Part shown: piece after piece, positions 1-64,000 of the stretch | Numbering within the stretch: the stretch's first letter is position 1 | How the letters are laid out: each line of letters opens with the position of its first letter | NCBI GenBank assembly: GCA_013265495.1 | Contig: MU058065.1 | Coordinates: 7,006,302-7,070,301, forward strand | Source of the DNA: Vicugna vicugna | Taxonomy: Eukaryota | Direction: 5' to 3' | DNA length: 64,000 nt | The notes under the pieces: generated by a model | Seen by the model: only the letters and a program-made list of their open reading frames with translations | The model's database searches: none | What the model was told of the DNA's origin: nothing | Translations under genes and position numbers: made by a program

Positions 1-429
1 TGTCCGAGCCTGCTGGCTTCCGCTCCCCTCCTGTCTTCCACCTCCCTCTCTTAGGAGGCAGCCCTGAGGGGTAAGAATGCAGGCTAGCTGCAGCCTTAGG
101 CTTAGAGTCTCAACTCTACCACTTCCTATTTCTTTGAGCCCCAGTTGATTCATTTGCAAAATGGGTTTAATCCTGGTGGTGTCTGCAGGGCAGATGACAC
201 TGGACATGGCAGAGTTTTTGTAAACTCAAAATACCTTTTAAAAGTTAGGAAAAAAAAAAAGAAAAGTTAGTATTTCTTCCTCTTTCTTTTTCCATTTGTC
301 CTTCCTCTTTTCCTACTTCCCCTTCTTGCCTTTCCTCCTCTGGTTGTTCCTTCCTTCCTTCATCCCTCCTCTCCCCTTCCTCTTCCTGCTGTGTCTGCTG
401 TCTTGGCTAACACCATCCCTCCCTTACAG

Positions 430-490
430 GGTGTCGGCCATTTCTTCGGATCTACCAGGCCATGCAACCTGTTTACACGTCTGGCATCTA
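430..490 (+). CDS. TNS1: Tensin-1 coding exon, C2 domain: (G)CRPFLRIYQAMQPVYTSGI(Y)
   Basis: Long pyrimidine tract, ctaac branch-like motif at 407-411, acceptor ttacag, donor gtaggt. 61 nt, phase 1-2. Translation matches the recalled tensin-1 C2 sequence. Confidence 0.95.
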
Positions 491-719
491 GTAGGTATTC
501 GCAGGAACGAGTGGCCAGGGATGCCGGAGGCTGAGCCTGAGGACCAGCGGCACGGGTTGGGGGGCTGCCTAGAACCTTTTCTAGGAGGACTTTTAGGAGA
601 GGGCTCAGAGATGGGGTCAGTGAGTTTCCCCAGTAAGCCCCGGCAGAGGGGCAGCTGGGAGAAAGCGCACTGCCCCACCTCTCAGCAGCCCTCTCCCTTC
701 TGCCTACCTCTCTCCATAG

Positions 720-795
720 CAACGTCCAAGGAGACAGCCAGACCAGCATCTGCATCACCATCGAGCCCGGGCTGCTCTTGAAGGGAGACATTTTG
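720..795 (+). CDS. TNS1: Tensin-1 coding exon: (Y)[25 protein letters not shown]
   Basis: Acceptor ccatag, donor gtgagt. 76 nt, phase 2-0, in frame with neighbours. Contains the tensin/PTEN C2 motif LKGDIL. Confidence 0.96.
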
Positions 796-1372
796 GTGAG
801 TCGCCTCTCTGCTCAATCCCGTGACTGCCATTTTTTTTTTTTTTCCTGCTTCCCTCCTGCCTCTCTGGACAAGAGTGTCATTCTTGGTGAGCCGCCAGCC
901 TTGGAGTTGCAGGTTCCCAGGGGCCCTGCCGGGTCTTCCAGGCTTTGATGACCTTTGTCCATCCGCTGTCTTGGAGTTGGACGTGCCCTCCGCTGGGCTC
1001 TTCTCTTGTTCTAGATCATCTTCAGGGAAATATCTCTCAGTGTGAACTGTTACCTCAGGGCTTCCTGATGGTGACAGGACTCCCTCAATCCAGGTCCCTC
1101 CTCCCTCCTGCAATTTAAATCCACGCCTATGTTCTCCATTCCCACCTGCATGCAGGAACTTCTTGGGATGATAGCCTTGTCCCCACAGGGCAAAACTGGC
1201 CTCCAACTCTCTGCTGTTCTAGAAGTTTCCCCAGAGAGCTCTGAGCGCCTGTCTGGTATTGGTGACCTCTTCCTCACTGGGTTTGGGGTGAGCCTTGAGG
1301 GCCCAGTTATGGAGCTAGTAAAGAGGCTCCCTAATTTCCTGCCTGATGTGCTCTGCTCTCTTTCCCACGCAG

Positions 1373-1502
1373 CTGAAGTGCTACCACAAGAGGTTCCGGA
1401 GCCCAGCCCGAGACGTTGTCTTCCGCGTGCAGTTCCACACCTGCGCCATCCATGACCTGGGGGTGGTCTTTGGGAAGGAGGACCTTGATGATGCCTTCAA
1501 AG
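1373..1502 (+). CDS. TNS1: Tensin-1 coding exon: [43 protein letters not shown]
   Basis: Acceptor acgcag, donor gtgggc. 130 nt, phase 0-1. FRVQFHT and KEDLDDA are tensin C2 motifs. Confidence 0.96.
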
Positions 1503-2385
1503 GTGGGCGCGTCGAGTAGACAGGCAGACCTAGCAAGGAATAATTAGAACCACAAGGCGGAAGAACAATGATGGAGGGGCTGTGGCAGCAGTGAAGGGGG
1601 AACCATGTTCCAGGGAAGGGAAGGTGTCAGGGAGGTGTCTCTCTGTGCTTCTTTCTGCTGTCCATTTGAGGTTTCATCTACATCGTGTTCAGGCAGGCCC
1701 GGAACGTATCCACATCCATCCATCCACCAGCATCACTCGTGTGTCTGTATGTTCCAGGCATGTTTCAGACCCTAGTGATACAAGGAGAAAGAAGTCACGC
1801 CCTACCCTCAGGGAGCTCCCAGTCTGGTAGGCGAAAGAGACACACAAGCATGATACTATGAAGTGATGCTCACAGTGATGGCGAGAGACACAGGCATGAT
1901 GGGTGCTCCACAGAGCAGACACCTGCTACTGTAACTTCTCTTCCTACAAGCAGTGGATGGTGATCTGTGTCCAGATTTGGCCCAGGCAGAGATCAGCTCA
2001 TGGGGCTGGGGCTCAGATGGGGGAGGGGCTTGATCTCCCACTGTAGTCCGGCTTGTGCAGGAGAAGGCTATTTCTGTGATGAGCTTTCCCTGTAATGGAG
2101 CCAGGAGGGCAAAAGCAGATGATGTTGTTATAATTGCAGAAGAGAATGTAAATGTTATCAGTCTTAACAAGGAAAATAAAGGGCTAGCTGACAAAATAAA
2201 TGGGTTGTAGAGAGGTGGGGGGAGGGAGTGGCACAAATTTCCTCTTCCTACATGGAGTCAGGGCATGATTGAAAATGGACAGATCAAGAAATAGAGGCTT
2301 AACCATAGTACTGAAAGTTTCAGAGGTAATCAGAAGGATGAATTAATAATAAAAAAAATAAAACCAGATTTAAGAAGAGAGGTGG

Positions 2386-3121
2386 TGCAGCCATTATGGA
2401 AAACTATGGAGATTCCTTAAAAAACTAAAAACAGTCTTAACGTATGATCTAGAAATCCCCCTCCTGGGCATATATCCAGAGGAAACTCTTAATTTGAAAA
2501 GATACATGCACCCCAGTGTTTGTAGCAGCACTATTTACAATAGCCCACACCTAAAGGTGGGCAACCTAAAGGTCCATTGACAGATGATTGGATAAGGAAG
2601 TTGTGATATATTTATATAATGGAATACCACTCAGCCATAAAAAAGAATATAATAATGCCATTTGCAGCAACATGGGTAGACCTGGAGATCGCAAAGTACT
2701 TACTTCACCTAAGCCAAGTAAGCCAGAAAGAGAAAGAAAAATACCATATGCTATCACTTGTATGTGGAATCTTAAAAATAGACACAAATGAATTTATTTG
2801 TAGAACTGAGACAGACTCATAGACACAGAAAAACTTATGGTTATCGGGGGAAAAGGGGGAGGGGAGGGATAAATTGGGAGTTTGGGATTTGCAGATACTA
2901 ACTACCATAGATAAAATAGATAAACAACAAAGTCCTCCAATGTAGCACAGGAAACTATATTCAATACCTTGTAATAGCCTACAATGGAAATGAATATGAA
3001 AAAGAATATATGTCTATGTACGTATAACTGAATCACTATGCTGTACACCAGAAACTAACACAACACTATAAATCAACTATACTTGAATTAAAAAAAAAGA
3101 GATGGAAAAGAGAAAAAAAAA
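2386..3121 (+). mobile_element. 5'-truncated LINE-1 (ORF2 end, 3' UTR, poly(A)), artiodactyl/camelid-like
   Basis: ORF2 tail (EYHSAIKKN..MPFAATWVDLE) and 3' UTR gggataaattgggagtttgggatttgcagatactaac followed by an A-tail. TSD aagaag(a/g)gaggtgg at 2372-2385 and 3122-3135. Confidence 0.9.
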
Positions 3122-3496
3122 AAGAAGGGAGGTGGGAGTACTGTAAATGATCCAAATTATTCATCTTCATAGTGGTGAATCAATGAAGATTATTTAAAAC
3201 TGATATACCTAGAAAGAGTGGCATAGAAACTATGACTATTATTTAGAGTCTTAGAGGTAACTTTTAGTAGAACAAGAACTGGAAATAGTTAGAAATGGTT
3301 AACTCAGGCAGGGAGGCCAGGGCCTAGGGTGGCAGCCTTAATTTCATTGTGTGTGTGTGTATATGTATATATAAAACTTATTATATTATCAACTATTTAT
3401 GCACATATTGCTTTAATTTTTTCTAGAAGAAAACTTTTTGTAGAGTCCTTTTTGGGAATTGATTGCCCATTTTTGTTTTTCCTCTTCCTTTTTCAG

Positions 3497-3562
3497 ATGA
3501 TCGATTTCCAGAATATGGCAAAGTTGAATTTGTGTTTTCTTATGGACCAGAGAAAATTCAAG
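3497..3562 (+). CDS. TNS1: Tensin-1 coding exon, end of C2 domain: (D)[21 protein letters not shown]
   Basis: Acceptor tttcag, donor gtaaaa. 66 nt, phase 1-1. Confidence 0.96.
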
Positions 3563-3669
3563 GTAAAAGCCAAGTTAGAATACATTGATTCACTCCCTTC
3601 CCTCGATCCTGCCCTGCCTTACTTCACCCCACTTCCACCACTTTCCCACTGATCTGTTCTACGATTATC

Positions 3670-4260
3670 AAGTTACCTGTGATTGAGAGGCAGGCCAGTA
3701 GTAAAGGATCTGGATATCACAGTGGACCCCCAGCTAAACATGAATCAGTGACTTAATCCCTGGATAATAAAAATAAAAAAGTAGACAGAGAGGCGCTGGG
3801 TTGGATAAACTATTCTGGTCTCATTAGGTCATTATCCTATTATATTCAGAGACTGAAGGCCTTGATGGATGGAGGGACTGGCCAAGGGGACACTCAAAGG
3901 TGCTGGATGGATGATAAGTATTTATGAAAACTGAGGTGATTCAACCTGAAGATGAGAAGGCCAATTTAATTATAGCCTTTAAGCCAGTACACTGGTTATA
4001 TGTGGAGACCAGTTGTTTTCCATCTTATTTGAGAATAGAATGGGAAGAGCTGAAGTTGGGTTACAGACAGAGGGACTCTGGGTGGATTAAAAAAAGGACT
4101 GCTGGGTCAGGAAGGTAACTCATCCCAGAAGGCCTGACTTGCACCTTATGCTATCTTCATGCTGGATGTGTAGGAGAGATTCTACCTGGAGTGGAGAGCA
4201 TCTTAATGGGGAGAGGGGTAGGGATGGCTGAGATGACCTGGGTCCTCTCAATGTCAAGGC
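3670..4260 (+). mobile_element. Degraded CR1/L3 LINE fragment
   Basis: aaggatctggatatcacagtggacccccagctaaacatgaatcag resembles the L3 RT 3' region. Confidence 0.55.
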
Positions 4261-4682
4261 TGTGATTCGCCTGCTGTCCCTGACCCCATGCAGCCCATCA
4301 CAAGCCTCTCCCACCTTCCCTCCTGACTCCAGGGGCAGACTCCGGACTCTTGGCACTGCCCCAAGGGCCCCTGGGATACAGAAAAGAAAGAGGGTCCCCA
4401 GCCAGAGTCCTCGGCTTTCTTCTAGAGGGTCTTCATTCCTCAGCGCCCCTGTCCTGACTTACCCTTATGACCTGGTGTGAGCCTTTTCAAGAATGCAGGA
4501 AACCAGACTCCTGGGTTCTCCATCCAACTTAAGCCACTAGTCCCGCCCCACCGTGGTCAAGAAACTGAGAAGTCCCATAGGGAGCATCCTTGGGGAGCTG
4601 GTTGGCTTGCTCTGTTTTTCCAGCTGCTGATCTGTTTTTTCTTTCCCTTCACTGTCCTCTCTGCCTTTCCCACTGTTTTTAG

Positions 4683-4799
4683 GCATGGAACACCTGGAGA
4701 ACGGGCCGAGCGTGTCTGTGGACTATAATACCTCTGATCCCCTCATCCGCTGGGATTCCTATGACAACTTCAATGGGCATCGAGATGACGGCATGGAGG
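4683..4799 (+). CDS. TNS1: Tensin-1 coding exon: (G)[38 protein letters not shown]
   Basis: Acceptor ttttag, donor gtaggt. 117 nt, phase 1-1. [14 protein letters not shown] is a conserved tensin motif. Confidence 0.96.
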
Positions 4800-7700
4800 G
4801 TAGGTGGGACCAGCGGCTTCCAGCCCCTCCCCAAACTGCACAGCCCCTGCTCACATTGCCTCAACTCTCTTGGTTTGCTACGACACCATGCTAGGCTCAG
4901 AGGGAGAGTGGTGCAGAGGAGAAGTCCAAGGAGGAGAGCTCACAGTTCAGTGGGAGAAGAGAAAACAAAACATGAATGTGTTAAGTAATGAAGGCAGAGC
5001 TAAAAAATGCAGCAAAACAGCCATACAAGGGTGTATCCTTGGTGCCAGATAAGTCCTGTTGGCAGCAAGTGCTCTGAGATTGGCAGGGGAGGGATTCTTG
5101 GGAGATGGAGTGATCTTGGAGGGCTCCTTGGAGGAGGTGGCCCTGAGTGGAGCTTGAGGTAACTCTCTGTGCTGCAAATATAGCATTTGTTAAATCTCTT
5201 TTAACCTTGTTGTTGGATTTCTTCAGGCTCGCTGCCTGAGTTCTCTGGGGTCAGAACACTAGGAATGTAGACACAGCATTTAGGGCCCACCAGCTTTCAT
5301 CAACAGCCAACGAAAATGTTTGCGAGCTGGAACCAAACCGGGAGGCTCCAAAATTTGAAAAGAAAGCAGCAGAATTGAAATTAATACATGTTTAATTTAG
5401 CTACAAAACCTAACATTATGTCAGATGTTCATCTGCAACTCGGTTCAACTCTTGAGAATTAGGTATGAATTATATTGATTGATGTGGTTCATTTGAATAT
5501 GTGTGATGGGACGCAGGGCCGGGCCTCTGAAAGTGAGCATGTCTGGAGCTCAGGAACCCTTGAGACACCCTGGCTGAGGTTTGGCCACAGGCTTGCGACC
5601 CTGATTTGGTGCCGGGACCACAGAATATGGGAGCTGGGAGGACCTCAGGACCATTGGCCCACCCCCCCCAATCCATCTTCAGCTGGGATAGCTGAGATCC
5701 CCGTCCCCCAGGAGGTAAATCTCTTGATTTACCCCCACGACCAGGATGTCTCATTTTAAGGGCACTGGTGTCCCAGCCTCTGTGCTTCTCTTCCCAGCTG
5801 GAGCTGGTCCTCAGGTGGTCTGCGCCGTCCCGGGGACCCTGGGCCATGTGGCAGAGCTGGGCTAGGTAGATGCGGCACCCTCACCCTGCCTCCTGCCTCC
5901 ATCGCCAAGGTTGTGGATTTTTTTACTCCACCCTGAAAATCTTTTAGGCCTTTTCTTGCATAAGGATTCTCCCTCTGACCTTGGAGATACCAGAATGACT
6001 GATGGATTTCAGACTGGGATGAGGGTGGTGGTTGGGCTAGAATTGAGGATTTGTTGGGAGTATGTTCATGTGCAACATTGCCATGTTGAAAGTTTGTCCT
6101 CGTACCTACCTGATTCCCACCCTTCTCCGCTCCCCAGGGGCCCAGCCCATCCACCAGGGTCCTCCCTACTGCGCTGAGGCTGTCCCCTCAAATTGCTCCT
6201 CCCCTCGCCCCGACCACATCCCCTTGTGCCCAGTAACTGAGGAGGAGGAGGGTGAAGTGAATTAGTCCGGAGGTACCGGTGGCTGCCAGCCTAATTGTTC
6301 ATTGTTCTGGGGATGTTTGCATTTTTAACAAGAACACTTGGCAATTTGAAGGAATTTTCAATGTCTCTTCATCTCTCCCTAGTGTGGATTCAATGCGATG
6401 ATAAATGTAAAAACATTTAGTAAGCCATAAAGTGCCAGGCAAACAAAAGGTAAAATACTTAAGGGGAAAGGCGTGGCTGTGGGAAGAATGGGGCTTGGGA
6501 TATTGTCAGCTGTGGGGGCAGGGAGAGGGCAGACCAGAGAAGCAGGGAAGGGCAGGAAGGAGAGGGCGAGGGAGGCCCTGGACTCCTCTCCTGACCCCTT
6601 GCCAGCCCTCCTCTCCTCTGATCTGCTCCTCCAGGCAGGGGGATGGAACCAGTGGGACCTTTTGGCCAGTTAAAGGTCAGCTTGTCCTGTAGGGACAGAG
6701 GGGCTCCTGTCTGGAGGCTGAGATGCTGGCCCCGTGCCCGAGGGTGGGAAGGGAGGGCAGGGGAGCAGCTCACTGCCATGCTGTCCTCCTCCCAGGCCTG
6801 GCTGGCCTGGGCCTGGAGCTGAGCAGCTGGGGTGGTCACTGGGGCAGACCCTGCCTGTCCCACTGTGTGCTCCCCGCTGTCTCTGGGCTGCACCCCCGAC
6901 AGGGACAGGAGAGCGAGGCGGGAGCAGTGATTGTTATCCTCGTCCTGCTTCTCCTGGCTGAAGCACTTCTGGAAGGCTCTAGATTCTGGGGCCCAGAGCT
7001 AAATGCATTTTGTTCTGGCTAATTTTCTGGTCAAGAGAGCAGAGCAGGAGGCCTGTGTCTGTCTCCCTGGTTGTGGGCTGGTCACTGTGTCTCAGTTTCC
7101 CCATGTGCTAGCTAGGATATGGATGCCTAATGCCCAAGACTCTGGGAGCGCAGGAGGTGGCTCACACTGGAGCCTGGGAGGGGCTTGGCTGTCGGCCAGA
7201 GCTGTCCTAGGGCTGGGGGATGGCTTTGCGGGGGGCGATGTGATGTCTGAGGCAGCTCTGCCTGCTCTCCGGGGAGGCCCTGGACCAGGAGAGGCAGGCT
7301 GGCCCCAAGGCGCTGAGTGCAGGGGGCGAGCACGTGTGCTTTAGAGCCCAGCTACCTGGGCCACACCTCCTGTCTGCCCTCCGCAGCTGTGTGCCCTGGG
7401 TCTTCACCTTCCTGTGGTCTTTGTTTCCTCACGACAAACGTGGAATGGTGACAGCCTTCACCTCCTCGGATTACTGTAGCGATTTTCACAAAAGGCAGTT
7501 GGTAAATTGGCAGTGGTTAAGACTGTGACCTCTAGAGCCAAAATGTCCGGGTTCAAATCCTCTGACAAGACACCATTCTCTTGGGGCCTCAGTTTACCCT
7601 GCTGTGACACAGGGATTCCATTGATAGGTCAATTTGAGCACCTTTTGGGGAGCAGGAGCTGAAGGGGGGCTGCCTGTTGTGTTTCCTTGTGAGTCTCTAC

Positions 7701-9449
7701 CATGTCGGTAGTGACTGTGACTGGCATCTCAGGGGTCTGCCGACAGGACCAAGGGAGGAGCCCCCTTGGCCTTGGTGTCCAGCTCTGGCTTTGCCATGCG
7801 CCAGTCATGATGCCAGGCACTTGATAGCTGCCATCTCATCTGATGCTCATGGCCACCTTGTGAGGTTGGCACTGTTATTAGCCCTGGGTGGGGGATCATC
7901 TAGGGCACAGGGGGCTTAAGTGACCTGGCCAAGTTTGTCTCACTGGTCAAGAGCGGGTCTTGGTGTGAAACCCCAGTGCTAAGTGCTATAGCATCCTTGA
8001 CTGGCCGACATCGCCAGGGGATGTCCTGTGACAATATCTGGGTCCCTTTGAGCCTTTGAGTGTCTGTCAGCTCTGTCCCCCACTTCTCACCACTGGACAG
8101 TCCAGATCACCCTGGCTCTGCTTCTGAGGATGAGGAGGGGTTACATGCAGTGATGCACTGAGTATAGTACCTGTGGCAGGTACTTAGCAGGGCCTGAGTG
8201 CCAGGAGCAGCTGAGGCACATCCACTGATGTCCTCTGTCTCCCTTCCTCCCCCACAGGAGGGACTGCTCACTCTGGTGAGGGGCTGACCTCTCAAAATAT
8301 GGAGAAGGTGGTGTGTCCAAGTTGAGGTGAGGCCATTTCTGGAAGTGGCCCGTCTCTCCTATTTCAGGCCCGCCAGGGGAGGGCCCAGGACGGGCCAGGC
8401 CAGTACCTCTGGAGCCCACTGGGTGACTCAGAGTGGCTGGGGGTGGCACTGAGCCGGGCTCTTGGTGACAGAGGTCATCTCTGGCCTGGGCCCCACCTTG
8501 GCCATCCCTGCAGCGAGAGGTGGTCAGCATTGGGCTGAGAGCGCCTACTCCTCTGGGAAGCCCTCCAGATGACGCTGACTTAACCTTCCTCCTCGTCCTG
8601 TCGGGAACTGCTTTGGACTTAACCCCTTCCTCACTTCCCGCATCCCCACAACACAGCTCCTGTGCAGGTTTCCAGTTGAGGGCATACAGCACAGTGATAC
8701 CCAACGTGCCCTTCCTCTCCCTCAGGACATCTCCCAATAGTCTCAGTAGCAAAACGATGGAGGAAAAGCCGGGTGGGGACTTCTGGTCTCTGCAGGCCTG
8801 CCTCCCCAGATCACAGAGCACATCTCATGCCCTCCCGCCACAGAGGAAACTGAGGCTCGAAGAGGGAGGGGACCTGCCCAAGGAGGAGGAAGTCCTCATG
8901 TGTGGGACCTTCCTTCCATGATCTTGGTTCACTCTGTCCCAACCCCATGGGGTGATGACCACTCAGGTCCCCAGCATGTGGGGAGGTCAGCGATCTCGCC
9001 TGGGACCATGAGATAAGGGGTGGGGTTGGCTTGTGAATCCAAATGTTGACTCAAAATCCCTTCCCACCCCCAGGCTCAGCTTCTTCTCCCCACACCCTGA
9101 ACTCAGGATGGTTGTCCAGCTCCTCACCTTAGAGGACAGGGTGCCCACAGGGTAGGTGTGGGTCCAGGAAATAGAGCCAGAAATTGAGGGGAAAGGGAGA
9201 GTGTGCCTCTCTGTGGGGGACCAAGGCTGCAGTGACCATGGTGCGTGGACACTTGGCTCCCCTGCACTTAAGCCAGAGGAGGGGGAAGTGATGAGAGGGG
9301 AAGAATCCAATGGAAGCTCAAATGAAGAACTTTCTGATCGGAGAAGCTTCCATGTCTTGGAGCAGGTGGCCGGGGAGCAGAGGAGTGCTGGCAATTTTGG
9401 GGACTCCTTACTTGGGGAGCAGCGTGCTCTGGTGAAGCTGGGGGCCGGG

Positions 9450-9785
9450 TGTCTTAGTCAGCCCGGGAGGCCGCAACAAAGTACCACAGACTGTTTGCCT
9501 TAAACAACAGACATTTATTTTCTGACAGTTCTGGAGGCCAGAAGCCTGAGATCCAGCTGTTGAAGGCTTGGTTTCTCCTGAGGCCTCTCTTCTTGGCTTG
9601 TAGATGGCCGCCTTCTCTCTTCTCTTAAGGACACATATCCGACTGGATTAGGGCCCACCCTTACAACCTCATTTTGACTTCATCACCTCTTTAAAAGGCC
9701 TACCTCCAAGTAGTCACACTCTGAGGCACTAGAGGTTAGGACTTCAACATATGAATTTTCAGGGGACACAATTCAGCACATAATG
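9450..9785 (-). mobile_element. MLT1 (MaLR) solo LTR
   Basis: tgtcttagtc...caacaaagtaccacagact...aaacaacagacatttatt...ttcaacatatgaatttt...ggggacacaattcag are typical MLT1A-C features. Confidence 0.85.
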
Positions 9786-10964
9786 CCTGGGAAGGAGTCT
9801 TCTGGGTCGCCAGTAGTCGGATGCCCCGAGTGCAGAGTAAGAGAAGGTGCTGGGTGGGTGGAGGGGAAAGCAGTCTGGTCCCCACCAGCCTCCGGCTCTC
9901 TGTCTTTCTCTGGTTTGGTCCGGAGCCTGCCAGCTCAGCACTCTGGCTGACACCACATTTCACAGCCTCCAGAAACCCCATTAGCTCTTTGGCCTGAGTC
10001 CTGAAGCCCCGTGCCCAGATCCTGGCTCCTGGTGGGTGGGAGTGGGGCTGTGTTTTTGCCTGTGTTGCACAGAGCCATCTCCAAATTCCTCCAGAGTGTG
10101 CCAGGGCAAGCCTTCCCAGAAGCAAGTGCCAGGCTGAGGGAGTTTGGGCTGCCCTCCACCTCCTAGAAGCCTGCAGGTTGACCAGGCCTGAGTTGCCTCA
10201 CTACCCACTCACTCACTGCCACCCTTCCCTGACCTCCTTGGACATTGACTTAAAGAGAGAGGACCCAGGAGTAGGGGCTGGTGCTGGGTGAAACGGCAGA
10301 TTGCTCCGAGCCAAAAGGCAAATGAAGGGAGAAATGACAAGTCTGTTGGCCTGGTTGAAGATGGGGAGGGGGCTGGGAACCACCCACCCCTGCGTGATGC
10401 CCAGCACCCCTTCTGTTTCCGTGGGCAGCCCTGCCAGAGCCAGGGGCTGGAGCCACGGGGGCTTGGTTTTGTACCCGAGCTTCTCAGCCCTCGGTTCTGT
10501 GAGGAGAGGAATCCCCTCTTTCTGGGGAGAGCGGCCAGCTCTGTAGGACACCACCTCCTCGCCACATTCCTATGTCTGAGCGGGGGAAGAGCCTCCCAGG
10601 AGCCCCTGGTCTGGTGACTCTCATGAGCTGGACTTGACAAATGATTCCCTGATTTTTATTGAGAGAGACACATAAACAGGCAGAGAGTGAGAAGGAAAGA
10701 GAAACAAGTGAGGGACCTGGAGAGACAGACTGACCCGGACAGATATTGGCCTGGGAGACAGGAGATTTGGGTTTGGATGTCCCTGGTAACTCCTTTTTTT
10801 TTTTTTCAGATCTTATTTATTTCCTATAAAAATGGGCTCCAGTTGTGATTATTCCCATTTCTCTGAGCTCATTGTTTCTTTTTTTAAAAGTGTATTTCTC
10901 CATTCTATTGCAATAACAACCTTAAATCTTGGTGACTTATAACAATAAGGATTTTTATAACAGT

Positions 10965-11545
10965 TTTTTAAAGAGCAGTTTTAGTTCACAGCAAAACTGA
11001 GAGGAAAGTACAGAGATTTTCCTTATAACCTCTGCCCCGACACATACAAAGCCTCCTCTGTTATCAACATCACTGGCCAGAGTGGTGCAGTTTTTACCCT
11101 GGATGAAAATACACATCATTATCACTCAAAGGCCATAGTTTATCTTAGGGTTCACTCTTGATGTTCTGTGGATTTGAAATGTATAATGACATGTATTCAT
11201 CATTATAATTCCATACAGAGTATTTTCACTGCCCTAAAAATCCTCATGCTCCACCTTTTCATGGCCTGCCACGACCCCTCTCCCTTGGCAAGCACTGATC
11301 TGTTTTACTGTCTCCACAGTTTTGCTTTTTCCAGAATGTCATACAGTTGGTATCATACAGTATGTAGATTGGCTTTCTTCACTTATTAATATGAATTTAA
11401 GTTTTCTCCATCTCTTTTCATGGCTTGATAGCTCATTTCTTTTTAGCACTAAATAGCCATTGCCAGGATATACCACAGTATATTTATTCATTCACCTACT
11501 GAAAGACATCTTGAATACTCTCAAGTTTTGGCAGTTATGAATAAA
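10965..11545 (-). mobile_element. Old L1M (L1MC-like) 3' region
   Basis: tttagttcacagcaaaactgagaggaaagtacagagatttt... and ttttccagaatgtcatacagttgg are L1M 3' UTR motifs. Confidence 0.75.
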
Positions 11546-11641
11546 GAGAGCTCACTATTTCTTTTAGTAACTTATGAGGTTCTAAGATGGACCTGCTGAG
11601 CTGTCTTGAACTTGGAGTGAAAAGTAGCAGCACTCAGTGGC

Positions 11642-11990
11642 TGTGTCAGTCAGGAGAGGCTTGGTTCTGCTGCATAACAAACAGCCCCCAATTATCAGTG
11701 GCTTAACCAACAAAAGCATATTGTTTGCCCATGCTGCATGTCCAGTGTGGATTGGCAGGGGTCTCTGTTCATCTTACTTCCTCCAGGCTGATGGTGGCTT
11801 CATATCAGAGATGCATCCACCACTGCTGCTGAAATATGTAGAGGACAGTCTGACTTGCACATACTTCTGTCTGGACATGACACACTTCTGCTCACATTCC
11901 ATTGGCCAAAACATGTCACACACCCATGCCTAACTTCAAAGGGGACAGGGAATTTGTGCATGGAAGAAAGCAGAAATATTGTTGAACTGA
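11642..11990 (-). mobile_element. Old MLT1 (K/L-like) LTR
   Basis: ctgcataacaaacagccccca..cagtggcttaa and cacttctgctcacattccattggcc motifs. Confidence 0.65.
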
Positions 11991-12029
11991 CTGAAGTCTC
12001 CTTTGGAGATTAAGATTGTGGGATCTAGG

Positions 12030-12235
12030 ATTGGAAGAACTGGTTCTAAGCTCTGTTGTTTTTAACTGTGTGCCTTGATCAAGTCACTTTGCCTCTCTGA
12101 CACCCAGATGCCTCATCTGTAAAATGGGTACAAGAACAGTACTTTCCTTCTAGGATTATCATTAAGACTCAATGTGATAACATATGAAATGTGAAAAAAC
12201 AGCACCTGGTGTGTACTATGCTGGCAATAATTTGT
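12030..12235 (+). mobile_element. MIR SINE
   Basis: Core tgtgtgccttgatcaagtcacttt...cctcatctgtaaaatggg. Confidence 0.7.
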
Positions 12236-13649
12236 GTCTATTTTTATTATTATCAAAGTGCTGGAGGAAAGAAGAAAGAGATGTGATTTTGAAGGCATAC
12301 AAACCCTATCTTTTTATGAAAAAACCCACATCCCCTGGCCCCTCTACTCTCTGGGAACCATCTGTAGTTGGGTCTGTTCTGGGAGCCCCACGCTTGGAAG
12401 TCAGGAGACCTGCTGTGTAACCTTGGAAGAGTCACTTCCCCTCTCTGGTTCTGTTTTCCTCATCAGTGAATTGAGGAAGATGGATTCCCAAGGGGACTTC
12501 AGCTCTACAACCCTGATGCTGGTAATGATGGTGACAAAGACAATGACTAGATGATGGCTACCCTTGTGTACCCACCCCGTGCCAGACAGCATTACCTACC
12601 TGTTCTTTTGGTTACTCCTGCCCACGTACCATAGGTGGTTACTGTTTTGAAATCATTAGGATGAACCAGCAGAACTTGTAGGATGTGGTTTTAAAGCTTC
12701 CCCTGCCCCTGAATGACATTGGAGCGAGCCCTGTGCGTTTTCTCATCACACTGAGGTAACACAAGAGCCTCTGGGCAGCAATAAATATGCCCAGAGCCAG
12801 TGAACTTGGTGCTGCACCCCGTTAGTTCTTCCCCCCGTCTGCTCCTACCTGGAGCTAGCTGTGTGTGTGTATGGCGGGGCGGGGCGGGGGTGGTTTCAGT
12901 AGATGTTCTCTCTGTTTTTCTGACTTATGTGAAAGGAGGAAGGAAGGAAGGGAACAAAACGTTCTTCTGCCCGCACCACCATGAGGCTGCACAGAGGCCC
13001 TGGGTGGAGACACAGGCACGGATGGTCAGACTTCTGAGCTCTTTGCCAGTGGAAGATTCCGGAGGCGTCAAATGCTGGCTGTTTCTCTTCTACAGCCCTT
13101 TCGTGGGTGTTTTGGGGACACCCCCAACCCGCTCTCAAACTCCCCAAAGTCTCTCCTCACTGTCTCCTTCGGGTGGGTGGCTGCAGCTCTGTCAGAGGCT
13201 CACGACCCTGCCGCGGCCCAGCATCCCTGGCTCCCTCCAGCCTCCTGCTGCTGAGGCGAGTTTAGCCCTCCAGGTGGCAGCCCCAGGCTGGCTCTCTCTC
13301 TGCTTGCTCCGTGGGAGCCCTTAGGCTTTTTTTTTGGGCTGAGCACCGCCTGGGACTGAGGTCTGCTGCTCACCATGCGGACTTGCAGGCCTGAGCTAGC
13401 CACAGCTCTCCTGTTTTCCATGCTCCTACAGACTCATATTGAACTGAGGTGCAGGAAAAGCCCCAGGCAGGTGGCACTTGCATCAAAACATTCTTCTCTT
13501 AGATCCCTCTTAGAATCTCCCACTTCCTGGTCCTTTCACTCCCTTGACCTGGTAGTGTGTGTGTAGTTTTCAGCCACCCTGTCTTTAAAAAAATTTAACA
13601 GCTAATATTATATATTCCCAATATAATAAAATACAATGAAATATTATAT

Positions 13650-14575
13650 TGATATAATCTAATACCATAATTTCACCTACTTAAAGAATACAGTTCAGTG
13701 GGTTTTAGTATATTTAGGGTTTACAACATCCCCATAATCTAATCTTAGAATATTATCACCCCCTCAAAGAAACCTCCCACCCATTAGCAGTCACTCCCCA
13801 CATCCTTCCCCACCCTCAGCCCTAATCTACTTTCTATCTCTCTAGATTTGTCTGTTCTGCATATTTCATGAAAATGGGATTATACGGAATGTGGCCTTTT
13901 GTGGCCTTTCACTCAGCATAATGTTTTCAGGGTCCATCCATGTTGTAGTGTGTTGGTACTTGGTTTGTTTTGATTGCTGAACAGTATTCCATTACATGGC
14001 TTTACCACATTTTGTTTTTATATCTACTGCAGTGGATGAATATTTGCATCATTTCTACTCTTTGGCTAGTATGATGAATGCTGTGATGGGCATTCACGTA
14101 TGTTTTTGTATGGACTTATGTTTTCATTTCTATTGGGTTGATACCTAGGAGTGGAATTGCTGGGTCCTGTAGTAACTGTTTAATCGTCTGAGGAGCTGCC
14201 AGGCTGTTTTCCAAAGTGGCTGCAACCATCTTACATTCTTACCACCCAATGTAGGAGGATTACAATTTCTCTACATTCTCACCAACACTTGTAATTTTCT
14301 ATTTTGGAGGTTCTAGCCATCCTGGTGGGTATAAAGTGGTATTTTCTTGTGGTTTTGACTTTTATTTCCCTAGTAATTAATGATGCTGAACATCGTATCT
14401 TCTTTAGAGAAATGTCTGTTCACATCCATTGCACATTTTGAAAGTTGGTTGTTTTTCTTTCGGTCTTTTTATTAAGTTATGAGTTCTTCCTATATTCTGG
14501 GAGTAGGTCCTTTATCAGATATATGATTTGCAAATATTTTCTCCCTTTCTGTGGGTTGGCTTTTCACTCTCTCGT
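13650..14575 (-). mobile_element. L1M (L1MB-like) 3' end and ORF2 tail
   Basis: gatacctaggagtggaattgctgggtc, ttccaaagtggctgca, and a minus-strand EKIFANHISDKG peptide. Confidence 0.85.
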
Positions 14576-17164
14576 TGTCAGCCATCTCTCTGTGCAAGCC
14601 CTGCTTGGTGATCGCCTGCCTTACTCTTGGAATGTGGCGTTCATGTCCTGGGGTGTCTGTCACAACTAAGGCCTGAATACCTCTGTGTGAATACCAGGTT
14701 ATGAGCACTCTCATTTTATAGGTGAGGAAACTGAGGCCATCACAGAGAGGATAGGGACCTCATTCGAGGTAATACCCTCAGTAAATGGGGAAGGCAGGGT
14801 TTTGACAGGGGCGAGTAGGGGTCTGGAGCCAGTCAGAGATACTTCTTATCATTCTGTGATCTTGATCTAAAAGATTATTCATCCATAGCCTGAAATGCTT
14901 TAGGCTGCTTCATCTGAGCTCGTTCCTACTCTGGAACTGGTGCTGGATTGGCCTGGAAAACAGAGAAGACTGCAGCAAGAGGGGCTTGAGTTAGACACCT
15001 GGTAGAACTTCCTGACTGTGAGAGGGTGGACTAATGGGCAGGGAGGTTGTCCTCTTGGCCTTCTTAGGCAGAAGTGTTGAGAAACAAGGGAGACAGGTCT
15101 CAGTGTGGAGTGATCTACATAGAGATAGTGACAGAGGTAGGGATGGAATGACTTCTGGAGGAGGATCTTCTACTCCCCAAAGAGGGAGTCCTCTCTGGAC
15201 CTGCTGGCACAAGTCAGAGTGCTGAGAATTTAAATGTGGGGTCGGCCTGACCTTCAGGGTAAAGAAGATGACACCGCTGACCCAGCATCTGCCGGCCACC
15301 TGCTCAGTGCTGCTCCTGGCCGAGTGGGGTGGGGCTTGTCCTGATGCCCTTGGACCCTTAGCTGGCCCTGCTCTGTGGGGCAGCTGGCAGGCTTGGAGAG
15401 TAGTGTCTGCTCATGGAACATTCAGTAAATCAATACCCTCCCGACTGAATGTGCCTTTGGTCCTCCGTAATCTCTGCCATCGGGTGGAGGTTGGAAGGCT
15501 GGAGCCACACTCAGAGCGGGCGCAGAGCTCTTGGCCAGTGGCCTGAGCGGCACGTCTGCCCTCTTGCTGAGCTCAAATATCCAGCTTCAGGCCAGGGAAG
15601 AGGAGAACGCGCAGTCTTTCCCCCTGAACCAACCCCTCTGCCTCCTGCCAGACCTGTAGACAAATGCAAGTTAGTCGGACCCGGCAAGACCCCAAGAAAT
15701 GGACTCTAACCGTGTCCAAGAAAAGAAATGCAACCTCCTATTGATCAAAATTTTTTTTTTTGCTACCCAACTAAAGCTGCTTTTTACCCCTCATTTCCTT
15801 ACTTTCTCCCTTTCATCTTCCTTTCCTCCCTTCCTTTCCCCCTCCCTCCTTTCCCAATAGTTACAGATCATCTACTAGATGGTGGGCCCTGCCCGAGCTC
15901 TGTGCTGTAAAAAATGGTGCCTTGGAGTTGCCTGCAGACAAGAGCAGGGTGTGTGTGTGGCAGGATCAGTCAGGTACACCATCTGCGGTGACCCATGGCC
16001 AAATGGAGAAGGATGTTGGCCAAGAGCCATGCTTCTCAGGAGAGATGAAACTTCTGGGGATAGTGGTGATCAGAGGTGGATGGCTTTGCAGAGGGGCTGC
16101 CTTTATCCTGGGCCTGGGACAGTAGATGGCATTGAAAACAGAATTGTTTTTCACTAAAAGTGGCATAACAACATTGCTTAAAGTCTAGAAAGTTGAGGGA
16201 AAGAAAGCAATCAAATTGGCCTGGCCTTCCTCTCACCGCTGCCCCCATCCCATGGTGGGGTGGGTGGGGTGTTAGTGGAATTTGGGGGTTGGTGAAAGAG
16301 GGAATGTTGGAGAAGGTGGAGGTGAGAGTGAGGGGAGCACTGAGGAACTGGATTCACGGGGTCCAAGAGGAGAACAACCAGGAGATTAAGAGAAAAGACA
16401 GCACACAAAATCCTGCTGCAGGTAAGCCCCTGCAGCCCAGATCTGTTGCCCAGTGGATGTGGCTGAGTGATGGGCGCTAAATGAGAGCAGAGCTGGTGAG
16501 AGCTGTCTTTCTGGATTGTTCTGGAGTATTCCTTGATGGACCTGTTCAGGCCCTGGGTGTTCCTCCGTGCCTTTGGAGGCTGTGCCTGGCCCTCTTTCTC
16601 CTGGTCCAGGCCAGTTTGCCTGGGGCTGGCTCGTGAGTGCTCACTGAGGCTACTTTGCTTTTTGGCAAAGTTTAACTTCTCCACTATGGTGTTGGCTTTC
16701 AGGCCCATCTCTCCATCAGCCTTGAAGAGGCCCTACCTCTCTGGAGCTGGTCTGCATCTTGCCCACTCCTCCTGCCTACTAGCTGGTGTGCTTCTCTTCA
16801 GGCAACAGAGCCCGTTCCTTTCAGTCCGCTCCCCGAGGCCCTGCTTTCTGCCCAATAGAAAGTTCTGAGGCCATTTATGGGAGAGTTTTCAGTGGATCTG
16901 GGATCTGGAGGATGGTCTGTCCTTCCTTCTTTCCTGGTTCCCCTCCATCTACTTCCCCAGCTGCTCGTGGATGACTCATCTCCTGTACGTCTCTTTCTTT
17001 CTTCTGTATGCTCCGTTTCCTGCCAAGAGACCTTCTAAAATCCTGGCGAAGTCACTGAGCTCACACACCTTCAGTAATAGGCAGCTTCCTCTGAAGTTAA
17101 GAAGGACAGTGTCTTAGAGAAGCTCGGGAAAGGATGAAACCCAGGGCACCCTAGGGAGGCAGTA

Positions 17165-17800
17165 GAGGTGCCATGGTGGTTGAGAGCATGGGCTCTGGAC
17201 TCAGGCTGCCTGGGCTCAAGCCCCAGCGTTGCCTCTTAGCTTCTGTTGACCTTGGGCAAATCATTTAGTCTTCCTGAGCCTCAGTGTTCTCCCCTGTAAA
17301 ATGGGGACAAGGATATACCTTTTCTATAGGGCTGAACTCTTTTAGCTTTTGTTTATCTGTGAAGCTTTTGATTTCTCCATCAAATCTGAATGAGAGCCTT
17401 GCCAGATAGAGTATTCTTGCTTGTAAGTTTTTCCCTTTCATCGCTAAATATATCATGCCACCCTCTTCTAGCCTGTAGAGTTTCTGCTGAAAAATCAGCT
17501 GATAACCTTATGGGAGTTCCCTTGTATGTTATTTGTTGCCTTTCTCTTGCTAATTTTTAATATTTTCTCCTTATCCTTTATTTTTGTCAATTTGATTACT
17601 GTGTGCCTTGGTGTGTTCCTCTTTGGGTTGATCCTGTGTGGAGCTCTCTGTGCTTCCTGGACTTGGGTGACTGTTTCCTTTCCCAAGTTGGGGAAGTTTT
17701 TGGTTATTAGATAGGGCTGAGAATTAAATGAGGTAATGGATGGGTGCTCAGCTCTGTGTTGGTTACATAGAAAGACATCAGTTAACATTAGCTGTTACCG
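17165..17800 (+). mobile_element. MIR SINE split by an L1 fragment
   Basis: MIR 5' half (gagcatgggctctgga...cctgtaaaatgggg) ends at atagggctga and resumes at 17711 (atagggctgagaattaaatgag). Confidence 0.8.
17331..17710 (-). mobile_element. Internal LINE-1 ORF1 fragment
   Basis: Minus-strand ORF1p peptides NFPNLGKETVTQVQEAQRAPHRINPKRNTPRHTVIKLTKIKDKEKILK and LSFRFDGEIKSFTDKQKLKEFS. Confidence 0.92.
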
Positions 17801-18516
17801 ATACTGCCACCTGCCCTTGAGTGGTATTTTACACAGTGCTTCCCTGAGTGAGAGTCAGTTTACCTTTCAACCATCCCAGTTGTTGAACTGGACTTTGAAC
17901 CCCAGCCTCTGGCTGCAAGTCCTGTGTTCTTCCTACAGAAACTTTTCTCCTGGCATCATCCAAGTGCCAGGCTCCATTCCTATTGTGAACTGCTCCCTCT
18001 GCTCAGGGGTTGGAGGATTTGCAGAGGTCCCACAGATAGTTGGGGGCAGAGCAGGCCTCACTCCCAGGGTCTTTCCAGAGTCCTAACCTCCACAGATCCT
18101 GCCTCCCTGGCATCAATCATCAGTGCTGGCCAGGCTGTGGGCCCAGGTGACCCCTGGAGCACCCGGAAAGCTGCTTCTTTCTCTTCCACTTGAGAAAACG
18201 TATTGGGATGCAGGAGAACGAGAGTGCACGATTACTGGTGTAACCTTGAATCTGCTGTGCTGAAGAAGAAGAAGAAAAAAAGAGAAAAACAAATCATTTG
18301 TGTTCTTTGGTACATGGCCTGTCCTCAGTAACATCCATTTGTTCATTTGCCTTTTATTCAACAAATATTTATCGAGTGCCTGTTATGTGCCACTATTCTG
18401 GATGCTGAGGATATAATAGTGAATAAAACAAAGATCCTTGCCCTTGTCATGATTGTATCCCAGTGGGAGAAGACAGACAATATAAAAAAAATTTTTTTTT
18501 AAAGACATTGTAAGTG

Positions 18517-18841
18517 CATTTGACTCTTGAATGACACAGATCTGAACAGCGCAGGTCCACTTATACAGGGATTTTTTCCAATAAATATATGTCTGTATTT
18601 TCATTTTATGGCTCTTTAACTGTGAGGAAAAGTTTGTGTTCAATTAGAGATCACAATGTGTGGACTGAAAAGAACAAGGGTTTGAATCCTGATTTTATCC
18701 AAACTGTTTCAGCTTCCTGCCCTTGGGTGAATAATTTATTAATTCTTTTGTTTTTGAGGCAGAGAAAGCAGTATGTGGATTTTTGACTATGCAGGGGATT
18801 GGTGCCCCTAACCCGCCCGCATTATTCAAGGAGCAGCTGTA
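18517..18841. mobile_element. Tigger2/MER8-like non-autonomous DNA transposon within an L2
   Basis: Inverted ends ttgactcttgaa... and ...ttcaaggagcagctgta, plus gcgcaggtccacttatac motif. L2-like sequence on both sides (~18335-18480 and ~18845-19220). Confidence 0.7.
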
Positions 18842-19219
18842 AACGAGAGAGCATGTTAAAAGGTGATAAATACTCTAGGAGTAAAATAGAGCAGAGTGAG
18901 TGTTATTGGAAGTTGTTGTGGGACATCGAATGGTGAGCTGAAAGTTTTTAAAAAGCTGATCAGCCTAGGCCTCACTGAGAAAGGGACACATGAACAAAGA
19001 ATTGAAGAAGGTGAGGGAGTCAGCCAAGCAAAAACTGAGGAAGAGCAGGGGGAACAGCAAGTGCAAAGGTCCTGAGGCTGGAGCCCACCTGAGATGTTTG
19101 GGAAGCAGCCAAGGGGCCAGTGTGATTGCAGTGATGGTTGTAATAGGAGATGAGGTCAGATGAGATGGGGACCAGATCATTAGGGTCTAGTGGCCACTGT
19201 AAAGATTTGGCTTGTACAT

Positions 19220-19585
19220 GAGCTGTTTCACCTAACACTATAGTATGATGATCTTTTCATAATAGCATATAAAAAGCCTTCTCATTTTTTCAGCTGCATA
19301 ATATTCCACTGCATATAGGTACTGTGTTTTATTTAACTAGTATTTTATTTAACTGTATTTAAGTAACATGAACATCTGTGTTGTTTTCAATCTTCTGCTG
19401 TTTTCAGAAATGCTGCAGTGAGTAGCCTTTTCACTTGTACATAATACAGTTTCATTTATGCAAATCTGTCTGTAGGACAAATTTCTAGAAGTGAAATTGC
19501 TGGATGGAAGAAAATATGCATATATAATTTTGATAATGCCAAATTGGCCTCCGTGAGAGTTGAATTAATTGGCACTCCCAGACAG
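19220..19585 (-). mobile_element. Old L1M fragment
   Basis: ttctagaagtgaaattgctggatgg and ctgcataatattccact motifs. Confidence 0.6.
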
Positions 19586-22500
19586 CAGTTTGGTTAGGGA
19601 CTAGGAGGAAAATCTACCTCTCCCTTCTGTATACACCCTCCATGAGTCTATTAGGTACCCATTATGTCCTTTACTCATCATCCTCCTGTGAACTGAATAT
19701 CCTTGTTCCTATTTCACAGATGAGGAAACAGGCACAGAGAGGTTAAGTAGCCTCCCAGTGTTTACACAGCCAGGTAGATGTAGAGCTGGGATTCTGGCGG
19801 CTGCTGTTTCTCACCATAGCTTCATGAGGGCAGGAGTCTGAGGCACCCTGCCTCCTGTCCCTCTGCTACCCCGCCTCACCCCAGTGGGCACGTGAACCTA
19901 GCACTGCTGTGCTGGCATCCCGGAGACCCTTGCAGGCCAGTGGCATGATGGGAAGAGGCCAGCCTGAGGGGCCTGGAGTCACCCTAGCTGAACTGGCTAA
20001 CCCTGACTTCCCCTTCTGTCCCCTCCCATCATCGGCCCCATTGGTGAGACCTGGGAGGCTGTGATCTAGCTAATTCTGCTCTGGGGGGGGGCGGGGGGAG
20101 CTCCCTGCCGCCGTCTGCTGGGTCAGCTCACTCCAGAGACTGGGTTTCAGTGTTTCACTGATGAAAATAAATCCACCTCTTTATCTCCCTGCATGGCCCT
20201 TGGAACCTCTGCAGCCTGGTGTGTATTTCCAGACTTCCTGTAAGTCACCATTTCTGTCCTATCCCCCAGGGGCTCTGTGTCTGCTGCAGAAATAGCCTTG
20301 GACCAGTTTGGAGCCTGGAGCCACCCAGGCAAGACCAAGTAGGTGAGGAGAGTCAGGTCCGCATAATTCAAGAGCTCTGAGACCCTGACAGTGCCTGGTT
20401 GAGCATCTTCTCTGAGTTGGATCCCTGAGCATCTAGAGTTGGCTAGGAGTTCAGGGGTGACCCGGCTGTACTCTCCCATTGCACAGAGGAGTAAACTGAG
20501 ACCCATCCAAGCTCACTCCGTAGTCCTCTGGCCCTTTGACTCCCAGTTTGCTGTTGCTACCAGACAACACTTTCTCTGGATCTCTTTATTGTGCAGTGGC
20601 CAGTTAGGGGTTGGGAGGCAGAGCTGGAGAGAGTGGGTTTTAGCTTCAGCAGGTGGGGTGGAGGTCTGTCCTCAGGAGAGCCGTCTTGCCTCTGAGGGAT
20701 GTGAGAAAGGGGAGCTGGTGGCAAGACTGGGTTTTCTTGAGGTTCAGGCGAATCCTCCACCCACGCATCTGTCAGATCGGGTGAGTGACAGCTTCTAGGG
20801 AGCGAGAAGGCATCTTGTAGGGAGCTCTGACAAAGCTGCAGCAGGTTCTGTGTGCAGAGGGGACTCGTGAGCCTTGCCACACTCCCCTTTCTCCTGCCTC
20901 TCCCTTTCTCTGCTGAAGCATTATTTGCACCTGAAAGACTCTCCTGTAGTGGTGGAGGTGCCCTGCTCCAGATGTCGGACCTGCTTGCCTTCCCTCCCAC
21001 CCTCCAGGGCCAGGGCCTGGTCCACTCCAAGCTGGCTTACTCAGGCTGCAGGCGGGTTCTGGGAAGCAGTGCAGAACTGTCGGTGGGTGGGGGCCGGGAG
21101 CGGCTGACTGCCTTTCTCATCTGGGACCATGTCTTTACATCCTTACAGCCAGTCAATGCCCCTTGTGTTGTTTTGATTGCTCAAAAAACTGTTAGCAGCA
21201 AAGTGTTCTTTGATGTTTGTTCTTCGATATTTGTTCTCCTTCTCCAGGGGCAGTGAGATCAGATTTTGATATGAAAGCTCAAAGCTTCTCAGATCATTCC
21301 TTTTTCCTTCCTCCATCCCCTTCTGTCTGTATACTGCTTGAGAAACTTCGAGAACCAGGCAGGAACTCTTCATGCAACACAAGGATAGAAAGAGGGCTGG
21401 TGGTGGTGCCCTGGCTCCCATCTCCTTTCCAGGCTTGTACCCCATGGTGCTGTAGCTTCTGTGGGTAAGAAGGGTCACTTTCAGCTTGTCCTTTTGCAGC
21501 AGGGCCTTCCTGCTTCCGGCTCACATCTCCTCACTTGTGTGAGCTTGTCTACAAGTGCCTGGGAGACCCCCACAGAGGGGCCTACAAGAGCCTCCTTTTA
21601 CCCATGCACACAGAGGGTCTCATTTGGGAGAGGAAGCGGAGACCCACCCAGATCCTCCACCCATCCCCGTTCCATACCCACTCAAACACAGAACCACAGA
21701 GAGCCCTCTGCACACAACCACCACTCGTGCATAGGAGCCCACCCCACTGTACATCCCCACAGCAGTGAGGTGAGGGGAGCTGTCATGTAAAACACGGCCA
21801 GCCTGGTAATCAGTACTTCAGTGTGGTTTTTGATGGACTTGTTAAGTACCATGGACATGCGATAGACCCTAAGTGCAGAGATGGGCTCATTATGAACCAG
21901 CTCTGAGGCAGTTCCCTACAAGTTTACAGAAATGCTTTGAGCCCTGGCAACATCATTAGGATAAATGCTTAAAATTCCCGGGGACCTCTTTGGTGGGACA
22001 GCACCCACTTGGATGGTGGGGTTTGGGCCAGTTGTGATTTAATCATCTCTCTCCACTCCCTTCGTCCTACTGGATCCTCCAAGCTCTCATCCTCTGCCCT
22101 GTCCCTCTCCTTCCTCCTTCCTCTCGGGGAAGTAGAAAGAACTTGAACGTAAGAGTCAGATTGGCAGTGTGATCTTGAACAAGCCACAGCCTCTAAGCTC
22201 CAGCCTCTTTACCAGGAAGATGGATGCCCTACTTTGAAGGGCAGCGCGGAAGCAAGCGAGAGAACATCCATTAATGTGCAGGCACATAGTTAAAATGCGC
22301 CCACCCAGTTCTGTTGTGCTATCTCATCCTTCCTGCCTCCCCAAGCCCCAGGAACGTCCTTCCTCACTCTCCCGCCATCCCTCCCAAGTGAGGACTGCTA
22401 CCGAGATGATGTCCGTGCCCCGGAGGCAATCCGAGTCGGGAGAGGCGGGAGGGAGGTGAATGGATACGCCCAGACCCTTGTCCAACTCAGCCGTCTGCCT

Positions 22501-23077
22501 GGGAGTTGACGATTCCCTTCCTGCGTAATCCTCTGGCACTGAGCTTCCTGCCCTACTCTTGGGGAACCCGTTCCTGAGCCTGGCCCTGTCCGCTGCCGTC
22601 CTGAGGGGAGTGAAGACTCCGGAAGGCTGGGGCCATGCCAGGGCTGCCCAGAGCCTGCCCGCCCTGGGCTCTGGGTCGCCTGCCTTCTCTATGCTCTGGC
22701 CTGGAAGACAGGGAGGAGGTCCTGTGGGAGTTTGTGACTTGTTCCTATGCCACACCCTGAGCCGCACCCCACACAGACAGCCGCCTTTCCCTGGGGTCCT
22801 CCCTCTCCCCTGAGACCTTCACATCTCGATGCTTGGGACACCCAGGCCTCTCTCCTCCTCCTTGTGTTCTGCTTAGAATCAGAAGCTTTAGAGTTCAAAG
22901 CTCATCTTGCTTTTCTCTCTCATTTTACCACTTCGGAGATGGAAGCCTAGGAAAAGGAAATGACTTGGCCAAGGTCAAGTGTCGAGTTAGCAGCTTGGCT
23001 GGGATTGGGACCCAGGACTCCTTAATTGGGCCCGAGCTCTGTCTCTCACATCCCAAACTCCCTCTGCCCTCAGTCTG

Positions 23078-23283
23078 GCTCAGGGCTTCTAGGCTGGGGC
23101 ACCGCTGACATTGGATGCGAGCCTAGTATGGGGGCAGTCCTGTGTGTTACAGGATGTCTAGCCGCATCTCCACCCACTGGATGCCAACAGCATTTCTTCT
23201 ACACATGACAACCCCACATATTTCCAGACATTGTCGCATGTTCCCTGGGATGCCCCATGCCCTAGGGGAGGACCACTGGTCTA
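23078..23283. mobile_element. MER20 (hAT-Charlie)
   Basis: gcaccgctgacattgg...tccagacattg...gaggaccactg. Confidence 0.7.
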
Positions 23284-24546
23284 GCTGTCCCTTCAGCCCC
23301 TTGTCTCTGGGACTTCACTTCTCCCACTTGTAGGATGTGAAGTAGCCCTTCACTAGGGACACTCTTTTCTGCTTCCTGCTCCTGTTCTAGGACTGGGCTG
23401 CTTGGAAACCAAAACACTCAGCCATTTTGTTCCTTAAGAGAAAGAGCAAAAACCCAGGTCTGGAAAGATGCCATCCTTCCCTCCTTCCGGTCTTTGGTGT
23501 TGAAGCCATCTCTGGAGATGGGAGAGGCAGCGGCATTTTCGGGTATAATGTTGGCAATAACCGATGTTGGGACAGTCCCAGTGTTTGTTAATTGAACATC
23601 ACATCCTCAGCTGTTTCGTGAGACTCTTCTCTTTGCTGGACACTTGATGCCACGATTTTTGAGCAGAGAAAGGACAGGTCCTGAAGCTTAAGCAATGAGC
23701 GTGCTTCATCTGGGCCCAGTGAGATAGGGTCACCGAGGTGCTGTTCGGGGGGGGGTCGGGTAGGGAGGGAGGAGGAGAGGCAGATACTGTAGTGGTGGCG
23801 GTTGTATATGTGTGGCTGCCTCATTTAGAGCACCTGCGCATGCTGTGCTGAGTGCTTTACGCATATTATATTGGTATTGGTCTTTGCCATGCCCTCGGAG
23901 ATACCCGTTTTACAGATAAAGAAACTGAAGTTCAAAAAAATTAAGTAATTGGCCCAAGTTTACTCTAAGCTAGTAAATAGTAGTGTCTGGATTTAAACCA
24001 GTGTCTGCTTGAACTCTGTGCCCATGTTCTTAGCCCCCGTGTTCCTGGCAGATGCTGAAGTGACATGCATCACAAGGGCTGGGTACAACTTCAGGCTGCA
24101 TTATTAAAGACATGGTTTCCAGAAACTGGGAGATGTTAGTCCTGTGGTGCTCCTCATAGGTCAGAGAGCCCACATGGGTTGTCCCTTGCTTCAGAATGAT
24201 AAAAACCACTGGTAGCAAGTGCTCAGGTGGTGAAGAGAAGCGAAGGGAAGGTATGGTACGGCGGGCTCAGGGACTTCCGGTCCTGGCGTTGGGGGGGATT
24301 GCCTGTCAGAGAGACTCAGGAGGACAGTGTGCACCACGTTCAGGGTCTGAAGAGCTCTCGTGTGGCAGAGCTTCAGCTTGTCTGAGCCACCCCATTGGGC
24401 ACAACAAGAATAGTCAGTAGAAAAGGAAGGGAGCTAAAATCTACCTCTAATGATGAAATGGGCCTTTTGGGGGACAGTAAGATCCCGATAGCCGGAAACA
24501 GGTAAGTACAGCCAGGACTTTTTAATTTTTTTGCCAAACCTGGCTG

Positions 24547-24712
24547 CCTAGTGTTCTCAACTGGAGTGTATTTTACCATTCAGATTCCTGGGCCCCACCC
24601 CTCACAGTTTGGCCTCTGGAGGTCTGGGGTGGAGCCAGGGGATCAGGGTTTTTTATAAAACTCCCCAGAGGCTTCTGGTGCAGCCAGTCCCTGGGTGGAA
24701 GCAGAAAACTGC
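24547..24712. mobile_element. MER5A-like DNA transposon
   Basis: tagtgttctcaa...cagattcctgggccccaccc...ctccccag. Confidence 0.6.
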
Positions 24713-26589
24713 AGGACCGGGATGCTACTTACAGGGACTGCCGCGTGGTAGTGTTTCCAAAGTATGGCACATGGGCCAGACTGGCAATTATATATGCAAT
24801 GATTTTAGGGGTATTTATTTTAATGCACATTAAAAAAAAAGTATAGAGCTTTCACACCAAATCTGTGATATCATGGATATTGATGCTTGGAGCTACTTGA
24901 TGTTAAGTTTATTTTTAGAATTTTACAAAATCTTATAAAAATAATTAAATTGATGGGGTTCCTATGTGCAGATAAACATGAAGGTTGTATGCAAATAAAA
25001 TCTAGGTTAACACTGTCGTAGGCGTACAGGCAAGTGGGTGGACTGGTTGACCTTAACCCTTTCAAGAACCTGTGGTTTGTTGGTTCGTTCTAGAAGGCTC
25101 CATGGGGGTAGGAGGGTAATTATAGTAGTTTGTCCAAATTATGGTCTTACAACAATCCTGCACTGGGAGAATCGGAAGCCCTCCTGCGCCCAGTTTGGAG
25201 CCTGAGGCATGAAAACTCTCTTCTCCCTTCCCCATTCTTACTGGTTTCTGTGAAGTCTTCGACACTGGTCTGAGGGCCTCCGCCATCTCATCAGTTACGA
25301 TAGAGCAGGGTCTAGCGTACAGGGCAGCACACTTGTTCTTCCTCTCATTTTCCTCCTTTACTCTCAGAGAGAAGCAGCCGGTGATGCTGGCAGCGGGGAA
25401 GGGGCTGGGGGTGAGGTGTCTGCTCCCAAGAGGGAGAAGTAGGGGGCCTGCACCTGGCATGCCTCTCCCTCCCAAGCCTGCAGTGGCACCCCTGGCTGTG
25501 AGGGGTCTGGGCATCAGGGTGGGGTGGCTGCAGAAGCACTTTGGGGTTGCAGACTAACTGGGGCCTTGGCGGGGAGACCCAGGCCCTGAAGCCCCCGCTG
25601 GCCTGGATGCAAACCCCAGGCCGTCTCCTACCACCTGTGGGTGTTGGGTTGGGACATTCAATTGAAGTACAAGTAGAGGATGGAATTTGGTGTCTCGCTG
25701 GCACTTTTTAGGGCACACGAGGGGAATGGTGGGGACTTTTGGGGCAGCTCGTGTGGCTTTTGGCTTAGCGAGCCCTTTCAGACCTGGGTGTTTGAGGATG
25801 AGAGTGGCTGTCACCGACACTGAAAAGTTACTCTCTCTGCCATTCATGATTGCCACAGATGGGAACAAGCTGAATACCAACAGCCAGTCGACTGGAGGCT
25901 TCTCAGGGGGCCTGGTGGATCGGTATCCTGGGCCAGGCCCCTGCTGGCCTTCCCAGTGGGCCAGAATCTAAAGCTTTGCACTGAGAATCTCACTTTGGGG
26001 CTCCTGTCCCTCTTCCAGCAGCCTGCTTACCCAAATACCCCGTCCCTCTACTCAGGCTCTCTGGTTGCCTCTGAGAAACACAGGGACTTGGGTTTTTTCC
26101 CCCTTTTATAAGCCAGGGAAGTGTCTTGGCTCTTAGACTCTGTCCTGTGTGGGGGAAGGACGGGGAGACAGAGGAAAAAAAAAAGATTTCCACCTTATTG
26201 TTCAGCAGCTGGAAAATTGTTGTCATCTGTTCTGCCTTTCATTTGCTGAGAATGGGAAAAAAATGTGGAAAAGTTAGGGGAAATAAATCTCAGTACCCTC
26301 AGAGGAGCTCTCACCCTTCCCTCTTTCTCCCTCACATCCTAGCCACTTTGCTCCCATTTCTCCTCTGGTCCTGGGGCCATGATGCGTTTGGGGCCTGGGC
26401 TGGGCAGGGGCTCTTCTGAGGCTGTGCTGGGCTGCTCTGGGATGGGACTGGGCTGGGGCCCTTGCTGGGCTGGGATTGAGGTGGGGCTGCAACTGGGTTG
26501 GTGCTGGGGCTGGAGCTGGGCTGGGCTGGCCACTTCTCACTCCATGTGGAGGGCTTGGGAAGCCACTGTGATGTCATTCGAGAACTGCA

Positions 26590-26966
26590 TAGCTACAGGA
26601 TGATAAGTGAAGCTCTGGGGACCCAGCTGGCTGAAATTACAGACAGAGTTTTATCCCACTGGCTTCCTACAAGCCAGAGTGAAGCAGCGCTAGCAGAGCC
26701 GAGAGGGGGAGAGAGCGAGAGAGCGAGTGAGCGAGAGCCGGAGGGAGGGAGCGGTGTTTGTGTGTGTGTGTGTGTGTGTGTGGTGCACGGGCAGGCAGGA
26801 GGCACTTGCTCCTCCCACCCCTGACAGTCGGAGGGAGCCCGGGTAGGACACAGACAGCGCTGGGAGCTGCAGCCATGGAGAAATTATTTGAAACTTGAGG
26901 CACAAAGAGCAGAGAGCAAATCAGAGTGCTCCTTTTCCCTTCCCTTGCTCCCTCTCCGTCCAGAGG
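26590..26966 (+). promoter_or_regulatory. Candidate internal promoter and alternative first exon of TNS1
   Basis: TGATAA GATA site (~26601), GAGA/GAGC repeat with local CpG enrichment (26700-26750), (TG)12, strong-Kozak gccATGG at 26875, and consensus donor gtaagt at 26967. Confidence 0.55.
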
Positions 26967-29900
26967 GTAAGTGTCTGCCGGGCAGCTGTCTCTCCCGTGT
27001 GTGTCCTTGTGGGGCTCTCTGCTGGACCTGGGGAGAGGGTGGTGGGCGGCTTCTGTGCCTGGGGCCTGGGATCTGGGGTGGGCCTGGACCTGGGAAGGGC
27101 GTAGGGCTGCGGGGGGCCATGGCCCACCGTGCTGCCTTTAGAGGCGGATGGGGCTGACCTTGCCATCCCTCCTGGACTCACTGCCCTGTGTGAGAGCTGC
27201 CGCCTCAGGTATGGGTTTGGGAGGTGTTGGAAAGGGGCAGTGTGTCTCAGTTACCTCACTTGTTTAGGGGTGAAGGTTTGCGGTGGAAGAGAATGGGGTG
27301 AGCTGAGGGCTTGGTGGAGACATAGAATAGCCCCTGAAACATTCCCATTTATTCAGGATAGCACCCCCGTCAGTCATGTGGCCTGAAATTTGTGGCACCC
27401 CCAGTGCAGACCGTTCCCCTGCCGGCCTCCTGTGGGCTCCCATTTGTGGCTTCCTCCCAACTTTGGCAGGGTCCTTGGCGACTCGGCCGGCCCCCTTGCC
27501 AGGGATCTCTGAGTGTCCAGGCGAGCGCCCTGGTCTGGCAGAGAAGGCCTTCGGTTGTTGTGGGCCCAGGAGCTATTTTTACCTTCCCGAGTGTGCCCGT
27601 GATATCTGCTGCCCGGATAGGCCGACGCCTGGAGTGGGAGGGCCGGGCTCTGGTTATAGTGCCTGGCGTGGGAGCTGAAGGCCAGGCTGGAGGCAGGAGG
27701 CTGGCCCTGCAAGTTCACATTTGTCTCACCGGCGTGGGCTGGCCTGTGACTGGGTAGGTCAGTCACTCTCCAGGCACTGGTCCCCTGGGTCTGAGATAAA
27801 GGTCACAGGCAGGTTTTCTGTCCCTACTCCCTCTCTCTGGGTGAAGTCAAGTGAGATGGTATCTGTGTAAAGTGCGTGGGTCCTTCCTGAGGAGGGCCTG
27901 GGGACACATCTGTCACCATCCCTTGCCCAAGCCGTCTGTATTATGTTGTGAGGTTCTTGGTGCAGCCACAGTTGGAGAGTCCCCCCGCCCCCCAGGCTAC
28001 TCCAGCCATCTTCACCTTGAAGCCGTCAGGGGAAGAGCGCTGAACTTGGAGGCAGGGAGCCGAGTCTGTGCCCTCCGTGCTGGGTGACCTTGGAGCTTCC
28101 CAGGAGCCTGCAGAGCCTAACTGTCTTATAAAATGAGGGGTGGGCGGCAGATTAACTGATCCCTTAAGGCCCTGCAACTCCCCAAACCCCATTGCTTTTA
28201 AAATGCCCTCTTGGCTCAGACTTGTTCTGCTGCCTCTGGGGGCCGCAAGCTGCGGGGGGTGGGGGGCAGGAGCTGCTGGTGGAGGGGCTCTGTTTTCCAT
28301 TTCTGTCTGAATGCTGACTTTATCCATCTTCGAGACCCATGGGCTGAAGTTCATTTGGACACTGGGCCCTGTGCCTCCCTCTTTCTTTCTTCCCTGAGCA
28401 GATTGACGGAGGTGGCCCAGGGAAGGTCCACAGAGGCAGGTTTTTGGGTGACATGGGTGAGGTCCCTTGTACAGGGGGCAGAGCCACCTGTGAGAAGATT
28501 GATGGCAGCCCTGGGAGGATTCTTGTTGCCTTGGTCCATGCTCTGAAAATGCAGTGGGTGCCCTATGAGCATTGTTGTACAGGGAGAAAGACAGGTGTCT
28601 CCTCGCCATGCCTGGACTCATCCGTCCCTGTCAGCCGGGCCCTGAGCCTGTCACTGTAGCATCAGTGGACACTTCCAGGGTGGACCTAAGTTCCTCGGGC
28701 TGCACCTGTCACTGGCTCACTTTGCCTCTCCGAACCCATGTGTCCTCTGTGTGGTTCCCTTTCAGAGACTCAGGGACTTCTCTTCAGAGCCTAATTCTGC
28801 TCCTCAGAGTCCCTGAGGAAGCCCATTCCCATCTGGAGAAGTTCCAGAACTCTCTGTGAGCTGTGTTGAACAAAGGGCTGCCTCAGGCCCTGGCGAGCTG
28901 TTTGTGGGGGAGAGGGAAGGGGGCGGTCAGCATGGGTGGAGGCCAGGACTGTCACAGGCTGGGCCACAGGAGGTCCCAGCTGCCATTGCCAGGGTGTCTC
29001 AGGAGAACTGCTGACCATGCTTGAGCCATGGGGCTGAGGTCCCCACCGCCCTCTGCGTCCTCATCCCCTCCTCACACCATACAGCTCCCCCAGGCAGGTT
29101 AGAACTCGATGTGTTGCTCTGGGCTGGGCCCCTTCTCAGGCTCCTCCAGCTGGAAGGGTCCCCTTTCTTTGTATTCCCCCATTTGTCTTGGATGGGAGCC
29201 TGGTGTTCTCCACAGAAGTCTGGGTGACAGTGAGGGCCTCTTAGAAGCAGCACCTTAACTGTTAGATGCATATATCTTAATTTAAGAATCATATGTGGAC
29301 TCTAGGGTGTCCATCACCCCCCTGAAATTATGTGCAAAATTTGTACGTGTGCATTTTGGAGGGAATTCATCAGATCCCTGAAGGGGTCCTGGGCTGAGAA
29401 AGTGAGTGTCCACTGGACTGGGTTGGAGCGTGGCTGAGGAGTCTGTGGGGGACACTTGGGGTATGCTCTGGCTCAGCCAATTTACAGGGACCTCCCTGGG
29501 GCCCAGCCTGTGCTGCTAACTCTGTAGAGTACCCCTCGCTCATGATATCTTGGCTGCAAGGTGTCTCTTCCCTTTGGGAGAAGCTTGGGGTCCACCTGAT
29601 TTTTCACTTCTCTGGGGAGCAGTGGAAGAAGAGCATCTCAGTGCTGACAGGGCTAGTTCATGTCATGCAAGAAGCATTGAAGAAACCTCTAGTGAGCGCC
29701 AGGCCCTGCACTCTGTAGAGCCATCCTGAATCGCTATGTGAAGTTATGCACTGAACTCTAAGAGGCTCTGTTCACATAGACCACATGCGAACGGTCCTAT
29801 CTGGGAACCAGGCACTGAGGGAGAGAGAGAAAGACATAAAGGCCTTTCCTCAAGGAGCTTAGTGGGGAAGGTAAACATGGACATCAGTAATGAGCGTCCA

Positions 29901-31184
29901 GTGGGTGACCGGTGGTACAGTCACAGGAACCGGGCAGTGGGAGCATGCGAAAGGTCCATCTGAGTCTGGAGGACCGGAGGAAAGGGCTTAAGCCAAGGGA
30001 GGCTTCCCGGAGAAGTTCACACTGAGCCTGAAGGAGGAGGAGGAGTTTCGCCAGGGAGGTTGGGAGCTGCCAGAGCAGGGTGAGGAAGGGTTTTTTAGGA
30101 GAGGGAACAGCATATAAATAGAGTGGGGGTGTTTGGAGTATTGAGGACGGTGAAGGTGAGGTTTCAAAAGGCAGGCAAGGGGTCAGGTGATAAAAGGGCT
30201 GGCACATCTGTCAGGAGGGGAGAGGGGCTGGGCTTTGCTCTGTAGGCGATGAGAGCTGTTGACATGGAGAGAGAGGAGTGTGGCGTGTCTGGATGTGCCA
30301 GGCCCAGCTCACGACAGTCAGCTCCTGAATCCTATCACTCGGCAAACCGGCAAGGAAGCATTTGAATCTTGACTTGAGTGGCTTCGAGGCCAGGCTCTGC
30401 GTGGTCGAGTGGTTGACTCAAGTTGAGTTGGCCATTAAGACGGAGGCCATCCTTCTGAGTGATAGGTGCGTTTGGGGCATGGGTGGGGTTGAAGGAGATG
30501 CTTCTCCTCTGCCTCCTCTCCAGAACCACATCCCTCTGGCCTCCCTGGTACCCAGTCCCTTCCTCTGGCTTCTGTGTGTTGCTTCTCAGTAGCCCTAGCC
30601 CTAACCCCAGCCCATGACCAAAGGGTTAGCACACTCAGAACTTGCTCTCCTGGCTGCCTCTTGGCCGAGCCTCAGGGCTTGTCAAAGCTCACCTACCTCC
30701 CCGACCAACACACATTTGACACCTCATTCCCATGTTTAAGGAGCTGAGATTCCCTCCCGGCCTGCTAGGGCCCCCAACTGCCTCCAAGCCGCCTGTGTCC
30801 AGGGTGGGCACAGTGCCTCTTCCTGTTGGCACTGCATTGATTTTCCTCCACGTTGGCTGTTGGTTGGTTATGACTGCTTCGGGTAATGTGTTCTAATGAT
30901 TGTTATTCTGCTGGATGTGGACCCAAAGGACTTTTTATCCTGAAGGGCCCCCATCCTGAAAACCTTGATAAATCATTTTCTGTGCACAACAGGCTTGTGA
31001 TTGGATAGGGAGGGGTCTCCCCTCCTCTAGTCGCTTTCTTGCGGTCGAGTAGTCTGACCCCCTTTATTCTTCCTGGTTGGCCTTTCTGGCCCGCCTTCTA
31101 AATAAATGGTATCTCCCCACTTGACATCAGTAAGAGAAGTGGAGGTCCTTAATCTCAGGGCTCAAAAGGCTGACCGTCTGGGTC

Positions 31185-31352
31185 AAGGTTTCTCAAGATG
31201 TTATCCAGAAGCCCCGAGAGCTAGCTAAAGTGCTGATCCTTGGCCCTACCCTTGACCTATGAGTGAAAACCTTTGGAGATAGGCCTTGGAATCTACATTT
31301 TTAACAACGCCAGGAGGAGATTCTTATGAACATCTAAATTAGAAGACAACTG
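31185..31352. mobile_element. MER5A-like DNA transposon
   Basis: aggtttctcaa...ggaatctacatttttaacaa...gattcttatg...agaagacaactg. Confidence 0.6.
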
Positions 31353-34300
31353 CGCTAAACCCTTTAGCACCTTAGCATCCCATGTTTATTTCCTTGGTTC
31401 CTTTGAAGTATGTGAGACGGATGTGTGCTGGCCTGTGTGTGCTTCCAGCCCCAGGGGCACCTCCGCAGTTCACTGGCGGGAGCCTGGGGAGCAGAGAGTA
31501 GGGAGGAGGTCCGCATCCAAGTCAGCTGGGGATTTTCCTCAGAGCTTTCCAGAAGCATGACGCGTACATCTGGATTACGGCCGCTGTGGAATAAGGGCCC
31601 CTTGGTGCAGTCGAGCTGAGTGTTGAGGGTGGAGTCCAGGGCTTGGAGCAGCTGCTGGGAAGAGCGGGGAGACATAGTCAGACAAAGCAATCAGAGCCTT
31701 GAAGAGACTGTGGATTTCACTTCCCGAGAGAAACAGGCACAGTGTCCAGCCTGGCCCAGGCTAAGGGCCTGGGAGCTCGCCCCACTGGCTGCGGTACCTT
31801 GTGTTTCCCTTACAGTTTGTCCTTCTGCTCCACTGTCACCCATTCCAGCACCCACAGCCCCATCCAGGCAGGTCCCTTCCTCTGTCCCCTGCCCCTTCCC
31901 ACTGGGTGTCCAACATCCTCTCACCTGCGATGGTTTAACCTGAACTGGCCTTGCCCATTGAGGCTGCTGGACTTTGTGATGGATCTAGTGGTCCTTTAGC
32001 TTAAGAGTCTTAAAGTCATCTTCCCTCACCCCTCCGAGTCCCCACTCCTCCTACCCACCTCTATTTCATTCCTCCTCTTTGCTCTGCCTGCCTCTCTTTT
32101 TTGTCCTTCCTGCCTTAATAGATTGAAACCAACATGGTGTTCCGGCTTCTTGTGGTCCTGGTAAATAGCTCTTAATGTGACCGTGGTCGATGGGGAGACG
32201 GGGGTGACGAGCATGTTGCACAGTGTGGGGGACACAGGCACGTACCCTCATCTCTGATGGGAGCGGCAGGTGTGTGTGCCCCACATGTCATGCGTGTGCT
32301 GGGGTTTCAGCAGAGCCCTCCCAGGGGCTAGACAGACCTGGGACAGGTGTGGATGTCCTCAGTTTCTCCTCTTGATATGAAAAGGAAGATGACCCAATGA
32401 AGGTGCAGAACAGCCTGGAGTATGCTGCCAGCTCTGGGCGTCAGGAGCAGCTGGCCCCTCCTTTGAGGACAGAAATAGATATTTCCATTTGTACTTAGCA
32501 AATAGAATTTAATGAAACAGTTTACACTTTCGATTTTCTTATCAAGCCTTCGTTGCCTGGCAGTTGTAATTCCTGATGCTGTTGCTGCAAACAGTAGCCC
32601 ACGTAGGGGTAAATGACGTGGCAGAATAAGTTTAATATTGACATTTTCAAAATTAGTGAAGAGTGGGTCGTGGCCAGAAGGGCTCAGGTGTCAGGTGGTA
32701 TGAATTCTCCCTCCTTGCCTCAGGAGGTGCTTTCTTAGCTCTTTTGCCAAAAGCTCTTCTTTTGTGAACCCTAGGGGGTCTGCTTTCTCCTGGCAGAAAG
32801 GAACACTCAGGTTTGCACTCGTTTGCACCCAGGGTTTCTCACTGCCTTCTGGGTGTAAGTGAGACCACTGGAAACTCCACCCTTTGCTGCTCCCCCACTT
32901 CCTAGATCATGTGTGCATGTTCTTGGGAGGTTAGGGGGTTCAGGGTGTGGAGGAGATAATGGTTTGGGCTGCAGGGTGGGGCCAGGGCCCAGGAAGGGGC
33001 CTGCTTTCTCTGGGGCCAGCAGCTTTCCAGGCACAGTGAGAAGGAAAGACAGCTCTTCAGACTCCCATTAACTGGTGTCAAGGGCCCATCCTCGCAGGAG
33101 CCACCCCCTAAAATCTGAGTGGATGAGAGCCTCCTGAATGCAACACGTTTCTCCTCTGAAAACAGCCAGCTGGGGTCTCTTTTGTGTGTGTAGTACGGAA
33201 CCCATTTCTTTGGAGGGACGCTGCGTGAGGGGCAGCCTCTCGTCTGACATTTCAGCCCCTTTAGGAATGATGCCAGGCGAGTTGGGAGAGGCAGCCATGT
33301 GTGCAACTGCATTTTAGTAGCCTTTAGGGGTCCGGGCACAAGGGGCAGGCTGTTGGAGAATCCGACCTTTCTCAGCTGAAAGCCCTTTCCAGCTCAGACC
33401 AGCGCCATCCCTGTGAGCCGTGGGCTGTGGCAATACCCTGGCCCAGTGTCACTTGGGGCCTGCTGCTGGCTGAGGTCCCAAAGCCCCAGGGAAAACTGGG
33501 GGCAGAGAGATGATTCTGGAGAGTTAAGGGAATGGGCAGAGTATGCAGCCCCTGGGGGGTTTGTGTGGACAATGTGCCTTGTCGGGCGTCTCGATGCTAA
33601 CTCTTGGGTGACGTCATCTGGTTGGCCTGTGGTTTGTGTGTGTGTATGTTGATCAGGATGTTCCTGTTTTGTGGTTGTCTGATCACTTGTTTTTGGCCGT
33701 GAGCTTCTGTATGAGTGTTTATTTTTAGCAGCTGCCACTTCTGGCCTGAGGGCTGATCCTTGGGCATGGTAGGAGCTTGTATTTTCTGAAATGTTTGTGG
33801 CTTTAAACTTAAGTATTTATTTTGGGGTATTGCTGCTTTTTTACTGTGTTTACTGTAGTGTGTGTGTGTGTGTGTGTGAGTGATATGAGAGATAGGGTAG
33901 AATAATACAAATTGTGTGATCTTTAAATTTCTGATTTAGTTCTGATCTTAAATTAGTTCTGATTTAAATTTAGTTTTACTTTAATTATGTTTTAAATTGG
34001 TTGTGTTTTTAAATCCCAGCGTTACCCAGTACTGTGTGTCTACAAATAAATGGTTTCACCTCTCAGAGTCTCAATTTCTCCATCTTTAAGATAGGCATAG
34101 CACCTCTGACTCACAGGATTAGAAATAATGTACGTGTGAGCGGAGCAAAGTGCTTGGCATAGACTAGGTATTGACTGCACGTTAGCCATTAATACTGGTC
34201 TTTGTATATTTGTGTCCACGCCCACTCTTTCTGACTGGGGTGCCTGTCTGGTGTGCCCCCCGAGTGCACGTGTCTGGGTGTTTGATCTGGGTGATTTCTG

Positions 34301-35161
34301 GGTGGAGCGTGTTTCCCTGGATGTCTTTGTGTCTGGTTTTCTGCGTGAGTGTGTGTGTGTGACTGTTGGTGTCTGGGCTGGAGTTTGTGCCGTCTTTGGG
34401 AGGGGGCCTGCTTTTCTCGCCAACTGGGGCCTGCCTTGGAGTGAGGGGAGGGGAGGTGCACGCGCGCGGTGGGGTGTGTGTCTGATGGCTGGAAGCTGGG
34501 CTGCTGACTGTACAGGGTGTGAAATCACCGAGTTCCTCTGGGCGGGGAAGTTCTTCGTTCCTGAGTCAGCCCTTTGGCCTCCAGCCACCCAGCGCTCACT
34601 CTTTCCTTCCAGAGAAAGTATTGCTCACGGGGTCCCCCAGAGCTGTCTGCAGACAAATGACCCGGGGGACATCTCTCCCTGATGCAAACTCTGCTTTTAT
34701 GTTCTCCATCCCTAAGATGCTCCCTCCACCTCTGGTCCCTGAATCTCCTTTTCAGACCCCTACGGGCCCCAGAATTCAGAGGAAAGTGTGTCCCCTTTAA
34801 CAAGGGGCCTCCTGGCTTTACTGAACCCCACGTTGGCCCAGCACCTCCAGGTCCTTGGGAAGCTAGTGACATACCAGAACCAGGCTTTGGGCTGGGGCAC
34901 TGTGCCCCCAGGACCCCTGCCCAATCTTGGGCTCCACTGCCTGGCCCTGATGCCGGGTGTTGGGGAGGGCAAGAGCCTAGGGAAGGGATCCTCCTGTCCT
35001 TTTGCTTTTCTGGCCCTCCTCAGGTCTGTCTTGGAGTGCTAAGGATGCTTTGGGATCCAAGGAAGGGAAGCTTTCAGCTGCTTTCTTTGGGAGAATAGAA
35101 GATGTCCCATCTCCCACTGACATCTGCTATCTCTATCTCCCTTCCTGGCCCTCTCTTGTAG

Positions 35162-36050
35162 AGGTTGTGGGCCACACCCAGGGACCCCTGGATGGGAGCC
35201 TGTACGCCAAGGTGAAGAAGAAGGACTCCCTGCACGGCAGCACTGGGGCTGTCAACGCTGCGCGTCCTGCCCTTTCGGCCACCCCCAACCACGTGGAGCA
35301 CACCCTCTCTGTGAGCAGCGACTCGGGCAACTCCACGGCCTCCACCAAGACAGACAAGACCGATGAGCCTGTCCCGGGCCCCTCTGCTGCCGCTGCTGCC
35401 CTGAGTCCCGAGGAGAAGCGCGAGCTGGACCGCCTGCTCAGTGGCTTTGGCTTGGAGCGAGAGAAGCAAGGCACCATGTACCACACCCAGCATCTCCTGT
35501 CCCGCCCAGTGGGGGGCCCTGCTGCGCCCTCCTCTGGCCGCCACGTCGTCCCCGCCCAGGTTCACGTCAACGGCGGGGCCTTGGCATCCGAGCGGGAGAC
35601 AGACATCCTGGATGATGAGCTGCCTAACCAGGATGGGCACAGCGTGGGCAGCATGGGCACACTGTCCTCCCTGGATGGGGTCACCAACACCAGTGAGGGG
35701 GGCTACCCAGAGGCCCTGTCTCCACTGACCAATGGTCTGGACAAGCCCTACCCTGTGGAAACTATGGTCAATGGCGGGGGCTACCCCTATGAGTCTGCCA
35801 GCCGGGCGGTGTCTGCCCAGGCTGGCCACGTGGCCCCCATGCGGCCCTCCTACTCTGCACAGGAGGGTTTAGCTGGCTACCAGCGGGAGGGGCCCCAGCC
35901 AGCCTGGCCACAGTCAGTGACCACCCCCCACTATGGCCATGATCCTAGCAGCATGTTCCGCTCTCAGTCCTTTCCGGAAACCGAGCCCCAGCTGCCCCCA
36001 GCTCCAGCCCGTGGCGGGAGCAGCCGGGAGGCTGTTCAGAGGGGCCTGAA

Positions 36051-36082
<32 letters not shown>

Positions 36083-36733
36083 CTCGCCCACCTCCTCGCC
36101 AGCAAGAAAGAGCCCACTTGGAGGGTCTTGGGCTCAGCAGACCTAGCCCCCAGCCACTGGCAGAGCCCCCCATGCCTGGCCTCCCTGAGTTCCCACGGGC
36201 AGCCTCCCAGCAGGAGATCGAGCAGTCCATCGAAGCCCTCAACATGCTGATGCTGGATCTGGAGCCAGCCACGGCGGCTGCCCCCCTGCACAAGTCCCAG
36301 AGTGTCCCCGGGGCCTGGCCAGGGGCTTCCCCGCTCTCCTCCCAGCCCCTCTCTGGCTCCTCCTGCCAGTCCCATCCACTGACCCAGTCCAGATCCGGCT
36401 ATATCCCCAGTGGGCATTCCTTGGGAACCACTGAGCCGGCCCTCCGGTCCTCCCTGGAGTCCGTCCCTCCTGGCAGGCCTTACTCACCTTATGATTATCA
36501 GCCATGTCCAGCTGGGCCCACTCAGACTTACCATCCAAAGAGCCTAGCCTCCTCCTCGTCTGCCCTCCTTCCAACCACCCAGAGTGCGCCAGGGCCTCAG
36601 CAACCTCCGGCCTCTCTTCCTGGCTTCACCGCTCAACCTCAGCTCCCACCAAAGGAGATGACTTCAGACCCATCACGAACTCCGGAGGAGGAGCCATTGA
36701 ACCTGGAGGGGCTGGTGGCCCACCGGGTAGCAG
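35162..36733 (+). CDS. TNS1: Tensin-1 large central exon: (E)[20 protein letters not shown]...[16 protein letters not shown]
   Basis: Lies within the 645-aa ORF 35002-36939. Acceptor ttgtag, donor gtaaga. 1572 nt, phase 1-1. Closely matches recalled mammalian TNS1. Confidence 0.97.
36058..36081 (+). repeat. Pure (CAG)8 encoding a polyglutamine tract in TNS1
   Basis: Read directly from the sequence: [10 protein letters not shown]. Confidence 0.95.
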
Positions 36734-38794
36734 GTAAGAGCCTTGGGGACCATCAGTGCTGGCTGTCCCCTCCTGACTTCCTCTACACCTTCCCTCTTCG
36801 GTCTTGGTTGGTTTTGCTGGGGGAAAATGCAGGCACAGCCATCATGCCTCAGTGGGCGCTGCTTTGGTCCGAGGAAGAGGCTGTCAGGAGCCCACATGCC
36901 AGCCATCCCTTCCTGCATTCATTGTCTGTTAGGCTCTAAGACGGGTATTGAGAATCAAAGATCAGTGTCTTTCAAGAGCTTTCAGTCTAGTGAGGGAACA
37001 GGTACACAGACAGATAATCCTAACAGTGTAGTGTGTGCTACAACAGAGGTGGGGAGCAAAGCCCCAGAGCCTGGGAAAGCAAGGCTTGCCCCCTAGAGCA
37101 ATCTGCAGGTGGTGACTCTGGGGCTGGAGAACAGATTTCCTATCAGAGAATGAGCTTATCTTTGTGGAGAGAGGAGAGAGAGTGGGGCAACCAGTCGAGC
37201 TTACTGGGGAGATAAATGCAAGAAACAGTGGCGTGCCCAGGGCCATGCTGGGAGGGGCAGGAAGTCTCCCTTCCTTCCTGCTGGCCTGAGCTGATGACCA
37301 TTCCGTGGGGGCAGCCAAACTGGGCGGGAAATCCTATGAGTTGGTTTTGTGGTTGACATGAAGTCCAGCCACGGGTGAACCAGAGCCTGGGGCAAGGGGG
37401 AACTTGTACCAAGCCCCTCCGCTGACAGGGTGGTGTGAGGCCGGGATGCAGAAGAGGAGCTGGGCAGCTGACTCTGCCATCTGTCCCTTTTCCTAAATTT
37501 AGGGGAAGCTGAGTCACCATGCCAGCTGCAGGGAGGAAGGGAGACACCCTCCCTGGAGATGGATGGTGGGTTTGGAGTAGTAGCTGGGGCCAGGCCTGTT
37601 GGCTAGTGGGCTGGGTCTAGGATCTGGTGTGGGGGCATGGACACCCAGCTCCTATGCTTCAGAGCAGAGCACAGTCCCCAGTTCAACTATTGGTAACTTG
37701 AGATTGGCCATAATGAAGTATTCACATTATGGAAGTTGGCAGTCAGGGCTTCACCTGCTCTGGAGAGTTGGTCTAGCAGCACATCATTGCTTTTACCTGA
37801 GTCAGACCACGAGATGAGCAGCTCTATAACCCCAGGGGTGAAATGCTCCATGGGGTGGTCCCTGTGGGGCTCTGTCGTCTACTTTTGTCCACATCTGGGC
37901 CCCTGTGATACAGAACCCCAGGCTTGTGGGCAGAAACCATTTTCTCCTGGTTTTGTTGAAGGGAGAGGAATGGGTCCTCTCATTATTTTACAGGGTTGAG
38001 GTGGTAGCCTGAGGAATAGTGATACTCTGGTCTAATGACCCAAGGGGCTCTTCTCTGCGGGAGCAGGATGAATTTCCTCCCCGTCCCAGAACCCTTCTGT
38101 AAAGCCACACTTTAATGGCCCCAGAAGGATGTCCCTCTTGTAGCAGCTCTCCCCTCAGCCTTTTCTCTCCTATCAGCTTCTGAGATCTTGACTGTCAACC
38201 TCCATATCCTGTAACTGCCCAGATTTTGGCTGCCAAGAAGTCACAGGGAGGGAAGGATATTGTTGGCACAGTATGTCTGTCCCCCAACCCCACCAGCTGT
38301 CTCCTCCACCAGCTGTAAGTGACTTAGTCAGGGGAAGGGATAAGATGTGTATAGGAGACAGTTACATTTGGTCCATGCCCTGTCATGAACAGTATTTCTT
38401 ATGTCAGCAGTTCTTCTTTGCACACCTTCCTCAGGAGCCCTTCAGGGTATCTGCAGTGCTTGTCTAGATAGAGATACACCAACAGGATCAATTTGTAGAA
38501 CAATCTGGGGCCAAGGAATAGACTTTCAGCACTGCCTTTTCCTTCTCATTCTATGTTCTTCTACTAGAAGCTGGAACATAAGCTTCAACATGAGTAACCC
38601 AGGAAGCTCAGATCTGAGGGAGAACCTCTATATGGCCATGGATGTGATCTGGTTTCTCCTGGCCTTTCTCCCTCGACTCTGCCTTTTCTTCCTTGGCTGT
38701 CCTCCATACCTCGGTACTATGTCCCTGGTTCATTCCACTTTGATCCAGCTACTCTTTATGTCTTATTTCAGCTTAGATCTCAGAGACTGTAGGG

Positions 38795-38985
38795 ATAGTT
38801 TTCTTAACTTGATAAAGGGTGGGTACCAGAAATCTATAGCACACATCACACTTTCTTGTGAAACATGAGAAGCTTTCCCATTACACCAGGGACAAAACAA
38901 AGTTGCCTGTTATCACCACTATTATTTAACATTGTATCAGATATCCTAGCCACTACAATAAGACAAGAAGAAGAAATAAGAGTCA
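38795..38985 (+). mobile_element. Old L1 ORF2 (RT) fragment
   Basis: tatcaccactattatttaacattgta...cctagcc...caataagacaagaagaagaaataa corresponds to the SPLLFNIV..LA..IRQEEEI motif. Confidence 0.75.
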
Positions 38986-39059
38986 GAGTTGTCGAGTCCA
39001 TTCAAGTTATCTTATGATCCTGATTCTGTGACTGGAGTGATCTCAGGTGTCTCTAGAGG

Positions 39060-41720
39060 TAGAGCTTTCAATGCATATTGGAAATCAGATGTGGATCTTA
39101 TCTCCAAGGAGTCTAGAGTTTAGTAAGGGGAAAAAGAACTGGAACTTTAAAATGAAGTTATTTGGAATAAGAGAGAGATGGAGAAAGTTCTGTGGGAATG
39201 AAGAAAAAGGAAAGATTATCAGCTAGAGAGATTGGGGAGGCTCTGTGTTGAGTGTGGGTTTTGAACAGAGCTTTGGAAGCTGGGTAGGATTTTGAAAGTG
39301 AGTGAGGTCACTGGAGAGAGAGGATACATAATGAAGACAGGAAAGCACAGGACATGTCTGAAGAATAGAGTAGGTTGGGAACACATAAGCTGAGTGAGAG
39401 AGCATCAGGAAAGGTAGCCTGTGGCCTGCATCCGACTGGTTTTAAATACCAGACTGAGGAGCTTGCATCTTGCCCAGTGGCAATGTAGGAAGTCATTACT
39501 ATGTTTCAGTCAGAAGAGGATGCCACAATCAGGGCTGTAGTTTAAGAAGATATATCTCTGATGGGTCTGGGCAGGAAGGATGCAAACGGGGATAGACTCT
39601 GAGCTAGGAGATTTTAGCTTATTAGCTAGCCTAGGTGATGGGAACTGACCATGGAAATACAAAAGAAGAATTGGGTCAAGGATGCTGTGGGAATAGAACC
39701 AATGCATTTATGAATTGATTGACTGTAGTAGATGAAGAAGAGGGAGACATCAAAGATGATTCTGAAGCTTCATGGATAGAAGCAGAATGATGGTTCCATT
39801 AATGAGCCAGAAGTTAGGAGAAGGAGCAGGTTTGGTGTAAGGTGAAGACCTCAGTATCAGATGTGTTGAGTTTGAGATGACGGTGGAGCCTTCAGGTAGA
39901 GATGTATGGAAGGCAGTTGGACACCTAGAATTGGAGCTTGAAACAGCAGATAGAGCTACAGATTTCAGAGTTGTCCTCACAAAGGTGAAGGTTAAAGCTT
40001 TGGGCATGGATGCGATCTCTATGTCAGAAAGCATGGAGAGAAATGACAGAATGAAATGGCCATGAGGGAAAAGGAGGCCAGGGGAGGCCAGGGGACTGAG
40101 AATGAATGTTCCGGGCAGTGAAAGGAGACTGGGACAGTGGGTCATCACAGAAGTTAGAGTAGGAGAGGGTTTCCAGGAGGAGGAGGGGGAGGTTAGCAGT
40201 GTCACTGTGGAGAGATCAGGGGAAAATTCATCGTGCTTGCCAATTAGGTGGCCCCAGTGATGTTCAAGGGCATATTTTCAGTAGAGTGGTGGTGACAGAA
40301 ACCAGACTGAGGGATTGAGGAGTGAGAGGTGAGAGAGTGAAGACAGCATATCAGTTACTCTTTTGAGTGGTTTTGTGATAAAAGGGAAGAGGATGGTAGC
40401 TGAAGAGAGTAGCAAGATATTGAGAACTTTTTGTGAATATAGGAGCCATGAGAATGCTTTTAAAGAAGGAGAGAGCCCAGGAGGATAATTTAGGCTCAAC
40501 CAGGAGGTGAAGTACCTCTTCATGAAATAAGAATAAAGATGGTTACAGATATAGAGAAATGTTGGTGTCAAGCTTTGGGAGCTTAAATTGAGAACCCAGT
40601 TTTTACACTTTGCTATGGAAATAAGAGATGAGACAAGGCCCATTCCATCATTCATTCAACATGTACTCCTAATCCATGCTACATGCTAGTCTAGGCTCTG
40701 GAAAAATGGTGATAAACAAAAGAGATAAAAACCCTGTTTTTAAGAAGTAGAAACGGACAATAAACAAATAAGCAGATACACATATGATATGTCCAATGGG
40801 TGATTAAGTGTCATAGAGATAAAATAAAGCAGTGAAATGCCAGGGAGGGGTGAGGGATGGGTGAAGGGTGGTTGCACTTTACATAGGATGGTCAGGGAAA
40901 AGGCTTCACTGGTTGGGGAGAGAATGTGCCAGATGGAACAGCAAGTGCAAAGGTCCTGAGTCAGGAGTGTGCCTGGTGTGGGGGATGTAGGGGGCCTGAA
41001 GTCAAAGAGGGGATGACAGTGGGAACCAGCTGGCTGTGGGCCTTGTAGGTGATCATAAGAAATTTAGCTTTTACTAAATACATGATATGAGGAGCCTTAG
41101 GAAGGATTTGGGCAGAGGCATGATATCCCTCGACTTGTTTAAAAAGGATTAGTGTGGCCAGGGTGGAAGGAGACCAGATAGGAAGCTGGTGTTATCGGTC
41201 AGGATGGTGTCTAGAGATGGTTAGATGTGCTCTGGTTGTAGACATATTTGGGAGGTAGAGCCATCAATATTTACAGGGAGACTAGACATGGGATGTGAGA
41301 GAAGGCAAAGTCAAGGATCCTGGCCTGAGCAACTGGAGGATGAGATTCCTCTTTATTGAGATGGGGAAGAATGTGGGAAGAGCTGGCTTAGAGGAATTAT
41401 CAGAAGTGTGATTTTGGCCACGTTAGATTTGAGATGCCCACAGAATGTCCAAGATGGTTGGATATGTAAGTCCGGAGTTGATGGAGGGAAAGTTGGAGCT
41501 TAGAAATGTGGGAGTTGTCAGCATATGGATGGATATGAAGCAAGGAGCTACATGACACTACCCAGTGGGTGAGCACAGATGGAGGAGGTCCCAGGATTAA
41601 GTTCTTGAACATTCAGCAGTTGGAGACATGAGGAGGAACCAGCAGAGAAACTGGTTTGGAGCAGCTTTTGAAGTAGAAGAAACTGAAAAGATGTGTTTCC
41701 CTGGAAGGCAGGAAGGGGTG
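39060..41720 (-). mobile_element. Cluster of L2 LINE fragments
   Basis: Purine-rich L2 motifs (ttgagtttgagatg, gcaagtgcaaaggtcctgag) and the L2 tail cattcattcaac at ~40650. Confidence 0.8.
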
Positions 41721-42478
41721 ATATTTGCCCCTGTGTGGCCCCTGTGGTGTGAGATGGGTTGGAATCAGCTGGGGTGAATAAAAGGACATCGCTGGTCCTT
41801 ACAGTTCATCCAGGCTGGCTCATCTTAAGAACATTTCAGCGGTGCCCAGCGGTTTGGGGCAGTAGTAGGAAATCCTAAGTGGTTCCCATGGAAGGGGATT
41901 ACTAAGGAGGGGTGTGATGGAAGACTGAAGGGCTGAGGGGTGCTCTGATGCTAGAGAAGATGACCCTCGGGCTCAGACTAGCAGGGTCACTGGTGAATCC
42001 TGGAAGAGACAGGTGACCATGAGAGTGGGGAGGTCCTGGGATGGGGCTGCACTGAATGTGAGGGCAGGTGGGGCAATAGGATTGAAATCTCCTGGTCCCA
42101 GGCCGGTACCTTCTTGCTCCATGCTGGGGTTAGAAAAGAGAGATGTGGGTGGTGTCCTTCCGGACAGTAGCAAGTCCACCTGCCCTTTGGAGAAGCAAGA
42201 CCCTGGACCACCCTCTTTTCTTGTCTGCCACCCTGCCCACCTCCCTCCAGTGTGTGGCCAGATCCCAGACTCAGAACACCAATTAATCTTGATTTTCTCT
42301 TTGTTTTTGTTTTGTTTCGTCTTGTTTAATGCCTTGTCCCTTGCATTCTCCGTGTGTCCCGTGTCCATCTGTCCCCTGTGCCGTGGGTGTGGTGCCTTCC
42401 TTGCCTGGTGTCCTCCCCTCCACCCTGCCTCCCCTCCCTGCTTCCCTCTGCCGGCTCCCCTGGGGTGGGGATGGGCAG

Positions 42479-42565
42479 CGTACAACGCCAGGCTGCAGGG
42501 CATTGGGCGGAGTGTCAGCTCCGGGCACCATCCTCTCCACCGGCTCCGATCCACCTCTCTCTCTG
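42479..42565 (+). CDS. TNS1: Putative alternative cassette exon of tensin-1: (A)[28 protein letters not shown]
   Basis: cag acceptor after a 202-nt AG-free pyrimidine/GT-rich zone, donor gttggt. 87 nt, phase 1-1, no stop, and it fits between ...AHRVA and GVQAREK. (T)GCATG cluster downstream. Confidence 0.7.
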
Positions 42566-45500
42566 GTTGGTTCCTCTCCTCCTCCCATCTTTGCTCTCAG
42601 TTTCTCCCTCTTGCTTTCCGCCTTCATGTGCTATTCCCGCTAGACTTTTACCCACTTTCTTCCACCCTCCTCATTTCCCACTTCTTCCTCACTTTTCTTT
42701 CTCTCCCTCTTCTGTTCTTTTCTTTCTATCTTTTTTATTCTCATGGCCCTCCTCCTCTCTCCTTGCCCACCTCTCCTCCTCCCTCTCCCTCCTCCCTCTC
42801 TTTTCTGCATGAGCAAGTGCTCCCACTTCTGCATGGACACGGCATGATGCTTCCAGCCTTGGCCTTCCCTGCTGGGAACAGGATCTGGGGTGACTAGACC
42901 AACTTTCAGAGTCCTGGTGGACACTCAGGGCTTTGCAATGAGGGTGCTCAGTGAGAGTTCAGGACAGCCTGGCTCTTTAGCTGCCCCAACCAGACCACCT
43001 GGGCCACCTGGCCAGAGCCTCAGTGGGTGCAGTACTTTGCATGGACCATCGGGCTCAAGACACAAGCTGGTGCCCTGGCACCAGCTGCTCCATCCACTCT
43101 TGAGTACACACTCCCTGGGGACAGGGCACCCCCTCTGACCTCATCCTGAGCCTCTGATCCTAGGAACCAGGGCCAAGAGTCAGAAGCCCTGGGTGTGGTC
43201 CCGGCTCTGCCTGCGACCACCTCTGTGACGCTTCTGGGTGAGTCTCTGAATTGCTTTGAGCTCAATCTCCCAGTGTGACAGAGGATCATAGCCCTGCTGG
43301 GTGCTATTTGCACGATGCCTTGATGCACCCCAATATCGTGAACCCTCCATCAAGGGTCACGTTCCTCTCTTTGTTGTAGTCCACTAGCGTCTCTCTCCCT
43401 GGCTCTCGGACATCCAGCCCGTAGGCTTTTAACCCTGGTGAGGGACTCCCCAAACCCTTTCCCTGCTCCGTGGAGCCCGGCGGCCCAGGTAGGGAGATCA
43501 TGTGCTCGGGCTTACCCTGTGCGTGGCCGTGAGCAGTTCTGGGAGAAGGCTCACCGGGCGGTGGGAACTGTTGACTCCCAGAGGCAATACCTGGTGCTTC
43601 CACGACCCCTCTTTCTCCCAGCCCATGGATAAAGGGAAGATGGCTCTAGAAGAACGCGCCCTGTCCACCTCCTCTCCTGCCCTTCACCCTGCTCTCGGCC
43701 CAGGGGTGGGGAGGCGGTGTTCCGCTGGGCCTGGGGGCTTGGGGGCGGTTCTGGGGTGGCCCTGTCCGGAGGGGAGCTGGCATGGCTTGCCCTGGGGCTG
43801 CTAGTGTGACTGCCGTGTGGCTTTCTGGTGCCCTGGCCCAGCAGGTGGCCTCCCGGATCCCCTCACTCCTGGAGCCCCAGGCAAGCAGTTGGACACCCAG
43901 CCCTGCCACCTGGAGCCGAGGAATCCAGCCTTTGGAGATTGGAAGGCTGGAAGGAAGAGCTGGGTCTGGGGGGTAGAAGCGTCCAGTCCAGGGGGCATAG
44001 GGGAGGCATGTGATGAAGCCCGACCTGAGGGCATTTGTCTGCAGGGGCCGAGGAGCGGCTGGCAGCCATGCTCTATCAAGGTGGTGTATCAGTGTGTGCT
44101 GGGGCTGCAGCCCCTAGAGTTGCCCGTGTGTGTGTGTGTGCGTGTGTGTGCGCGTGCGCAAGCGCGCCCACGTATGTGATGAAGGGGGTTCACGGCCTCA
44201 GGTGCAGCCCACTTTAGGTGAGCTTTGGAGCCATCTGTCCCCCTACGCGCAGCACCATCCTGGGGGGCAGAGTGAGAACCCACAGGAGGTGGGGCTATTC
44301 CTGTGCCCTGCTTGTCTTGTCTGGTGGCCGGTGTGGAGGCCCTGGGCTGCAGTGACTGCCATCCTCCAGGCGGTGGGGAAGGCCTGATGCCCACAGGGTG
44401 TGAGCGGCTCTTGGAGGACGACAAAGGGCCTCTGGATGTAGCGTATTATCATTGTAAGGGCCACTTTCTGGCCATCAGGGTATCCGTTCCTCTGGGATGG
44501 GAGCTCGAAGGCTGGACTCACCAGCTTTGCTGGGAAGACCTTCCAGGGCCCCTTGCCTGCCTCTCTTTCCTCCTTTCTTCATGAGCTCCCTCTGGGCCCC
44601 GGTTTCCTGGTGGGAAAAGGCTGATGGTGGAGCTTCTGAGGGTGACTGTGCCCCACTGCTGTACCTGTCGGGCTAAGGCTGTGTGCGCCCCCGCCTGTGT
44701 ATGCATGTGCCTGTGTGCGTGCAGGAAGAGACAGAGGCCCTGAGAGCGGGGCCAGGGCCAGGAGGCTGAGAAGGTCCCAGGGTCGGGGGTGGTGGGGGAG
44801 GTGGGCAGTGTGGGGAGCAGGCCTATTTTCATTATCCATCCGTCTCTGGGATGTGAGGGAGGGGTGTTCTCCCTCTGACACTGGCTGTCAGCTTGTGTCC
44901 AGACATCCCAGCTTGGCTGAAGAACAATGGAGCTCTCTTCTCTCCCCTCTGCCGTGGCCCGCCTCCCCTCCCATAGAGAAAGACAAGGGAGAGAGAACAT
45001 GGCTCTCTGAGCACTCCAGGGCATATCTGGGCCTGCCAAGGGGGACAACAGTGAGACACTGTGTTCAAAGAATGTGAGAGGCCCAGGCCGGCCACTGGGG
45101 CTGTGGGGGCACTCTGTGGGAGAGGGGCTGCCCCCGTGGGAGTGGAATGCAGGGTCTTCCCCCATCCGCAGTGGAGACTCTGCCCTGCAGCACCCTAGCT
45201 CTTTTTACATCAACCTGTTCACACCCCTGCCTCTGGACAGAGCATGCTCCCGCGTGCCGGTCTGGTAGCAGCGGCAAGGGGGCTTGAAGAGGTGTGATTG
45301 CTCTCAAGTGTCTGACCACCTTGGGCTGGGGTCTCGCATCTTCACAGCCCAGAAGCCCCTCCAACAGTCCAGCCTCCTCTCCGGGTGGCTGCAACCATCT
45401 GCAGTCCCTGAACATGGAGGACGTTTTGGACGTGTCAGGGAGAATGTTCTCTGTCCCTCTGGGAGATTCAGGCCCTCAAATTGAAACAGACCCATTTCTC

Positions 45501-47578
45501 AAGGGCAGACATCAGATCCCCAAATGGGGAAACTGGCCACCCTTTGTAATGGCAGAGGGATCCACCAGAAAGAGGCTGTGGGGCTGGGTGAGCTGGAACT
45601 GAGACGAGCCCTAATGCATTTCTTTTAACCTTGGGGCTGAACTTGGTTCCAAACCCCAAGAGCCTTTCCCGAATGGGCCTCCTTTGTCACATTATTATTA
45701 GAAAATCAATGGCTATGTCTGTTTCTCTCTAATGTTTTTGCCAGGAATGAAACCAGCAGCAGCTCTGCACCAAACTGCGCAGGGAGGCCTGAAAGGGAAG
45801 GGAACTTGGTGGAGGTGGGGGAAACGTAGCCCCCACGGGGGTCCCCACCCGAGTTGAGGGGAGGTACAGCTGCTTCTCTGATGGCTGGGAGCCTGGGATT
45901 GCTGTAGGGCCCCTGGGCACTGCTCAGCCACTTAGAGCTGCGCCCCATCTTTCATCTGGGCTGTTGCTCATAATGGCCCCATTTTTCTATTCTGAGAATA
46001 AGGGCCCTTCGAGGTGAGGGACTTACTTGCTTTAAGTAAAGCCGTTTGTGAGACTGGTTTAATGTCTTCAACCGGGGCTCTTTTTTCTCACTTGGGATGG
46101 TAGGCAGGCTGCTTCTGAATAATGAAGAGCCCAAAGTGGAACCCCAGAACACCCCTCCCCCACCCCAGGGTACCTTCTGCATTTGCAGAGTCGTGCCGGT
46201 CCTGCTGCTGTCCAGAGGGGACTCCCAACTATGGGACAGTGTGCATGTCTCGGAGTGACTATGTATGAGAGAGAGAGTGTGTCCGTCCCTAGACTTGGCA
46301 GCCGGCAGCCTGCTGTTCATGAGTAGGAAGGCTTCCCAGTACGTGCTTGTCATGGCAGCCTTAGTGGCTGTGCCAGGCGGGAGCTGGAGAGCCCCCCAGG
46401 GCCACGCAGACCCCACTGTGGAGGGTAGATGATGATTCAGTTTGAATGAGGGTGATTTCTGCTTGGCTGCACTGACTCTTTCCTGGCGCCAGCTGTGTAT
46501 GTGTGTGTGCACGCGTGTACTTGAGTGTGTGTGTGCACGGGTGCCATGGGGCAGTCTTTCCACAAGTGCTGGCCTGAGGCTGGTGTAGCCAGAGTCTCAC
46601 AGTGCCTTTGGTAAGTCCCAGCACCTCCCCTTACCTCGCCTGCCCTCGTGGGTGGTGGTGAGGGCCGGGCTGAGAGTTTCCTCCTTCAGGGTAATGAGGA
46701 TGAGGGGCACGCCCTCAGGCTGGGCCTTGGCCTCTGGGCCCTGGGGAGTAAGTTTTCTAGGATTCTGGAGCTAGCTCAATGAGGCAATGGGTTTCGTGCC
46801 GCAGCCCAGCTGTGGGAAGAGGGGTGGGAAGGGAGGAGGGTGAGATTAACAACGGTCCCAGGCCCGTGGACTGGAAGGGAAGTACACAAAAGCAGATGGA
46901 GCCCATGACTCTAGGCTCTTTGCCTGCTGTTCTGCTGGGAGGGGCAGGCTGGGGACCTGGACCATCTTTGGGGCAAGAAGTGGGTGGGTAGATAAGGGGT
47001 CAGCATAAAGGGAAATCAGTAGGAGGTTTTAGAGGTGCACTGGATGAAGTTTGGGGAACCCCAGAGAAGGCCAGTGATATTCCAGGGGCCGGCTAGGGCC
47101 GGGACGTCATGACGAGTCTTAGTCATTTCTTGGTTTCTTCTCGGGAGCATGGTTTGCAGGATGAGGCATCATCCACTCTTTCCAAAATCCTTCCCCACGG
47201 GCCTGGTGTTGCTTGTTGGTTGATGCAGTCGCCTTGGAGACTGTCTCTCCTCCCACCACCTTCCCTCACTTGCCTGGAAGCTCTGGCCCTCTGCCTCCGG
47301 GGCTTGGAAGAAGTTGACATCTGTTTCTTGTATCAGTCCTTTGTGCTCCAGGCCCCAGCCCTGTGCAGAGTAGAGATTCTTGGTGAAGGCTAGCTCAATC
47401 GAAGCAGGTCCCCAACCCTGCAGAGAAACCCGGGTGTGGGCAGAGGCAGGCTGCGGGGAGATGAGCCCCGCTCCAGCTTGGCCCCCTGGGCTGAGAGGCA
47501 CTGCCCTCTCTGGGGGAATGATCGAGCCTTTCCCCTGTGTCATGCTCATCACCTTCTGCGCCCTGCCATTCCTCCCAG

Positions 47579-47775
47579 GGGTGCAGGCTCGGGAGAAGCA
47601 GCCTGGAGAGCCCCCAGCACCTCTCCGGAGGCGGGCGGCCAGCGACGGGCAGTATGAGAACCAGTCGCCAGAACCCACATCCCCCCGTAGCCCGGGGGTC
47701 CGCTCCCCTGTCCAGTGCGTCTCCCCGGAGCTGGCTCTCACCATCGCTCTCAATCCTGGAGGGCGGCCCAAAGAG
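47579..47775 (+). CDS. TNS1: Tensin-1 coding exon: (G)[31 protein letters not shown]...NPGGRPKE
   Basis: Acceptor tcccag, donor gtgagt. 197 nt, phase 1-0. Confidence 0.96.
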
Positions 47776-48185
47776 GTGAGTCCTGGGGCCATGTTCTGGG
47801 GCCCCAGAGGGTAGCAGAGCCCACCTGGACTGTTCAGGAATTTGATGGTCACCTGGGTGGCACTGACCTGTCAGTAAACTCAGTAATTTTTCCTCCCTAG
47901 GTCTCCTCCCTGGCCTGTGGAGCCCATTTCCTTCTCTAAATAGCTTTTATGCCCCTACTTCTTCCATGAACACTGAGGCTGAGGTTCCCTTCTGACCCCT
48001 AAAGAGGGCGCCTTAGTAGGGTGGTCAGCACCCTGGATATGACATAGGTGACCGCAGTCTCTAAACTCCAGGCCAGATCCTATAGACTGAGAGTTTTTGA
48101 GCCCTTTCTAGACATTGGGTTTTCTTGGGAGATCTAATTTCAGTGCCAAAGCGCATTTCTGAGACGTTTCAGTAGTTTGAGGAAG

Positions 48186-48342
48186 TAGGTCTTAAACTTT
48201 AATGAGGTTAACAGTCACTAGGGAGTTTGTTTAAAATGCAGATTCCCAAGTCCCTGTCCAGAAAGCCTCGCAGGGACCCAGGACTCTGCATTTTAAACAT
48301 GCGCCCTGGAAGATCCTGATGTGAGTGGTCCGTGTTTGATAA
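48186..48342. mobile_element. MER5A-like DNA transposon
   Basis: ttgtttaaaatgcagattccc...ctgcattttaaaca. Confidence 0.65.
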
Positions 48343-48677
48343 AACCCAGGCTAACAAGTCATTCTGGATATAAATGACTTTTGGACATCTTTTCTCTCCT
48401 GCCTTCTGGCAGGACCCCAGTGCCCTGCCCCAACCCTCTTCTCTTTGGCCTTGTTGTGAAATATTTCCAAGGCAGGTGCTACTGGACTGTGGCAAACAGC
48501 CACTTTCTAGTCTCTTGACTGCAAAAAGTTGTTGGGACCGCAGATGGTGAAGGTCTCCCTTCAACCTCTGTGTTAACCTGGGGAGGGTGAGGGGCCAGCC
48601 TGGTCAATTGGGAGCCTTCCTCCTCGGGGTCATGGGCACCCATGGGTACCCCCTTTCCCTCCCTTGTTGTCCTGCAG

Positions 48678-48753
48678 CCCCATCTTCACAGCTACAAGGA
48701 GGCCTTCGAGGAGATGGAGGGAAGCTCCCCGACCAGCCCACCGCCCAGTGGGG
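48678..48753 (+). CDS. TNS1: Tensin-1 coding exon: PHLHSYKEAFEEMEGSSPTSPPPSG
   Basis: Acceptor ctgcag, donor gtaaga. 76 nt, phase 0-1. Confidence 0.95.
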
Positions 48754-49715
48754 GTAAGAACTCTGCACTCAGCCTACTTTCCCTGCGTCCCCTCTGGCCT
48801 GTGTAAGCTCTCCAGGTTTGGGGGTGCTGGCAAAGTTGGGCAGGGCCAGAACCTGCTGCTTCTCATCCCTGTGGCTCGTTTTACTTCAGCCTCCCTCCCC
48901 CACTGCTCTTCTGTCCCGTTGTCCATGCTCACACATCTAAGGATGCAGCAGCCACAGGCCTAGCATCCAGACTGACCTACGACCACAGGGCTCCTGGACT
49001 CCTGTATTGTGGAGTTTGCCTGGTTGATGAGAGCCTTATGTACAAAACATCCCCCGTCGTAAAGTGATTCTTTGTGACTTGCTGCTGTATCTCTGAGACA
49101 CCCCCGGGCCTTCTTGCTTCCGATCCTTGTTTCTGTCTGGGTTCAGGCACCTCTTCCACTGTGGGCAACCTGTTTAATTTCCACCAAGGAAAGAAAGGCT
49201 CAGAACCCTCAGGCTGACCATGTCCCCATCTCATCCATCTCTTGGCCTCCAGATAGGAGCGTTTAGTCTGCATCTCCCTGATGCTCTCACTGGAGAGGCA
49301 AATCCCTGAAGGGCAGAGACATTTCCACCCACAGAGAAGACCTGGGTGAGCCTAGGAGAGGGGCAGTGTTCCTGTTTATGGTAGAAGAGATGAGGAGGAG
49401 CTGGGGGAGGCCGTGATGGAGCAGTACTCAGGGTCCCTGTGAGAGTCCCAGGTTGGCAGAGATGGAGAGACTGATGATGCTCTAGGGTCAGATTGGGTGG
49501 GCCTGGCCCAGGCTATCCATTTGCTCCTGTCAGAGGGGAGGAGGGTGAGGACAGGAGAGTCAGAGCTGGCCATGCCTTCTGGTGGTTGGCTGTCCTGCAC
49601 AGGGAAGGAGTGTGGCACCGGTACCTGTCCTCTGGGCCAGCAGAACTCATGCTGGCTACCATCTTGGATAAGCAGGAGACTGAAGTTAGGAGTGGACACC
49701 ACGGCTGTCCCTAGA

Positions 49716-50152
49716 GCAGCACTGTCCAATGGAAAAATAACATGAGCCATATTTGCAAGAGGAAATTTTCTAACAGCTCCATTAAAAAACATATAGGAAA
49801 CTGGAGAAGTTAATTGTAATGACTTTTAAAATTTAGCCCCAAATATCTAAAATATTATTATTTTGATAGGTAAATCAAAATCAAAATATTAATTATATAT
49901 CTTACAATCTTTTTTAAAAAATCAAAGAGGCTGATGAAATTAATTTTGATAATAGGTTTTATTTAACCCCAAAGATCTAAAATATCATTTCAATATGTGC
50001 TCAGTATAAAAAGATATTTTGCATCATTGTTTCATACTAAGCCTTTGAAATCCAGTGTGCGTTTTACACTTACAGCACATCTTGGCTCAGTCTGGCCGCA
50101 CTACAGGTGCTCCATAGCCTCGTGTGGCTCGTGGCTCCCATACAGGACAGTG
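49716..50152. mobile_element. MER33/MER3-like hAT-Charlie element
   Basis: Inverted ends cagcactgtccaat... and ...taggacagtgc with an AT-rich interior. Confidence 0.7.
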
Positions 50153-51782
50153 CGAGCCCAGGGCAATCTGTTCAAGACAGTTCTGTGGCCTTTTGTGACT
50201 CCATGGAATCTCTCTCCCTGGTCTTAACCCCTGCTCTGATTCCCTGTTGGTCCCAACAGCCAGGATCCTGGCCATCACCCTGTTTGGGATGAAGCCATCT
50301 GGGCCAGGCTAGAGTTGGGTTCTGCCACATGTTTCTGTTCCCATTCTTCCCTCCCTCCCCTTGGCCAGTCCCGGGTGCTCCCGTGGGAAGAATAAGTTAG
50401 AGGTTTCCTCTATGCACAGGGTTGGGAGAGGGACAGAGGCGGAGAAATGTGAGGAATTCTTTTCTTGGGAAGCCAAGCGTTGCCTGGCTTTAGGGCCACC
50501 CACTAGTCTGCCTCAGCAGAAGGGCCAGATGCCTGGGGACTGAAGACAGGAGTGATTAGGGAGCTGGAGGTGCTGAGGGGAGCCTTGAGAAACCTCCCAC
50601 TGCCTCTTGTCCCCTCGTCCCCTGCACCTCCTCTCATTGTTTCACCTGTGCCTCTGTTGCACTTGTTAGGGAAACACATGCGGACTTCTGGGCTGGAGAG
50701 GCTTCGTGCTCATTCTTCCATAATTAATTATATTCAAATGCATTAATAAGTGTTTGATAAGTGTCTGTTACAAGACACCTCTGTGTGTGTGTGTGTGTAT
50801 GTGTGAGAGAAGGAGGGACAGACAGAAGCACGCAGGCCTAGACCTACCCCAGGCCTGGACGTGTGTGTTGGTATGTGTTTGTCCTCTCTGCTGTATTTGT
50901 CCGTTGGATATCTCAGGATGGAGTGAAGGTGGAGTGACAGGTGGGCCACGCATCTGGACTCGTGTGATGGCTCTCTTTTCCCATGGACACCTATGTACAC
51001 CTGCGCGTGCACAAACAAGTTATTTAAATTGCCTGCATTGAAAGATTATATTTTGGAGGGGCTAGTTGCCTTTAGGTCTCACTGTCTTTTGGGAAAGGGA
51101 AGCAGTGCCAGGGAAGGTCCCCAAGCTGCTGTGTTGGTCCTAGGCACCCGAGGGCCACAGCTAGTCTGTTGAGGCCATCAGTGTGGGGCAGGCAGCCTCG
51201 GGCTCTGGCAGTTCTGTGTGGCTGCTGTCCTCAGTGGCTGTGGCCTCTGCAGGCTCCTGAGAGCTGTGATAGGAGACACAGAGCTCATTTCTTTACTTCT
51301 TGAAGAGGTGTATTAGGAGACGTGGCAGCTGCCACTGAGAAATCTCGTGACTGGGCAGAGCAACTGCCCAGCATCAGCTCAGAGTCTGGCCATGTCCTCG
51401 GCTGATGGGAAAAAGCCTGACTGCCCTTTCTGACCTGTGTGTCCTGTGACACTTCCAACCCAGACAGGCGGCGTGGGAGGGAGCTGGGGTTCGCGCAGGG
51501 AAGTGGTGCTCTTGGCCGAGGATTGTGGAGATGGGGCTTCTTCCTCTTCCAAAACATTGAGGTTTTGAGGGGTGGGTAAGAGAGCCTCTGCTGAGGAATT
51601 CTTTCCTCCTGGGGTTTGCAAGGGATCTGCTTGCTTGAGGGCCAAAGCCCTGTGACCAAGGGCTGGTCTGGGTCCTAGGGTTGGTTCTGCTGGTGGTCCC
51701 TTCCTCGCCTTCTGTCCTTTACAGGGTGCGCCATCTTAATACTACATTTTCTTTAAGTCCATCTACGTGCCTTATTTAGAAA

Positions 51783-51785
<3 letters not shown>

Positions 51786-51818
<33 letters not shown>
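51786..51818. repeat. (TG)16 microsatellite
   Basis: Read directly. Other TG/CA runs occur at 26759-26782, 33858-33878, 44126-44160 and 52653-52677. Confidence 0.95.
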
Positions 51819-51820
<2 letters not shown>

Positions 51821-52209
51821 GGGGTGGGATGGGGAAAGTGAGAGGAGGCAGGTAGAGAGAGAATAACATAGAGCAAGTCAGAAAGCGCCCAGGAAGCCTG
51901 CATGTGTGTTCTAGCCACGCGATGTGAAGGGACCATAGCAAAGCAACTAAGGGCCTCGGGAGAGAAACTGTTTTCTCGAGGCTGATAAGCAGGGCCGTTC
52001 CCTGACTCCCTTTACCCTTTACACTGCTGAGCCATGGAGAAACAGAGACAGGAGAGGAGCCATAGCAGCACCCCAGGGCTGGAGCTGGCTCCGCCGCTCC
52101 GTCTCCTGCTGCCCCCCTTCCCCAGCATGCCCTCACTTAGGAGGGGTCCCCTCCCCACATCTCCACCCCAAGCTCACTCCCGGGGTCTCCCCTCTTCTTT
52201 CTGGCACAG

Positions 52210-52302
52210 TGCGCTCCCCCCCAGGTCTGGCCAAGACACCCCTGTCTGCTCTGGGCCTGAAACCCCACAACCCAGCGGATATCTTGCTGCACCCCACCGG
52301 CG
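52210..52302 (+). CDS. TNS1: Tensin-1 coding exon: (V)[30 protein letters not shown]
   Basis: Acceptor gcacag, donor gtgagt. 93 nt, phase 1-1. Confidence 0.95.
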
Positions 52303-52871
52303 GTGAGTGACTCTGGCAGGAAGGGAGGCGGTCTGGGAGGCCGAAGGGAGGAGAGGGGAGTTGGAGGACCCCTGGGGTCCTGGGCAGGGCCCAGAGGTGG
52401 TGGGTTCTCGGGACCCTTCTGGAAACAAGGTGGCAGGCTGGCTTTGTGCCCACACTGAGGGCAGGCCTGGGTGGGGCTCTGTGCAGCTGAGGGGGACTAA
52501 TCCCTCTGTAGCCTTCCTGCCCAGGAAGGGTTCAGTGCCACTTCCAGCGTCCTCTGGCCTGGGGGGTTTGGAGGCCTACCTTGTTTCTGTGGAGTTGGTT
52601 AGCGCTCTGCCGGGCGCCTGGCTCCCCACCCTGCAGTGCTCAGACACTTGTGCACACACACACACACACACACACACGTGCATGCACACACCCCAGGTTC
52701 ACACCTAGTCACACTTCCCAGCTTCTCTCCTTCCTGTGGGAAAAGGGAAAGTGGGGGCCCTGGGCCCTTACTGGCCATTTTGAACAGACTGAGCCCAGAA
52801 ACTTGCTCCCTAGACTCCGGTTTTTGGGCTGGGCTGAGGCCCTGGGGGCCAATTTTGTTTCTTTTCCTTAG

Positions 52872-52895
52872 TCACCAGAAGACTGATCCAGCCAG
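52872..52895 (+). CDS. TNS1: Tensin-1 24-nt micro-exon: (V)TRRLIQP
   Basis: Acceptor ttttccttag, donor gtaggc, phase 1-1. Resembles recalled human VTRRRIQP. Confidence 0.85.
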
Positions 52896-53344
52896 GTAGG
52901 CGGGCAGTGGCATGCAGGTGTGACCTACGTGGACACATGGCTGGGCACAGCCTCCCACTCAGGATGTGTCTGCATGGTCAGGGACACTGAGTCACCGGGT
53001 GGGGGGCTGCCTCTCACCAGGCCCGCACACTCCTGCTTGAGGCGTGGGGACAGTGACAGGGACGCCGGGCTGCTCCTGAGAGTGAGGCCCCCTCCCCTGG
53101 GAGCCCTGGATCCGGGGGCATTCAGGATGGACTGCACCCCCTTACCCTACAGCTCTTCTGGGGAGCTTGTCTCTGCCCTGGGCTCACCCTGCTTTCCCAA
53201 CTGCCTTTTCTCAGCAAAGTCTCTCAAGAAATAATCCCTGTTAACCCCTCTCTCTCTTTCCTTTTTTGCTCTCCCTTTCCTCTTCATCACCTGCCTCTGT
53301 CCTGCCTCTCCTTCCTCCCCACTTCTCTTCCCATCTTCCCTCAG

Positions 53345-53383
53345 AGGAGGATGAGGGGAAGGGGGTGACAGAGCTTCCCAAAG
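53345..53383 (+). CDS. TNS1: Tensin-1 39-nt micro-exon: (E)EDEGKGVTELPK
   Basis: 114-nt AG-free pyrimidine tract, acceptor cctcag, consensus donor aag|gtaagt, phase 1-1. Resembles recalled human EEDEGKVVVRLSE. Confidence 0.85.
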
Positions 53384-53752
53384 GTAAGTGTGGCCTTGCT
53401 GTGTGGCTGCTCCCCACTCTCCAGGGCTGGGAATGGCATTTCACTTCGAGTTTGCGCTGCCTGGCTTGGGGGGCAGCTCTTTGCTCTGATCAGGTCTTGT
53501 GTGACACATCGCCCCCAGTCCCCACCACCCTGGTGATGAGCTGTCACCCTGGATGCTGACTGAGGTGCCCGCAGCTGCTGGGCGTGGGTCTGGGTGTGGC
53601 CAGTGTCCCGGTGCTAGTGCGGTGCCCCCTGGCTGACAAAATGCCCCTCCCCAGCAGCATTTTTGCCCCCTAACCTGGGGTGCAGCCAGCCCCTTCAGAG
53701 GGCGGGGGACCGTCATCCCATTTCCCAGGCATGTTCCGCACTTACAGCTCAG

Positions 53753-53962
53753 AGCAGGGTTTCTCAACGTCGGCACCACTGACAGTTGGGGCCGACAGCT
53801 CTCAGTTATGGTTGCTGCCCTGGGCCTTGTAGGGTGTTTAACAGCGTCCCTGGCCTCTACCTGCTACATGCTGGTAGCACTCACCCAGTAATGATGATCA
53901 AAATGTCTCCAAAATGGCAAATGTCCCTAGGGGAATAACCACCCCCAGTTGAGAGCCACTGT
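53753..53962. mobile_element. MER20 (hAT-Charlie)
   Basis: cagggtttctcaac..ggcaccactgaca...caaaatgtctcca...ccagttgagagccactg. Confidence 0.85.
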
Positions 53963-55544
53963 CTTGGAGCCACGAGTTGCCCTCTTGACACCCTTGCGTG
54001 GTTTCCGGTCAGCACAGGTGGTAGGACATCCATCTTTCTGGGAACTTGGATGCCTTTGGGGATTTTGGAAAAGCCACAGACCCACCCCTGCTCAAATGCA
54101 TTGGGACACCCATGCACGTAATTGTGACAGTTTCAGGGAGTTAGCACGATATAGATGAATTCCACATCGCACACAGGGAAGCAGAGAGGTGATGTAATTT
54201 GGCTGAAGGCCTTTAACTTATTAGGGACAGAATTCAAATGATGACTCAGAGCAGCAGGTGAAATGAAGGCGTCCTGCCTGGAACCCCCTGGGCATGGTTC
54301 TGGGCATCCATGTCCCCATTTCCACCCCAGGGGCTTGGACTAGGTGGGCACCGAGGCGCCTTCCGGCTCTGACGTGTTAGGTGTTCTGACTTCTTACCGG
54401 GGCCTGGGTTCCTTGTGGCCTGGTTCCTTTAAAGACTCCATCTGGTTTCTTAAGCCCACTTCCTGCTTTCCTGTCCACTTACTACCTTGATTTACTATCC
54501 GCAAAGTGGGCGTGGGCTGTGCCCCGCTGTATCTGCCATCACCCAGTAAGATGGCTGGAGCTTCCCATAAAACTCGCCCAGTCCTAGCCAGCTAGAGTTC
54601 AGGCAGCAATGCCAGGCTGCCTGGGGTGCAGAACAAGGAAGCCCCCATCAACAGATCCTAGAATCGGGTGAGCCACGCGTGCTCCCGGCTGCTGGTTCCC
54701 GACAGGGCAGTGGAGCTGGGATGGGGGTCTGAACAAGCTGGGGCCTGGAGCCAGTGTTCGTGTGCTGTGTTTCAGGTGCCCGCCCACGCGGCAGGCTTTC
54801 AGCTTTCCTCATGGTTGCTGATCTCCACGGGCTGGGGCACCTCACACACTCTCCAGCGGGAAGGTCTGAGGGTGACAGGTGCTGGTTTTGTGTTTCCCAC
54901 TTTGGGGTGACTCTTTAGAGGAGCGAGTATCCACAGAATGGAACTGACACCCGCCCCTTGCGCCTTATGAATGAATCTCAGCCTACAGGGCATGAGCCCT
55001 CTGACCCTCCTCCCTCTGCCCTGGAGTCACGGAGTTTGCAGAGGAAGGTTCTTAGGGATCAACTCAGCTGCACCCCTCATTTTCACAGAAGTGGAGCTGA
55101 GGTGTGTGTTTTGGGGTGAGGGTGGGCCATCTGCCCAAGGTCATAGTTAAGCGGCCAAAACTGAACTTACTGGTCTCCTGTCTCTTTGTCAAGTGGCCAT
55201 TTCAAAGCCCTCTTCCTGCCTCCAGGCGCCATGCCCTGGGATTCCAGCGTGGGGGTTGGAATGGCTGTCGTGGCCTGGGAAGCCGGGCGGGTGGGGGCAG
55301 GGGGCAAGGCCTTGGGCCGCCAGTCCCACTTCTCCTGACTCACACATCACCTCCCGGGTCAGACTTAAAAGCACATTCTTTGCTGACCCTCAGAAGTGCT
55401 GCTTGATTTCCCTGCTGATACTTTGATGGGAAACTCAGAAAAAGAGGCCTGTGAGAAAAAATGATGAGAGGCAGACTTCCTCAGCTAAGGGGAGCAGAAG
55501 ACTTCAGGGGACTCTGCTCTGTTCAAGGTGCTATGCTAGATGCT

Positions 55545-56030
55545 TTTCATTCATTCATTCTGCCATTCGTTGATTCGTTTTTTCAATAAATATTCTGTGT
55601 GCCTACCATGTGCCAGGCACTCTGGGAATATAATGATAGGCAGCACTATGGTTTCTAATCTCACGGAGCAAATGCGTGAACAGGCCAGAATTAAATTATC
55701 ACTCAAAATTACACATTGTGATACGTGCTCCGAAGGGAAGGGATTCCGTTTGATGAGACCCTGGCTGAAGAAGTAAGATGTGAGGGTGAATGCATTAACT
55801 TGGTGACACTGGGGTGGGAGAAAAGCATTCCATATAGAGGTAAAGGGCACGTGCGAAGGCCCTGAGGTGGGAGGAACAGCATGTTCTTTCCAGGAACTGT
55901 GAAATCAGTGAAGTGAGAGCAAAGGGTAGCTGGAAGGTGGAGCAAGAGGGAGTGTGGGACAGAGTGAGGGTCATTGGGCAGGGGCAGGACCATGTGGGGT
56001 CATGGTCACATCATCTTGTTTAATAATCAC
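55545..56030 (-). mobile_element. L2 3' end
   Basis: ttcattcattcattc...ttcaataaatatt...cctaccatgtgccaggcac. Confidence 0.75.
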
Positions 56031-59000
56031 AGAAAGACTGAGAAGAAGGTGGTAGGAACCCCAGTTTGCTGATGAGGAGATGTTTAGGGATGTTAAACGA
56101 CTTGTCCAGACCTAGAGAGTCAGTCAGGGGCACAGCTGAGAGCCTACCCTGGATCAGCACGTGGAGGCTGCCCCGTTCCATGTGGTTGCACAGAGCACCA
56201 CCTCTAAATGTGAACAGTGTCTTTACTGGGCGTGGAGACTGGGAGCTCTTCTCTGTGATGGAAGGAGATGAGGAAAGCCTGCAGCAGTAGACATGAGGTC
56301 AACACTGGGGACATCTTCCCCATGGTGAAACGGAAAGAAATTCCTGAAACTTCTTCCCTGGAGGAACAGGAACAGGGAACATTCAGATAAGGTTCTGTCT
56401 GTCTGGATGATTGATGGGATAGATTTGGCACAAAAGAAGACGGTGGACTAGAAATGACTCCTCTGGGGATCTTTCCTGTTCTGAGATCCTTGGTGATGGG
56501 TTTCCTGTGGCATCTGGGTATTTCAGGGCAGTGCTGTGCAATGCAGATTTATTGAGCACCTACTCTGTGCCAGGTCCCATGCTAGGCATGGAGGGTATAA
56601 AGATGAGTGATACAGCCTATTGAGGACAGAGATGCTGACAGATATTTCAGCATAAGATAGGAATGCTGAGTGGGGCTACGAACAGCATGTGATGGGAGCT
56701 CAGAGGACGGCCGTGTGGCTCAATCTCAAAGTTTGAAATTCTGCCTTTTGAGCTCCTGGATTGGGACTTGTGGGGTTTTACTTCCTGCCTCTCCCCCACC
56801 CACATGTCTTCATTTCACTTAAAGTGGGCAGGCCCTTTCTCTCCAGACAAGGAACCTTTTCTGGAAGGCAGAAAATGCACTTCAGGGTGAATTTCTGACC
56901 ATGGGCCCCAGTCACCGATGGGGCCAAGTCGTTCTCTCTGCCTCAAGTCCAGCTGCTCTCACCCTCCAACAGCCACTTGGAATGGGTTTGGGCTCCTGGA
57001 ATGTTCTCCATGGAGCACCCTCCCTGGCCACACCTCTCCCGCCCTTCCCAGTTCCCGCTGCCTCTGGGCGCAGCTGCTCCAGAATTGGCGTAGAGAAGGG
57101 AAAGAGGGTGCAAAAAGAAGGTTACAGGGAGGCGGGCGCAGACACAGCTCAGGCACAGGCTGGCGACGGGGGGCAGCTTATAAACTGGAACTAGCAAGAA
57201 AGAACTAGAAAGGGCTTTCTCGTCTCTTGACACTTGATCCTGGCTGGGCAGGTGGGCATTCTCATTCCCATTTTACAGATGAGGAAACAGTCCCAGAAAG
57301 GTTTAGCGGCCTGTCCCATGTCACCCTTCCAGTAGGTGAAAGAAGGGGGAGCTTACAGGGTGTATGCTGTCCTGAGGTGGGGAGGGGAGGAGGAGGGCAG
57401 GAAGAGACAGGAAAAGGGGGCATTTTCAGTACAGAAGTCTGAGTCTGAAAATTTGGGAAAACTGATTATTTGACCCCAAAGGTTGGTTTTGAACAGTTCT
57501 GGAGGTGGACTCAGAAAATCAATGATGTTCTGAAAGGTACCTCCTGCTCTGGGTTCATGAGGAGCAGAGACTAAGTGAATCTCTACCCCCTGATTTGGGC
57601 CTGGAGGGGCAGGAAGGGGTGACAGACTAGCCAAACAAAGAAGAGGATGGAGGTGGAGAAGAAGGTCAGGGCAGCGCCAGGTGACCTGGATCTGAAACAT
57701 ACAGGATGCTAGCCCCAGAGCAAAGCCCCCAGGCTGGTTGGCCACCTGTACTCACAGGGCTGTTCCCGTGATGATGGAAACGGCTGCTGGTGCTTCTCCC
57801 TGGGTGAACAGTCCTGTCCCTCAAGTTCAGATGCCAGTTCCTTTGAGAGCTCTGGAGCTTAGGATCTGATGGGAGTGAGGATAGGGCTGATAAGGCCGAT
57901 GCCTTAAGAATGTGGCCATCGTATAGCCACCTCTGGTTTTCTGATATCTCCAGCTTTCTAACATCCTGTCCCATCAACGTTCTGTGCACACTACACTCGG
58001 ACTCCTGGCCTTGAGCTCAGGTCACTGTGTTTGGGCCAGAAGGAGTTAGTGGGGATGCAGCCTTGACTAATGGCAAACAGAGTAGATAGGAGTCAGCCTC
58101 TGTCATCCCAGGCTTGGCTCTGTTCTGACTGTGGGACAGGTTGGGCGGCCCACCTTACCTCAGTTCTACTGCTGGTAGAAGCAGTCCATGTCCTTTTTGA
58201 CAGGGTGAGGTGCTTACCCAATAATGTGAGCTGGCAATATCATGTGAGTTTCTTACCCAATGTATGGGTCAGGTCCTGGTAGGAAACAGATGGCTCATTC
58301 CAGTGGAGCAACCAAGGAGAGTTTAATGGACTATGTAGAAGGTCTGGGCAAGCCATCGAGGGACAGTGAAGCACCTGAGCAGGAAGAGGGAGCCTGAAGG
58401 AACCAGGAGAGAGGTGGAGGAAGGACCCTTGGGTGGAGGGATGCAGCTCTGGCACTTTGACCTTCTCTCCCATCTCCCTCGCTCCCGCTCATCCCCTGCC
58501 AGTCCCTCCTACTGGCTGGCTGAAGGCCAAAGCCATCTGGAGCCCTGAGCTGGGAGGCCTGGGGGATGCAATCAGTAAAAGCTGGCTTCCAGGGACACGG
58601 AGCAGGCTGGGGAGTGGATCAGGAGGACATCAGCAGGTCAGAGAGGAGCACGGACTTCAAGGGTCATCCACGTGTTTTAGCTTGAACTTTGGGAGTCAGC
58701 AAGAATTCGAGGGAAGGACTGGAATGAATGTGTGCCTCTTAGGTCTTTGTTCCTGTGTACCTCTGTCTGGGTGGGGCAGAGGGTAAAGGTCACACATCTA
58801 CCAGTTCCGGGACAGACACATATCAGGGACCTATTGTGTGCCAGGCGCTGCAAATACAGATCAGCAAGGAATCCCGGGGCGGCCAGGGAGCAAGTGGTAT
58901 CTTGCTGTCTCTGGGTCAGGGAGAAGGGTGCTGAGTGCCACGGGCACCCCAGAGAAGCTGAGAGCCTTGAGGGGTCCAGGAGGAGTTTTCAGAAAGTGAC

Positions 59001-59549
59001 CTCGGGAGGCCAGAGATGGGCAGGGAGGGTGGTTTCTGCCCTTGGGTCTCAGTTGCTATTTTCATGGTGTGAGGCCCTTTCTGATGGTCCCTTCTGTTAA
59101 TCTGGGTTATCCCAAGGCGTGGGGCGACCCCCTAAGGCTAAAGACACACTGAAGCTCTTGGCTCCCCGCTTTTCACCTGGCTGTATGTGCGGGGCTGAGG
59201 AGTGGATCTGAGGAGCAGGCTCTGAGCCGGACCGCCTGGGTTCCTGGGCCACCCTGCCGCTTGCTACTGTGTGACCCAGGCAAGATACTTACATTCTCCA
59301 AATCCTACTTTCCTCATAGAGTTTGCTATTTTTACCATTATTAATAGCCTGTGGAGTTGGCTCTTCTCTGGCTGACGGGCTGGAGTTCTGGGTAGCAGCC
59401 AACTGTGGGTGTCCCCATGAGGCTGTGTTCCCTCTCTGGGCCACCCAGAGCTAGCACTGAGAGTCAGGAGATGGTATCCATGACCACTGATTGGCTGTAT
59501 GTTCTGAGGTGAATCGCTCCACCTCTCAGGGCTGAGGAGATAGGTTACA

Positions 59550-59768
59550 TCAGGAGCCAGAAAACTACAGCCAAATCTGGCCCATCACCTATTTTTATAA
59601 AGAAAGTTTTATTGTAACACAGCCATGCTCATTCTTTTATGTATTGTCTGTGGCTGCTTGCGCGATACAGCAGCAGAACTAACTGAGCAGCGGTGAGAGA
59701 GACTGTCTAGCTCTCTAAGCCTGAAATATTTGCTGCTGGGTCCTGTATAAAAAAGTGTGCTGCCCTGG
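59550..59768. mobile_element. MER58A-like DNA transposon
   Basis: aaactacagccaaatctggccc...aaagttttattg.aacacagccatgctcatt...aagcctgaaatattt. Confidence 0.8.
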
Positions 59769-60660
59769 GCCAGGGGGTCTCCACAGTGTCGCCTGCTTCA
59801 GCCAGGCCTCGGGCTTGGATGGCACGGAATCATTGCCTTTGGAGTGGGTGTGACCTGGGGCTTCTGGGAGGTGGGAGGGCAGCCTGGGCTGGGTGAGGGG
59901 GGCTTTTGAGGAGGCCTTGCTGGCCTCTGCCCACGAGGACTCCGTCATTGGGCGCCGTAGCGGGTCACTGGAATAGACTGTCCCATGCCCGTCCCTTTGC
60001 AGACATCTTGCCCTACCTCATCCACCGTCAACTGCTGTTGGTTGGAGGGAACGTTGGGTGGAAACTAAAAGACACACTGGCAGCCTCTGGCTGGAGTTGT
60101 ACGCAGACCCCCAATGCCGGCCTCCTCTGTAATGGGCCCTGTTCTGAAGAACCATCCTTTCTGTGTCCCGAGGCCTCTGAGCCTGGGTGCAGGAGGTCAG
60201 GCCTGGAAATCACCTCAGAGGCCAGGCGCAGGAGGCTGTGCTGAGCAGTGAGAGCCTGTAACAGCCCGATAACACCCTGGTGATGAGGCTCCTTCCGAAG
60301 TAAGGTTTTCTTAGGGCTGAGGGGAGGAGGGGGCTGTTCTCTGACTTGGTGGCTGGCACAGTCCTGGCAGCGAGGACCCCAAGGGCCTGGCCCTCCAGCG
60401 CTGCACAGACTCTGTGGTTCTTCTGTTTCTCGGGCTGGTTTCAGCAGACACCCTAATTGTGGACAGATGGTGGGTGTGTGCTCAGGTCATGTCCCTCCTG
60501 GGATGTCCACAGGGACAGTGCCAGGTTTGGAGGTGGCAGGAACATCATCCATCCCTGATCCTGTCCCTGGAGAAGCCAAGGGTGCCCTGCTTCTTCTTCC
60601 TGTTTGATAGTGAGTTAGATTCAGAGGCCCGGGGTGAGGGTGAGGGGGCGTTGGGGGTAG

Positions 60661-60697
60661 NNNNNNNNNNNNNNNNNNNNNNNNNNNNNNNNNNNNN
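60661..60697. other. Assembly gap (37 N)
   Basis: Run of N in the sequence. Confidence 1.
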
Positions 60698-61496
60698 GTT
60701 GGGGGTAGGGGGTGGGGTGGCCCAGGAAAGCTGGGTCCTGGCTGTGCCTCCAGCCATCTGCCTGTCCAGGCTTCAGCGTCCTCACCTGCAAACTGACCTT
60801 TCTGGCACTTGCCCCCGCCCCTCCCCCACCTAGCCTTCCTCTCAGACTGTTCTGAACACCAAGTGGATAACGATGTCAGTCTCGGGAGGAATGCTAAGTG
60901 TGTCAGGCAAGGTGGGTGGGTGTGTCTTGGCACACAGGGACAGGGTGTGACTCACCCAACACAGGCCTGTTGCTAAGCCAGCAAGCCTGTTTCTGGATTC
61001 TGGGTGCCGGGTGGAGCCAGTGTGAACCCGGGCACTGTCCTGAGATTCAAGGGCAGGCTGGAGCTCTGGGCCCACAAAGAATCCAGACTCCAGCGGTGCC
61101 TGGGGAGCCTAGAAGGGCCTGGGGTCCAGGGTAGCTGGGCTGTAGAAGAAAAGCAGCAGCTGGCGGGGGGACACCAGTGATGGATGGGCGTCCTGGCTCT
61201 AGGAGGGAGGATTCTGTCATGGCTGTGTTCTGAGGCCCATTTCTGGAAAGCTTCTCAGAATGAGGCCCTGGTTAAAGGTTCCCTGGGGGCTCTCAAAGCT
61301 TCTCCAAGATGCTGGGAAGAGGGTGGGCATGAACAAGCAGGAGCCCTGGAGAAGTACCCTTTGCCTGCATGGCTGTCCTTTTGGGGCTGTCCCCATAGGC
61401 TCTGCTCTGGTGAGGCAGGTTTCCTGGAGGCTGAGTGGGGTCCACTCTGCACCCCTGTGGATTCAGGCTCAGTCCCTGTCCCCTCACCCCTTCCAG

Positions 61497-61695
61497 AGCC
61501 CCGGAGCTATGTCGAATCGGTGGTGCGGACAGCAGTGGCTGCGCCCCGGACTCAGGACCCCGAGCCCAAGAGCTTTAGCGCCCCGGCTGCCCAGGCCTAT
61601 GGCCACGAGACACCTCTGAGGAACGGGACTCTGGGAGGCTCCTTTGTCTCCCCGAGCCCCCTCTCCACGAGCAGCCCCATCCTCAGTGCTGACAG
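61497..61695 (+). CDS. TNS1: Tensin-1 coding exon: (E)[29 protein letters not shown]...SPILSAD(S)
   Basis: Acceptor ttccag, donor gtaagt. 199 nt, phase 1-2. Confidence 0.95.
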
Positions 61696-61919
61696 GTAAG
61701 TTGGGGGGGAGGACCCAAACCTGGGACAGCTCAGATGAGGCCTCTTGCATCTGCCTAGGGTGTGGACGGGCAGAAATCATACTCAGATTGCTGCCCCTGG
61801 GAAACCAACCCATCAGGGTGCATTGGGCGAGTGTCCCCTGAGTGCCAAATCACCGGGCAGACTACTAAGGTGAACTAGGTCCTTCCCCCAAGTTTAAAAT
61901 CAAATGAGTCATCACTATG

Positions 61920-62130
61920 TTGTGAGTGCTTCCTGTATGCAGGCATCTTGCTAAATGCTTTCCATTTAATCCTCACAGCAATGCTCTCAGGTAATACTGT
62001 TATTATTTCCACTTCTCAGAAGAGGAAACTGAGGCACAGGGAGAGGAAATAGCTTGTTCAAGGTCCTGCAGCTAAACAGTAGCAGAAATGGGATCCAGAC
62101 CGAAGGGGTCTGGTTCCAGAGCCCACGTCT
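61920..62130 (-). mobile_element. MIR SINE
   Basis: catttaatcctcacagca...gaggaaactgaggcacag...aaggtc. Confidence 0.75.
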
Positions 62131-64000
62131 CTGTCCTCCCCTGAGACCTGTGTTACAGCACCCACCTGTCACAAGGTGACAGTCAGATGTGCCTGAAGCA
62201 GATGTGTAAGCGAGGCGCTCAGAGCTCAGAGCAAAAGGCTGTTATTTCTGGCTCAGGGTGCAGAGAGGGTCTCTGGGGGCTGGAAGTATTTGTGCTGAGG
62301 CCAGAAGGTTGAGCAGGGGTTGAAAAGTGAAGGAGGGTGGAGAGGGCCTTCTAGAAAGACAGCACAGCAAGGACAGAGCTGGGACTGCTCCTGTCCATCC
62401 CCTCCCATGTCCCCTCCCCCTCTCAGCCTGGAACCCCGTGGGACCCCTGTCCAGCCTCTTCGTCACACTTCCCCAGGCAGGGGTGAGCCGAGTGTGCGTG
62501 TACCTGCACTGGCCCAGGGCAATGTGCACGCTCCCAGGTCAGGGGTGGAGGACGAGGTGGGTGAACAGAAGCAGTTTTCTTCTAGAGTCTGAGAATTGTG
62601 AAACCTTGAGCCACGCATGCACCCCTAGTCCACCTTGCCCCTCCTCAGCCTCTTGACGGCTCCGTTTTTGAAAAGGTCTGGCTCTGGGCAGAAGCTACAT
62701 TCATCTTTTAGAGGAAAGAAGATTTTCCTCACCTGTCTAGCCACCCACGCTGCTGTTCAGGCAGTCCTGACATTAGGAAGTCTTCACTGTTTCTCACTCA
62801 AATTCCTCCTGCAGTAGGACTCAGGAAGCTAGCGTTTCTCCTCCAAGATTAATTATTTGGAACTTCATTTCTGTATCCCCAGCACCCCCAAACCCTCAGC
62901 CTGACGTCCTCCCATTCCTCAGAACCCAGGTTATTCTGTACTGAAGTGGTGTTCCACTCGGGCCCCTTCTGGAATGCGAGGTAGACTTTGTCCTGGCCTG
63001 GCCCCTGACCTTCTCCCTGCCCTTGGCTCTTGCCTGGCCCTCTCACCTCACATCACCCAGGGGACCCGAGCTTATCCGACCCAGCCCAGGGTGGGACCAG
63101 CCAGCTTCCAGACTCCGGCCTTCCAGTCTGCAGCTCCAGGCTTTGTCCCATAGTCCTATGTAAGGACCCCTGCCCCGCCCCCAGCCCCAATAGCTCCTGG
63201 TCAGAGCCTGCCTGCTACCTCCCTGTAGCTGCTGCTTATGCAAAGTCCCTGTCAACCTCTGTCTCTCCTTCCATGTCATCAAGGAATAGCAGTTTGGATC
63301 TGGAAGGAATCAGGGTCACTTAACCCATCTCCCTCATTTTCCATGTGGGAAAACTTTAATATGCAGAATGCAGGTTTCCCAACTCAGAGGCCATTGTGTG
63401 GACGGCCACATGGTCTTGTACTTAACCTCACTGCAGAACCTTTGGTTGTGTCTATTCCCCCAGGTACAGTGCCCTCTGAACTGAATTTTATCAGTCTTAG
63501 AATTGAGAGCAGTGCCTAAGCTCATCTAATATAACCTCCCAATGGAGGAAATTTCCTTCACAGCATTCAGGTCAAGAGATTTGTTAGCCTCTGCTTAAAT
63601 GCTCCTAACGATGAGAGTCTCATTACCATTTAGGCAGCCTGATCCATTAGTGGTCAGATCCAACGGCTGGAAAGCAACCCTTATAATGAACTGAAATCTC
63701 CTTCTATGAGACTTCCTTGTCTTTGCTTTTTGGAGCTACCCAGGAATGAAAGCCAAATTACAGCACTCTCAATGTTTAAAGATGCCCATAGCACACCTGG
63801 GAAAACTGAGTCAAGGTGGGGCTACTTCCAGTAGGAACAGGATCCAGGTGGCTTGACCCCCCTCTCCAGTGTTCAGTTTCTATGAAGCTGGAGGGGTCAA
63901 TAGGACAGTCACCTTCAGTTTCATAGGAGAGGTCTTCTTTGACGTGGTTGAGCAGTCAGTGTGGTGCTTGGGAATACATGGGCTTTGGAATCACAGCTGA

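Follow-up and report, generated by a model that had tools for sequence, protein, structure and literature searches.

The tensin-1 gene (TNS1) of the vicuña, Vicugna vicugna, contains an 87-nt in-frame exon that is almost certainly genuine and that, on balance, is probably an alternative cassette of amniote age, skipped by default and included in part in differentiated contractile tissue. The exon lies in a 64,000-nt stretch of DNA (contig MU058065.1 of assembly GCA_013265495.1; hereafter, the window), to which all coordinates refer. The exon itself is already known through automated annotation; its regulation and role are uncharacterised.

Exon structure and annotation

The alpaca and dromedary TNS1 records confirm the assignment of the locus to TNS1 made in a preliminary description of the window, with the large upstream exon differing at only 1 of 524 residues from the alpaca record and at 3 from the dromedary one. 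The relevant exons are as follows.

35162..36733, + strand: upstream TNS1 exon, 1572 nt, donor CAG/GTAAGA
42479..42565, + strand: TNS1 cassette exon, 87 nt, phase 1-1, encoding 29 residues
43845..43963, + strand: second, decayed cassette, 119 nt in the window and out of frame
47579..47775, + strand: downstream TNS1 exon, 197 nt, with GVQAREK at its start and containing RRRAAS

As described previously, the 87-nt exon is phase 1-1 and stop-free, with AG and GT at its borders, an open frame, and a length that is a multiple of three. It is flanked by introns of 5745 and 5013 nt and joins the donor after 36733 to the acceptor at 47579, in phase 1 throughout. The upstream exon ends in an invariant 12-residue segment plus one base of the split codon, and the RRRAAS motif, which had been placed in the next exon and is found there, contributes the serine that is S899 in the numbering of the 1735-aa human form. 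In cetaceans, elephant, pangolins, dog, meerkat, and hedgehog, the annotated counterpart of the decayed cassette, which follows the 87-nt exon, is in frame and encodes 40 residues. The peptide of the human X40 first exon had no match on the + strand of the 64-kb window. The peptides of the 87-nt exon and of the next exon's start both finish in Pro-Leu and a basic Ser motif, a likeness that suggested a tandem duplication; this idea was rejected, with an hhalign probability of 0.3% (E 0.13) and with the exon HMM matching none of four skipping proteins.

The exon had been called hidden, a label that does not hold, since predicted isoforms of many species, alpaca, dromedary, human, and mouse among them, already contain it; the exon is therefore real but not novel, an outcome for which the preliminary description itself had allowed. 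Alpaca RefSeq XP_072817718.1 has the identical 29 residues and the same junctions, dromedary predicted isoforms X1-X4 and X7 include the insert (with a 90% identical peptide), and the orthologous exon is included in human predicted XP_054199576.1 and in marsupial predicted isoforms. In structure, the exon and junctions of the RefSeq predicted TNS1 isoforms are the same as those of the window; the records are silent on regulation and function, and camelid inclusion rests on annotation. The exon had also been said to be absent from canonical human TNS1, and indeed neither the 1735-aa record nor the curated human and mouse NP records examined contain it. Among the six human records listed, one includes the exon, one has its start further downstream, and the other four, NP isoform 8 and the 1735-aa form among them, skip it; the six house-mouse records comprise three XP forms that include it, XP_006495934.1 being an including form, and two NP forms and one UniRef form that skip it.

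The frame-preserving conservation on which the earlier interpretation depended is found in other mammals, with indels by whole codons across 40 genera. Exact exon junctions are present in all 120 full-length records, a set that was selected by searching for the exon and hence gives no inclusion frequency, and in alpaca, human, chimpanzee, mouse, horse, bat, and turtle records. Included and skipped forms both occur among human, mouse, horse, bat, opossum, and turtle records. Of the 32 turtle records, 24 include a 29-residue orthologue, 7 skip it, and 1 lacks the anchor; since turtles carry the exon, it predates the mammal/reptile split, which occurred over 300 million years ago. A bat-like genomic read-through (...SLS-S-WF) and the spliced Rousettus protein (...SLS-R-VQ) have equal exon peptides and differ by Ser versus Arg at the split codon, which indicates the same phase-1 donor in bat. 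No bird, crocodile, lizard, monotreme, or fish sequence was among the best 120 of 124 or the best 120 of 123 matches under a strict word filter, and HMMER over 50% representatives gave four matches, two orthologous read-throughs and two unrelated repetitive proteins.

Splicing signals around the exon

The exon is surrounded by the following elements.

42275..42476, + strand: AG exclusion zone (AGEZ), 202 nt, with flanking AGs at 42273-74 and 42477-78
42281..42327, + strand: predicted distant branch points and U-rich tract, with A42286 at -193 (yTnAy) and A42292 at -187 (YNYTRAY)
42326..42330, + strand: second TTAAT, with A42329 at -150 (yTnAy), the weaker candidate
42454..42478, + strand: G-rich acceptor region without a proximal pyrimidine tract
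42566..42805, + strand: weak donor CTG/GTTGGT (6 of 9 consensus bases) and CU-rich tract of 240 nt
42806..42846, + strand: RBFOX-type cluster, TGCATG at +241 and +265 (42806, 42830) and GCATG at +277 (42842)
43038..43043, + strand: third TGCATG, +473 from the donor

The AG-free run of 202 nt has the extent that had been reported. On neither strand of the 64 kb is there a longer AG gap (the next being 170 and 159 nt on the + strand and 143 nt on the - strand), and of the 14 acceptors checked none has a longer one in front of it, the next two having 157 and 114 nt. A stretch of 202 nt would contain about 16 AGs at the window frequency; for the A-poor composition of the zone itself (14 A), the probability of zero AG is 0.027, so that the gap is mostly a matter of A depletion. 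Among these 14 A's, TCTTGAT with A42292 provides the sole full YNYTRAY match, and the next 25 nt past it are 88% pyrimidine and 76% U. Neither of the acceptor-proximal A's (-8 and -57) agrees with the branch consensus, and the pyrimidine content of the acceptor at -25..-4 is 41%, compared with 64-95% in the other 13.

The preliminary description had pointed to branch-like TTAAT motifs at 42283 and 42326. Both are present, but conservation was seen for only one of the two sites: the -193/-187 stretch is kept in read-through translations of other mammals (P0126 and P0003), whereas the -150 motif is kept in neither of the two other-species read-throughs covering that site, all of this being judged via translations of three read-through records and thus subject to codon ambiguity. 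The TCTTGAT motif with A42292 had been overlooked in the first reading. Judging from motif and position, the branch point likely lies at -187/-193 rather than at -150.

Long AG-free zones of this kind are rare. In the accessible text of Gooding et al. 2006 (PMC1431707), an AGEZ of at least 150 nt, the mark used there for distant branch points, is reported for 165 of 67,334 human introns; the exons behind such zones are more often alternative and are enriched for cassettes, the few distant-branch-point exons tested were all PTB-regulated, and the share of long AGEZs that mark a distant branch point is put at just one-fifth to one-half. With 202 nt, the zone ahead of the TNS1 exon exceeds this length, and the second mark, a branch consensus with a U-rich tract at the zone's 5' end and none by the acceptor, is found as well. 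PTB exon 11, GABBR1 exon 23, and alpha-tropomyosin exon 3, as presented in that text, share with the 87-nt exon alternative use and an AGEZ above 150 nt whose 5' end holds the best branch motif and the U-rich tract; in contrast to theirs, the branch point of the TNS1 exon is a prediction. Since a pyrimidine tract is lacking at the acceptor itself, it appears quite likely that U2 and U2AF would assemble at the distant branch point, 187-193 nt upstream, from where the spliceosome would scan to the first AG.

Downstream of the exon, the pyrimidine tract of about 240 nt that had been noted proved to be 87% pyrimidine over the 240 nt past the donor, and the first 250 nt contain 43 PTB-type tetramers versus 7.1 window-wide, a six-fold excess. 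The TGCATG motifs at 42806, 42830, and 43038 and the GCATG at 42842 were all found at the positions claimed. This is the sole 500-nt stretch of the window with three TGCATG, out of a + strand total of 14, which corresponds to a Poisson P of ~2e-4 for a pre-chosen 500 nt and is weaker for a cluster noticed post hoc. There are four (U)GCAUG sites within 500 nt downstream of the exon and none within 250 nt upstream, and the standard positional reading of downstream RBFOX sites is that they relieve default skipping. The TGCATG at 42806 and 42830 are compatible with conservation in read-throughs P0126 and P0002, and the GCATG at 42842 is not conserved there, both judged from translations only and therefore codon-ambiguous. 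A search for orthologous DNA in metagenome contigs returned 0 matches.

From this arrangement of motifs, we lean slightly toward a joint control in which the weak donor and the flanking CU-rich tracts would silence the exon by PTBP1-type binding, and RBFOX at sites 240-270 nt downstream would switch it on. Control could instead come mainly from the loss of PTBP1-type repression (or from MBNL) in cells with low PTBP1, such as neurons and mature muscle, with TGCATG in a minor part. The tetramer excess directly behind the donor and the PTB regulation of all the tested distant-branch-point exons in the accessible text of PMC1431707 speak for this alternative, as do the distance of the RBFOX sites (241-473 nt) and the lack of Tns1 rows in the readable RBFOX supplements, namely, one file of the Rbfox2 heart paper (PMC8881802) and five files of the RBFOX1/QKI paper (PMC6103745). 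We nevertheless consider it unlikely, given that the TGCATG cluster is unique in 64 kb, that both near TGCATG appear to be kept in other mammals while the intervening tract drifts, and that the PTBP1 and RBFOX mechanisms are able to act together.

Expression in rat and other TNS1 cassettes

Evidence on expression comes from the rMATS table of PMC6613909 (supplement 3), of which all 11 Tns1 rows were examined. One of these rows, in the tissue-versus-culture sheet only, reports an 84-nt exon between exons of 1581 and 197 nt, with introns of 5065 and 4581 nt; the Mus insert has 28 residues, i.e., 84 nt, matching the rat exon length. The row gives values of 0.33, 0.23, and 0.34 in aorta versus 0, 0.03, and 0.02 in passage-9 cells (FDR 0), but is an rMATS 'MXE' artefact, in which the 84-nt exon is falsely paired with a 93-nt exon, so that these numbers are not true PSI. 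They can be taken as reflecting the 84-nt exon because the 93-nt partner is at ~1.0 in cultured controls in other rows; they overstate PSI because the denominator falls when a further exon, of 24 nt, is included. None of the 11 rows is a plain skipped-exon event for the 84-nt exon above the thresholds of the paper, and the exon is absent from the RBPMS-overexpression rows. The shrinking denominator and the absent plain skipping row suggest that true inclusion in aorta may be modest. In any event, inclusion of the rat orthologue is higher in aorta, a contractile tissue, than in cells in culture.

These data bear on a second alternative, namely, that most intact tissues include the exon to a low or moderate extent and that inclusion simply disappears in culture, without any muscle specificity. 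The sole expression evidence is indeed a comparison of rat tissue with culture, and the annotations of very many species include the exon (216 of the stored records with it and 49 without, in a selected set). Such broad inclusion is nonetheless improbable, since the exon is missing from the chicken cardiac cDNA and from the curated records of human and mouse, and the motif architecture resembles that of a regulated exon.

The published TNS1 cassettes that we found are exons of 24 and 39 nt. In the available text of PMC12721327, 'Tns1 exon 22' of rat smooth muscle cells is activated by RBPMS, MBNL, and RBFOX2; this is probably the 24-nt exon (window 52872-52895) rather than the 87-nt one, because RBPMS overexpression raises the 24-nt, not the 84-nt, exon in the accessible data of PMC6613909. 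The 24-nt exon has its own downstream GCATG in the window. According to the same partial sources (PMC12721327, PMC6613909), exon 22 belongs to the same gene and to the same cassette cluster in the disordered region as the 87-nt exon and is likewise higher in differentiated smooth muscle. The accessible part of PMC10592692 describes a ventricle-enriched TNS1 isoform with a 13-residue insert, which corresponds to the 39-nt exon (window 53345-53383) and has peptide evidence; none was found for the 87-nt exon. A 12-residue cardiac insert is given for chicken tensin in the available text of PMC2120419. These ventricle and cardiac inserts resemble the 87-nt exon in being tissue-biased, in-frame, and located in the same disordered actin-capping neighbourhood.

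No paper describing the 87-nt exon was found in literature searches, which were mostly without subscription journals and covered supplements in part. One small supplement file of PMC5577920 contained no match to the exon, neither of the two TNS1 rows examined among six in PMC9343278 corresponds to it, and both of the two Tns1 rows examined among ten in file 3 of PMC5062968 are alternative first exons; Tns1 is not mentioned in the main text of PMC13658770, and 'splic' does not occur in the review PMC9687257.

The peptide insert and its possible role

The insert sits in the disordered region of tensin-1, after residue 877 of the 1735-aa human form and 22 residues before S899, which in chicken numbering is between A1032 and G1033. 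In the accessible text of PMC2120419, chicken T936-R1037 is credited with slowing barbed-end growth and R1037-V1169 is the capping segment, which would place the insert near the end of the former and just ahead of the latter. The same text reports that the chicken cardiac cDNA skips the insert and that construct N790-K1060, spanning the insertion point, left actin polymerisation unaffected.

Across 40 mammal genera, represented by one record each, the insert has 29 residues in 33, 28 in 4, and 27 in 3, with Y2, N3, L6, P19, H21, S27, and S29 invariant and the middle variable. The 12-residue segment upstream of the insertion point likewise shows no variation across these genera, and helix-friendly residues of the exon extend it; on a crude scale, the helix cost of the junction 14-mer is 0.30-0.35 with the exon versus 0.36-0.42 without it. 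An amphipathic helix was considered and rejected, the hydrophobic moment (0.07-0.13) being low and equal in both forms.

The Akt consensus RxRxxS/T has Arg at -5 and -3. An Akt-type RxRxxS had been proposed for the insert, and this motif is present in the window and ancestral, being kept in turtles, in marsupials, and in 29 of the 40 mammal genera (30 with an older rhesus record), but it does not extend to all mammals: it is broken in 11 genera, namely, human (R>Q), chimpanzee (R>W), dromedary, and eight more, including mouse and lemurs. Some RxxS remains in 38 of 40. Since both arginines of the motif have CpG-containing codons in the window (CGG and CGA), its loss likely proceeded through CpG decay. 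With the human motif broken, the Akt site is not an essential function in human. The available text of PMC13396368 indicates that TNS1 condensates are limited or dissolved when p38, ERK, and AKT phosphorylate the disordered region, which makes extra Ser sites a plausible lever.

Tentatively, the 27-29 residues could supply a pair of short linear elements where the two proposed actin-end-binding segments meet. The first, YNA[RK]LQ, would lengthen the invariant helix-prone stretch; the second, a basic Ser cluster, would add phosphorylation sites and may thereby tune partner binding or condensate formation. Alternatively, the splicing event may be conserved while the peptide is a nearly neutral spacer, with selection acting on the frame and the RNA elements and not on protein motifs. 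The mean column conservation of the insert (0.77, versus 0.94 and 0.95 in the flanks, across 40 genera) and the repeated R>Q/W losses at the CGG/CGA arginines agree with a spacer; yet YNxxLQ/R and PxxHRxRS are common to mammals and turtles and the middle is free, a pattern of two protein motifs and a linker that renders this alternative very improbable. A pseudo-exon, i.e., a chance open frame propagated by automated annotation, is close to refuted, for although the exon has weak splice sites and appears only in predicted (XP, automated) records and not in the curated ones examined, turtles through primates retain its frame, with indels of whole codons, and rat RNA-seq calls the same exon.

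Combining the regulated-cassette reading with the two linear elements leads to a broader scenario, which we regard as rather doubtful: an RBFOX/PTBP1 distant-branch switch some 300 million years old would give contractile cells an altered tensin-1, whose binding helix would be longer and whose actin-capping edge would carry a further kinase cluster, and so change adhesions or condensates, with the Akt site repeatedly weakened in primates. The included isoform and its phosphosites would so far have escaped notice, the skipping form being the one used in proteomic and cell studies, as it is in the functional TNS1 work examined (PMC13396368, accessible text). The regulatory layout is of a textbook kind and will not surprise a splicing specialist. 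TNS1 is a main adhesion scaffold of smooth and cardiac muscle, and deep-intronic variants that create an AG in the 200-nt zone could disturb splicing, on the principle set out in the accessible text of PMC1431707. The insert has been kept since the divergence of turtles and mammals and therefore likely does something in tensin-1.

Composition and open frame around the 87-nt exon

The pyrimidine tract downstream of the 87-nt TNS1 cassette exon (42479-42565) is itself an AG gap of 170 nt (42644-42813), which terminates at the first TGCATG, a motif that is followed by AG. Because the gap ends in this manner, the predicted RBFOX sites lie on a possible decoy acceptor. The exon and both of its flanks are spanned by a stop-free frame of 322 codons (41929-42894), and comparable read-throughs have been annotated as genes in public contigs of other mammals (protein records P0002, P0003, and P0126). 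The open frame in the window is best explained by A depletion. Besides the AG-free zone of the 87-nt exon, two further long zones of this kind were observed in TNS1.

Further long AG-free zones in TNS1 (window positions)
271-427: 157 nt, upstream of the exon at 430
53229-53342: 114 nt, upstream of the 39-nt cardiac exon

Candidate additional coding segments

Comparison with the gene models of other mammals delineated a second cassette 3' of the 87-nt exon.

Second TNS1 cassette (window positions)
43845-43963: encodes 40 in-frame residues in the models of cetaceans, elephant, pangolins, carnivores, and hedgehog

In the window, this cassette is one base short and has a poor donor (4/9), and it looks decayed in this lineage. 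Positions 44321-44398 align, with 81% identity, to a 24-residue extra segment that is unique to a single automated model of dromedary (P0009) and is probably a prediction artefact. Within the 30-kb intron, positions 15860-15953 align with an extra segment of dromedary isoforms, with a small gap relative to the dromedary record; this segment was not among the matches of the alpaca TNS1 record to the window.

Alternative first exon and acceptor

Human isoform X40 (P0136; 911 residues) has a short first exon joined to the 197-nt exon (47579-47775 in the window), a structure hinting at an internal TNS1 promoter; the first-exon peptide had no match on the + strand of the 64-kb window. The 93-nt exon contains an internal AG 15 nt into the exon (52210-52224), and its rat counterpart has a 78-nt form among the Tns1 rows of the supplementary rMATS table of PMC6613909. 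Judged from this agreement, the internal AG is a predicted conserved alternative acceptor.
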